Shown here in pieces: positions 1 through 64,000 of a stretch of DNA of 64,000 nucleotides. The notes beneath the pieces are model-generated. The model was not told the origin of the DNA, did not search any database, and worked only from the letters and a program-made list of their open reading frames with translations. The position numbers and the translations under genes were made by a program. Origin of the DNA: Dimorphilus gyrociliatus. Its lineage: Eukaryota > Animalia > Annelida. The stretch lies in contig CAJFCJ010000006.1 in NCBI GenBank assembly GCA_904063045.1, positions 5,162,408 to 5,226,407 of the forward strand, written 5' to 3'. Position 1 is the stretch's first letter, and each line of letters begins with the position of its first letter.

Positions 1-335
1 TAACTTCCTTGAACTCCATAATTCTCAGAACAGAGATATGTCTCTGCCATCCATATTTCAAATAAAATCTTTTACTTTTTGGCCTTGATACTATGTTATT
101 CCCATAATCCTTTAGTCAGTTGGGGTTAATCGATATATTGAAATGGATAGTCGATATTTGTACCCTTTTACAGTATTTCTCCACCCCCTTTTCTTCATCT
201 ATATCTATTTCTATTTTGTCCTTTCTTTCCTTTTTACTCTCTTCTCTCACTGATCTAATAGGGTTAGTTGTTTTATGCATATAGATTATACATTCCTTCG
301 CATAGATAATATTTGATCAGTGAAAGTATCCTTTG

Positions 336-339
<4 letters not shown>

Positions 340-382
<43 letters not shown>
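340..382. repeat. (TA)n microsatellite
   Basis: Uninterrupted TA run seen directly. Similar shorter TA runs at about 4360-4395 and 8933-8955. Confidence 0.95.
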
Positions 383-384
<2 letters not shown>

Positions 385-1160
385 GCCGGTTGAATAAATA
401 GGAGTTAGTCCTCTTCCCAAAGTGTTTATGACTGGCGTATTAAAGGATTGTAAATTTATAGTTTCAAATAGCGCAGTTTAGGCTTATAGTAATATATTTA
501 GCTTTTATTGATGAATGATTTACCAACGGTTTTCTGAATAAGGCAGGGAATAGTTGGCTGCTGTGGACAAGAGACAAGAAAAGCTAGAGGGGTTAGAAAA
601 ATGGCGTAAGACAATGACTTCTTAAGGAAATAGGTGGATATCTAATCGATCAGTTATGCTTTGTTCCATCCCCCTTCCCCCAACGAGCAGCGGAATTTCA
701 AGCAGCCAAATACGTAATGAATGCATGTGTCATACGCAATTTCTTTACTCCTATTTCCCCTTTAACGTAACCAGAATAATTAGGCAATTAAGCACCAGAT
801 AAAGAAATGAGATGGCTGGATGAGAATGAATGAAAGTAGAAAGTGGGTGGAATAATTCTGAACGTAACCTAGTTCATTCTTATATGTAATTTCATTGATA
901 GTAGAGGCGTCAAATACCGAAATTAATCAATACTTTAGGCAAAAAGATGAATAATAAATAACCCTTTATCGTTCCGTTTCTTTCTATCTCAATAGTATTG
1001 TAGTGTTTACCCAATTCGACGCCAAAGGGAATGTCAAAGTAACGAGGTGGTGAAACATAAAATTTAATTTACTTTGCTCCCTTACTAATTTGCCAGTTTG
1101 TATATTCATTGGCATAATTTGGATCCGTTTCAATTATCTTTTCACCAATTGTCACATTGA

Positions 1161-1166
<6 letters not shown>

Positions 1167-1197
<31 letters not shown>
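1167..1197. repeat. (CT)n microsatellite
   Basis: CT dinucleotide run seen directly. A shorter one at about 7544-7560. Confidence 0.9.
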
Positions 1198-1199
<2 letters not shown>

Positions 1200-2219
1200 T
1201 AAAAAGGTCATGAGAAGACGTGAATTACTTAGCTATCCCCCTTTTACAGACTCTAGGTTTCAATACGCACATACTTGTTAATTGTATATATAGTATAATT
1301 ATTTCTTGATCTATATATAGCTTGTTGATATGTTTGTTTATTTGCTTGCAAGTTTGCTTGTTTATCCGTAAGATTAATTAAGGCTATTGTATTTCAAAGA
1401 AACGGTATACAAAAGATGTCGATAATTATTGAAAAAATATATTGAGTGCTGAAGATAATAGGAAGAGGAAGTCGTGAGAGATCTTTTACATGTCCCCTTA
1501 AGGTGAGAAGTGTACTAGAGAACAACACATTTTCCTACTAGGGAAAAAAAACCAAATTTCCTTATTCTGTATTCTATCTTTAGACGCAATCTTACAGATA
1601 AAGAAACTGGGAGGAATCAGATCATCCCTCGTATTCGTTCGTTATTCCCCTATTACCGTTCCTTTTTTCATTATCTTCAACACTTTTTTAAAACATTAGA
1701 ATGAGAATGAACGAAAGTGAAAGAGAAAGATGAGTTTTTCATTGGAAAGAGACGATAGTATCAAATTATCTTTAATATTTAAATAGAATTGGTAGCAGTT
1801 TTTTTCTTGAATCATTTCCCTACTGACTTTTTTTTCCAAAATTTCCTCAACCTATAAATGAGATGAGGCGGCGAGAATAGATAAGGTTTTATTAGAAGAA
1901 GGGGGACACCCTCTGTCCAATCATACACTCGATTACCAATAGTATAAACGAATCAGAAGAGGAGCAGAATCCGATTATCTTAAAGAGATTTCTCGAACTA
2001 GGCGTAAAAGGGTTAAATTATGGCTGATCATATGCCGCTTGATTGCGTTTATTTTATTCTAGTTGATATGTTCTTTCACCAAGAAATAGGGTGACTCTTT
2101 CCCACTAAACTGATAAGATTATAGATATAAAAGAAAGATATGTAATCTTATCTTACGGCTCGATTGACTATTTTGGGATTTTTTCTGTATTCTCTTTAAC
2201 CAATATGAAATTTTTATCC

Positions 2220-2220
<1 letters not shown>

Positions 2221-2251
<31 letters not shown>

Positions 2252-2310
2252 TCTCTTCTCTTCTCTTCTCTTCTCTCTTTCTCTCCCTCCTTCTTTTTTA
2301 CTTTTTCTTT
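2221..2310. repeat. Polypyrimidine (CT)n/(CTTCT)n simple repeat
   Basis: About 90 nt of almost pure C/T. It explains the spurious K/E/R-rich ORF 2119-2325 (-). Confidence 0.9.
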
Positions 2311-2847
2311 GATTGAAAAGAGCAAACACTTATAAAAATAAACTTTATGTAATTTTCCCGTCTGTTGTAAAAAAATCTCTCTATTTTCCTCCTTTCCCTC
2401 ATCTAAAGATGAAACTTTACAGATGAAAGAAATAAAAAAAGTAGATGATATGTTGAACTTTATACTATGGAATGCTATTATTGTTCATTTATCAACTTTT
2501 AACTTACCCATTATGAATAATTTATGTTAATAGTCATAAAAAAAAGTATAATCTTCTTTTGAATAGAAGAAAGGTACTTTTATAGTATACAACACTGATC
2601 TAGATGTTTATTATTACAAAAAAAAACCTTCTCTCGCCACAGATGCGGCATTTGTTCCGCATACGCGCTCAATCGAATAATTACGCGCCCTGGAAGAGAA
2701 AAAGAAGGGGCGTTGCTAATCTGCCAGAGAGAGAGTCTAAATTCTTATCCCTTCAAAGTAAACCGTCTAGTTAATTGCGTTTTCTAATCGATACTGATAG
2801 GCTCTATAAACAAGTGAAACAATAACTTAGTACCATTTCGTCAACAG

Positions 2848-5800
2848 AATCGAGGTGGAGGACTAGATATGAACGTTCAAGACGCTTGGTCAATGGGATT
2901 TACTGGTAAAGGCGTAGTTGTTACAATATTAGACGACGGAATTGAACGAAATCATCCCGATTTGAAAGCAAATTATGTAAGTAAAAACAATAAGCCTTTT
3001 CTTTGCAGTCGGATTCTTTTCACATAAGGTCGGTTAAAGAAATAATTCTAATAATCAAGACCAAAATACTCGTACAATATACAATAGCATATATACAGTA
3101 TATATATAATAAATTATACAGTCCATAAAATTTTGATTTGTAATGGATTTTTCTCTGACGTAGGCCTATAAAAAAAACAAAGTTATGAACAGCATAATAA
3201 AACGTTAGTAGGAGATTAGGGGATTAGCGCTGTAAGCTTAAAACGTGATCTGTTTGTTATAAACAAAAGAGAATTACTTTAGGGAAAGTTAAAAGTGCGT
3301 TTTTTCCTATTTTTTACAAAATAGATCAATTTATCTGTATTGATGGATATTTTTTAAAGCGTTTAAAAAAGAAACGCCATTCTATTTTTTGAAAAGCTTA
3401 AGATTTTAAAAATAGAGGTTATTTATGAACAAAAAAAGAATTGTGTGAATGCTTATGGCATCTTGTTCAATAATTTATCGAAAACCCATAACTTTTAATA
3501 ACAAAGTGTAAAGTTTGTTGAAATAGACTCTTTACTCTAAACTCTGTATATTCTCTGTATTTCACTATTCTACATCGAATAGTCTAATTATTCAATTATA
3601 TATATTTTTTATTATCATTTATTATTATTATAATAAGTTTGTTGTAAAAATAAAGAAAGAGATTGTACGGTTAAACTAATATCAGATATAGGATTATTTA
3701 ATTAGGGTAATTAATCTATTACAAGAAATATAAATATAGAATCAAGCCCATTCGATTACGTATTTTTTTATAAACAAAATAACAAAATATAACGAAAATA
3801 GATATGAATTAAACAATAGTTAAAGCCTAAAAGATGAATGACAGCTATTGTCTACTAAAACGATAACTTGTCTGAAAGATCACTTACAGCTTTTCTAATC
3901 GATTATCAATATTTTCCCCTTTGTATTATTTATCCATATGTATAATAAGAGTTGCATTAAATACTAATAAAGAGGAAAAAGCGAAAAGCTTTCCCTGTTT
4001 TCCTTCTTTTTATTATTATCTCCGTTTTTATACGTCATTTTATGTAGGACAAGGTCTTTCATATTTGTTACCTCTTTCCTTCTCGCCATTTCTTCTTCCT
4101 TCTCTCCCTTTTTACTCTATATTTCTCTTTTGCCTGTAGAGGAAAAAGCAATTACAATCTTTTCTTGAGTTAATCGTCAACGAAGCTGAAGAAACAGAAA
4201 CGGTTAGACAGTTTATCAGCACGTAGAACACGTGCGATTTTGCTTTCTGTCGGAAATTGGTACTGCTGTCTGGCTGGAATAGAGATTTCACTAATCGACG
4301 GAGTGATTTCTCTTTGTTCACAACCATAAGCGAAAATTATACGCTTGTAATATATACAAATATATATACTAATATATATATATATATATGTATACATATA
4401 CTGTATAATAGATTTATTAACAAGTATACTGACATATAAACGCATAGTGCGGTATTTATCTATACGACTGTAAGAAAATATACAGTATATCCGTATCTAG
4501 TATATCTTGTACTTTGTATGCAAAAAAACATTTATAGACACGTTTCTTTTCACGATTTGTATTTTCTTTTTACGTTTATAGGATCCGAGAGCCAGCTTTG
4601 ATGTAAACAATCATGACTCGGATCCATTACCGAGATACGATGATTCGAATGAGAATCGTCATGGTACTAGATGCGCTGGGGAAGTTGCTGCTATCGCAAA
4701 TAATAGTATGTGTTCAGTTGGTGTTGCGTTTGATGCTTCCATTGGTGGTGTAAGGATGCTGGACGGTGACGTTACCGATGCTGTTGAAGCGCAAAGTTTA
4801 TCATTGAATCCGCAACATATCGATATCTATAGTGCCAGTTGGGGACCGGATGATGACGGAAAAACGGTTGATGGCCCTGCACAATTAGCCTGGAAGGCTT
4901 TTGTTGATGGTGTCGAAAGAGGTCGAAGGGGCCTTGGATCTATATTTGTATGGGCTTCAGGCAACGGAGGACGAGAAAAAGACTCATGCAATTGTGATGG
5001 GTATACGAATTCAATATACACCTTGAGCGTTTCTTCGGCAACGGAGCATGGGAAAATACCGTGGTACAGTGAACCTTGTTCCTCAACTTTAGCAAGCACT
5101 TACAGTTCAGGTTCTGAAAATGATCGTCAAATAGTTACATCCGATCTAAGAAAGGGTTGTACGGAGGGCCACACTGGAACTTCCGCCTCAGCTCCGCTAG
5201 CTGCTGGAATAGTAGCATTAGCCCTGCAGGCAAATCCTCGGTTGACCTGGAGAGATATGCAACATATTGTTGTTCTAACCGCAAATCCGAACCACCTAGC
5301 CGCTACAGATTGGAAAATTAATGGTGTCGGAAAACGTGTATCGCATTCCTATGGTTACGGTATAATGGACGCAACCGCAATGATAAAATTAGCTAGAAAT
5401 TGGACAAGCGTTCCTCCCCAAAAGAGTTGTGCAACTCCTTACAATAACGGATCGAAATCGTTTTCGTCTGGGACCAGTATTAAGTCGACCGTCTATACAG
5501 ATGGTTGTGGTAGGGTAAATTACCTAGAACATGTTCAAGCGGTTGTTGTTCTGTTTGCCTCTAATCGAGGTGAAATTGCAATTAAATTGAAAAGCCCCAG
5601 TGGCACAGAAAGTGATCTACTTGTCAAGAGACCACGTGACAGTTCGGGGAGAGGTTTCGATAAATGGGCTTTCATGACAACTCACTGCTGGGGAGAACAC
5701 TCTCACGGAGCATGGACATTAGAAGTGATATCCGGTTCCACTACTGGTTCTTTGGATTCTTGGACTCTAGTAACATGGGGAACAAAGACTCCACCTTACG

Positions 5801-8800
5801 GTAAAAGGAAACATGAATATTCGGGTTTGTATAAGATTTTTCAAGATGATTATAGGCGGCATGTGCCAAATTTAAATAATGAAGTTTCGAGAACCCAATC
5901 TCTTGTTGCTCGATGGTTTTTTACGGTATTTCTAGTCACGATTGTCTTTTATTCTTAAATACAAATTAAATCCTCATCCGGAATTTTGAATATTGTACAG
6001 TATATCAACAAGAACAACTTGTAAAGTTGTCAGAATATCAACTGTAATAAATATATTAAATATTACAAGATATAGATTAATGAAACATGGATGTAATAAG
6101 TATAATTAAAAAATAAATTGTTAAAGTAGGAGTTGAGTAAGGGAGGGGAAAAAGGTAAAAGGGAATCAGAACAAGCACATTCTTCGTTTTTTTTGTCTTT
6201 TTTTTTGTCTTTTTTATCAATCCGTGCATGTTCTCATGTCAACTCTACTGGTTTTGAGATATATTTTTTCTTCCCCCTTGAAAATAAGGAATAATCCTTG
6301 CTATAAAAAGAAAAATAAACAATAGGATAAAAGCGTTTCAATTTTCTATGATCTCGACGCTTTATATTCAATACCTCAAAACAAAAATGAGTTATCTTTT
6401 TTTTTTAAAAAAAAAAAGATATACCTATTTAGAATTATCTTTTTCTTTAATTGTCCTACTGAAAAAAAAATAGAAAGAAAGATGCAAATAAAGATTAAAA
6501 AGTATCGTTTTGTAACATTCTCATCTTTCTTGATAGGTGATGAACATTTATTAATTTTTCTTTTTTTTTATTGTTTTCTTGTTGTTTTCATCTCGTTTAA
6601 ATAATGCCACAAAAAAGAGAATACCATTTATGTTTAACCTTTGACCCGGATGCTTACGGTCTCCTTCCATCGGTTAAATAACTGGCGAGTGAGTATTTAT
6701 AAATGATTTAGATCTTGCTCCACCACCGTCGTATTTTTTTTATGTTTCTGTGTGTTTGCCTTCCTTTTAGAATCTGTTTGTTTGTTGCTTTAGTACCGAA
6801 GATTAAAGAAACAATTATTTTCCTTCTTAACAAGTAAAAAGGTAGAAGATAATGAATAATTAATTAAACTATACGGAAGAGGGAAACTCATGTTTTCATT
6901 GATAAGAAGGAAAAACAAAATAAGAAAGAAAGCGGGATAGGAAAAGATAGAATTAGTGATAGTAAAGAGAAAAGAGAATGTATATCGCAGAAAGATTTAT
7001 ATCTTACTTAGTTTATTAATTAAATTCTCGATAGCAAGAGATAAGAAATTTGTACTAAACCAGCAAACCTTTCTTTTAAATATTTCTCTACTTTACATTA
7101 TCAACTCTAATGATAAAGAATTTCTAGTGCTGTTTATTTCTTTACTTGGTTTCTCTCTTTTCTCTCTACACACTTACCAACTCTCTTTTCTTCTTTCTAT
7201 CCTCCCTCTCCCTTTCTTAAGAAACAAAATATTTAAAAGGGCTAAAAAAGAGTAATTTAATTAAATTGAACGTGTATAAAATTATTAAAAAAATAGAAAG
7301 AAAGAAAGAAACAAGCCCTGAAGGATTTTTGTTACCGTAAATTTTTTTTATTAATTATTTATAAAGAAAATTAAAAAATATTTCAATATATTTTGATTTT
7401 CTTTCATTTCTCTCTAAAGGATTTTTTTCCCCGAGTTGCACAATTAATTAAAAAGGAAAAAAGGAAAAAAAAATACTAGAGTAATTTTGGACAAAATTCA
7501 AAATTCCAGTACATTTTTTCATTTTTTTTTTCTTTATCTATCTTCTCTCTCTCTCTCTCTGCTACGTAATAAATTAGTTCTATTTATTTTATTTAGATAA
7601 TTCTTTATTTTTCTACTTAGCATGCGATAATTTAAAGTTGTGGATGAAAGAGTAATTAGGCTTAATTAGAATTTGTCTGACACAATTTCCAACTAATTAT
7701 CAATCCTATTTATTCTTAAGTAGAAATACACTTTGGATAATAAAAATAGTACTTTTCTGCAGCCTATTAACTTTTTTATTATAAAAAGAGACGTTAATTG
7801 TATAATCGAAACATCGATCTCCAGTTTACTGCCAGGTTTTAATCTTAATTCTGCCAATTTAATGATTTTTCTCACCGGTTCTCCACAATTAAATACCAAC
7901 TAAGAAGGGAAAAAAGATGAAAAAACTACCCAATTAAAAATAAACTTACCTTAATTATCTTCATTAAAAATTAACTGATTTACTGCAGTTCTTTCATAAT
8001 AATTATTAGATTATAGGATAATAACTATTTACTATACTTTATAGGCTTAGCTTTAAGACTTGCTTATGAAAAGGCACGTAATAAAATAGATAGCTATTAT
8101 GAAAGAGAATTTCCCATAAGCTTACCTAATAAATATTTATAATAACTTTCCAACTGTTTAGTTGTAGATACATTTTTTTCTTGGATAAGTGCCAAATCTC
8201 TTCAAGATGTATAAATAATTATAGGTTAACTAAGGCGAAAGAAAGGGGAAAAATGAAAAATCATTAAGTTTCTCTCAACCACAACGCTTTCTTTTTTTTC
8301 TCTTTTTTTTTCATTTTTTTAATTGATTAAATACAAATTTCTGCACGTTTATTGAATAAATTTACATTTTTCTCTTTATTTTTGTTTTCCAGTCATTAAA
8401 TGCCCTGAGGGAGAATACTATTTACAAGGCTATTGCTACTCTCAGTGTCCTGTAAATTTCTTCGAAAGAAATACAACAACTACTTCTTCTATGCTAACTA
8501 ATTTAACTGGTCATTGTTCCCCTTGCCACGAAACGTGCCTACGTTGTACCGGAAGTACGGAATTTGACTGTACTGAATGTAAAAATGGTTGGATTTTACG
8601 TAATAATAGTTTCTGTGTTCGGCAAGTTGCCTCCTCAGATCAGAAAAATTCTGATGACCTTCCACGCGAAGGACAAAGTACGAAATTGATGACTTTGGCC
8701 CTCTCTCTAGGAGGCTTTTCTATGCTCTCTTTAGCTATTTTCTTAATTATTGTCATGATACAAAGAAACGAAAAATATCGAGAAAAGTACGCAGATTACG

Positions 8801-8910
8801 ATTCAGATTTGGGTAATCCACTTCTGGGTAATGGCGTACTGGAAAATAACGATTTATCCTACTACGAAGACACTATAAAATCTGCATCACCTGAAGGGAC
8901 TTCTCTGTGA
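2848..8910 (+). CDS. FURIN: Furin-like proprotein convertase (peptidase S8 + P domain + Cys-rich + TM), long isoform; 5' exons (signal, prodomain) lie outside the window
   Basis: Exons 2848-2976 ([33 protein letters not shown]), 4582-5800 ([31 protein letters not shown] domain) and 8393-8910 (furin Cys-rich repeats, [24 protein letters not shown], acidic cytosolic tail). Junctions are GT-AG and phase-compatible. Catalytic D/H/S and oxyanion N are intact. The sequence closely matches recalled invertebrate Furin-1. Confidence 0.93.
5801..5958 (+). other. Read-through terminal coding segment of a putative short furin isoform (hydrophobic C-terminus)
   Basis: The ORF continues past the internal donor at 5800/5801 for 52 codons, ending ...[24 protein letters not shown] follows at about 6046. 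Confidence 0.6.
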
Positions 8911-11334
8911 TATATGTGTATTTATGTATCCTTATATATATATATATATATATATGTCTATAGGCTTATATTTTTATAATTTAAAAAACGTATATCGAAA
9001 TAGAAACAGGTATAAATATCAAACACAAAAAGATTACAAAATGTGTATAGGACGAAAAAAGACAAGGAACTGAAAAGAAAAAGAAAAGAGAGTGAAAAGG
9101 CATAAAAAGAAAAAATATACTCTTGATGATGATAGTAATAACAATGACATCCACAATCGTGAAGTTTTGCAGAAGAAAAATAATTGAAAGGAGAGAGTAA
9201 CTCCTTAAAGTAATTAAATATTTAAATAATCCAGTACGTAAACCTATTTGTCACAAGAAAATTAGTTTTACAAACTATACTTAAGATCGGGAAGATTATC
9301 CTCAAGTTTAAATCTTCTTTAGCGTTCCTTTATTTTCAAATATGTTTTGTTTTTTTACTTCATTGTCTTGTCATCATCAACTATTCTCTATCGTCTTTTC
9401 AGCTTTCTTATTAATTTTCAAAGCTCCTATCTTGTTATATTTTTTATTATTTTTGTTTTCGCAGTTCTTGCATTTATCTTAGCTTCTTAAGCTTAAAAAG
9501 TTTGATTAAAAGGGAAGCTGGAATGTTATATAGTTTCTATGGTAATTAGAATCACACAACTATATTGATAAAAGGAAGGAGGGCGAAAAAGGGATAAATG
9601 AAGGGATTTATATGAATATATACTATATAAATATGTAATCTAAAATTTGTATTTGTCTCTCCCGCATTTGCTTTTTTTATCATAAATATTATAAAAATAT
9701 AAATAATCAATTAAAAACACATAACCGGTTAGAAAAATTCCTTTATAGTTACGTAATCATACAATCTCTCGACCCCTTCCGTCTTTTCTAAGGTTTCGTA
9801 AATACTCGTATGGACTTACTGATAAAACGCCCTACAGACGTTTCATATTAGCCTTTATTCACTCTGATAATAAATAAAAGTATCGGGTCTACAAATCCTT
9901 GTTTCTTCCTAATAAAAAACGTTCATATATCCTTAAATTACAGTCATAAATCTAGTTGTTTCTATACCCTAAGTAAAAAGATAGGGTAAAAAAAACAATC
10001 TTGTTTTTATGCATCTAATGCTATTACTATGCCTCAAACATCTGATTAAATATTCAAACGGAAACAAAACTTATATTATTACTTTTGGTTTTCATTTATT
10101 GCAAAACTTATCACAGTAATTATTGCAAAATCTTTGATAAATATTTAACTATAATGCCGTAGACGTTGTATATATACTATATAGCCTATATAATATACCT
10201 GCCTATATAATTTGGTAAAGGACAGGTAAATATACAAAGGTAATGCAACGAATATTACCATTACAGTATACTTGTATATACTTGTATAATAAATAAATAA
10301 AAGGAATCATATTATAAATGAAATCAATGTTTGGTTTCATTTATAATATATTATTTAATAAGAACTACAAGATTTCATTTATCTTTAATTTTCTTTTATT
10401 TGCTTTTGTTTGGCGCTAAGGAAAAGTCTTAAGATTTATGGAGTATTTATTTCTATTCTTTTTCTTTTTCACACCCTTTTTTATTGCTTTCGCCCCCCAA
10501 AATGTGCCTGCCTTCAATGCCATTTTATTATAAATATCTATTTACTATTTAATGTTGTTGCACTGATACTAGCAGTAAAATATCTTAGAAACTATCAGTT
10601 GAAACTATTCAATGAAACGATATTTGTCCCTGATGAGAAAAATATACGCTAAATCTTCTATTCAGTAAATGTGCTAGAGCGTATCCCAATTAATAATATT
10701 TTCAGTAAAGCCTGTACACACGTGAGAAATATTATATGATTTGCTCAAAGACAAAGTTGAACAGAAGAGGAGTGACAACTAACAATAAAATTACAATTTT
10801 ATTAGTAATAAATTTATTAGAAAAAGTCGTTTCTTGGATTTTTTTTAATATTCTGCAAACAGAATTTTTGTGAAATGAATCACAACATCAATTTTTCACA
10901 GAGTTATTCTTAGTTTACGACTATCTATCCTTTAACTGCTAACCTTGGTATCTTTAAAAACTTTAACAAAACTATTGACAATGGAATTGAAATATATTGT
11001 ACACTAACGATACGTGTATATAAATAATCATTATACATTTCTTATTCTAAATGCTCAACAAACAACAGATTTCCCAGTATAGAATGTGAATAGGAGGAGT
11101 GTTCATTTTTAACGTTTCTCTTCTTCATTTCTTAAAATTTCATTTCCGCCCGAATTATATAAAATATGTAATATTTATACTTAAGTTGTATACAACACCG
11201 AGCAGTAGAAGTATTTTTATTACTACAGGCTTATTACATTATCGTACATTTACAACTATAACTTAAATATGAAATAATTTTTAATATCAAAAAATATAAA
11301 TGACAAAAAAGATATATACTGTATATAGATCAAA

Positions 11335-12528
11335 CTAGATCTGATTTTCAGCTATGTTTAATGTTTTCTCAAGTTTTGATATTGTTAAGTAAATACTTCC
11401 AACCATTGATACAGGATTTTCTATTATTCTATAGTACTTATGACCCATACTAATGGCCAGATGCCATATTAATCTTGGATCTACATTCGCAGGACGAACG
11501 GTTCCATCAGCTTTCGTACCAACAATTTCAATAATTGCGCAACCGACTGGTGCAAAAAACATGTTACTTAATATTGCATTATGAATACCAATAATGATTT
11601 TTGCTTTTCTGAAAGAGCTCTTTACTTGATTTACCGAATACTGTTCTTCTAAGTCTTTAAATCGATGACCGTATCTACGCTCTAAGAACTTGCTAACCTG
11701 ATTGGCGTTTCTTAATAGTTGTGTGTCGGAGGGAAGTAACAGAACAACGTCGTTAGCGTCTTTAACTGACGTAGAAATACCGAGAATTTCTCTGGCTTTC
11801 TTGAATATTTCTGGATGTGTGGGTGGAACAATACATGTATTTACTAGTCTTTCAGAACGTATAGCTCCGCCTTTAAATGAAATAAGCCTTTGAGTTGTGA
11901 TACCAAATTCTCCTAAAATGCTTCCAATTAAAGGATCACATGATCCATGTACCAAAAATTTAATCTCTTTAAATTTTATCCAGCCTCTAGCTTGTATTAG
12001 TTTCGGCAATATTCCCTGGAAAAAATTGTTAATTGAGCATCCTCCATCAGTTATTATCGGTAAGACTAAATCGTAATTGTGAACTATTGGACTAGATGGT
12101 GACAATGTCCAGTCTGCTAGATTGCTGGTGGAGGTACATTGAAGGTTACTAAAAAAGTATCCCGGTTGTAACACCGCAACTATTCCCAATAGATCAGACC
12201 TTGGCTGAATACCTATTACTCTCAAATTTTCTTTATCAGCACTAAAAATATTCTCATCGTTTCTATCAACAAATATTGGCTTTGTCATATTATAGGGTGC
12301 ATAGTAGACTACAGTTTTGGGATTTTCATCAACGAATATATCTAATTCGCTTCTAGTTGACTTTATTTCATCATGTACAATTTTATTAGGTTGAATTCCA
12401 GTAATGCTTTCTTTTTCTTCAAGTGACAAATGATTATCATCGATAAATTGTATAAATAAACATAAAGACGAAACTATTGCCAGGCAAACTATCAAAAGTC
12501 TAAAAATACAATATCTCTTTCCAAACAT
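11335..12528 (-). CDS. Type II membrane glycosyltransferase, GT61/DUF563-like; intronless CDS
   Basis: 397 aa ORF with a short N-terminal tail, TM anchor and stem. The C-terminal motif AKIIIGIHNAILSNMFFAPVGCAIIEI resembles the GT61 'G.HGA.LtN.lF.p.g..viEi' signature. Confidence 0.7.
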   Translation of the reverse strand: MFGKRYCIFRLLIVCLAIVSSLCLFIQFIDDNHLSLEEKESITGIQPNKIVHDEIKSTRSELDIFVDENPKTVVYYAPYNMTKPIFVDRNDENIFSADKENLRVIGIQPRSDLLGIVAVLQPGYFFSNLQCTSTSNLADWTLSPSSPIVHNYDLVLPIITDGGCSINNFFQGILPKLIQARGWIKFKEIKFLVHGSCDPLIGSILGEFGITTQRLISFKGGAIRSERLVNTCIVPPTHPEIFKKAREILGISTSVKDANDVVLLLPSDTQLLRNANQVSKFLERRYGHRFKDLEEQYSVNQVKSSFRKAKIIIGIHNAILSNMFFAPVGCAIIEIVGTKADGTVRPANVDPRLIWHLAISMGHKYYRIIENPVSMVGSIYLTISKLEKTLNIAENQI

Positions 12529-14495
12529 CCGTTTCTGTTTTTATTATGAATTCATAACAATTCTAACTGCCAATTATATAGTCTTTTGTAAAGGTTATTG
12601 AAGGAAATTTTTAGTTAAAGAACGTACCATTTACAACTTATTCCTTTAAAAAGAGCTGCATAATTTTCGGCTATTAATATATGTTGACTAGCAGCTCCAC
12701 CCTGTATTCAAAACTTGCAGCATAACAATAACAGTTAACAATTCGGAAGCGCTTTCTTCATGAAATTTACTAGTTTTTTATTCATTGGAATGTTTCTTGA
12801 TTGATGTCGAAAAATTACGAAGAAGTTGTAAATTATATTGTTATAAAATGAATATTAATAATAATTTAGCTATAGAATATTATATATTCTAGTATAAAAC
12901 TACTTGTCATGCAATTATCAGCAGATTATTTTTCCTTTGTATAATTTTCAACTATTCAAACATTAAGCCTTCCCAAATATAAATATTGATAATAAAAAAA
13001 AGAAATAAACATATTTCAATGTTAGCTAAGTAGCTCTCACTTAACATTTCTTTCTTTATCTTCTTCTTTTTAATAATTTCCGGTTTTCAAAGAAACTTGT
13101 TATAATAACACCAAATATACAATTCTATAATATTACCAATTAATGTTTATGGAGTATTTTTTTTACTTATTTATAGCTTTCTATAAAATTTTAGAAATTC
13201 TATTCTTGTTCTCATTCCTGTTCAATATTCAATGTAAGAACATTATGCAAAAGATGAAAAAGTTAAATGTATTTATATCTCTACTATGTGTTTTTATTCA
13301 AATCTTTCTTCGATATTTGAAGAATTTTTATCAATTAACTAAAAACTAAACGGTGGCATTTTACATATTTTAACAGGAAAAGGAAGTCTTCAAACTATTT
13401 CATTTTTATCATTTGTAGTCCATTTATAGATTAAAAAATAAGCTGTCAGTCCATTTCTTTCTATCTTATTATAGCCTTTTCAGCACTGTAGCCATGATAA
13501 TACATTTTATCTGATAAAAATGTTATTATAAAGTATTAGGTAAGTGGTGAAAAGAATCATATGTCATATCGTTATTCATTTCATGGACATTTTTTTTAAA
13601 TTTATTATAGTCAAGATCCTTGAAAATATTGATGTTAACTTGTTAACAATTTTGTTACACTTAGTGTCCTACTTAGTTATAATTGAACTATTTATTAATT
13701 AGTTTTTCTTATTTCCTCATCATTTATTAAAATAATTGTTACGCAATAATTAATTCTAATATAATATCGCGATTAAATTAGTCTATTTTTCGTCGCAGAT
13801 GATATAAATAGTGTAAGGGAAAATATAATAAGCTAAACTTATCCAATTAAAAAAACTTACTGTTCAATAATATATTTTATTGTTAAAAGTTGAGTATTTA
13901 TTTGTAATAGAATGTTTTTATTATTCGCGCTCGGTTGTTCTGTTTAGGAACATTTTCGGTAGACTTATTCCAAAGATACTTGACAAAAATGAACTGACAC
14001 TTTTTAATCAAGTATATACCCTGTCTTTAGTGCCTTCTCTCTTGTTAACCTTTATCCTCTATTTCGTTAGGAATCTAAAGCTTATCGAAAAAGTAAATCA
14101 GTAGGGAAGCAGCAAAAATACCTATTAACGTCAAATCGAGTAATTAATATATTCATTAAGAGAGTACAAACTTATCAAGACTATCAGCAAGATTATTGAT
14201 ACTGTCAGGAATAAACAAGAGATTCTCAATAACATTGATAATAAAAGTTCAGTTTATTTTAAAAGAGATGATAAAAAAGTCAAGTAATTGTGAATAAACA
14301 AAACAGAAACAAACTTTAAAACGTAATTTACTGATGACTAAACAATTTTTTTTTAAACAATCAAGTAATATACTGAATAAAAAGAAAAAAGTTTACTTAT
14401 CATATTCGTCTGCTATACTAACTTTGATGTAAACAAATAAATGGAATGATGCCCAGTCGCTGGTCACTCGAAAATGTATTCCAATAATAAATTTA

Positions 14496-14510
14496 ACATC
14501 CGCCATTTTT
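14496..14510 (+). promoter_or_regulatory. YY1-like motif (CCGCCATTTT) upstream of flightless-I
   Basis: CCGCCATTTT lies about 60 nt upstream of the ATG, and the start context is itself AAAATGGCGG. Motif match only. Confidence 0.3.
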
Positions 14511-14564
14511 AAATTTATGCTATTGCTTGCGTTCCTTTTTTTATTGTTATACTACTCTTACAAA

Positions 14565-17500
14565 ATGGCGGATGCCGAACAAAACGAATTGCAAAAATTA
14601 AGATCCATTCTTCAGTATTTCCTCAAAGGAGTTGACTTATCAAATAATCAATTTATTGGAAATGAATTACCTGAATTATTTAGTAAGCTGTCAACTTTAT
14701 CATGGATTACACTGAAGAACACAAACATTACTGATTTTCCGGAAGTGCTTACAAAATTGACGAATCTTCAACAGATATCTTTATTAAATAGTCGAATAGA
14801 AAGCATTCCGCTTGAAATTAGTAATATTGAGCAATTAAAGAATCTATTACTGAGGAACAATAAATTAAAATCGATCCCCCCGTCCGTTTTTAATTGTAGT
14901 AATTTGGAAACTGTTGACTTAAGCAGTAACCTCTTCAGGGATTCTCCTATCAATTTAGAGGAAGCTAAGAAATGTTTGGTACTAAATTTGTCAAACAATT
15001 CTCTTACAGAGATTCCTTCAAGTGTGTTTGTTGAATTGACAGATTTACATTACTTAAATTTGGCTAATAATAAACTGGAAACTGTACCACCGCAGCTGAG
15101 AAGATTGATCAATTTACGAGTATTAATTCTTAACGACAATGCCCTAAAGCATGCTCAACTTAGGCAAGTGACGTCGCTTGTTAATCTAAAAACTCTTCAT
15201 TTAAGAAACACGCAAAGAGACATGAAGAATTTCCCATCTGGGTTGGACAGCCTAAAAAATTTAACAGACATTGATCTATCTATGAATGAATTGACTAGTG
15301 TTCCAGAATCACTATACCAAGTAGAAGCTTTAAAAAAATTAAACTTAAGCGATAACAATATCAGTGAATTATCATCTTTAATTGACAATTGGGAATATTT
15401 GGAAGTTTTAAACTTATCTAGAAATCGACTGTCTCAAATTCCTAATGCTCTTTGTAAACTATTGAGACTAAGGCATCTATATTTAAACGAGAATGATTTG
15501 ACTTTTGAGACCCTACCTCCCGGTATCGGTAAACTTGGCGAATTGGAAATTTTTTCCGCTGCTGGGAATCACTTAACAACCATACCAGAATCTCTATGCA
15601 GGTGTGGAAAACTGAAGAAAATAATACTTAATTCGAACAATTTAGTTACTTTTCCCGATTCTTATCATTATCTCACTGAACTAGAAGAGCTGGATGTTAA
15701 AAATAATCCTGAATTGCAATTGCCTCCTAAACCTTTAGAATTGATTAAATCGCAAAGAATCAATGACGTTTATAATGTTGATTTTTCCCTGAGTACGCAT
15801 CTGGAAAAAGTTGGTAAAACTGTTCCGTTGGAATCCCAAAAGAAAAAAAAGAAAACTGATACAGTCGCAAGAAAACTGCGCTTAGGTCAAAGGAAGAGAA
15901 TTGACTCGAGAAGTGATGATGGAAAGAGTGATGTTGTTCTTAGTGGAATGAGAAAGCTTGCTGGTAAAAGATTACCGAAAGATGATGAAGAAGAAAGTCA
16001 AGTAAAACCAAAAAAATGGGATGAATTAATTGTGAAACCTAAACTAAATTTCGATGAACTTTTCCACGATGATGATGAAATAGGTCAATTCCCCGGACTA
16101 ACTATGTGGGAAATAGACAACTTTCTACCCCGATTAATGGAAAAACCGACAAATGTTTTTTACAACGAAGATTGTTATATTATTCTTGACACACATATTG
16201 ATGAACACAAAAATTTAAATTGGAGAATTTGGCATTGGATTGGAAGCAAATCGACTTTAGATAAAAAAGCAGCTTCTGCTATTCATTCTGTAAATTTAAG
16301 AGATTATCTAGATGCAAAATGCATGTGTCGGAGGCAGGAGGAAGCCGATGAAGACGAAGAATTTCTCTCCCTATTCGATGATTGTCATGTAGAATATGTA
16401 GATGGTGCTAGAGCAGAAAGTGGTTTTTACGTCCACGACGAAGGAGATGTTCCAACAAGAATGATTTGTGTTCGACATAAACACCCACCGTATTCAGTTG
16501 CCCCTCTTGCGTCGTCTTTAAACTCTTACTTGTGCTATGTCATAACAACGAAAGCAGTTATTTGGGTATGGAATGGTAGCGATTCTAAATTGAATCTTAA
16601 ATCAAGAGCACGACTTATTGCTGAGAAAATTAACAAAGTTGAATATAAATCGGAGGCCGATATTCGAAATATTCAGCAAGACACCGAAACAGAAGAATTC
16701 TGGGATTTAATTGGAGGTGAAGGTCCAGCTTCTTATGACAATGAAGAAGTGGATAAAACTTTTCATCCAATTTTATATAGAGTTAATATTCGTAAAGGTT
16801 CCAAATTTATACTCTCTCAAATCGAATTGAGAACGAAATCATTAACTAAGGATCTTTTGACAAGTGATGGCGTATATATTCTTGATACTCTTCACGATGT
16901 TTTTATTTGGTTCGGAAAGAAAACTAATAAGATGATTCGAAATATATCTAGTATGATTGTTAAACTATTATTATGGAATATGGTAGATAGGAATAGAAAT
17001 GCCGACTTTCTTATATATACAGAGAACATGGAAAGTGTTTTGTTTAAACTTCAATTTAGGGGATGGGACGACGTTATTCATGTAGACTTTACAAGGACTT
17101 CTGAATCTGTTGCGAGAAGAGGATTAGATCTCAAAGAGATTGTAGAAAAGGATAAGATGAAAGCTGATTTAAATGCACTGCTTAGTCCTATTCAGGAGAG
17201 ATTGGATGATTATGATGCTGAACAAATTATATCTGATTACGGAGCTACAACTTATATTAAACAAGCACTTGTCTTAGAAAGTAGTGGTCGGAAGAAAATT
17301 GCTTTGCCAAAGGAGGAATATGGACACTTTTACAGTGCAAATACCTATGTATTTTTTATAGAAGAGCAGGAAGATGATGATATAGACGATGAAGACGATG
17401 AATCTGAACCTACATCTTTTGTCACAATGTACTGCTGGCAAGGAAGAGACGCTCCAGCAGTTGAACTGTCAACGTTCAAATTAGAATTGGATCTAAAATT

Positions 17501-18354
17501 GAGTAGTATGAATATTGATATGGTTATACAAAGTCAACAACAAGAGGATCCATCTTTTCTTATGGCTTTTCAAAATAAGTTTGTCATTCATAGAGGTAGG
17601 AGACCGCTAAAGAACACTGGCGAAGCCCGTTTGTATGAACTAAGATCAACTGCAAGTATCATTTGTTCTCGAATGATTGAGCTACCGAAATTAGACGCAA
17701 CCTTATTAAATTCTCAACTATCTTTTGTTTTGGTCGTTCCTTTTGAATCTGGGGGTGGTGTAGTGTACGCATGGATTGGTTCAAAGTGCTCCAACAGTGA
17801 TTCCCACAATTGTATTGAAATTGGAAACAAAATGCTTACACCACCTGACTACGCTTTTCAGGTTGTTAACGAGGGGTCTGAGCCCGACCTCTTTTTCTGG
17901 GAAGGTATCAATGGCAAAAAACCGTACGATTCATCTGCTAATTTCTTATTAGTAGCCAGATTATTTAGATGTTCTAACGATAAAGGTAAAAAATAAGATT
18001 TAGGAAGAGTTATTTTCTTTTTAAATTTATGTTTCCTCTTTAAAAACAGGATACTTTACTGTCTCGGAGAAAACGAGAGATTTTTGTCAAGATGATCTGG
18101 CAGAAGATGACGTTATGATTTTAGATTCCGGTAGAGTTATTTTTCTGTGGATTGGACCTAAAGCTTCTCAAATTGAAGTAAAATTCGCTGGTCGAGCAGC
18201 TTTAATGTATAGGGAACACTTAAAGATTGTTGAAAAAGAGAACCCTAGGAAAATAAGTGCAGCATTAAAAGGAAGAGAACCAAGAGAATTTACAAGGTGC
18301 TTTCACGCGTGGTCAACACATAAAATGCACGCAGTTGAATCAATTACTCGCTGA
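14565..18354 (+). CDS. FLII: Flightless-I homolog (LRR + gelsolin repeats)
   Basis: Exons 14565-17985 and 18050-18354, separated by a 64-nt GT-AG intron that restores LFRCSNDKG|YFTVSEK..DFCQDDLAEDDVMILD. N-terminal LRRs begin ..KGVDLSNNQF, followed by gelsolin repeats. The likely start is MADAEQ at 14565, not the ORF-track start at 14517. Confidence 0.95.
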
Positions 18355-18674
18355 AAATTTAGTTATCATGTTTTTTCTTTTTTTATCTTAGTTTTTTTTT
18401 TAAAAATGCTTTATATCTTCTCCTTCCACCGCCCTGATTTGATGAACCTTTTTTTGTGTATATGTTTTCTTTTTTTTGTTTATACAGAATTTTTTTCTTC
18501 AGTGTTCTTTTTGGTGCCTGAATTTAAAAATAAATACTTAAACTATTTAAATTATTTATTACATGAAAAAGAGATATAAATCATAAATTAATTTTCTGTA
18601 ATCATAAAAACGATAAAAGTAAGGAAGTTAATATGCTTTTTTTTTGAATTTTTACAGTTAGTGATAGTTCAAAA

Positions 18675-19676
18675 TTATTTAGCCGTCTGTGGTAATTGAG
18701 GTAAACCGAACTCGTCTACAGGTACACCATCCTTATTTGTTTGTGCCCCTGGTTCCGTTGATGGGACACCTGGAGCATCGCTTGCAGCTTGATCCAAATA
18801 TCCTGTATCCTCATCCAGAGCAATTTCGTCACCTAATGCATCAAGTTCTGCAGCCAGTTCATCATCATCCACCTCTGGCATACCGTAACTTCTTCCCATA
18901 ACTTCTTGAACATCATTTGCTTGATCCATGAGATCTTCCATTTGGTCTTGCAGATCATCAATTTTATCAATATTAATATTCTTATATTCTTTTTTGAATT
19001 GTTTTACTCCAACCGCCATGGCATCTACAGTTGCTTTGGTATCTTTCAGACTCTGAATTCCATAGCTGGTTTGCTCAAGATTGAAACCCTGATTGCGCAA
19101 TTGTTCTAGCTGTTGTTCATATCTTTTCTTTTCTTTAAGGACTCTGATTGCTTTTTGCTTAACGCTATTCTACAAAAAATTAGAAAAATAGAACATGTAA
19201 TATTGTTTGGATGAGCATATTATTCTTAACGCTTAAAACTTGATTTTTTATAATATGATAGTTGTGTACAAATTGCAAATCTATTTATAATGTGCATAAA
19301 AATTAACCATTTATGACTTTGTCATAAACGCCAACTTCAAAATGATGGTAGAAAATGAGTCATGAGAATGTGCCAAACTGCTATTCTATTGTACTAAAAA
19401 AACGAAAATAAAAAATAAACAATATTACTTTCGCTGGTCCGTCTCTCATTTTGGCCATTTGATCTTTAAACTTTTTTAAATCCATCTCTAATTTACCAAT
19501 CTTCTTTTCAATTGACTCCACCCGACTGTCAATCTAAAAGTACAAATTTCCCTTGTTCAAAAATATCTTGTTCTTATATTTGAAAAACCATTTTTAATAA
19601 TACTTACATTAGACACACACTCGTTTAGATCTGGTGGGGGTTGTTTTGGAGCTGAGGATCCGAAAATTCTTCTCAT
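18675..19676 (-). CDS. CHMP5: Charged multivesicular body protein 5 (ESCRT-III, Snf7 family)
   Basis: Exons 19676-19608 ([20 protein letters not shown]), 19533-19429 and 19169-18675. C-terminal [10 protein letters not shown]. Confidence 0.95.
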
Positions 19677-19774
19677 TTTTGTTTTTCGTGTTGTTTGACT
19701 GTCCCAAGATCTATTTAAAATGTGAGCTTTTAGCCGTTTCTTATGACTATGAATAAGTGTAGAAAACCAACATA

Positions 19775-19782
19775 TGACGTCA
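19775..19782. promoter_or_regulatory. CRE palindrome TGACGTCA upstream of CHMP5
   Basis: Perfect palindrome about 100 nt upstream of the CHMP5 ATG. Motif match only. Confidence 0.3.
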
Positions 19783-20434
19783 TCAAATAGTGTGCAGCAC
19801 TTATTTTATTCAAGTATAAATTTAAGGTTTCAAGATACACCTAAAGATTTTAGTTATTTACTCGAGTATAATTAATTTTTTTCTTCAAATAGTGATTTTG
19901 GTACAAACTGAAATAAGATATATCATTTAAAATTACTTTATTAGAGCTTCCGTTGTGAAACTTATGAATATTAATAACACACCAATTGCACTTTTATACT
20001 ACACTATCTATTGTTCTCTTTACTCTTCGTTTAAGAAACTGATTATTAAATAACTAAATTCCAACTCTTAGTTGTAAATGCATAAAGTGGTGGCAAAAGT
20101 TTTACAAGAAATTTTATATTTCAATGACAATTGTTAAAATAACCACAAATACGGAAAAAATGAATGCGTAACTTCAATCTGACTTGGAATATCAATAGAT
20201 AAAATTTATTAATATAACGTTACTTTGGAAAAGTAGCAAATTTTCTTAAAATTTATATGGAAAACTATGATGAAAAGAGAATTTTTTTAAACTTAGAGAT
20301 TCATGAATATTCAAAACCCATATGACGTACCAATATTAGCGTGCATTTACTGCGGGCTGTCGTCACTAGTAAGATGGCGATCGCGCGAAATAATTGAAAT
20401 ACTTTTATTTATAGTTAATCGAATTTTTACTGAA

Positions 20435-21605
20435 ATGTCGTTGTCTTTAGATATTTTAAAAGAAAATTTTAGCCACATAATTGAAAATGCATCTCCCGAT
20501 GTAATTGATCGTTTTGTTGTATGGCTTGATATGAAAATTTCAGAATTTAAAGTTAACGGTAAAATGAACTTAGGTAAATTCTTTTAATTGTTATTCAATA
20601 TATAAAAAAAATTTGTTGTTAACAGTAAATTTATTTAATTAATGTATTCTAATATGTCTTTGTTATGAAATGTTATAACAATTCTCATAATTCAAACTTT
20701 TATAAGTTTCAATACATCGCATACTTCGAATTCCAGACGCCAATGGCAACATAACGAACGAGAATGAATCAAAATGGCTAAAAAGTTTAACTGAATTTTG
20801 CTCTAGAGACTCTGACAATAGTAGCCCCACAACACCTGCATCTTTTACTAGACAGAGTCGTTTTCGTAAAGTTCTTCACGCTTTCAAATGTTCTAAATGT
20901 AGTCGACGATTTCTAAAGAAGGAGCAATTACTTAAACACAGAGCGGCATGTAGTTTTAGAATAAAAAGCAGCCTCAGATCTTCACCCAAAGCCGAACCTT
21001 CACCGCCACCATATCCTCAACCTTCGCATAACGATTCTACATCTACAGTTGTTATAAATTCTCCCAAAAAAGTATCTGAATCTTCAAAGCTAGCTTTGGC
21101 TGTAAAAAGTTTAACAGGTGAAAATTCCGATCTAATTACGAAGTGGAAAAGTTTAAATAATTTGGAAGAGGATGATGAGATAGAAGCTGGAGTTTCAAAG
21201 AACGAATACCTTTCAAAGAGTGAATATCTAGCTACAAGCCTTTTAGACAGTCAACATGAAAGGGGTTATAGTAATTCATATTATACTCTTTTAAGAACAA
21301 AACTCTTAAAAGGTAAGTCAAATAAATGATAAAAAAGCTCTTTTTTTCATTCAAATTTTAATTGAACAGGTGAAGTTTCGACAGCTGCTAGCATGTATTC
21401 AAGTATGATGTCACCAAAGACGTCAACGCCTATACCTGAGCCAACGTTTCCGTCTAGAAAACGTGATCAAGGAGGTCAAATAAAAGTAAATAGTGACAAA
21501 GGCGATGCGAAATGCTATGTATGTTCTCGTTGTAGTTGCTCAAGTATGAATCCAGAATATGTTTTTACACATATCTGTGATCAAGATGACGCGGAATTAA
21601 ATTAA
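20435..21605 (+). CDS. Uncharacterised protein with two atypical C2HC-type zinc-finger-like motifs
   Basis: Probable exons 20435-20573, 20707-21312 and 21370-21605 with phase-1 GT-AG junctions. Motifs CSKC-x12-H-x3-C and CSRC-x12-H-x-C, with an S/P-rich linker. The start codon is uncertain. Confidence 0.6.
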
Positions 21606-21723
21606 AAGAAACATTGTTATTCATTTTACTTTATTATTAAAAAAAATTTGTTTTAGCTGTTTATTTTTTTTTTTAAAAAAATAAATAATAAGTATATTTA
21701 TACTTCTAAACCCGAAATCATTC

Positions 21724-22899
21724 CTAAAAAGCGGAGGCGCCAAAGACATGTTGAATGACGTTAACATGTCTCTTTAAAGGATCAATTATTAAATAGGCGA
21801 AATCTTGCATATGGTTCTTAGTTGACGGAAAGTAGATAGCTCCATCCTTCTCCTAATAAGAAAAACATTACAGCATTGTTAATTTCTATTTTATCACTTA
21901 CAAAAGCTGTAACTTTAAACGCTATAGATTGAACTTTAAGCTTATTGCTGTTTGAATCCTTGACAACGCTGTAACAGAAAATGAGATTTGCTCTAATTCA
22001 AGTATTCGGAGTGCAAGTATTTCATCTATTCAGTTGTACCTTACAAGATCTTTATACAATCCTTTTGTAATGTCCAAATATGGCTGGAGTTCATCCTCGT
22101 ATTGGCAAACTTGACCTCCGATACAAAGATGTCGAAATAAACGGAAAAGTAGTTCACTTTTCTCTGATTCGTCGAATATGTCATAATAATCAGACTCTTC
22201 GCTCAACATCATCTAAAATATAAATATTGTTCAAACGTTTCCAGTATGTCTTAAACAAAACCTTTCTTAGTTCATCTGAGGCAATGAACTCGTCAATATA
22301 TTCATCCAAACATTTACATAATGCTCCACTTTCTTTGGCAACTCCTTTATATAGTTTATCGAAAAAATCCATTGAAATCACTGTGACTGGTATTGTTTCG
22401 ACCTTAACACTTTTAGCTTCTATTCCTATATGTTATCATTTAAACAATTTTGCATGAATAAGATGAAGAATGTTCAAATCTTACCAATTGGAGACCATTT
22501 TCCTGAAGATGAGAGTGATTTTAGGCTACTTGTTACTTCTGGGTCCTTAAAGAAATCCTATAATATTAAGAACAAGAAAAAGCAATCAAAAATAAGTACA
22601 ACTTATAAATAGAACATCTTTGGCTTTAATTTTTGCATATATATGTTTAAGAAATGCTTCACCAAAACAAATTCATCTTTTTCGTATTCTTTAAACTGCT
22701 TGTCGAAGAGGAAACCTTGAATTAGAATTCTATCTTTCATTGACCTGTAAAAGTGACACTTTTTATGTAAAATTTTGTGAATTATTATTTACTATATTAA
22801 CCATTTCAATAATCTTTCTTGATTCTCCTTATTTTCAAAGAAAGAGAACTTTTTATTTGGCAGAGACCTGAAAGCAAATTTCGCACGTTCGGAAGCCAT
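21724..22899 (-). CDS. CFAP300: Cilia- and flagella-associated protein 300 (C11orf70), dynein arm assembly factor
   Basis: Multi-exon. MASERAKFAFRSLPNKKF..LLKW|SMKDRILIQGFLFDKQF..; LLFRLFRHLCIGGQVCQYEDELQPYLDITKGLYKDLV; terminal AYLIIDPLKRHVNV. All match recalled CFAP300. Confidence 0.88.
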
Positions 22900-23778
22900 T
22901 CGTAAACACAGGAATCTCTATGGAATAGTATTCAATGATAAAAACAATATCGCAATTTTTTAAAGCGGAACGGGTGACCAGACTACTTTAAGACTAAAAG
23001 TAATATGGGTAATTGACATACAAATCGCTAAAGAAAATGTTGAACATTAGTAACAGTTTTGAAAAGCCCTTGATTAAATCAAATATTTCTAATAAAACAT
23101 GGAAATAAACGAACGGTCTTGAATAAAAAGTAGATGCTATGGAAAAGTTTTTCTTTACTTCAATAAATAAACTCTAAAGAAATATTTAGAAAAAATTAAA
23201 CTTTATTATAACTTTAAATAGCACATTTTAGGTGAAAAAAGAATTTAAGCAATTGATTATATATAGTAGAAACAATCAACACGTTAAAATGAGAATGTAA
23301 GTCGACGATAGTATCAATGTTAAAAAAAATTAAAACTATATTTAAGAGTAAGGATCAAAAACTGAAAGATCTATGTAAGACCCTTTAATGTTCAAGTGTA
23401 AGATGGAGGTTAAATCTATCTACTAGCTTATAATATTCGAAAAGAAATCTTTTTAACTCTTAAAGCATTAACTCAGTCATACTTGGATCATTTACTGTTT
23501 AGGCCAGCGTAGCTTCTACTCTAAGGAGACTTGATATTTTCTTTCATCCAAAAGGAAACTTTAAGTACATAATTATTTATCTGAAGAAAATTTTCCCGTA
23601 ATCTTCAAGCTTCCTTTAAAAAGTATAATGAAAACTTGTACTCCTCTTATACAGTATAGATGTAACTGAAATCAACTATTTATTGGTTGGGAACCAGACT
23701 TTCTCGCCTGTCGGATAAAGCAGACGACATAGCTCGTTTTAGGATTTCAAATTTTACTGCAATAATATTATCATTAGA

Positions 23779-25390
23779 ATGGAATCAGCTAATTGCTCCA
23801 GAGAGAACAAATCTCTTTTAAAGTTAGTACTTATTGTATCAGTATTGAAAAGAATTTAGGTTTTTATATGTCAATACACAATTCATTAGCGCCGAAGAAT
23901 TATCGACATATAGAATTGCTGCTGAAAAAAGTCTTCTACAACGAGGTGGAGTGAAAGATTATTGTCCAGTAAAAGGGAACCTAGAACAAGAAAGTAAAAT
24001 AAACGAATTTAGAAGAAAATATATCGAACTAATCAAACAAGAACGTGTTGATAAAAAGTAACTAATTTGCTATCTCTTGAACTAGTCTGGAATTGTTCAT
24101 ATTCGATATCTGTACTGACATTTCTTTCAAAGGGATTCTTTAGGTAGAGCAGAATGGCTTGATGATAAAAAACTGGCTAAACAAACAAAAGATGTGGTAA
24201 GACGCTTAACATATATATTAAGGCTGAACTCAAGTTCAAATTTCTTTTACAGGGAAAATATCTGAAATATTTCGGACATAATAAAGATAAAGAAATCTAT
24301 TTTTTGCCTGAAGAAATACTCTTTTTAGTCGATATTGGAGCTTATGAGCTGTACTATAAAGATATGTTGCTATCGTTAGAAGAATGTTTTGGTATTTTAC
24401 TCTCAACTGAAAAATTATCTTTGCAAAAGTACCAAGTTTATGCCTACTTAATAAGATTTGGATTTATTGTTAGACGATACCAATCCTCGTATGTGTATTA
24501 TTCTCAAATCATTAAATCAGATAAAATATAAATAATCCCTTCAGCGATCAAGTACAAGCCAAACGGCAATCTAATAGTTCAAAGAGAGACGCAAATAATG
24601 ACGAAAGTGAGACCATTAAGAAAAAACAAAGGGTCGATGAAATGGAAAACAATGATATGTGTTCGGAATCCGTTGCATCCACTTCAATGAATGTTAAATA
24701 TTGTAATTGGGATTATTCAAAAATAGACTTTCCAGATTTTAGTAAACAATCGGTTATTTCTTTACCTGAAGTAGACTCAAAATATCTACCTGGTAGAATA
24801 AATATGCAAAAGAGAGAATATTGTTTTCCCAATGGATTAAATTCTGCCAAATATATAACGGATGTTCCTGGATGCAAAATAATAAAGAACACTGCATCAA
24901 ATTGGAAAGAATTTAAGGAAGTTAATAATTGCGACATTTTAGAAAAATTACAAGCATCTGGTTGTGGATGTCTATGGAGAGGAGAGGTTCAGCCTCTGTT
25001 AAATCCAGCCGAGACAAATACGCAAGGTTTTATTTTTCATTTATCCTTACTAATTCTTAACGTTCTTTTCATACAATTTCAGCATCGATCTTAAAATCAA
25101 TAAAAGCTAATGGTCCCTCTAGAAGTCTGGATGAGAATTTCACAGAGAATGAGTTGATCTTAGATTATGATGTTTATTCACCAGATGGTAATTTTAGGAA
25201 AAGTGCTCCCGGAAGACCTGATTTACGTCTAATTGTAGTGAAGCAGAACGACCAAGTACCTCATATAAATAATATTGAACTTTTAAATCGAAAATTTAAG
25301 GCTAATGTGCCTGTGTATTTCGCAATCGTGTCATCTGGTGATATTTCTTTTGTTAGTCTAATTACCCAAAGTTTACCAGATTTATGTTAA
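23779..25390 (+). CDS. TSEN54: tRNA-splicing endonuclease subunit Sen54
   Basis: Multi-exon. AEEL..QRGGVKDY..QERV; LPEEILFLVDIGAYELYYKDMLLSLEECF..KYQVYAYLIRFGFIVRRY; C-terminal YDVYSPDGNFRKSAPGRPD..FAIVSSGDISF. The start codon is tentative. Confidence 0.85.
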
Positions 25391-25443
25391 AAATAAAATA
25401 AATTTGCGAAAAAAATACTGTACAATATCTATTGACCTAATAA

Positions 25444-27192
25444 CTATCGAAATAAAGCAATATCAACATCAACAGTACTTGTTTCATGTCTTGATCCAAA
25501 GAGTGAAGAAAAAAGCTCATCTTTAGCAACATCAGTCCATTGATTATTCGGAACTGGAGCCGTAAAGTTAACAAGCTTTGGATGAACAACAAATTTAATT
25601 TTTCTGTCTTTGTTCTCTCGGCGGTCATATTTTTTAGACTTTTTTGATCTCATCTTTTGTAGTTGCAGCCAGTGCCTTGTTAGAGCTACAGGGTCGTTCA
25701 CATTTTCTGTTTTACGTTCAATTAATTCTCTTAGTAATTGATGATAAAAATCGTCATCATCGAATATTTCTTCTTGATGTTCATCTTGATTAGGACATAA
25801 CAAAATTTTATAATTAGAACGCTTCATCTGTGTTCTTCTTCGTAATCTTGCCATATCTGAGAGAACGTAACGAATTTGAGCAGTAACTGATGTTTCCATA
25901 GCAGCCATACTTCTAGCACTTTTACCACCTATTAATTTTGTTCTGTCGTGCCATTTCTCTAATTGCTTATTTCGATAAAGTGAAAATGTTTTGTGACGCT
26001 TTTCTAAAAAGCTATTAACATTGCCTATTTTAGCTTTTTGCCTTTTTACTGGAGTTTCATCCTCTGATTCGCTTGATGTAATTTCTTCATCTGAGTCTTC
26101 AGTTTTTTTATTCTCTTCATTTCCTGTTTCAATGTGCCTTGTCTCAGGATAATTAAATAGTAGTCGACTTTGCATTTCAATTAACTTATCCAAAAGTTGT
26201 TTAACACTCTTTCGAGCTGAAAAGATTAAAAAATATTACTCCTCTGAGACCTTCTGAGATGATATTTGTCAATTAGAATAGAGCTGTACCTTTCTTAGTA
26301 CTCTCATCAAGTTTAGGGCTGATATCCTCCAGTAATCGTTTCCATTCGTCGGGACTTGGAAGTTGGTTTGCGGCAAGCAAAATCTTCTGCAATTTAATTC
26401 TTAAACCAAGAATTTGATCGTATAGGGAAATTTGATTTAGCACAGCCTTTCCTTTCTCGGAATCAACAGATTGCGTTGGAAAAGTTTGGATATCGGTTTC
26501 TTCTGGTTTCTTGAGAGATTTCGCAGACACTTTCCTATTTTTAAAATTAATCAACTGTGTATAAAGCTTACAAAATTACAAATTTAAGTAACTACTTATT
26601 ATCTAGTGTTTCATTCATTTGGTTTAGCATATCAAAGTCTCCTGCCTCTTCATCGTCCATATCTTCATCATCTTCTTCTTCATCATCTTCTTCTTCATTA
26701 TCTTCGTCTTTATTATCTTCGTCTTCGTCTTCATCGTCTTCGTCTTCATCGTCTTCTTCCAATCCTTCACCACTGTCGTCTCCTTCATCCATCTCATCCT
26801 CATTATCATCATCCTCGTCTTCATCCTCACTTTCATCAGCCCTAAGTCCAACCCCCTCTTCAAAATCAGAGAGAAACTTTTGACGACTGATTTTTTTCCC
26901 AGAATATTTAGGATCACTCTCTTGTAATAAATAGTCTTTTTTCTGTCTAATAGATCCTCTCTCTTGTGAGATTGATCCAAAATCTTCTTTCTCAATTAGT
27001 TTAGCAGTTGTGTCTACAGAAAAAAACGTGCTTAGTGAGCGATAATATATTAAAAATACTTGTTATCACGACTGTCTGAAAAAAACCAAAAGCAAAGTAA
27101 AAACTAAGAATATAACCATCCTCGGAGTCATCTGCTGATTTTGACGGTCCAACAGGAGCTAGAAGATGTGCATATTTGTCAGCAAGAGACAT
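25444..27192 (-). CDS. AATF: Protein AATF / Bfr2 (SSU processome)
   Basis: Multi-exon with an acidic N-terminal tract, [25 protein letters not shown], and C-terminal [20 protein letters not shown]...DELFSSLFG. Confidence 0.93.
26640..26850 (-). repeat. Coding low-complexity acidic (GAT/GAA/GAC) repeat inside AATF
   Basis: Encodes [15 protein letters not shown].... It produces the Ser-, His/Leu- and Lys/Met-rich spurious ORFs in other frames. Confidence 0.9.
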
Positions 27193-27402
27193 TTCGAATT
27201 ATTGTAGACGGTGATGGACACCGCGAACGTAGCTCATAAGCGCTTGGAACAGCTTAGGCGCTTGCAATTCTCGCAGCGCATTGTATTACGTTGTTAGCTT
27301 TCAATCTGGATATTGAAAAGCGACATTTTCTCTACTTAATGCCAGAAGATTTCCTAGCATAACAATCTCGATTTCTGCTTTCTTTTGTATAAATTGTTAA
27401 AT

Positions 27403-28442
27403 ATGAACAATAAGTTCAATGCGTAAGTCTAGTCTACATTCTGTGTTATTATTTTATGTGAATTATTGTAATATCGCTACATGAGCAGGCTCAAGTCGGA
27501 GGAGAACGAAAATGGAACTGAAGAAAAATTTAAAGAGTTCTCTCCTGAACCTATCCTACCAAGGAAGAAACCCCCACCGGTAAAGGATGGAGACCATTTA
27601 TTAGAGTATCATTATACACTATGGTTTTCACGAAAGTAAATCTTCCATGTAGTTATATTTTACCGCCATTTATATCACTTTTGGCCCTCACAGGTCACCG
27701 GGAAAGCAGTCATCATCCTCAGTATCATATAATTCTCAGCTTAAGTGCATCATGACTTTTGCGAGCGTAATCAATTCTTTTTTTTTCCACTCATTTGATA
27801 GATCTAATCTTAGTCCATTCGTAACAGATCGAGCAATTCTGGCTCATTTACAGCCATGTAGCTCGGCCGCATGAATTATCTGGCCATTGCGATTACCATC
27901 TGTTTAAAGATGGTATAAAGCCAATGTGGGAAGATGAAGCCAACGTTAAAGGGGGTAAATGGATGATCCGCTTAAAAAAAGGTCTTATTAGTCGCTGTTG
28001 GGAAAATTTAATATTAGCAGTTCTAGGAGAGCAATTTATAGTCGGAAATGAAATTTGTGGAGCTGTAGCATCAATGAGATATCAAGTTAGTCACCTATTT
28101 TTTACAAATTTTGTAATAATAATTTAAGAAGTTTATTAATTTAAATACTCTTTTTACTTTCCTTTAGGAAGACATTTTATCTTTATGGAATAGAACTGCT
28201 TCCAACAATGAAGTTACAAGTAAAATAAGGGAAACTCTCAAACGTGTTCTGAATATACCCCAAAATACAATCATGGAGTATAAAGCTCATACGGATTCCA
28301 TCAAGTTTGTATTTTTGAAGATTTATACAATGTTTCTCTTTTAAGCTTTTAAAGCTTTTAATCGGATTTTTTTTTATACCGCCTTTTTTTTCACTTCAGG
28401 GATAATTCCAGCTATCGAAACACCGACGTTTTTGTGAAATAG
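27403..28442 (+). CDS. EIF4E2: eIF4E class II cap-binding protein (4EHP)
   Basis: A 20-nt first exon 27403-27422 (MNNKFNA) splices to 27489 (LKSEE). Then HLLEYHYTLWFSR, EQFWLIYSHVARP, HLFKDGIKPMWEDEANVKGGKWMIRLKKG, IMEYKAHTDSIK|DNSSYRNTDVFVK*. Confidence 0.95.
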
Positions 28443-29298
28443 TTTGTGAATTTTTAAGATAATTAGTGTATTTTATTCTGCAAATACACAAATGTTAAGG
28501 GATGCAGTTAATTTTATTGAGAATATATATTCTCTCTTTGTACAACCGCTTCTTCTTATCATTCCCACCTTTCTCTAGTGAGAAGGAAACTACGTGATAT
28601 CGAATAATTTGGAGAATAATAGCATCTTTCCAAAAGTAGGTCAATCTTTCCATTTCAAAAGTTTATCCCCTGTATTTTATTAAATTAAGAAATTTTAGTG
28701 TGATGTCAAGTTTCGGAGGAAATCAGATAAACAAAAGATCTACATTAAGGCTTTTTTTTCCGCGTTTGATGTGTAGTCTAGTTAGTGCTAATAGGAATAA
28801 GGAGCAGATTAACTTAAAAAGAAATAAGGACATACAAAAAAACAAATTTCTGCGATAAAACACTATAGAAATCGTCATAATTGGTGCATGCTTCAAAGGG
28901 AGAAACGCTGGCTTTTTATATCAATTTTAAGGTAAGTGGCGCATCTAGGTCGCTTCATCAAATCCCTGTCAGCTACATATGGTTTAGAAGAGTTCGTTCC
29001 ACATAAGAGACCTTAGGAACGAATATGAATATGTTAGAGATAGGTTTAGCATTGGTATTAATTTCTCTTCTTCCTTCAATAAACATCTGATTTAGTTTCA
29101 AATCTTTTTTTGAATGATAAGAAATCGAAACAAAGAGCATACTATATTTTATGCCCTACGTTATATTGATAGTCTAACGTTCTGCAATTATATATAATTA
29201 AAAAAACATTTATTATTCACAAAATAAAACTTTGGTATGGATTAATTAATACTGGAGAATTCTTTTAGTTTCGGTTAAGCAATTTATAAAGAGAATGA

Positions 29299-30125
29299 TC
29301 AAGCGCAGTGATGCTTCATCCAGTCAACAACTCTCTCTAATCCTGTTCCATCTTTTGCACTTGTTTGTAAAATTTCGATTCTTTGAGGACAGTGGTGAAC
29401 AATGCCATCTAAATGTATATAGTCATTTAATTGAGAATGGCTTAACTTTTGTGGCGAATCTCTGAATAACAAAATAAGGAAATTAAACAATTGATTTTCT
29501 CTTTGTCATTCTCATCGACCTTGAACTAAACGGTAATAGAAACTTACATTTTATTTAAAATTAATAAAATTGGAACTGTTTGAAGTTGAGGGTGAGCGAG
29601 TATATCAATCAAAAGGCAGAAGGCACAGCTGAGTTTCGCCTTGTCTGATGTATCAATGACAAACTAAAGTAACGAATAAATATCGATTAATTATTTACAA
29701 ATCACTTTTGAAAAAACGCTTCTTTACCATAAGACTATCACACACATTAAAATAATTTTTCCATATTGGAGCCATACAACCTCCAAGTTCTCTAACTTCA
29801 ACTTCTTGTCTTTTATTTACTAATACCCTCATTAAATTGGTTCCAACCTAATTAGGAATATATTTATCATACAATAATTAACAGGTATATACCTGTAAAC
29901 TACTTATTTAAATATTTATTATTACCGTACTAATCGTTAATGGAGGTTCTTCCAAACTACTAAACGAATTGCTTACGAGAGTTGCATCTTTCAAAGAATA
30001 ATTCAAAAAGAGAGTTAAAATGATATTTGATTTATTTTCTTTTTGAAATATTAATAGTACTTACAATTCAGCCTTCTTAGTAATAAAGTTTTACCAGAAC
30101 CACTCGCACCGACTAGTAACACCAT
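29299..30125 (-). CDS. ARL16: ADP-ribosylation factor-like protein 16
   Basis: Multi-exon. MVLLVGASGSGKTLLLRRL (P-loop), TVGTNL, the diagnostic RELGGCMAPIW, ILLILNK, TSAKDGTGL. Confidence 0.9.
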
Positions 30126-30255
30126 TCTTTTTTTTTTAAATAATATATCTTTTCACTTTTTAGTTTCCTAAGAAAATTTTTCATCAAGAAACATTTCGCT
30201 TCGATAGTACTCCGCTTAGCAGACGATATAAATAAATACTTTGAGTCGAGTTACT

Positions 30256-30265
30256 ATCACGTGAT
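30256..30265. promoter_or_regulatory. Palindromic E-box ATCACGTGAT in the ARL16/POLR2I bidirectional promoter
   Basis: 10-bp palindrome centred between the two ATGs. Motif match only. Confidence 0.35.
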
Positions 30266-30386
30266 TATGTAGACGATCTCAAAAATGTGTCCACTAAGGG
30301 ATGTCCATGTTTTTCATACAATAATCGTTTGGAAAGCAATAGTAGGGCAATTCGTTTATTATTCGGTATATCATCTTGGTAAAGTT

Positions 30387-31034
30387 ATGGATTTTGATGA
30401 AAATTTTAGTAAGCCAAAATATACCGATCCAGGATTTGTTGGAATAAAATTTTGTCAGGAATGGTGAGAAATTTACTTGAAAAAAACTCATTTTATTATT
30501 TAAAATCCACTTTTTAACTAATACCTTATTTTCGCTAGCGCTAATATGTTGTATCCAAAAGAGGATAAAGTCACCCAAACACTCCTATATGCTGTAAGTT
30601 ATATTTTAGGTAACATTTTAAGCAAAATATATTAATTTAATTTTTTAAATTCAGTGCCGAAATTGTGAATATCAGGAACCGGCTGACAATCCATGTATAT
30701 ATGTTAATAAAATTGAACACGAAGTCGAGTATGTTCTTGAACAGGCTATCTGTTATTTAGATTACTAATTATTGTTTCAATTTAGCGAATTAACTCAAAT
30801 TATTGCCGATGTTATCTATGATCCAACTTTACCCCGAACTGAAGATCATCCCTGCCCACAATGTGGTCACAAAGAAGCTGTCTTTTTCCAATCTCAAACT
30901 AGAAGAGCTGAGGTGACTAAGACATCTTATATCTTCATTATACCTATATACAACTTTGATTCTACTTTCAGGAAGGAATGAAACTTTATTATGTATGCAC
31001 TCAACCAAGCTGTTCTCATAGATGGACTGAATAG
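30387..31034 (+). CDS. POLR2I: DNA-directed RNA polymerase II subunit RPB9
   Basis: Five exons. [84 protein letters not shown]. Confidence 0.96.
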
Positions 31035-31480
31035 TCCGGATGTCCTTTAAACGCATTTTTATTGTACATTATGTTAAAGATCTTTAATCATATCTTTTAT
31101 TAAGACTTTAATATATTAAAAAACGATAGAAAAATTGATTCTTAAATAGAACTATAACTATTCATCTTTTGTTTATTAATAATAAGGAAAAAAGATGAAT
31201 GGAATATATTCATTATAGTAAATCATATTTTTGTTTTGTATCAAAAAATTACTCTAAATTTAAAAATGTTTCATTAAAAAGATACTTCTTGTTCAAAAAA
31301 CAATTGAATAACAGGAGTAATACATTTTAATATAGAAAAAAGTGCATATTAGTTTATACTGTATATAACGTTGTCTAAGAAAACAAACAAAAAAATAACG
31401 CCTTTGTAAAGTTCAAAAGAGTTGATTTGCTTCAGATTAAATTGTGGCACAAAAATATTATACAGTTTGTTTAGGATCAA

Positions 31481-34400
31481 TCATTCAACAACTGACAAAC
31501 ACTTAATTATTCTTACTATGTGATTTTGTAATACGTTTCTTCCAGATTGGCTAAGGATGGAAGAACGACCATCCAACAGTTTGTTAAGTCTATCAATAGT
31601 GTGTAGCTTGTTCATTTCTTTGATTAGATCTGAGTGATTGCACATAACTCTAAGTGCGACCAAAGCCGAAGTTTGCAACTCATAATGATGACAGTTGGTA
31701 GCAGCATCTACAAGACGAGACGTGGCTTTACTGGAAATGACAACTCCAACAGGGCATTTACGATGTAGGGCTAAGTTTCCCAATGCTCTGGCTGCATGAA
31801 CGCGTGTTCTAGGTACATCATCAGTCAGTCGATTGACCAAAGAAGGAATAGAATTTGTAAGATGTTTAACCAATTGATCATTATGAAATATCATATTCCC
31901 AATAGCGTAAGAAGCGCTCTAAGATAGTTGAAATTTCTTTATAATTCAAATATTTGTTGTAATAGAGAATGTATAAATACCTTTCGAACTGAAGCATCAC
32001 CATCTTCTACTAAATTTAAAATTGATTTTCTAACGGTGTTCCTAAAGTAGAAGAAAAAGTTAAAACGTAATACATACATTGCGTAACTTTAATAGCTTAC
32101 TGCTCATTTAGTGTAGAATAAAATGTATCCGAATGTTTCATTATATTTCCAATTAGATTACATGCTCGAGATCTCAATAGAGCATCATTATCTTGCAGTA
32201 TACTACTAAATACATTAAGGTCATTGTTCTTCTTATTAGCGAGAATCTTAAAGACCATTTCGGTAGCGGACGGAGTAGTTCTAACTAAATGACCGAGGAA
32301 TGCAATAACATCAGCTGCTAATTTTGTATTACGATCTTTGCTGGCTAGTAATGTTTTCAACCAAATATCAAATTCATTTTGAATCTGTTGAGCACATTCA
32401 AGGAGTTGTTCAACGAAAAAAGTGTCCATAAGTATAAGCCTCGTTAATAAAGCAATAGGCCTAAGCGAACACTCGGAAAGCAATTTGGTATTAGACAAGA
32501 TTCTTTTGGTAGATAATAAATGGACGGAAGAAAATAAAATTTGCGGTAAAAGATCAGATTTCAGGACGGCACTGAAGAAAAAAAGGATAATAAATTTAAA
32601 TAAAGAGATAAACAATTAGATCATACGAAGTGAGACTGGTCGATAGTTGATCATCCAATTCGACTACAAATGGTAGCATAATTAGAGAGGAAATTTCTTG
32701 GAAAAAATCCATCTTAATATCAGAAATCTCTTCTTCAGAAATTTCTCTTCTGTCTTGAGTTAATTTCTTTGCATATGCATCCATAAATGAACAATTAATA
32801 AATCCAGTTAAACAACGCAATAAGTCATTTTCTGGTTGACAAAAGTAAGATACGACAATGTTCTGCAATAATCCTTGCTTACAGATAGCAAGTATCTTAC
32901 GAATAACTGTAACTGATACCAGAGACCAGTCTGGTTCAGCTGGTGGTTTTAATTCTTGACTATTTTCTAAACTTTGCATTAATTGTAACATTTCATTTCC
33001 TCCAATCATATTTGCGAGTCTTTGCCATAGTGCAGGCCACAAATCTTCAGTAGACAGAACGCATAGCCAATTAGATTCGACGTCAATTGTCAAAGAACAT
33101 GTAACGCCACTTTCGGGTGGTATTAACAGGATAATGAGAAAATTTATTATCCCATCCAAAACGCCTACATGAGTTGGCCAAACTTCACAAACTTGAGTTA
33201 GGTCAGTTAAAACTGATTGGATGGAATGAAATGCCAAATTGGCATCGATTGGGATGTTAGCTCCTCTCTGTATCATTCCCGAGACTAAGCAAGCAGTTAC
33301 AGCCTAATAATTAATAAAATCAAATTAATTTTGTCAACTATTTCATCAATTTTGTTGATAATATTTACAGTATGGCTTGCAATAGCTGATTCAGTTAGTA
33401 CTGTCCAAAGGAAAGGAGCTTCTTCTTCATAACTGAGAGCAAAATGAATAAATTTAGTAAGCTAGTTATTAAATTACAAAAATTAAGACTTACTAAGCGG
33501 GACAATGAGTACAAGGTTCCAATATTAAATATAATAGTAATAATGTAGTTTCCAGAGATGCATTCAACCTTATATCGGGGAATGGTACTTTTCCTTTGAG
33601 AATGTCAAAAAGACCAGTAATAAGTTCATCATGATCCAATAAAACTTTGCATAATTTCGAATTTGAACTACAGCAGCTTAATATTGTCTATTATTCAAGG
33701 AATTAAGAAAGGTTAATGCATTATATTTTACAATGGTGTAGCCATACCATTAAAATTGCAGGAGAGCAATTCTGATTACAGACGCTGCCGGTAAACTGCA
33801 TAACTAATTGACCCATTGTTCCTTGGTTAATTAACAGAATGTTCGATAATACTTCTTTAGTCTAAATGAATAAGACATTTAATTATTTTAAAGATTGTAT
33901 AAACTTCTTATTACATCAGCTTTAACATCTGTTGAAAGTTGGCAATCGGGGGAAACATAGACGAAAATTGTTAAAGTCATTGGAAAGAACGCTTGAATTT
34001 CATCTATACGCTGTTGAGCTTTTTCCTCCTCTTTTGCTAATTCTAATTATAATTTAATTAGTAAGCTATTTCGAATATTTTAATTAATTGATATGATTAC
34101 CAGGAATTTGTAAGAGACGATCCAGCACACTTTTATGAGTGATATCTCTCATACACTTAATTAGACCTTCAAACGCTGGTTTACAATGTGGAGCAGCATC
34201 ACGATAAAATTTCATCATAGTTTTTCCATCAACAGTCTTATCCACCATTTCGCACATACAAGTTGTTAGCTAATGTTAATATAATCAGTTAGAACATTGC
34301 ATAATTACATTTAAAAAAAAAACAAATATCTACGCTAAGTATTCTCTCTGTAACTTGTAGGTCTACATCAAATTCTCTAATGAGAAGAGACGGTAAAATT

Positions 34401-37164
34401 TTAAGGACGGTAGAAGCAAATCCACTAATAAAAACAAACAGAAATTGGAAATAAAACAATTATAATTGTATGTATGATTTTAAAGTAATCGTTTTACCTT
34501 GAATGTAAATAAAGGGGAGATTCTTTAATAATATTCGATGAACAATAACTACCCAAACAATCCAATAGATCGCAAGTTATCTGGCGGCACCAGGCTTGCT
34601 AAAAAAAATATATTACTTGAGTTATAAGATATTTTGCTAAAAATAAATAGTAACCTCTTGCATCTTTCTACTACAAACAACGGCATCTAATGTGCTTAAA
34701 ATGTAGCTTGGGCAATCGATAGCTTTGCAAAAGGTATCTAATTCTTTCGGAGGTCTATTTTTTGTGGATAATCGTTAAATTGTAAATATATTATAAATTC
34801 GCATTCATACGAATGAAGAGATTTTACCTATCCGCAGATAGAAAGTTAATAATTATCCTTAAAACGATTTTTAATTTTCCAGCACCTTCTAAGGAAGCAG
34901 CCATTGTTTTTTTACAATTATTTTTTAATCTTGTTACAAGACGATTAGTAAATGTTGAATCCTTTATCAATTTTCTTACAACTACTATCGTTTTCTCGGA
35001 TGGTGCTGTACTTTCAGCGTAACTTTGCCATTCTTCATCACTATCGGCCTCCTGTTTGAATGTTATATATTTATTAAACAATAGGACATAGAAAATTGTT
35101 TAATACAAACTTCTTCCTCAGCTAATTTAACAGCGTCCATCTTCCTCTGTCTATTTATTGTTGTTCTACCTTCAATTTCTATATCAGGATACTCTTGAGC
35201 GTAATCAGCGCTAATTCGATTTTTTCTTGGGGTAAGACTAACCTGAAAAAAACGATAACGTTTCCTTTGAACATAAATAACGGAAAGCGATAATCACAAG
35301 ATAAAATAGACACAACAAGGTATTTGGTAAAAATAAATATGAAAGATCTTATATGCAGCAATCAATCAAAACAAGAATAAGGCTTGTTGAGGTAAAGACG
35401 TAAAATGTGTGGAGTAATTAGATTTCCTTACCTTTTGCTAAGTTTTTAAAGAAAAATAATACGCAAGTTAGATATATAGGATTTTCAGTTTTATAGATAG
35501 CTTAATACAATCTGATGATAATACATACTTGGCTTGTCCCAGTATCTGTCCATTGTCTTGTATGAGGACGTTCCGGATGAAGAGGTAAATTTGCCGGCTT
35601 TTGTTGTGTCCAAGCTTCTTGTTTTGAAGCAACAGTTTTTCCCTCTCCCTCTTCTCTTGGAACTTCATAGGTCAAAGGATGATGTTGATGCATACTTGGC
35701 TGTTAGTAAACTCGTAAGTTTCTTGTTTATTTATAAAAACTATTTTCTTACTGTTTTCTTAGTTGGTTTATGCTCAACTGTTGATGGCCTGCTGTCTCCC
35801 CTTTCATCAATTTTTCTCGTTCTTTTTTCTTGCTCTGTGTTTTCCTTTTTCTGTTCTAATTTACCTTGCTGATTAGCCTTTTGTCTAGCTCTTGATAAGA
35901 TATTTTGCTTTGTTGGAAGAGACGATTTTTCTTGAACTTGTCTATCTCTTTCTATGATAAGAGAAGCACTTGGCAATTGGGTAAAGGGAGATGGAAGAGT
36001 TTTATCCTCTTCAGAAACTGTTATGGTGAATTCTCAGAGTTAAGAAGTTATAATCAACAGTTATAATCAACTTTAAAGCTTACTAATTATGCCTTTAGAA
36101 ACAAAAGGATGCTCCAGTAAATGAGGCCAAGAAAGTCTCTGCTTAGGATTTTTTGTTAATAAACCTTGTAGCATGTCTTTAAAAGCAGAGCTCATTGTTT
36201 TTGGCCACTTGATAGGATCCTTTAATATCAATTGTACTAGCTGAAATATGCTATCCGTATAGTAGGGTGGCTGACCAGTGAATAGTTCATAAAGAATACA
36301 ACCAAGTGCCCTTTAAAGAGTACATAGTTAATAAATAACATTCTTATTTTCAACTAATGATGAATTACGAACCATAAATCAGCTGTGTGATCGTATGGCT
36401 TCTCCTCCACAAGTTCTGGTGACATGTACAATGGTGTTCCCTGGACAAAATAAAGAGATATCAATATACAATCTATTTCGATAATCCGCTTTATCCTTCG
36501 TCAAGTAATACCTACCTTTATAGATGTTAGAACTAGCGAGTTCAAACTCATAGCCCTGGCAAAGCCAAAATCACAAAGTTTAACGATACCATCCTTGGCT
36601 ATGAGAACATTTTGTGGCTTCAGATCTCGATGTAATATTCGATGGGAATGTAAGTAGTATAGTGCAGATACAAGGTGACAAGCAATAGACTGAACCTATT
36701 GTAATTAATGATAATTGTTTCGTTAAAAAAACAAAGCAAAATCTATTGGTATTATAATATACATTATATATTTTATACTTACAACATCCTCTGGTAGAGT
36801 CCTATCATCTTCTAATATTTGAAATAATTCACCTTCAGCATATTCTGTAACAGCAACAACTTCTTTATTTGTCTCAAAACTGTCAATCATTTGTATTGTA
36901 TTTGGATGATGCAGATTTCTCATAATTTCAATTTCCTGCCGTAAATTTCTCAACTCTTTTTCGCTTCTTCCAACTTTTGTAATAAATTTTAGAGCGACAA
37001 TCTATAGATTTTTGATTAGTATTAATGTAAGAGCAAAATCTTATGTGAGATTTTATAACAGTAATCATTATATTTCTAACCTCTCCTGTTAATTTCTTGC
37101 ATCCCTTATAAACTTTTCCAAAAGACCCTTCTCCAATTAATTCAAGTTTATGGTAATTATCCAT
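31481..37164 (-). CDS. STK36: Serine/threonine kinase 36 (Fused) with C-terminal HEAT/ARM repeats
   Basis: Starts [21 protein letters not shown]. Contains [46 protein letters not shown], and C-terminal HEAT repeats ([26 protein letters not shown]). Many short introns. Confidence 0.93.
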
Positions 37165-37742
37165 TTCGTTCGTTTAAATACTTAAGGTCCCCTATTATCG
37201 CTATTTTAGTTTGTATATGTTTCAACTTAGAGAAATTTAGCTTAGGGAATATTCCTTGTGATATTCTAACAATAAAATTTTAATATATAGCAAGCTTCGG
37301 ATCTTTCATTTGACCATTCCAGGAAATGTGATCAACTGAAATATATTCAATAAATAAAATTTCAACTATGCTTGAACAAGAATTTACGTTGATACTAAAA
37401 ACGGCGTGGCAGTTATCAAAATTTAAGAAAAATATTCAATTTTATAAAAAAGCTTCTCTTAAACTCTTAAATCATTCTTTCACGTCACAAATATTTAATT
37501 ATCTAGATATTTTAGCATTTTGTATTGTGTGATTATAAATTAATATCAATTAATTCATAAAACTTTTTTGAAAGTATTCTGTTTGATTTTAGCACCGAAA
37601 GATTCCATTTGCGAGAATTTGATGGCAATCTTAAATAGAACATATACTATTTGAAAGGACAATTGTAAAGTAGTATGCGTATCGAAAACTATCCGTTCTG
37701 GTATTGTGTCGTTAACAACGGACTCTAGATAACCAAGGCAAA

Positions 37743-39013
37743 ATGGCGGACGATGGGGACAAATCCGAATCTGGCCAGATCAAAGAGAAGGCAAATCCAA
37801 AACCAGAGCTAAAAAATACAGAAAAAAATAAGGAGGATGCCTTTAATGAATTTTACACAGAGGCAATTATTTTATTGTTAAAATTTTCGGCAAAGCATGT
37901 TATATATATTCCAAAAGAGCGATAATGGAACTATATTTTGAATTATTTCCAATACAAACATATTATTACTAAACATATTTTTACGCAGGTAAAAGATATT
38001 GAAGAAAGAGACTCAGTTTTAACCCCAAAGCAACAAATAGACCGTCTAAATAGACCTGGCTCCACGTATTTTAATTTAAACCCTTTTGATGTAAGTCATA
38101 TATACATACATATAAATTTATACTGTATATATACATCTTAATAGCTGTTAAATTAATCATGCATCTGTTAGGTACTCCAAATTGATCCGGAAACTCCTCT
38201 CGCGGAAGCAAAAAAGAAATATAGAAGAGTGAGTCCCAAAAATACTTTGAAATATTGTAATTTAATAAATATGCAATATTATAAACTATAGTTATCCATA
38301 TTGGTTCATCCTGATAAAAACTTAGACGATAGGGAACGTTCCCAATTGGCATTTGATGGTAAATATTTACAATATGATAACATAAATCTTGGAAATATAG
38401 TATATTCATAAATTATAAACCAATTTTTTTAGCCTTAACAAAAGCTTACAAAACTCTAGAAAATGAAGAAGGATATAAAAGATGTCAAGAGATAGTTGAA
38501 GAAGCTAAAACGTTAACAAATGAAATGGTATATTAATAAAATATTCTCTTAAGGATAACTCATTCAATTTTATTATTAAAACTGCAGATGGTAAAAAAGA
38601 AGAAGGAGCAGAAAAAGGCTGGAAAAAGCCAAATTTTACCTGAGGATGATCCTGATAAAGTAAGGATTAATTAATATTCTGTACGAATGAGCAATTATCA
38701 CTGAAACTATTTTGTGCAGTATAAACACGCCGTTTACGTCCAAACATGTAAGTTATTCGCTGATTTAGAAAGATTAAGACAGAATGAGGAAATGAAAAAG
38801 CAAAATGAAAAAAAGAGAAAAGCTGAAGAAGAAGAGCTGGAGGAGGAGAGGAAAAAAGTTGAATCTGAATGGAATAAAAATTACGAAGAAAGTAGACAAG
38901 ATCGTGTTAAATCTTGGCATAATTTTACTAAAGGTACTAAGAAGAAGAAGAGAGAAGGCTACACTCCAGGCACTTTTCGTCCACCAAAAACAAAAATGGA
39001 AAGAAAAGAATAA
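37743..39013 (+). CDS. DNAJC8: DnaJ homolog subfamily C member 8
   Basis: FNEFYTE|VKDIEERDSVLTPKQQIDRL..YFNLNPFD|VLQIDPE..|SILVHPDKN; C-terminal EESRQDRVKSWHNF..FRPPKTKME. Confidence 0.95.
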
Positions 39014-41214
39014 AAGAAACGTACAATTTTTTTATTACGTAGTCAAGATGTTGTCCCACATTGTACATAGTAGTAATGTCTTTTTATAGTAAATATATAT
39101 TTGTTTATGGAATCAATCAAAAAAAAAAAAAAGATAAAATCACTAAAAAATTCACTCTTTTCCTTTATTTTAAGATAGACCAGTTTAGATATAAATTTAC
39201 TAACAATAAAAATCTAACAGTTTTATAACATTCTCTTTCCAGATATCAGCCAATTCTATAGAAATTGAGATAGAAAACAGGTGACTTGAATGTTTTATCA
39301 AGTTTGATGACTGATAGAATGCGTAATTATAAATTATATAATTTCTAATTTATGTTTATTTAATTACATTTTTAACTATACGTTTTATAAACATACTTAG
39401 CGGGTTTAAAATTGTTCATTGTTCTCTTATGTTTCATTCTAATCGCTTTTACTAGTAACATCTTCTAATCGCTCAGCTTCCCTGCGCTTAAAACAATTAA
39501 AGAAATCGAATAGTACATCATCACTCCAATACTTAAAGTATTAAATCTAGGCCTGTACAGAATCCACAATGTTCACCAAATTTACACTACTATTATTGCA
39601 CAGTGATTTGTTTTCTTGTCAACTATTATCTTACTTTAAGGCTGAAATAGAAACAACAAATAAACAATACTATATATTTCTTTTTTTATAATTTTTTTTA
39701 AAAAATTAATTGCATCTTCTATTTCTAGTGTATTCTTTTTAACCTTATAGGACTGTTGGTTGAGCGCGGAACGAGAGCCAGAATCTGAATATTAGCGATG
39801 GCTGTTGACGATTAATTTAGGTCATTGTAAAAAGCTCTTTAAATTACATGATCCGTTAACCCTTTCAAATATTTCATGTTCAACCAATTGAACATTTGGA
39901 AGAAATTTTCGAGGACTCTAGCTTTTTTTGGGAAAAGGAGAATATTAAACTTGAAAGTGTAATACATACGGCTAACTTTCCAGGGAAAAAATTAAATCGT
40001 TTTGATATGAAAAGTGCATATAATAATAAGGTAAATAATCATAGTAAATAAGGTCTAATTTGTCCAAATGACACATTCATACGTTCATTTCATCTAACTA
40101 ATCAACTGTTTCGGTATTCATAATGGAATATGATTTTGAAAACAATACGACATCTTATATTTAGTCGCAATATTTGTACAATGCCGTACGTCTTGACACA
40201 ATTACAGGTCTATGACCTCTACTTATTTCTTCTGAAGCTGCTTATACAGGCTTACTCCACAGAACCGTAATCGACGGAATGATAAGCAAAGTAGGCTAGG
40301 CTTGCGGTAAGGGATCTGTATTGTTAATCCAACCTAATCTGATTTTCTTAGCATTTCTAATTTTAACAAAATCCCTTTTTACGACGTCATTTTGAACTGA
40401 ACCCAGTTACATAAATGAGGTCAATATTTGAAAGTACTTGTGGCGAAATAGTTAAAAGGCTGTGGTTGTCTCCATGCAGATATTTTACTTAAAGTGAAAG
40501 TTGTATTATATTTGAAGTTTATAGGACAAGATACAATTGGATAATTATTTCATTCAGCTTTGAGCTTTAGAATAGGAAAGTGAGAGAAGGCATGTCGAAT
40601 CTTAATAGTAAAAAAATTATGATTTAATAGCCTATAATAAAAAAATTTGTCTTCCCGTAGTAATTACTGTGAATTCTTTTAAACTGGTTTCTTTCTATGT
40701 CAAAAGAATTGATATAAATCAACCTGCATTAATTCATCAATCTAGAAAGAGTGCATTAACCAAAATTGTACGTGCTACATCTGGAATATGTTAAGGATCA
40801 ATGATCATTAACCTGATAGTTAAAATAATTTCAAATGGAATTGAGTTTATTGAATCAAGTGAATTTTATCAAATATATAAATAATAACAAACTTGATAGC
40901 TCTTGTCTAACTCATTCATACAATTTTTAATTACTTTGCTTTTTATACGTTTTATCGAAAGCGAAATTACATGAATAATGTACATTTGCTTATGATATAA
41001 GATTAATCCACTGAATACAAGCCAACATAAATTTTAAAAATATCTATTTCTAAAATATCACTCCGACATCCGCCTGTTCTTATTTCGAAACTTTTCGTAC
41101 TTTCTCAGATAAAATGGTCTGCAAAAATTCATAAGTATACACACGAATACGTATTCAACATCAATTTTTTGTATAAAAATTTACAATCACAGGAAAAAAG
41201 AACATGAAATCATC

Positions 41215-43449
41215 TCATTTCGAAAAAACAGCGAAAACAATTGCAGCTACCGCAATTACCACACCACCTATAGTTAGGGAGGCTACATACCTTCTCCTTC
41301 TCTTTATATTATGATTCTCTTGATTCTTCTTCATTTCATCAATTTTTCTCTTCGTGTCTATCCATCTCTGCTGCCTTTTTGCTCTTATACTATTTGTCAA
41401 ATTACCATCCACTTCCTGATCATTTTCAATGTTCACAGGTGTTTTAACAACTTCTTCTTCTTCATCAAGAGCTTGACATTTTTCAGCCGCACTTAAAGCA
41501 GTAAATGAAAACGCCAGTTGTTCATAGGCTTGGATCAATCCGGGCCTATACCGCCTCATGTTGTGTAAAACCTGTAGGACATTCAAGGGAGGATCTTCAG
41601 TTTTCCTATTTTCCAAAATTTCCAAACACACATCAATTAGACAAAGTGTTCCAGTTCTTCCAACTCCTGCACTACAGTGAACTATTGGAGGAGTTTCTGG
41701 TTGGGTGATCGCTTTGCAACGTCTCAATTTCCCCAGGAAACGTAAAAAATGTTCGGGACTCTCTGGAACACCAAAATCCGGCCAAGCAACATAGTTGAAA
41801 TGCCTAACTATTCTTTCTTCCCCACTTCTGAGATCTTTTACACGCAATTTTCGTATAATAAATGTCCTATAACAAATTTCCTCTTCGAAAAATACCTACA
41901 AAAGAATAGCATGCTCTTATTATAAACGATCTTGAGACAGGATGATTATAGTATTAACAATATCTTTCAATTTCTTTATGAAGAAATATTTAGGGATTTT
42001 CAATAAAAGAACGAATGGGTTGAATAGACAAATTAACTATTACTATACTAAAGCGTAGTTAATAGATTGTCAGGACAAAAAGATACCAGCCTGAATATCA
42101 ACGTCGTCAAATATCTTTGGCTGCGATCTCTTTTTAGGCCAATATTCTTCACATTTTTGAGTGTTTCTTTCTCTGCATTTGTTTAACATTATAATGGCCA
42201 ATGACTTCTGCTCCCAAACCATTAACCAGAAATGAGAACATGTAGCAGGAGTTGGTCCTTGAGTTAAAATATATTTTCGGTAGAATCCTTTATCCTCCCC
42301 TCCTTGTTCTAACAAACTAGCATTTATATAATCTAGGCCATCTCTTTCTAGTTTAATACGGGTGTGATTGTCTGCAGGTGAATATACGAAATTTGTTAAA
42401 AAACGGAAAGGTGAAAATTATTTACATCGCTCCTAAAGTTAGTTACATTTCTATGAAGCAGTGATAATTTGTATTAGATTAATGTTTTACTTATTAATAG
42501 TATTATATATCTTTAGTTCTTTGTGGGCAAACTGTAAAGATTCTTTAAGTATTTTCAAACAACAATTTATATAGTTCAATAATCAATTACTTAGATCTTA
42601 AAATAAATAAATCAAAAAATATATTAGCATAGAGATAAAAAACCATAATGTGGCCCTGCCCAACTAGGAAAACACGTTTGATATTTTTTTTTATATTCCT
42701 CATTTATCAGCCAAATGCAAGATTACAATTACATTAAGAAGATCATTAATTTATTTATCCTGAAACAAAGCAACTAAATAGGCATATAGAGTTTTTCTAT
42801 AGCTAGGTGATCTTTTCAAGAATTTAATTCATAAAGAAGTAGATTTGAGTAATACTCAACCGAGTAAAACAAACCATTTTATCGTACAAGATTTGGAAAG
42901 TAAACAAATCGTATTACGCTATATTTTTTCAAGCCCTTACTCGATATGGCACACTCTATTGGATCTCCTAAGATTCAGTCTAAATCGTCATTACAAACAG
43001 TCACAAAATACAAAGAATAGACAGGGATCGATAAATTATTAAGTTAATGAAATATATTTATTAATTATTGGCCAATACTACGTATATTTAGACAGCTTGT
43101 GTGTAGCATATTTCGGTATGATATTATAACGTAATAGGTGTCTATTTGTTTTAGTCATTCAGTCGTGGCACAAAATTTTTTACTTTTTGGTAAATCGTTT
43201 GAAGAGTATTAAGTAAGATAACTTACAAGGGGAAATGTCTGCATATCTATTCCTGTGACGGAAGTAGGGGAGTTTTGAATCCGAAATACTTAAATCTTGG
43301 TTTCTTTTTGCCGATTCTAGTCTCATGCTCTAAAGAAGGTATAACTTATTAGGAATAAGGTACATTAGAGGAAAATACGCAACCGTAAACAAGTGAGCCC
43401 ATGCTGGTTTAGAATTATATTCTTGAAGAGTTTTATACACTTCCTCCAT
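41215..43449 (-). CDS. Non-receptor tyrosine phosphatase, PTP1B/TC-PTP (PTP61F)-like, tail-anchored
   Basis: Exons begin MEEVYKTLQEYNSKPAWAHLF. Motifs HRNRYADISP, DYINASL, YILTQGP, AWPDFGVP, VHCSAGVGRTG, IQAYEQL, and a C-terminal hydrophobic anchor. PTPN1 versus PTPN2 orthology is not resolvable. Confidence 0.92.
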
Positions 43450-43482
43450 GTCTGGGACACAAATTCTTTAAAACAGCTCTCT

Positions 43483-43516
43483 ACCGGAAACCAAACAGGA
43501 AGTGGACAACCGGAAT
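43483..43516. promoter_or_regulatory. Cluster of three ETS-like GGAA cores in the PTP/NTAQ1 bidirectional promoter
   Basis: ACCGGAAA 43483-43490, CAGGAAGT 43496-43503, ACCGGAAT 43509-43516. Confidence 0.4.
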
Positions 43517-43870
43517 TTATTGGAATCGCTTAAGAATCAATCTCGAATTCGACGAATCGTAAAACATAATTTTCTGAAGGTCAAGGATGTAACTAAGCGG
43601 AAATTTTATTTCAAATTAAAATTAGTCCAAATTACTGGTATTTAATTAACATTGAATATTATTTTAATATCAATTACAGCATAATCTTTCAGGTATACAA
43701 ATACCGCCAAATTAATTCATCATTATACTGCTGATTAGGTCAAGACTTGATTGTTCTAATTTGTAATGGCGTAAATATATCAATTTTATTAAGTATGAGT
43801 TAAAGTTTTCTTATTTTGAACACGTCATCATATTTTTTAGATATTTTCTTCCGTAGAATTTTGATAAAGA

Positions 43871-44503
43871 ATGTCACTAGAACCAAATTTTTTATCAAAA
43901 TCCGATTGCATCTACACACCCTGTTTTTGCGAAGAAAATGTTTGGAATATTTGCGATTACCTGCGAAGGAAATTCTCAGCTCTATTCCACAAATGTGTTG
44001 TAGTATTTATTTCGAACGAAAATAATTCAGTACCAATTTGGAAACAGAAAGCTAATCATTCAGGACTAGTTATTTGGGATTATCACGTCCTCGTAGTAAT
44101 TCTTTTTGGTAATGAGTACTATGTCTATGATTTGGATTCCCTTTTAGACTTTCCGTCTACCTTAAAGGAATATTTTGAAAAGGCCATTGGATCGGAAAAG
44201 AGTATTAAAGCTGATTATAGAAGAAAGTTTAGAGTAATCAGTGCTAAATGTTATTTAGAACATTTTGCATCTGACAGAACTCATATGCTGAAAGAAGACG
44301 GAACCTACTTCTCTCCTCCTCCCAAATATCCCTGCATTTCCACTCCTCACAGTAAAAACAATTTAGACATTTATAGGAGTATGAAAAATGATAGCGACTG
44401 TGATCATTTCGGATCTGTTTATTGTTTTTCCGATTTCCTTACTCATTTTTTACCAGACGTTCAACTCGCTAATTTACCCGATTTATGTGTAAAGGATAAT
44501 TAA
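43871..44503 (+). CDS. NTAQ1: Protein N-terminal glutamine amidohydrolase (WDYHV1); intronless CDS
   Basis: YTPCFCEENVW, VIWDYHV, VYDLDS (Cys-His-Asp triad), FASDRTHM, PPPKYPCI. Confidence 0.96.
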   Translation: MSLEPNFLSKSDCIYTPCFCEENVWNICDYLRRKFSALFHKCVVVFISNENNSVPIWKQKANHSGLVIWDYHVLVVILFGNEYYVYDLDSLLDFPSTLKEYFEKAIGSEKSIKADYRRKFRVISAKCYLEHFASDRTHMLKEDGTYFSPPPKYPCISTPHSKNNLDIYRSMKNDSDCDHFGSVYCFSDFLTHFLPDVQLANLPDLCVKDN

Positions 44504-44811
44504 ACAGAAGTATAATTAATAAGTATTTGTTAACAGTAAATAAGACAAATTACTCTATTTAATTAATACATCCTATTTATGGTTCGTATTAGAATGAAGT
44601 AATTAATTATTAAATATAAAAAAGAGCTTGTCAAGCCTAATTTGTAATACTAAAGACATTGAGTAGATGCTCTCTGGTATGTTGAACTTGAGTATTTATA
44701 GTGTATAACCTTCCTAGTCTCATTAGTTTAATCCTTGATTGGGTCAAGTACCTAATGACACACTAAAAGAAGTATTTTTTAATGATTTAATAGAAAAAAA
44801 TTAATAAAAAT

Positions 44812-46089
44812 ATGCTTTTTTCTTCGTTTATCATCATTTTACTTTCCATTGGTGGAAAAACAGTCGGAGGTATGTCAGTTCAAGTAACATTTATTATGCT
44901 CTATTTTAATGATTTCATACGTAATATTTTAGCTTTCACTGATGTTACTTATACTATCAGAAATGATAGTAACAGTCAAATATCAAAACCTAAATCTTCA
45001 ACTGTAGCTCAAACATCAGATTTTAAAATGAAAACTAGTTCGAGCCCAACTATTACATCAAAGCCTCCTTTGGAAACAACTGTTCATCCGTCTGTATCCT
45101 CTAAAGATCCAACACCGTCCAGCACCCATGTTATAATATTAACTAGCCAATCGAAAATATCTACAGGCTCACAGATTATTTCGAATAAATCTGATTCTAG
45201 TAGTCCTGTTGTTTCAACTGTATTTACAACAGTTCCTTCGAGATTTACTACGACAGAGAAATTGATAGACGGTGGTAAACTGACAACCAATAACACTATA
45301 AGACCAGAATTGAATATGACAACAAATTCAACTTCTAGTGAAACCAATAGCCCTTTGGAATCCTCGAGTACTGATCAATATAATAAATCAAGTAACAACA
45401 TCGAAATGACAAATAACCCAAAGGATGTCAGAAATGCAACAAAACAAGAAACAACAAGTACAATTAAACATTTTACAAGTTCAACAAACTCTGTGGAAAC
45501 CAGCTCAAATTCTTCATCAACGATAATAACGACGTTGGAAAGTAGCACAAAGAAGTCGATAACCTTGTCTAAGGTCGAGACTGTTACTGACCTACTACCG
45601 AGTGAAGAACCTGTTAAACAGACAAATCTTCAAAAGCAAACAACCGATAGAATAACTTCCGCAACGATAGAAAAAAATACCACTTCAATATCTGCAGAAA
45701 CAACAACAGAAAGACAACATCTAAGAATAGATAAACAAACTTTTTGTAAGGATTTGGATTGTGGAGACGGTGGAAAATGCGTACTTAAGTCTAATAAAGC
45801 AGTTTGCAAGTGTGATTGGGGCAGAAAAGGCATTTTATGCGAAGTAAATTTAAGACCTTTGATAACATGCGTTATCGTTTTGGCAAGTATTTTTGCACTT
45901 GTCCTTATATTACTTCTTATTAAAGTAATAAGGCAAAGAAGATTTGCTAAATGGCGAATATCTAGATTTAGATCTGCCAAAAGAGATGTTTATACAACTA
46001 TGCCTGGTTCGCATAGGTTGGTTAACGCTCCAAGTAGATCTAGTAAGAGGAGATCAGACGCTGGGTATCTCAATCTAGATGAATATTGA
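44812..46089 (+). CDS. Type I membrane mucin-like protein with one juxtamembrane EGF domain
   Basis: Signal peptide, probable 63-nt intron 44870-44932, about 280 aa S/T-rich ectodomain, EGF-like domain (CKDLDCGDGGKCVLKSNKAVCKCDWGRKGILC), TM LITCVIVLASIFALVLILLLI, basic cytosolic tail. Confidence 0.8.
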   Translation: MLFSSFIIILLSIGGKTVGGMSVQVTFIMLYFNDFIRNILAFTDVTYTIRNDSNSQISKPKSSTVAQTSDFKMKTSSSPTITSKPPLETTVHPSVSSKDPTPSSTHVIILTSQSKISTGSQIISNKSDSSSPVVSTVFTTVPSRFTTTEKLIDGGKLTTNNTIRPELNMTTNSTSSETNSPLESSSTDQYNKSSNNIEMTNNPKDVRNATKQETTSTIKHFTSSTNSVETSSNSSSTIITTLESSTKKSITLSKVETVTDLLPSEEPVKQTNLQKQTTDRITSATIEKNTTSISAETTTERQHLRIDKQTFCKDLDCGDGGKCVLKSNKAVCKCDWGRKGILCEVNLRPLITCVIVLASIFALVLILLLIKVIRQRRFAKWRISRFRSAKRDVYTTMPGSHRLVNAPSRSSKRRSDAGYLNLDEY

Positions 46090-46632
46090 TGATTTTTAAG
46101 TAGTTTTTAAAATGAGATTTATGCAGAACATTTTTATATGAATACTATATTGGAACATATAGTATATTATTTTGACTATATCAGTATTCTTTTAAAAGAA
46201 ATTTCTCTATATAAAACGTAGATGATTTGAAAAACAAAGCTCTTTATTTCTTTAATAAACATTAATTATTTTATCAAAACTATTAGTTAACCATATTTCA
46301 AATATCCATTTTTATTTCATTCTGAATTTTATACGAATTTATTAATACGCATAAAATAGCGCATGGATAAATTATGAAAAGTGCACAAAGAGACATTAAT
46401 ACAGTATATGATTTACAAATCAATCTATAATAGGGTTTATTGAAGAAAGATAAAATGTTTTGGCTTTCTTTCTATGGCTGATTTAGTCTCTTCAAATTCT
46501 CTTCTTTTTCCTATCTTCTATCATAATGAAAAACTTAAAGTTCTGTCCAGCACAAAAGATGCCTTTTGCGGTATATTTTTTATCCTTTTAATACCCTATC
46601 ATTTACAGATTGAATTCATTTCGATATATTTT

Positions 46633-49419
46633 TTACTGGTTCTTCTTCTCTTCTTTATGTAATGTTGGTTCCAAAATTTTGTAGCCGTTATCTACCGACG
46701 ACTCTCGAACGCATTTTCTTGGAAACCAACCTCTAATGCGATCTGTTAAACAACAATAATAAGTGATCTAGAAAGGTTCTATACCCAAATAAAAAATATT
46801 GACTGAGTAATGTACTGAATTTTTCTAATACGACTTTTGGCACAACTCAACATACAAAACTAGAAAGATTACCGTTTTTGTATCATATTTTACCAACATT
46901 TATTTTAGTTAAGACTTATTTAGAGATATCTAAAAAAATTACTAAATTATTGTTAGCTTAGAAGAATTATTAGGGGGAAATAAAAAAAAAATGCCGCGCC
47001 TAACTGTTGAAGAAAGACGAGCCGCTGTTGAAATGATACAAAATGGTGACCAAATAAAAGATGTGGCCGAGTTCTTTAAAGTATCTTCATTAACTATATC
47101 AAAGTTAAAAAAAAGATTTGCCGAAACTGGCTCGGTATTGGATAGACAAAGATCTGGACGTCCACGAAAATTGGATGTAACTGACGAGTGCAAAATAACT
47201 AAAGTATCTAAAGCCAATCCGTTTTTTACAGCTAGACAAGTAAAAAATCATACTGAGACATCGGTTCCTGTATCAATATCTACGGTTAAAAGAATACTGA
47301 AGAAACACGGTCTATCAAATAGAGCAAATACTATAAACGAAATAAGAAGACAAAAGTTAGCAGAAGAGAGGAGTCTATTAGCGGCAAAGAGTAAAAAGAA
47401 AAAAATGGAAATAATTGAAAAATTAAGTTTAAATAAAAATTAAAACTTTGTAATTAAATAATAAAAAAAAACGAATAAAAATCTTTAATTAAACCGAATA
47501 TACTTTTTACAGTTTTTTCCCTTTAACATTAAAAATATTGTACTCTAACTATTCTATTAAATATCTAAAGCCTATGGCTTAGTAGTGAAAGCATAATATC
47601 ATATAAGTAGAGTAAAAAAGTTTAGAAATCAACGAACTTTTTGTATTAATAGAAGTATACTTACTATCAGTTTTGTCTTTCAGCACCTTATCTCCGTAGA
47701 GCCAACGTCTAAAAAGAGAAAAACAAATTAAAAAGTCAATTGAGAGGATAAAATTAAATAGAAAAAAGTATTATATTATATCGGTTGTAGATTAAATATA
47801 ACCTACTTCCTCCATCTGGTTACGGAAACTTTATCACCATTAAGTAATGGGATTCTGGGCTCGTCTACGCACGGTGGACAACAAGCGACGCAAATTCCCT
47901 TTGATATAGGAAACCACGATCCATTATACTTTTCAGTTGCAACGTACGTTATCGCTCTCTCCCTCTTTTCAGCTTTCTGCTGCAGTTGTTCTACTGTAAG
48001 AGTATACTGATTGCAACCCTCTTTCACCTTATGGAAATTAACAAAAGATAAAATCATAGAATTCTTGATTATAGATAAATATTTAACGAACAGTCCATCT
48101 ATATCCGTCAGATTTATAAAAAGAACTAAAAACTTGTCTCAAGTTTTCTCTCCAGCCTAAGTCGTATGGATAAATCCATTCTTCATCAGTATCTCTTCTT
48201 CTCCAATGCGCTTTATCATTAATCCACGATTCAATGGAGGTTTCGTTTTTAATTATACTTCTAATTTGTATAATGCAAAGGCCGCCAACAGCAATAATGA
48301 CACCGACTGCTAAACCAACCGCTAGCATACTGAAGATAAACATTGTTACACTTAATGTTACTATAGGGTCATACTCTGATCCATAGCGTATGAAGTAATT
48401 CTGTAAAAAATTAGTCATTTATTTAATCAATACAAAATAACTAAAAAAAACAAACCTTAGTAACTGCTCTATACATAGAGGGAATTAATATACATAAACC
48501 ATGTAAGCATCCAGCTGGAGCAAATGCAAGAAAATACGTAAAATTGGCATGATTGAAATGACCGACGCAATTATTGATCCTGTTCATTTTTTTAAATAAA
48601 AATATGTAAACAAAACACTTTAAGTAAAATACAAGTTTAAAATAAAATATTAACCATGGACAATGATGATCCATTTTCATAACGCACCTGTACAAGTAAT
48701 AATTCATTTTTAAAGCAAATTTTTAAACTAAAAATGTTTTATTATTATAATAATATTTATTATTTTATTATAATATATTTATTTTAATGTAATAAATAAT
48801 TCATATTTTTTGCTCTATAATCCATTTGACAATGGCGTTATTCATCTATACTAATCTTCACCAAATTATTGATTTTTATAACAGTACAGTGCTAAGTGTA
48901 AATACATTTTATTTGCTTTTAATAGTTCTTTACTTTAAATTTTTGCTCCGGTACAATTTTTTAAAATATTCTTTTGTACTTACTTGCCACACTTTCTACA
49001 ATGATGCGATCTTGGAGCTTTAAAGCCTTTACAGACAATGCACTGTTGTAACTTATCTTCATCTCTTTTAGACTTCTTTATAAGGTAAAATAGAATAATT
49101 ATTTATTCCAAAGTATTTGTTTCACTTGTTCAGTTTAGATACTTACCGGTGCCCAATTTCGAGGTACATGACCTGGACCTAAAAAGGCTGCGTTGAAGAA
49201 GTTATAAAGAGTAGCAGTAACCCAAAAACAAAAGACAATCAAATGAACGCCCCCCCACAAAGTAGTTGGTGGCCACCACTGCAAATCGCAAATTATAGAG
49301 CACGATGAAACAATACCTATCACAGTCAGTGCTATACATGGTCCCCAATGAAGGAGACGATAAAAACATCCTATGCCACTGTCTGCCGAATTGACGATAA
49401 AATTTGAAGAGGAAGACAT
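46633..49419 (-). CDS. ZDHHC6: Palmitoyltransferase ZDHHC6 (DHHC + SH3-like C-terminus)
   Basis: RLLHWGPCIAL, APRSHHCRKCG|RCVMKMDHHCPW|INNCVG, NETSIESWI, YPYDLGW, |RWLYGDK (exon from 47665) and last exon 46742-46633 RIRGWFPRKC..EKKNQ* carrying the KKxx ER-retrieval motif. Confidence 0.95.
46991..47443 (+). mobile_element. Tc1/mariner-type transposase N-terminal DNA-binding domain (HTH-GRPR-HTH) without DDE core, nested antisense in the last ZDHHC6 intron
   Basis: 150 aa intact ORF with VAEFFKVSSLTISKLKKRFAETGSV, SGRPRK linker and VSISTVKRILKKHGL. It then diverges into a Lys-rich tail. No catalytic domain and no flanking TIR pair was seen. Confidence 0.8.
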
Positions 49420-49568
49420 CTTGAACGAAAACCGTTTTAATTTGACTACGAATTCTATATATATAGTTCACTTCTAATTTGCAGTTGAAAACAATATAAG
49501 TTTGTTAAATCATCTTTGATCAATAAGAAGTTAATATTAGTGTGTCAAAAGAAAAAAAATTGTCACAA

Positions 49569-49688
49569 ACGGAACCGGAATAAAATATTATTTGTTATTT
49601 TAGTATGGATAGGTGGTATGCGTCGTTTAAATTAGCTTATATTTTGGCGCCTATCTATAGCATCTTGAAAATTGACTTCCGTTTCCGT
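49569..49688. promoter_or_regulatory. ETS-like motifs in the ZDHHC6/NCAPG bidirectional promoter
   Basis: ACGGAACCGGAAT at 49569-49581 and ACTTCCGTTTCCGT at 49675-49688. Confidence 0.35.
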
Positions 49689-50145
49689 CGATTTGTATGT
49701 TTGAAAAAAAAACCGCGATTGAATGTGAGTAAAACTGAATATTCGTGTTAAGCTCCCGATTTTCTAGTACTTTAGGCAATCATATAAATTTTTAGGTCAA
49801 TTTTATCTATACGAAAAGCACTGATTTCCATTTTATAAGATATTTCACAAGAAAAATTAGAAAATCTAAATTTCGCGTGATTCTTATTTCATTTATTTTT
49901 TTAAATAGTAAATTCTTACAATTCCTTCAAATATCAATGGTTTATTTATTCTCATGTGTATTATATTACTGTCTAGTTTGAATATGTTTCGATATATTCT
50001 CCTGGATTTATTGAAAATCCAATGTTTCTTTTTTTTCTTCTTCAATGTTCGAAACATTCAAAAATTAAAATATAGTTAAAGAGAAATTACCTACAGACTA
50101 AATTATTTACTAGACCTATTCTCTTTTCACAGAAAGATAAACATC

Positions 50146-53100
50146 ATGCCGAGAGCCACGAAAAAGGCAGAAGAAGTTGATAGGGTTGTTTGTCAAAATC
50201 TTGAATTGGCAAAGTCGATAAGAGATTTTCTGAGAAATCATTGTAATAAAACAATTACGTTGGAAGATGCGCTAAGCAGCATTATGAAGATATATAAAAC
50301 AGAAAAAAAAAAAGTATGTTATTTTTGAGTTGAAATTAACTGATAACCTGTAAATAACTTGGCTTCTTCCAATTTAGAATTCAAGCACTCCTAAATTTAA
50401 TGAAGCATTGCAGTATTTGATGTACAATGCCTTCGAATTTGGAGATATGGAAAGTGATTTTATAAATAAACACTGGGATCTATTTGGGGCAATTTTAGCA
50501 GAGATAACTGTTCTTGAAAAATCAGATGTAATCAATCCAGTTGTTCGTAATGTAATAAGGCATTATTTTTCGGTACGTAGAATTTCCGTTCATTCATGTT
50601 AATTGATATTTCATACTGTAAATATTAATATAATTGCAGTGCCAAGTTCCAGAAAAAGAACTTCGGTGGCATACAACTCATATATGTGCAAGTTTTTTAC
50701 TTCATCTACCGAATGGTGTTGACCTAAGCGGAAAATTTTACGATAAAATTGTGGAGAAATTGAAGATTGATGCTAATGACAAATGCCCAGCTGTTAGATT
50801 GTGGGCAGTGAAAGGATTAACTGTTTTCCAATGCTCTGGTGAAGACATAGATGTAATTAGATTTCTTATAGACAAGGCTAAATTTGACGGTAATTTGGCG
50901 GTGAGATTAGCTGCCCAAGAATCATTTTGTATAACATCAAGAACGGCCAGTGAATTGACAAATTTTATCTTGTCAAAGAATGCTGCTAGTAGAAAATTAG
51001 CATTCTCGAGATTGGGATCAAGCGTGCACATTAGAGCTTTGGTGAGAGAATATAGACAGAAAGCCCTTTTTTATGCCTTTCAAGAAAGTGAACCTGATGT
51101 CAAAAAACATGCAAAGGAGCATTTAATTGAAATTTGGAAGCAAATGTGTTGCAGCATTGAACAATTGGTTAAATATCTAATTTGTGAGACGTCTGATAAA
51201 CGCGATTTCAACGTCCTTAATTCTGTTTTAAAGACTTATAATGCTGAAACCTTAATTGAAGCTTGTTTCGAAAATCTACCATCTCCAGATACTAGAGGAG
51301 GAATTGATGGAGAGATACAGCGAAATTACCCTCCTTTACTGAATGATAAGTTATGCATTGACTTGGATAACATAACTTTCGTTAAAGGTACTATTCAAGT
51401 TCAGCTATATTCCGTTTTTATACATTTACAGTTTGTCTCTTTTTAGCCGTATGGTGGTCTGAAACGCTGAAAGTTCTTAAAGCCAAACAGGAAGAAGGCG
51501 AAATGGACCTTGTTGAAAAAATAACACCCTCAGCCTTAGATTTTACAAATATGATTGAATCATTTTATTATAAGTATAAGGATGATTTGGATTCTGGAAG
51601 AAGTATTAATGAGGACAACTTGCCTTTAGATTACATAAAAGCCTCGTGTACTATAGGTTATTTACTACAAATAAGCGAATATGTCGATAACAACGATCCT
51701 GTTGGAAGAGAAAAAGTATATAAATCTTTCAAGGAACTGCTTCTTTTAGATTCTACGTGTTACGATTGGTGTGGTGGATTCGTAAAGGCAAAACGTAGAT
51801 TTGCTCTTAATGACGAAGAATTTACAAAAGATATTTTCTATATTATATCTGAAGTTCTTCAGCCTTTCAGTGAAAATGTTACTACGAGTCATAACGACGA
51901 AACTGAACCAACTCAAGCAGCAGATAGCACTATTAGAACTGATCATTTTGTTAGAGCTAAAGTTCTGGCTTGCTTAAAAGAATTCTCAAATTTAATGAAG
52001 GTATGTTTTAAATTCTTTTTTATATTTCAAGTTTTACTTCATAAGATCAAAAACAGGAATCAACATATGATTTAAGCCAGAGCAACACTTATCAAGATTT
52101 TATAAAGCGAAACGTTGCTGCTTGGGTATCTGTTGATACCGAATTACCATATGTTCGGTTACTTGCATTGGAAATCATACATATTCATGCAAATTGCTTT
52201 AAAAGAACCGAAAAGGATTTGGAAACAGCAATATTAGCTTTTGTTTATAATATTATCGAAAGAAAAAGTGTATATCATACGGAGGCAGACCTTGTAAATC
52301 TCTTCAGATTAACGACATCATTCTTAACTCACACAAGTAGAACCGCTATCAATGATACTATATTTAAAGTAGAAGCAAATTGTGAAGCTACGGTTCTATT
52401 ACTGAAGCATTGCGGTTATGAGGACAAAAATCTTAAAAATTTCGACCCACTTGAATTTATTTTGGACGAGTATTGCTCATGTTTCTATAGTCTACAGTTT
52501 GAGGGGCAGTGCGAAATTATTAATTTTTTATGTATCCTACTAATTTATAGGAGAAACGTTGAAAATCTTCTCCCTAGAATATTTGATATTGTTGTTTACG
52601 ACCATAAAAGAAAGATCACAGCCCATTCACTAGTGCGCGAAACAGTTGAACTAGTTTTTGAAAGTGAAATAATTAAATCGAATATCTTTGTGGAATTTGT
52701 TGATTGTTTTACAAGAATTGTAAAAGTGATGGTGAACGAAGACGAAGATTACTTAGCCATTCTCATTGATATATTTTGTAAGATATGTAAACATGGCATA
52801 GATAAAATTATCCAAGACGCTGAGACATCAGCACAGAGCTTAGATATATTGCAACAAGTTAGATTGAAACTCTCTACAGTTTTGAAGGCTATTGGAACAC
52901 AAAAAGATATTGAACGGATTGTGACAAAAATTGAAAAATCTCCCGTTTTTGCCGAAAATGAAGAATTATTCAAAGCAGAAGAAAAGGATGAAGTTGACAC
53001 AACTATGAAAGAATTGACCAAGACAATTGAAGAAGACGAATATGAGGAGGATGAGGACGACGATGATGTTACAATTATTGCAGAAACAGCAGCTGCAGTA

Positions 53101-53824
53101 AGTTAAGCGATTGGAAATTATGTCATCATTAATTTAGAAAAAAAACTAATTAATTTTCAGGTCTCTCAACTGAAAGTGGAAGTTAAGGAAGAAATAGAGG
53201 CAATTAATAATGACAGTCATGAAAGTTCATCCGATGATATCGTACCTCTCTCTCCTACTACACAGGCCCCCACCTTAAAAAAGCGTGGCGTAGTCAGTAA
53301 CAAAGTGACTGATGACTCGAAAGAATTTGTAAAGTCAAGAACCACCAGGAGTAAAAGTGGTAAGAAAAGAGGACACGACACGGATATAGCAAAGTATGTA
53401 ATGTTTTTTTCATATCCCAGTTACTTTATTAGAAGCATAATTATCTTACTTATAAAAAACTAGTTCATCTTTTCTATTCGCCTTTAGCTCCTTAAATACT
53501 CTATTTACATATTTTTTCATCTTAGTTTTAGCAAATTAAGCGGACAATTGGTAACGCTCCTAGTATCATCTAACTTTTTGGCTTCTTTAACCGCATGCTC
53601 AACAATAGTTATGTTCATGATTTAATATCCTTTTTTTTTCAGATCAAGAGACAACGTTGTTGTGGAAAAAAGACAAACAAGGTCATCAGCTCGAGAAAAT
53701 GAAAGAAATCTTCGATCTAGGTTAATTAAATTTGTACTTTTCTAAAGACAAAAGACAATAATTTCATATAACAATTTTTTAAATTAACAGAGGCAAAAAA
53801 AGAAGTCAAGACATGCCAAAGTAA
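50146..53824 (+). CDS. NCAPG: Condensin complex subunit 3 (CAP-G), divergent
   Basis: HEAT repeats DANDKCPAVRLWAVKGL..FDGNLAVRLAA..SRKLAFSRLGSSVHIRAL align to recalled NCAPG. A Cnd3-like C-terminal region and an acidic then basic low-complexity tail follow. Multi-exon, ending ..QDMPK* at 53824. Confidence 0.8.
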
Positions 53825-54592
53825 ATGCTTATTCTCATTGAAAGAAAATTTTGTATATACGATTTGATACATAGTCTATTACATATCAAGATTAAACTTT
53901 CATAATCGCATTATTTAGATATCAATATTTATCGCTTATTTTTTGTATATATCTTTCGGCAGACATGTAAAATATTTTCCAAAAAGAGAAAGAAAATATT
54001 TAGATTTTCGTCCACTTTGAGCTCTATTAAATTCTTGAACATACACATATGTAAAATATACTTTTTCTAAATAAATTCACATCTATAAATGATTTGTACA
54101 CGTCTGTTTATATAAACAGACGAATTCAAAGCGATTGAATAATCGGTGTAATTATCCTAAATGTTTTGTTTTTCCAGGGGATTAGGCGTATTCATAAAGT
54201 CAGGTCTTCATATTTATTAGATATATTTTGTATAAATTGAAATTTTGCTGAACATTTCTTGCTAGCTATATTCATTTCCAAGAAACAAAGAGAACAGATC
54301 TAAAGTCAATAAAATTTTTAAATAATATACTGTATAAAGACTTAAAATTAGATAAATTGATCATAGCTTGTAATATTTATCCGATTGTTAATTTTTTATC
54401 AATGACGGACTGAAAGCACTACATAATATACGCTTTGTTTCATCATTTGTAGACATACAAAAGAATTAGCATGTAATAGTTTTTTTAATACCTAGTTTAA
54501 AAATTAAAGATAGCGGTTGTTTGTTATTTTGTTGCATAGTGTAATTCGCTGTTCATCTCAGTCGTTTATTGCTGCTCAACACATATCAACTA

Positions 54593-56315
54593 TCATTGAA
54601 GATCAGTTAGATCAGGGTGCGGTAGGGCTCTACTTATATCCAATAAATCAGTAGGCTCGTCTATACCTACGGTATGCTGCGAAGTGTCAACAACAAATAA
54701 TATATTTGAATAGTTTTGTTGAAATTGCGGTTCTTCTCTAGTTTGATTTAAAGGTAGGATGGGCTCTTGACTTGTCTGATATTCATTTTCTGGTTTCTTT
54801 TTTGAAAGAGAGCCGTGCTTTCCCCTTCTATCTGGCATTGGTGCGTTATGTAGTTTCAATTGATCAAGGAGGGTTCGAATTTGTCCTTCAGTTAACCTAA
54901 ATACCCCTTGAAAGCATCTTTTACAAACGGAATTTAATTCACCGGATATTTCAACGCTATAATAGAAAGTAACCTCTCTACACAGTTTTTTGTCTTTACT
55001 CCGTCGTCTCGCTGGAGGTGCGTAAGTAATTAACTTTGATAAATAAAGTCGTTGATTGTTATATGAGGAAAGTTGGGAAAAAATGGAATAAACTTCGTCC
55101 AATTGGTCATTTGAAAATTTCTCTAAGCATTTCTGCTTACATTTGGACCGGATGAGTGCGGCTTTAGTCTCTCTTTCTTTTTTCTTTGCCATTCTCTGCT
55201 CTTTTCTCTTCCTATCTCTCTTCGATTCGTTATTCATTTCTGCAACGTCTTCATAGTCGATAAGTGGAACAAATGGGACTTTCGCTTTATCTTTATCCGT
55301 CTCCGTCTTTGATGTATTTGGAGTTTGAGAACGGTTTGCTATAGAATTTTTAGACCTGGCAATTAATTTTTTAACAACAGGTGAATTCTTTAAATGTCTA
55401 TATTTTCGAAGGACATCTTGACCATTTGTATTTTCATCATCTACCTTTTTATTTGTTGGTGGCAGATGAATTTCTTTCTTTCTCGTCCTTGTATCTTTCG
55501 TGCCTGATTCTTTAAGAAATCTATTTGAGGTATGACCATGTTTCCCCCGACCGTCTGGCTTCGGTCCATTCATTGAAACAATTTGTATACATAAAACTCT
55601 TACAAATCCATTCGATATTCGATACGTCGACATAAAACAGTATTTGCAAACTTTTGTTAATTTTCCTTTAAGAAGTATATGATAATTAAATGTTCTTAAT
55701 CTTCTTGGATGTGTCTTTTCTTTTGTCGATTTCGTTCGCTTTGTAGGCAGAGATATTGATATAAGTTTACTTAAGAATAATTTTTTTGCATAATATGTTC
55801 CAAGTTTATCAAACTCTTCAAATGATAAGTTCAAATCTTCTTGATCAATATTTAACAAACAAGCTCGATGACATTTTTCTTTAAGTGTCGCTAATTTTCC
55901 TTCCTTTTCTCTTCGTCGACGTTGTTGTTCTAGTTTTCTAGCCTCTTTGCCCTTCGGCGTTTTTGTTTTTTGAGCAACTTCAGCAGTGGGCTCTCTCTCT
56001 TGACTTTCAAGACTATTCGTTGCATAATACATCATATTTGATTGATCTTCGTAAGTAGAATTATCGGTCATTAATATTTCCATTGATTGGTTCGGATAGA
56101 TTGTTAACGTTGAATTCGGAGCTGCTTGTTCGACATATATTGTCTGTTTCATTAAGAATTATACTGGTATGGTTATTTTGAAATATTAAAAATAAATAAT
56201 ATCATACTGGTGAATAATCTTGTGTAATCCATTGAGAATTATCTGTTGAATCAGTAGAAACACTACTGAACGTATTCATTTGATACTTTAAATATCCTTG
56301 ATCGTCGTTTGCCAT
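54593..56315 (-). CDS. Uncharacterised nuclear-type protein with two tandem Cys-rich modules ending in DxRGKH
   Basis: Exon 56315-56208 (MANDDQGYLKYQ..QDYSP) splices in phase 0 to 56143-54593. A 5'-UTR intron spans about 56379-56323. Two repeats of about 125 aa: C-x3-C..VCKxCF..DxRGKHG. Confidence 0.8.
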
Positions 56316-57135
56316 TATTGTCTGGAAAAAAGTTATAAACTACAATGCAGATCGAGAATTTAAATTCAATATATTCACCTTATAACATTGATTCCATATA
56401 AGTTTTCAAAAAGAATTATTTTTACAACTCCTTTAGCCCTTTTTGTTAAATGATCTCTCAGAATTACCGTAAAGAAAAGGTAAAATTTAAGGAAAAGAAA
56501 TCATAAATGCAATACAACTTTGATCTTTCAGTATACAAAAGTATTTCTGTGATTAAGGCCTAAATACAATATTAATAAATGAAGAAATCATCAGAAATAT
56601 ATGCCGAATTACTCAAAGTGCACAACAGCGTAAACGAAAGTAGTTCGACTGTTTAAAACTGGTTTTCTTAATTTTTCTCCCATAAAATATTACTTTTTCT
56701 GTTTAATATTCAAACTAGATAAATTTAACAAAAATTATTAGTAGCTTAGTTTTTTTCCTTTATATTCTTCAAAATTATTAAATAAACTTGGATGTATGAA
56801 TACATTTATTTAATGGACACCGCGTTAAAATGGGACAAATTTCGACTTTCAAAACAGTAGGCGGGAGCTCTTCTGAAATCAAGAAATGAATTTTCATAAC
56901 AATTAATTAAGAATTTTAAGTAAATTGTATAAAGAGAAATTTTCCTCAAGATAAACTTTTTCTTTTTTAAGAAAAAAGAAATCCAATTTTAGAGTACTTT
57001 GAAATTTATCTAATTGACAAGAAACTCATAATACTTGTTATATTTTTTAAGAGTAGGATTTTCAATTACTATTTAAACGTATTTTGACAATTATGAAACA
57101 GTCAAATTCCTAAATAACAAAAAATGGAAAATCCG

Positions 57136-57765
57136 TTAAGGCAAATCAAATTTGTAAAGATCAGGTGTCACCAACTTGAGAGCGAGATGCGTAACCATTG
57201 CAGTAAATCCCCAAACTTTATCTTTTCCAGGACAATTATAAACAGGAAGAGCTATACTTCTTTCTTTCCATATTGTATATCTGGCGTGTCTACTTAATTC
57301 GCTTAAGGTTACTGTAAACACCTTAGCAACTTCTCCAGTATTTACAGATAAACTATCTAAATTCAGAGGATTTTTTAAAACACCCAAAACAGGATGAATG
57401 GCCATTCCATGTCGAGCAGGTAATCTAAACATTGTACCCCAGACATCAACATCACTTTCATTAATTCCTACTTCTTCTTTAGCCTCCCTAAGGGCAGTTT
57501 TAATTGGATCTTTGTTGTCCGAGTCATCAACCTTTCCCCCAGGAAAACTAACTTGTCCTTTATGGGTAGGTAAATGATGAGTACGAACGGTGAAGAGGAG
57601 AGATAATTCATCATTCACGATACATAATGGAACTAAAACTGCTGAATTTTTATAAGATTTGCTTAAATTTGGTTTTGAAAGAAGTAATTCCTGACATCTT
57701 TTCTTATTAGTCTCATTAATAAGTGAATAATATGAGGTTTTCGATAAAAATCTTCTCAGCTGCAT
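57136..57765 (-). CDS. NUDT8: Nudix hydrolase 8 (CoA diphosphatase-like, mitochondrial); intronless CDS
   Basis: SAVLVPLC..LLFTVR..HKGQVSFPGGK..TALREAKEEVGI (NuCoA + Nudix box), KVWGFTA, and a basic N-terminal presequence. Confidence 0.9.
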   Translation of the reverse strand: MQLRRFLSKTSYYSLINETNKKRCQELLLSKPNLSKSYKNSAVLVPLCIVNDELSLLFTVRTHHLPTHKGQVSFPGGKVDDSDNKDPIKTALREAKEEVGINESDVDVWGTMFRLPARHGMAIHPVLGVLKNPLNLDSLSVNTGEVAKVFTVTLSELSRHARYTIWKERSIALPVYNCPGKDKVWGFTAMVTHLALKLVTPDLYKFDLP

Positions 57766-57890
57766 TTATTTATTCTCTGACAGGTCAATTCGAAATAAAA
57801 TTCACTCTACTTCTCTCCACAGGGTCATTCGTTTATGAAAACTGGTTTGAAATATTTCGGCTGAGTCATGTCAAAAGCTGGTCTGCTACA

Positions 57891-59413
57891 ATGTATGACC
57901 ATGAAGAATTGGATGATATGTTTGTCGAAAAGCTCAAAAAAGAGGATAGAGACATCTGTAAAAGTCATATGTAAGAATTAAAAGTAATTTAAATGTCGGT
58001 TTTTATCAAATTTAATGTTTACAGTACAGAAACAAGTTATGCTGGGGATATTTTAAAGTTTGGTACAGCTATATCAATTGCATCAGGAGCTGAGCCGCTA
58101 CCAATCAATGAACAATGTATAGAAAGTGAAAATAATTCTTTAGCTGAGTACGACGATATCAAAGACGATGAAGTTAAAAGCAAGAGTTCTTCTGATTTAA
58201 TCTATACTGGTTATTCAGCAAAATCTGGTTTTAAAACAGAATCAAAACATACTATTGATGATGCAAAGAAATTTTCGGGGATTTTTTTCAATAAAAAACC
58301 TGGAAAAGACGAGGTTTTTATTTTTTAAGTTTCTTAAATTTTAACTGACAGCATGTTTATACCAGGGAGTTATTGTACATGTGATTAGCATTGACTTTCC
58401 GAATGAGACACGAAAGTCTTGTATTGAAGAAGAATTGACTGAATCATTTGAGGCAACGAAGCGAACGAAGAAATCGTTGTTTATCCTCTGCAATTTGAAA
58501 CAAGAAGTAAATTTTAGAAATTAAAGTAATTTTATTATCTTATACATATACTTTTTTTAAAAAGGATTACTTCAAAGCAATATCACTATTTAAAGACTGT
58601 CGGTATATTATTATGTTCTTCTCAACTCATGGCGCAAAGGATTATATAAAATTCGTTGATGGTCAAGTGGTACAATTAGAGAGGTTTATAAAAGACATAG
58701 AAAGTACACTTGAAAACGCAGATATACTAAATTATTTCTTCTGCTGTCAACATATTGCCGGGAAAAGTTTTAGCTACAAAAAATCGTACAGTGAAACAAT
58801 GAAGCGTGACGAAAAGTATCCGTTTTGTGTATTTGTATCAAATGTTGGCAGTAAGGTATACCGCCACAGAATATCCAAAGTGAATGTTTATGTGGTGAAA
58901 GGATTTTTACAGCTGGCTGAAGATTTGCCAGCATGGTCGGAAGTTAAGAAGAGCGATATAGAAGCTTTGAAAACGGAGTTAAAAATGCTGTCGGGTCCTT
59001 ACATACAGATATCAAATAAAAAGAAAATATTACTTAATACAGGATCATCCTATAGAATGTAAGAATTTAACAAAACTTGTAAAATTACTACTTTTATTCA
59101 TGTAAATTCTGTTTGCAGAATCTCTGATAAAGATGTCTTTATCAAGTACGATAAGTTTACCCTGACATTGAAGAATAAGAGCGATTCTGTCGTCAAGGTT
59201 AGAAAGAAACTGTTAAACAAAAACAAAAAGAGGAAAGTTTTTAACGGAGATTCTATAAGTATCGATCAGAAGATAATCACTGTACATTTTCTGTTTGAGG
59301 AGAGCATTATCCGTTCGATGAAATCTGGAGACCTCGACCCGACACCACTCTTAAATTTAAATGAAAGATTTCGATATTTTTTTCGCAACTTGTTCAAAAA
59401 GTTGATTAATTGA
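57891..59413 (+). CDS. Divergent caspase-like (clan CD, peptidase C14-fold) protein with C-terminal extension, about 432 aa
   Basis: Exons 57891-57970, 58025-58313, 58366-58506, 58565-59058 and 59119-59413 are all GT-AG and phase-consistent (1299 nt). Strand/helix order and motifs match caspases: GVIVHVISIDF..R, IIMFFSTHG, VDGQVVQLERF, LNYFFCCQH, FCVFVSNVGSKVYR, PYIQISNKKKILL. Confidence 0.7.
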
Positions 59414-59689
59414 AATAACGATTTGAAATTATGAAATATATTTTAAATTATAAACAAAAAACTTGTATGAAATATTGTCGTGCTATCAATCTTTTATAAG
59501 CATGGAAACTGAAAAAATAAGACATTGTAAAGATTCTTTACTTCGTATTGTTTCAAAAAATTTTGGGTGGTAAAAAGTAGTTAGGACTAGACTACTTTCA
59601 GAAAAGCGACGTAAAAGTAGATACCACTAAATTTCGCTTGGCAAGGAATCAGTTTTCAGAAATATACTTTATTTGCGTATTTAGATACA

Positions 59690-61177
59690 ATGTTCTCATT
59701 GGATTTTCTCAAAGCTGAAACTGAACGTAAAAAGAAACAATTAGAGGCCACAAATGTTATGGTAGCTTGATTTTTATAAAAATTTCGTCATTTAATGTAT
59801 ATTTTAATCAATTGAGCGATAATTGAATAATTTTAAATTTCTTTTTAAAATACTTTCTTGTTCTTGAGATAAATAAAACCTTATTCTGATTATAGAAAGA
59901 TGGTAAGAAATTTTTTAAAAGAGGAGATTTAGCAGCTAAACAAGAAGAAGAATATTGGAAACGTCAAAAGAGATTTAAACCAGCGATTGAAGAGGAAAGA
60001 AGAGATGTAAATAGCATATCTTAAATTCTAAAAGAATATTTAAACAAAATTTATGTTTTTTGATCAGTCAAGTCCAGCCCCAGACAGTGATAAAGATGAG
60101 CCAAAGCCGAAGAAAGAAGTAAAAATTTCTAGAAAAGAGATTATAAAACGCTTAAGAGAAAGACAAGAACCCATTAGACTCTTTGGAGAGAGTGATGAGG
60201 AAGCATTACAAAGACTGAAGAGATTAGAGATTGAAATGCCTGATATCAACAAAGGTAACAATATACACAGTCTTACATCGCATTAAAATCTCTATATATG
60301 TATCGTTACAGGTTACAAGAATGATTTTATGGCTGCTATGAATACAGTTGATAAAGAGTATAATGAAGCAATTCTTCAATGTTTCAATAAAGAGGAGGCT
60401 GATAAAAGAGCTATAAAAATGGCGGATGTTGATGTTAGAAAAGAAGCCGACGATTGGGATTCTATTCAAGTAGGGATTTAAATATTTAATTAAGAAGGAA
60501 ACTAAAATTGAATTTTTAGGCCGATTCAGTGAAATTTGGAAGAAATAATTCTAAATTTGACAGTAACCTTATTCTACGATATTTAAAGTTAGTTTTGTGG
60601 AAATGGGGAAGTCAGTTGAATTCAAGAAGACCTGAAGAAAAGTTGCAAGGTAGCGGAAAAATAGCTAGCGCAACTCATCGACAAACTGTTGAATATATAA
60701 AGCCTCTTTTCAAAAAGTTACAATCAAACGTAAGTTACATTATTTTACATTAGTTTTCTTTATTAATTAAATATTTTTGTTACAAAACTTAAGGGGTTGG
60801 ACGAAGATTTACTTGGCTGTCTCGTCGATATTGTTAAACATCTTTTAAAGCGAAATTATATTAAGGTATGTATATATAATTAGAAGTTAATACTGAAAAA
60901 AAAGGAACGTCTTCCTTCTATTTTCTTCTAGGCTAATGATGCATACGTAGAAATGGCAATAGGTAATGCCCCTTGGCCAATTGGTGTTACTATGGTTGGT
61001 ATTCACGCAAGAACGGGTAGAGAAAAAATTTCCGCTAAGAACATAGCTCACGTTTTGAACGACGAAACTCAGCGTAAATATATTCAAGCTTTAAAAAGGC
61101 TTATGACTCAAGCGCAAAATTTCTATCCAACTGATCCAGCGAGAAGCGTCAATTACGAAAGGCGCGAAGATGATTAA
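59690..61177 (+). CDS. PRPF18: Pre-mRNA-splicing factor 18
   Basis: [94 protein letters not shown]. Confidence 0.96.
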
Positions 61178-61407
61178 TTTACATTTTTGTTAGACATCAC
61201 TTATCTATTATTTTGGATATTTTTAACTCTCAGACATATAATAAAGGGAAGAAAGTCCCACATGAAAAGATTACGCCGTCATAGAAAAAAACCTATTTGT
61301 ATATTTTTAAACACGTCTTATAGTTTGTTAGATAATCATTTTATGAGAGCGGAAAATCGACCAATAAATCTCAAATTATCATTAATTTATTAAATATATA
61401 TAGGTAT

Positions 61408-63885
61408 TTAAATAAATTTAATTGTTGAACTAATATTTTTAAGCAATTCTTGCCAATTATCTACTTGTTGAATTGGATTTCCATTCAAGTTAACGACTGA
61501 GAGATTTGAGCATAATTTCAAATTCTGCAACTCATCAATATCCTTAATATCTGTTTGAAAAAATTGAACGATAATATTTATCATAAAACTCCTTATATGA
61601 TTATTTACTATTGTTCGATATATCGAGCTGAGACAATTTCAGAACATGCTCAATTCCAGTAACATTGGTCAACTGATTTCCACTTAGATTAATTTTTTCA
61701 GCATTTTGCCAAAAATGTGAATTATCGATAGAAGTTAACTTATTATTCGATAAATCGATATTCTTAGCAAGAAGAAATGAAGAAATAGGATTACATTTTG
61801 TACTAGTTAACTCTTTATTAGATAAGTTAACATCAGTAATGTCATAATTCTTCATATAAAATTCTAATATTATTTTACTACCTAGAAACAAAAAAGAAAT
61901 AAACTTATGTTATTGTTGAACATATAAGGAAATAAAGATATTTACGTAAATCCTGATAGTAACGTTTTCTTGATGGATCCAATCTTAACAACTTTTCTAA
62001 ATATTCATTCACCAATTCCGAGTAGTTATTAAATTGATCAATTTTCATAAGTAAAAATATTAACGTTATTAACACCCCTATTGTGAAAAGATAAGCATGC
62101 GTATTTTAGTTCTAATATTTAAATTATTATTGTTAATACTATACATTTATTATCTTCTTCCATATCGTGTAGTTGTTGAATATTTTCAAGTTGACTTTTT
62201 AAGATATCAACACTTAATTCAATTCTTTTAAAATGTAGAATAAATAGGTTAGTTAGTATATATATATTATAAACTCTTTAAATGTTATCAATTATACCTT
62301 CCCGTTGTAAACTCGCTAAAGATAAAGCCATCGTTTCTTGTTTTTTCAACATCAATTGTAGAAAATTGTAATTGATCATCAACGTATAGCGATAAATTCC
62401 CCATACAAATATCATTTACTTGGCATTTCTATATATATTTAATAAATAAGAATAGGTTTAGTATTTGTTTAAATAACGATGGAAAAATTTGGATATATTC
62501 TTTTTAATATAATATGTAAAAGTATTACATGAATAATGAAAATGTCATCTTGACTAATATTTATCCAGTTCGTATTGATTAGTTCGTCATTATTTTTAAG
62601 TGATAATTTATTTTTCTGTTATAGAAAGAAAATAATTCATTAATAATTAGAATATTATTGAATAATGAAGTTTATTAACACCTACATTAACTGGTTTCGA
62701 AAATATAACAATTATTACTAGATTATCGCCTTGTTTGTATGATTGAAGAAAATTCAATTTTAAAGTTGGTGAATCTATAATTAATTATGAAAAAAAATAA
62801 TAACATAGTCGATATATATATGAGCATCAGTTTTAATTAGAAATACAACATACCTGGTGTTAACAGCCAACGATAATAAAACCATGCACTTTGGTCGTTT
62901 GGATCAGTAAAAAAAGCATTTTGAACTAAATCTAATTCTATAATGTATAGACTATGGTTGAAATCTTAAAGAATTTCTATTTAAGGCATATATATTACCT
63001 GACATTAGGATATCAGATTGAATTCCTCTACTTTGACTGGGATCAGGATATTTTTCAGGCAGTAAACGACTTCGGTACTGCCATGATGAATAATTTGAAA
63101 AATTCGATGCAATTTTGTTACTGGTAAATTCTATTTCGTCATCAGCAGATACGCAACCATTTTTTACAACAAACCTTCTATAATCCCAACAATGAACTAG
63201 TAACGAAATAAAAGAATTATTCTATTCTCGATTGAAAGTATCACTATATTTACAATTTCTTTCATCATATTCTAAGTATAGACTACAAAGATCAAGCTCC
63301 TTTTTCCAATCTGGATTAGGCATATATTTCATAACAAAGCATAAATGATGCCATGAACCATACGATTTTGGATTGACTTGAAGGCAACTTTTAGCAAAAC
63401 GCAGCTCATTTTCGCATAGCTTTTGTAATTCGATCTTATCCCTTGATTTATAGAAAAAGGAATCATTATTAAGGTTGAAAAGGGTGATATTTAAATAAGA
63501 ATTGAAATATCTTACTCGATTTTTTCAATAGCTTTCCTTCTATAGTTCCATAGAGTTAGAAAATCAGGAATAGAAGATAATATACCACCGGTTAATTCCA
63601 GAATTTCTTCATCAAATTCGTTGTTTTTTTTCTAATTAAATTAATTAATTAATTCTTACATATTAAGGAATATTATAATAATATTGCTTAAAAATTACTT
63701 GCAGTATGTAGTACTTTTATTGATAATAATTGGATGCTGATAAATTTTAATCATTATATTTATTTAACACTCACTTTCTCAAAGATTTTCGCTTTAATAG
63801 AGTCTAATTTCTTCAGCTTCTTTTCTCTTTCTATTCTTTTAGCTTCTTGTTGTTCAGCAGTTGTGCGAACTTTTAGAACACCATG
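61408..63885 (-). CDS. RABGGTA: Rab geranylgeranyltransferase alpha subunit (PFTA repeats + Ig-like + LRR); initiator ATG exon apparently beyond the window end
   Basis: [89 protein letters not shown], and C-terminal LRRs ending ..IKFI*. Confidence 0.93.
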
Positions 63886-64000
63886 CTGTTTTAAGAAAAT
63901 TCATCATTTTATTTTTGTTTAATATTGAGCGAAGATTGGTGAAGTATATAAAGTCAATGTAAAGTTCCGAAATACATTAAAAACATGTATTATCAAATAT

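Follow-up and report, generated by a model that had tools for sequence, protein, structure and literature searches.

Clan CD cysteine proteases share a pattern in which a His-Gly pair is followed by an Ala-Cys pair, with a hydrophobic block preceding the cysteine. In pseudo-caspases of the cFLIP type, the caspase-derived domain lacks a canonical active site; cFLIP itself carries tandem DEDs and has lost both the His and the Cys. The Drosophila initiator caspase Dronc (PDB 2FP3, 3J9K), grouped here with long-prodomain caspases of the caspase-2/-9 type, has the pentapeptide PFCRG and a relaxed P1 specificity that extends from Asp to Glu (PMC2180229). For the miniature annelid Dimorphilus gyrociliatus, five caspases have been listed in a preprint on lophotrochozoan apoptosis (bioRxiv 10.1101/2023.12.11.571055). 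The five canonical caspases of this genome considered here (CAD5120521, CAD5120522, CAD5120530, CAD5115032, and CAD5125939) either pass the Pfam Peptidase_C14 threshold or are listed as caspases in that preprint. Several of them carry variant pentapeptides, namely QTCRG, QACPA, QACQT, and QACQG; thus, active-site drift is common in D. gyrociliatus.

The gene described here, DgyrCDS5537, lies in a 64,000-nt stretch of the same genome (the window). In contrast to the canonical five, it neither passes the Pfam threshold nor appears in the published list. Its best match is Dronc, over approx. 95 residues that run from β1 through the His-Gly pair and the hairpin, and the two proteins share a long extension at the N-terminus and an active-site region that departs from QACRG. 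However, DgyrCDS5537 lacks a CARD and an x-x-C-R-G pentapeptide, its small-subunit half is unrecognizable, and it has an extra C-terminal module of approx. 110 residues. It resembles the cFLIP-type pseudo-caspases in having a caspase-derived domain without a canonical active site, whereas, unlike cFLIP, it keeps His-Gly and has two cysteines available. Members of family C13 (GPI8/legumain) and the bacterial CHAT/DUF6642 proteins also share with it a His-Gly pair after a hydrophobic strand; nevertheless, matches to these other clan CD folds are weaker than those to caspases, and they give no Pfam signal in DgyrCDS5537.

Gene structure, transcript, and database identity

The locus was originally predicted to be a hidden five-exon gene. 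As a whole, it is indeed absent from the six-frame list of ORFs; however, it is already annotated, though uncharacterized, in GenBank as DgyrCDS5537 (CAD5116671.1; UniProt A0A7I8VPZ8), an unnamed D. gyrociliatus protein that forms a cluster of one and has no precomputed Pfam domain in its database record. Enumeration of GT/AG pairs round the four gaps that separate the ORF fragments yields three open models, one of which is the predicted 432-aa protein (Table 1). The four coding introns are 54, 52, 58, and 60 nt long, have a G+C content of 12-23%, and are bordered by GTAAG or GTTTT donors and CAG or AAG acceptors; the G+C content of the AT-rich window is 31%, and that of the DgyrCDS5537 coding sequence is 34%.

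The joining of these exons in RNA had been set beforehand as a test of the model. A single public run, X1 (Logan contigs), carries this DNA; its kind is unrecorded, but it behaves as a transcriptome because its contigs skip GT..AG introns in both DgyrCDS5537 and the downstream gene. A 1389-nt X1 contig contains exactly the four predicted joints, with zero mismatches, as well as a fifth intron of 86 nt in the 5'UTR. The five-exon gene is real, spliced, and expressed, and the predicted splice model agrees with both the enumeration and the contig.

The GenBank model comprises 485 aa; its residues 54-485 match the 432-aa protein exactly, and its start, ATG 57732, requires the 86-nt 5'UTR intron to be read as coding sequence. 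In the spliced contig, this ATG opens a 6-codon uORF only, and the long frame begins at ATG 57891; therefore, the GenBank start is unlikely to be correct. Exon 1 has two more upstream ATGs: the one at 57836 begins a uORF of 9 codons, and the one at 57868 a uORF of 44 codons. The listed contigs do not account for all of the read depth in the 57737-57822 bin, and the excess could come from unspliced DgyrCDS5537 RNA or from the 5' end of an opposite-strand NUDIX mRNA. DgyrCDS5537 is arranged head-to-head, and overlaps, with this minus-strand NUDIX hydrolase gene; the overlap involves the 5'UTR exon, which contains ATG 57732, and the first NUDIX coding exon. The downstream neighbor of DgyrCDS5537 encodes a PRP4-type splicing-factor motif.

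When exon 4 was compared exhaustively by phmmer with 1.84 billion cluster representatives, two proteins were retrieved but no relative. The first match (P0001) is DgyrCDS5537 itself, with 100% identity over P0001 residues 224-387. The second (P0002), a bacterial repeat protein, matches through its repeats, at 'Y..F.DG.VV', and was rejected as an artefact. Word-indexed homologue searches, run with exon 4 or residues 54-485, retrieved only the protein itself, and tblastn found no paralogue within the 64-kb window.

Table 1. Features of the DgyrCDS5537 locus (positions are those of the window; residues follow the 432-aa numbering)
Feature	Position	Strand	Description and basis
5'UTR exon, at least the last 29 nt	57708..57736	+	first 27 letters of the contig, joined to 57823
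5'UTR intron, 86 nt, GT..AG	57737..57822	+	contig joint 57734->57821 (cut +2)
Exon 1	57823..57970	+	coding start ATG 57891; splice model and contig
Exon 2, residues 27-123	58025..58313	+	acidic, Ser/Lys-rich N-terminal region; splice model and contig
Exon 3	58366..58506	+	caspase-like β1 (GVIVHVISIDF), candidate S1 R139, α1, β2; paired by phmmer with Dronc residues 195-240
Exon 4	58565..59058	+	remaining caspase-like domain and start of the C-terminal β-rich region; splice model and contig
Exon 5	59119..59413	+	stop codon 59411-59413; contig ends at 59406
Coding exons of the 432-aa model	57891-57970, 58025-58313, 58366-58506, 58565-59058, 59119-59413	+	open frame
H192 in 'STHG', candidate catalytic His	58628..58630	+	codon CAT; pairs with Dronc H271 ('THG') and profile 'SHG'
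C230/C231 ('FFCCQH')	58742..58747	+	codons TGC/TGT; earlier candidate nucleophile after a hydrophobic stretch
'CQHIAGKS'	58745..58768	+	putative caspase loop C-x-x-L-x-G-K-P preceding β4
'FCVFVSNVG'	58823..58849	+	putative small-subunit β5, or β4 that puts Asn263 in place of the nucleophile; judged by spacing and hydrophobic pattern
C-terminal region, approx. 110 residues (323-432)	59021..59410	+	β-rich, basic KKLLNKNKKRK stretch, amphipathic end

The large-subunit half and the candidate catalytic histidine

The sole relevant Pfam match of the protein is to Peptidase_C14 (PF00656). This is the family expected from the original prediction, but the score of 12.8-13.0 bits (E 0.08-0.09) remains below the gathering cut-off of 21.4 bits, and the match covers profile positions 68-103 only, round the STHG motif. 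Exon 4 alone gave only sub-threshold matches against Pfam and the PDB. When P0001 residues 170-400 or 172-295 were compared by phmmer with 177,635 PDB sequences, Dronc ranked first, with E-values of 0.0077 and 0.0035, respectively; with the shorter query, two Dronc entries reach E 0.0035. The alignment extends over approx. 95 residues, from β1 to past the His, at an identity in the low twenties of percent. In particular, it pairs GVIVHVISIDF with GVLLMVNIMDY, DFPNETRK with DYPDQNRR, NLKQEDYF with NVNQDQFF, IMFFSTHG with VMVLMTHG, and IKFVDGQVV with VEFRDGSVV. The resemblance to long-prodomain caspases holds because Dronc is the best match.

Fifty Pfam-positive caspases were retrieved via a 60-residue seed from CAD5120521; as they were collected in this way, they are not evidence in themselves. 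An HMM built from an alignment of 30 of them scores 9.2 bits against the 432-aa protein, and an HMM of the large subunit (p20) only scores 14.1 bits; neither score was reached by any of 3000 residue shuffles. In hhalign, the comparison with the caspase profile gives a P-value of 0.0013 and a probability of only 18%. Most of the caspase signal comes from approx. 40 residues round the His, and the pairwise scores to all 50 caspases are below 6 bits (pairwise phmmer against DgyrCDS9086 gives -0.2 bits).

The best sites for the β1, His, C-x-x-L-x-G-K, and β6 motifs follow one another in caspase order, at domain positions 5, 66, 113, and 193. GVIVHVISIDF, which had been proposed as β1, is the top match in the β1 motif scan, though not significant alone, and it occupies the β1 position in the Dronc alignment. 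The His motif scores 14.4, a value reached by 2.5% of shuffles, and the proposed equation of STHG with the SHG motif of the family agrees with both the THG of Dronc and the SHG column of the caspase profile. The histidine codon indicated in the prediction is that of H192. The proposed alignment over the entire caspase fold is therefore borne out from β1 to α3, by the Dronc alignment and the p20 HMM, but not for the small-subunit half, where similarity is at chance level. The large-subunit half is very probably a true caspase homologue, with H192 at the position of the catalytic His. A candidate S1 arginine, R139 (58411-58413), lies in RKSCIEE, an R-x-G-x-x-x-D-like context; this assignment was made by eye and is shifted by 2 residues from the HMMER alignment.

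The model of DgyrCDS5537 in the ESM Atlas has a pLDDT of 0.49. For residues 170-367 of this model, the nearest clusters are five Peptidase_C14 sets together with bacterial DUF6642/CHAT proteins, at a TM of approx. 0.5. Single-sequence AlphaFold2 models reach a pLDDT of 33 for the whole protein and 41 for the domain. Searches with the latter against the PDB (Foldseek) and the Atlas, as well as with VIA-align wide, returned noise (best Z 4.7); Dronc came first in Foldseek via the amino-acid term only, at a TM of 0.15. The domain model draws ADILNYFFCCQHI as a helix, with low confidence.

The small-subunit half, the nucleophile, and the terminal regions

With the small-subunit (p10) HMM, the score is -0.8 bits, which 2048 of 3000 shuffles equal or exceed. 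The p10-like part has no relevant match in the PDB, and residues 286-385 retrieve nothing relevant from the ESM Atlas. Among the individual motifs, the β6 site (PYIQISN...) is the best-scoring one for its motif without being significant, and the 'FCVFVSNVGSKVYR' site is not the top match for its motif in the profile scan. The small-subunit motifs of the original prediction thus could not be upheld, since both the HMM and the single-motif scans are at chance. A second candidate S1 arginine, R270, depends on the unsupported p10 alignment, and the S1 Gln is absent under every reading.

DgyrCDS5537 contains no pentapeptide of the Q-A-C-x-G type. The two cysteine codons that were proposed to replace it do encode C230 and C231, located 38-39 residues from H192, a near-normal spacing compared with 42 residues in DgyrCDS9086 and 47 in Dronc. 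However, when FCCQH is scored as β4-QACRG, it reaches only 1.4 and ranks 11 of 219 offsets, which is not above chance, and hhalign and four MAFFT runs prefer a mutually exclusive placement; the equation of FCCQH with QACRG is not supported. Of the retained His/Cys dyad suggested earlier, the His stands in its SHG context, but the placement of the Cys does not rise above chance. In comparisons with the PDB, the part from the His to the linker has no relevant match, no match covers the FFCCQH stretch, and hmmalign did not place the QACRG columns.

The placement chosen by hhalign and by all four MAFFT strategies equates CQHIAGKS with the caspase loop C-x-x-L-x-G-K-P. Its scan score is 21.3, compared with a mean of 10.6 (sd 3.4) for the best sites of shuffled sequences, and 0.8% of shuffles reach it, which makes it the sole motif after the His that beats shuffles. 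If this loop match is real, β4 has to be sought downstream of it, with PFCVFV as the most plausible site, and the nucleophile position would be occupied by Asn263 (in SNVG), or by a Ser if no insertion is assumed, with no Cys there. If the FCCQH placement is right instead, ILNYFF would be β4, followed by C230/C231. The profile scores of FCVFVSNVG are not above chance under either reading, and both placements give a complete set of secondary-structure elements.

The N-terminal approx. 120 residues are acidic. No CARD, DED, or other Pfam domain was found in residues 1-122, in line with the original view that the prodomain is not recognizably of either type. For the C-terminal region, FHA occurs in 17 of 30 ESM Atlas matches (feature score 0.90), with a TM of 0.56-0.67 to FHA families. 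At the sequence level, this region has no Pfam or PDB match to FHA (PF00498), and by eye it lacks the canonical GR and SxxH of that domain. The predicted model thus offers a lead only, namely that the C-terminal module possibly has an FHA-like fold; in that case, the proposed β6 and the first FHA strand would compete for the same residues.

Competing readings, origin, and possible function

If CQHIAGKS is the pre-β4 loop and PFCVFV is β4, with Asn263 or the Ser of KSYSE at the position of the Cys, the protein would be a pseudo-caspase without a nucleophile and without substrate-binding loops, acting as a binding partner or scaffold only. This is a serious possibility that falls somewhat short of an even chance: in addition to the significance of the loop motif and the agreement of the alignment programs on it, the AlphaFold2 secondary structure has two helices before this point, and the p10 half carries no family signal. 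On the other hand, the reading requires an insertion of 12-13 residues in α3 and another of approx. 15 residues before β4; moreover, the β4-QACRG profile scores poorly at both implied sites, the loop match rests on five identical residues only, and the kept His-Gly is left unexplained if catalysis has been lost. That pair is readily accommodated in an active clan CD cysteine protease of altered specificity, a reading that is possible but has the chances against it. Here ILNYFF would be β4, C231 (or C230) would act as the nucleophile together with H192, R139 and R270 would line S1, and the Phe/Cys that replace the Gln of QACRG, much like the Pro-Phe in the PFCRG of Dronc, would shift the P1 preference. 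His-Gly is kept in context, a hydrophobic block stands directly before Cys-Cys at a distance from the His that fits the clan CD pattern, and FFCC scores best among three β4-QACRG placements (1.4 vs. -6.4 and -13.4). The variant pentapeptides of the other D. gyrociliatus caspases, as well as the PFCRG of Dronc, its closest match, which also cleaves after Glu (PMC2180229), speak in the same direction. Nevertheless, an active enzyme of this kind is incompatible with the statistically better CQHIAGKS match; its placement has a chance-level rank with the best ungapped match elsewhere, ADILNYFFCCQHI is helical in the low-confidence domain model, and the substrate loop of the small subunit is without support.

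It is unlikely that DgyrCDS5537 is no caspase relative at all but a fast-evolving orphan α/β protein in which the 'STHG...DG' likeness arose by chance. The Pfam score below the cut-off, the low hhalign probability, the weak pairwise scores to the 50 caspases, the noise obtained in AlphaFold2-based fold searches, and the absence of homologues from very large databases would all fit such a protein; however, the PDB phmmer match (E 0.0035 over 95 residues), Pfam, the caspase HMM that none of the 3000 shuffles equalled, and the ESM neighbors, obtained independently, agree in family and register, and the motif sites are collinear. Membership of family C13 (the legumain/GPI8 type) instead of C14 is very improbable. 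A GPI-anchor transamidase is the third PDB match and aligns on the His motif (...GHGGDDFLKFQD vs. ...THGAKDYIKFVDG, E 0.5), but this match is much weaker than that to Dronc and is confined to the His motif; furthermore, Pfam gives Peptidase_C14 and not C13, and the similarity from β1 to α2 is caspase-specific.

The best explanation, which is probably correct, is that DgyrCDS5537 is a lineage-restricted, expressed gene whose ancestor was a long-prodomain caspase and which is now scarcely recognizable as one. Its large-subunit core (β1-α1-β2-α2-β3-His-Gly-hairpin-α3), which is closest to Dronc, keeps the catalytic His-Gly in its normal context. The rest of the domain may still complete a caspase-like α/β fold, although the signatures of the family, namely the QACxG pentapeptide, the S1-pocket Gln, and recognizable p10 motifs, would have been lost there. 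In turn, an N-terminal acidic tail (approx. 120 residues) and a C-terminal β-rich module (approx. 110 residues) may have replaced the CARD/DED logic. Caspase identity is opposed by the weakness of all the sequence signals, by the lack of any signal in the p10 half, by the noise obtained with both AlphaFold2 models, and by the fact that the sole evidence for the fold is the low-confidence ESM model.

The protein is most likely not an Asp-specific apoptotic caspase. As every testable feature of the Asp-specific pocket is missing, there is a slight lean towards a non-catalytic or re-specified role. Between the two, we lean narrowly towards a caspase-like protein of impaired catalysis that, in the manner of cFLIP, binds other caspases or their platforms as a partner or regulator, rather than a protease of new specificity that uses H192 together with C230 or C231, which is nearly as probable. 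By analogy, a regulatory, non-catalytic, cFLIP-like role is plausible, with no orthology implied. Against an impaired partner stand the perfect context of His-Gly and a Cys-Cys pair that follows a hydrophobic strand at nearly the usual distance from the His, both of which speak for retained catalysis. A bolder proposal, which we consider improbable, is that DgyrCDS5537 represents an undescribed, dinophilid-specific branch of caspases that is active, has a Cys-Cys nucleophile site, lacks a P1-Asp pocket, and bears a degenerate FHA-like module at its C-terminus. We found no description of such a combination of a caspase and a C-terminal FHA-like architecture for animal caspases; if the proposal is true, phosphorylation-dependent partners could be linked to a caspase-fold protease through the FHA-like module.

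What is new is a very divergent caspase-derived orphan with a surviving large-subunit core and His. It places a sixth, previously unrecognized caspase-derived gene beside the five listed for D. gyrociliatus, and surveys that rely on the Pfam cut-off overlook genes of this kind. Moreover, it illustrates the extent to which a caspase can diverge and still keep its His-Gly core and its expression. As an active enzyme, it would extend what is known of active-site chemistry in caspases; as an inactive protein, it would be a candidate for an endogenous regulator of caspases in a spiralian, a group in which little is known of such regulators.

Leader and flanking genes

The GenBank model of the caspase-like gene (DgyrCDS5537; CAD5116671.1) comprises 485 aa and starts at ATG 57732, in the region 57732-57890 that precedes the 432-aa frame. 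An 86-nt intron within this region is read through by that model but is removed in the transcript contig, and the resulting spliced leader carries three short uORFs (6, 9, and 44 codons) upstream of the 432-aa frame. The gene is arranged head-to-head with a NUDIX-domain gene. The gene downstream resembles a PRP18/PRP4 splicing factor; its four short GT..AG introns are confirmed by a 2750-nt contig.

Features in and around the caspase-like gene
Feature	Window position	Strand	Details
NUDIX-domain gene	57136-57765	-	Pfam, E 2e-11
5'UTR exon of caspase-like gene	57708-57736	+	overlaps first coding exon of NUDIX gene, opposite strand
Leader intron	57737-57822	+	86 nt
C-terminal module	59021-59410	+	residues 323-432
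Downstream gene	59660-60520	+	PRP4-type motif, Pfam PF08799, E 1e-11

Divergent contig and published caspase entry

One contig of run X1, a public run that behaves as a transcriptome, matches the caspase-like gene as far as 58307, 6 bases short of the exon 2 donor, and continues with 255 letters unlike the window (starting AAAATTTTTATGAAGCGCATGCGC...). The unmatched part could come from an alternative joint or from a related locus, or the contig could be chimeric.

The published list of D. gyrociliatus caspases (bioRxiv 10.1101/2023.12.11.571055, supplementary file 1) includes CAD5120522. Judged from its printed sequence, this entry appears to be a caspase domain fused to an unrelated N-terminal enzyme-like region, possibly as the product of merged gene models.

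C-terminal module

The caspase-like protein ends in a beta-rich module, which is FHA-like in ESM Atlas (features 0.90; TM 0.56-0.67); sequence support for this likeness is absent from both Pfam and PDB. The module contains a basic stretch, KKLLNKNKKRK, and an amphipathic C-terminal helix.
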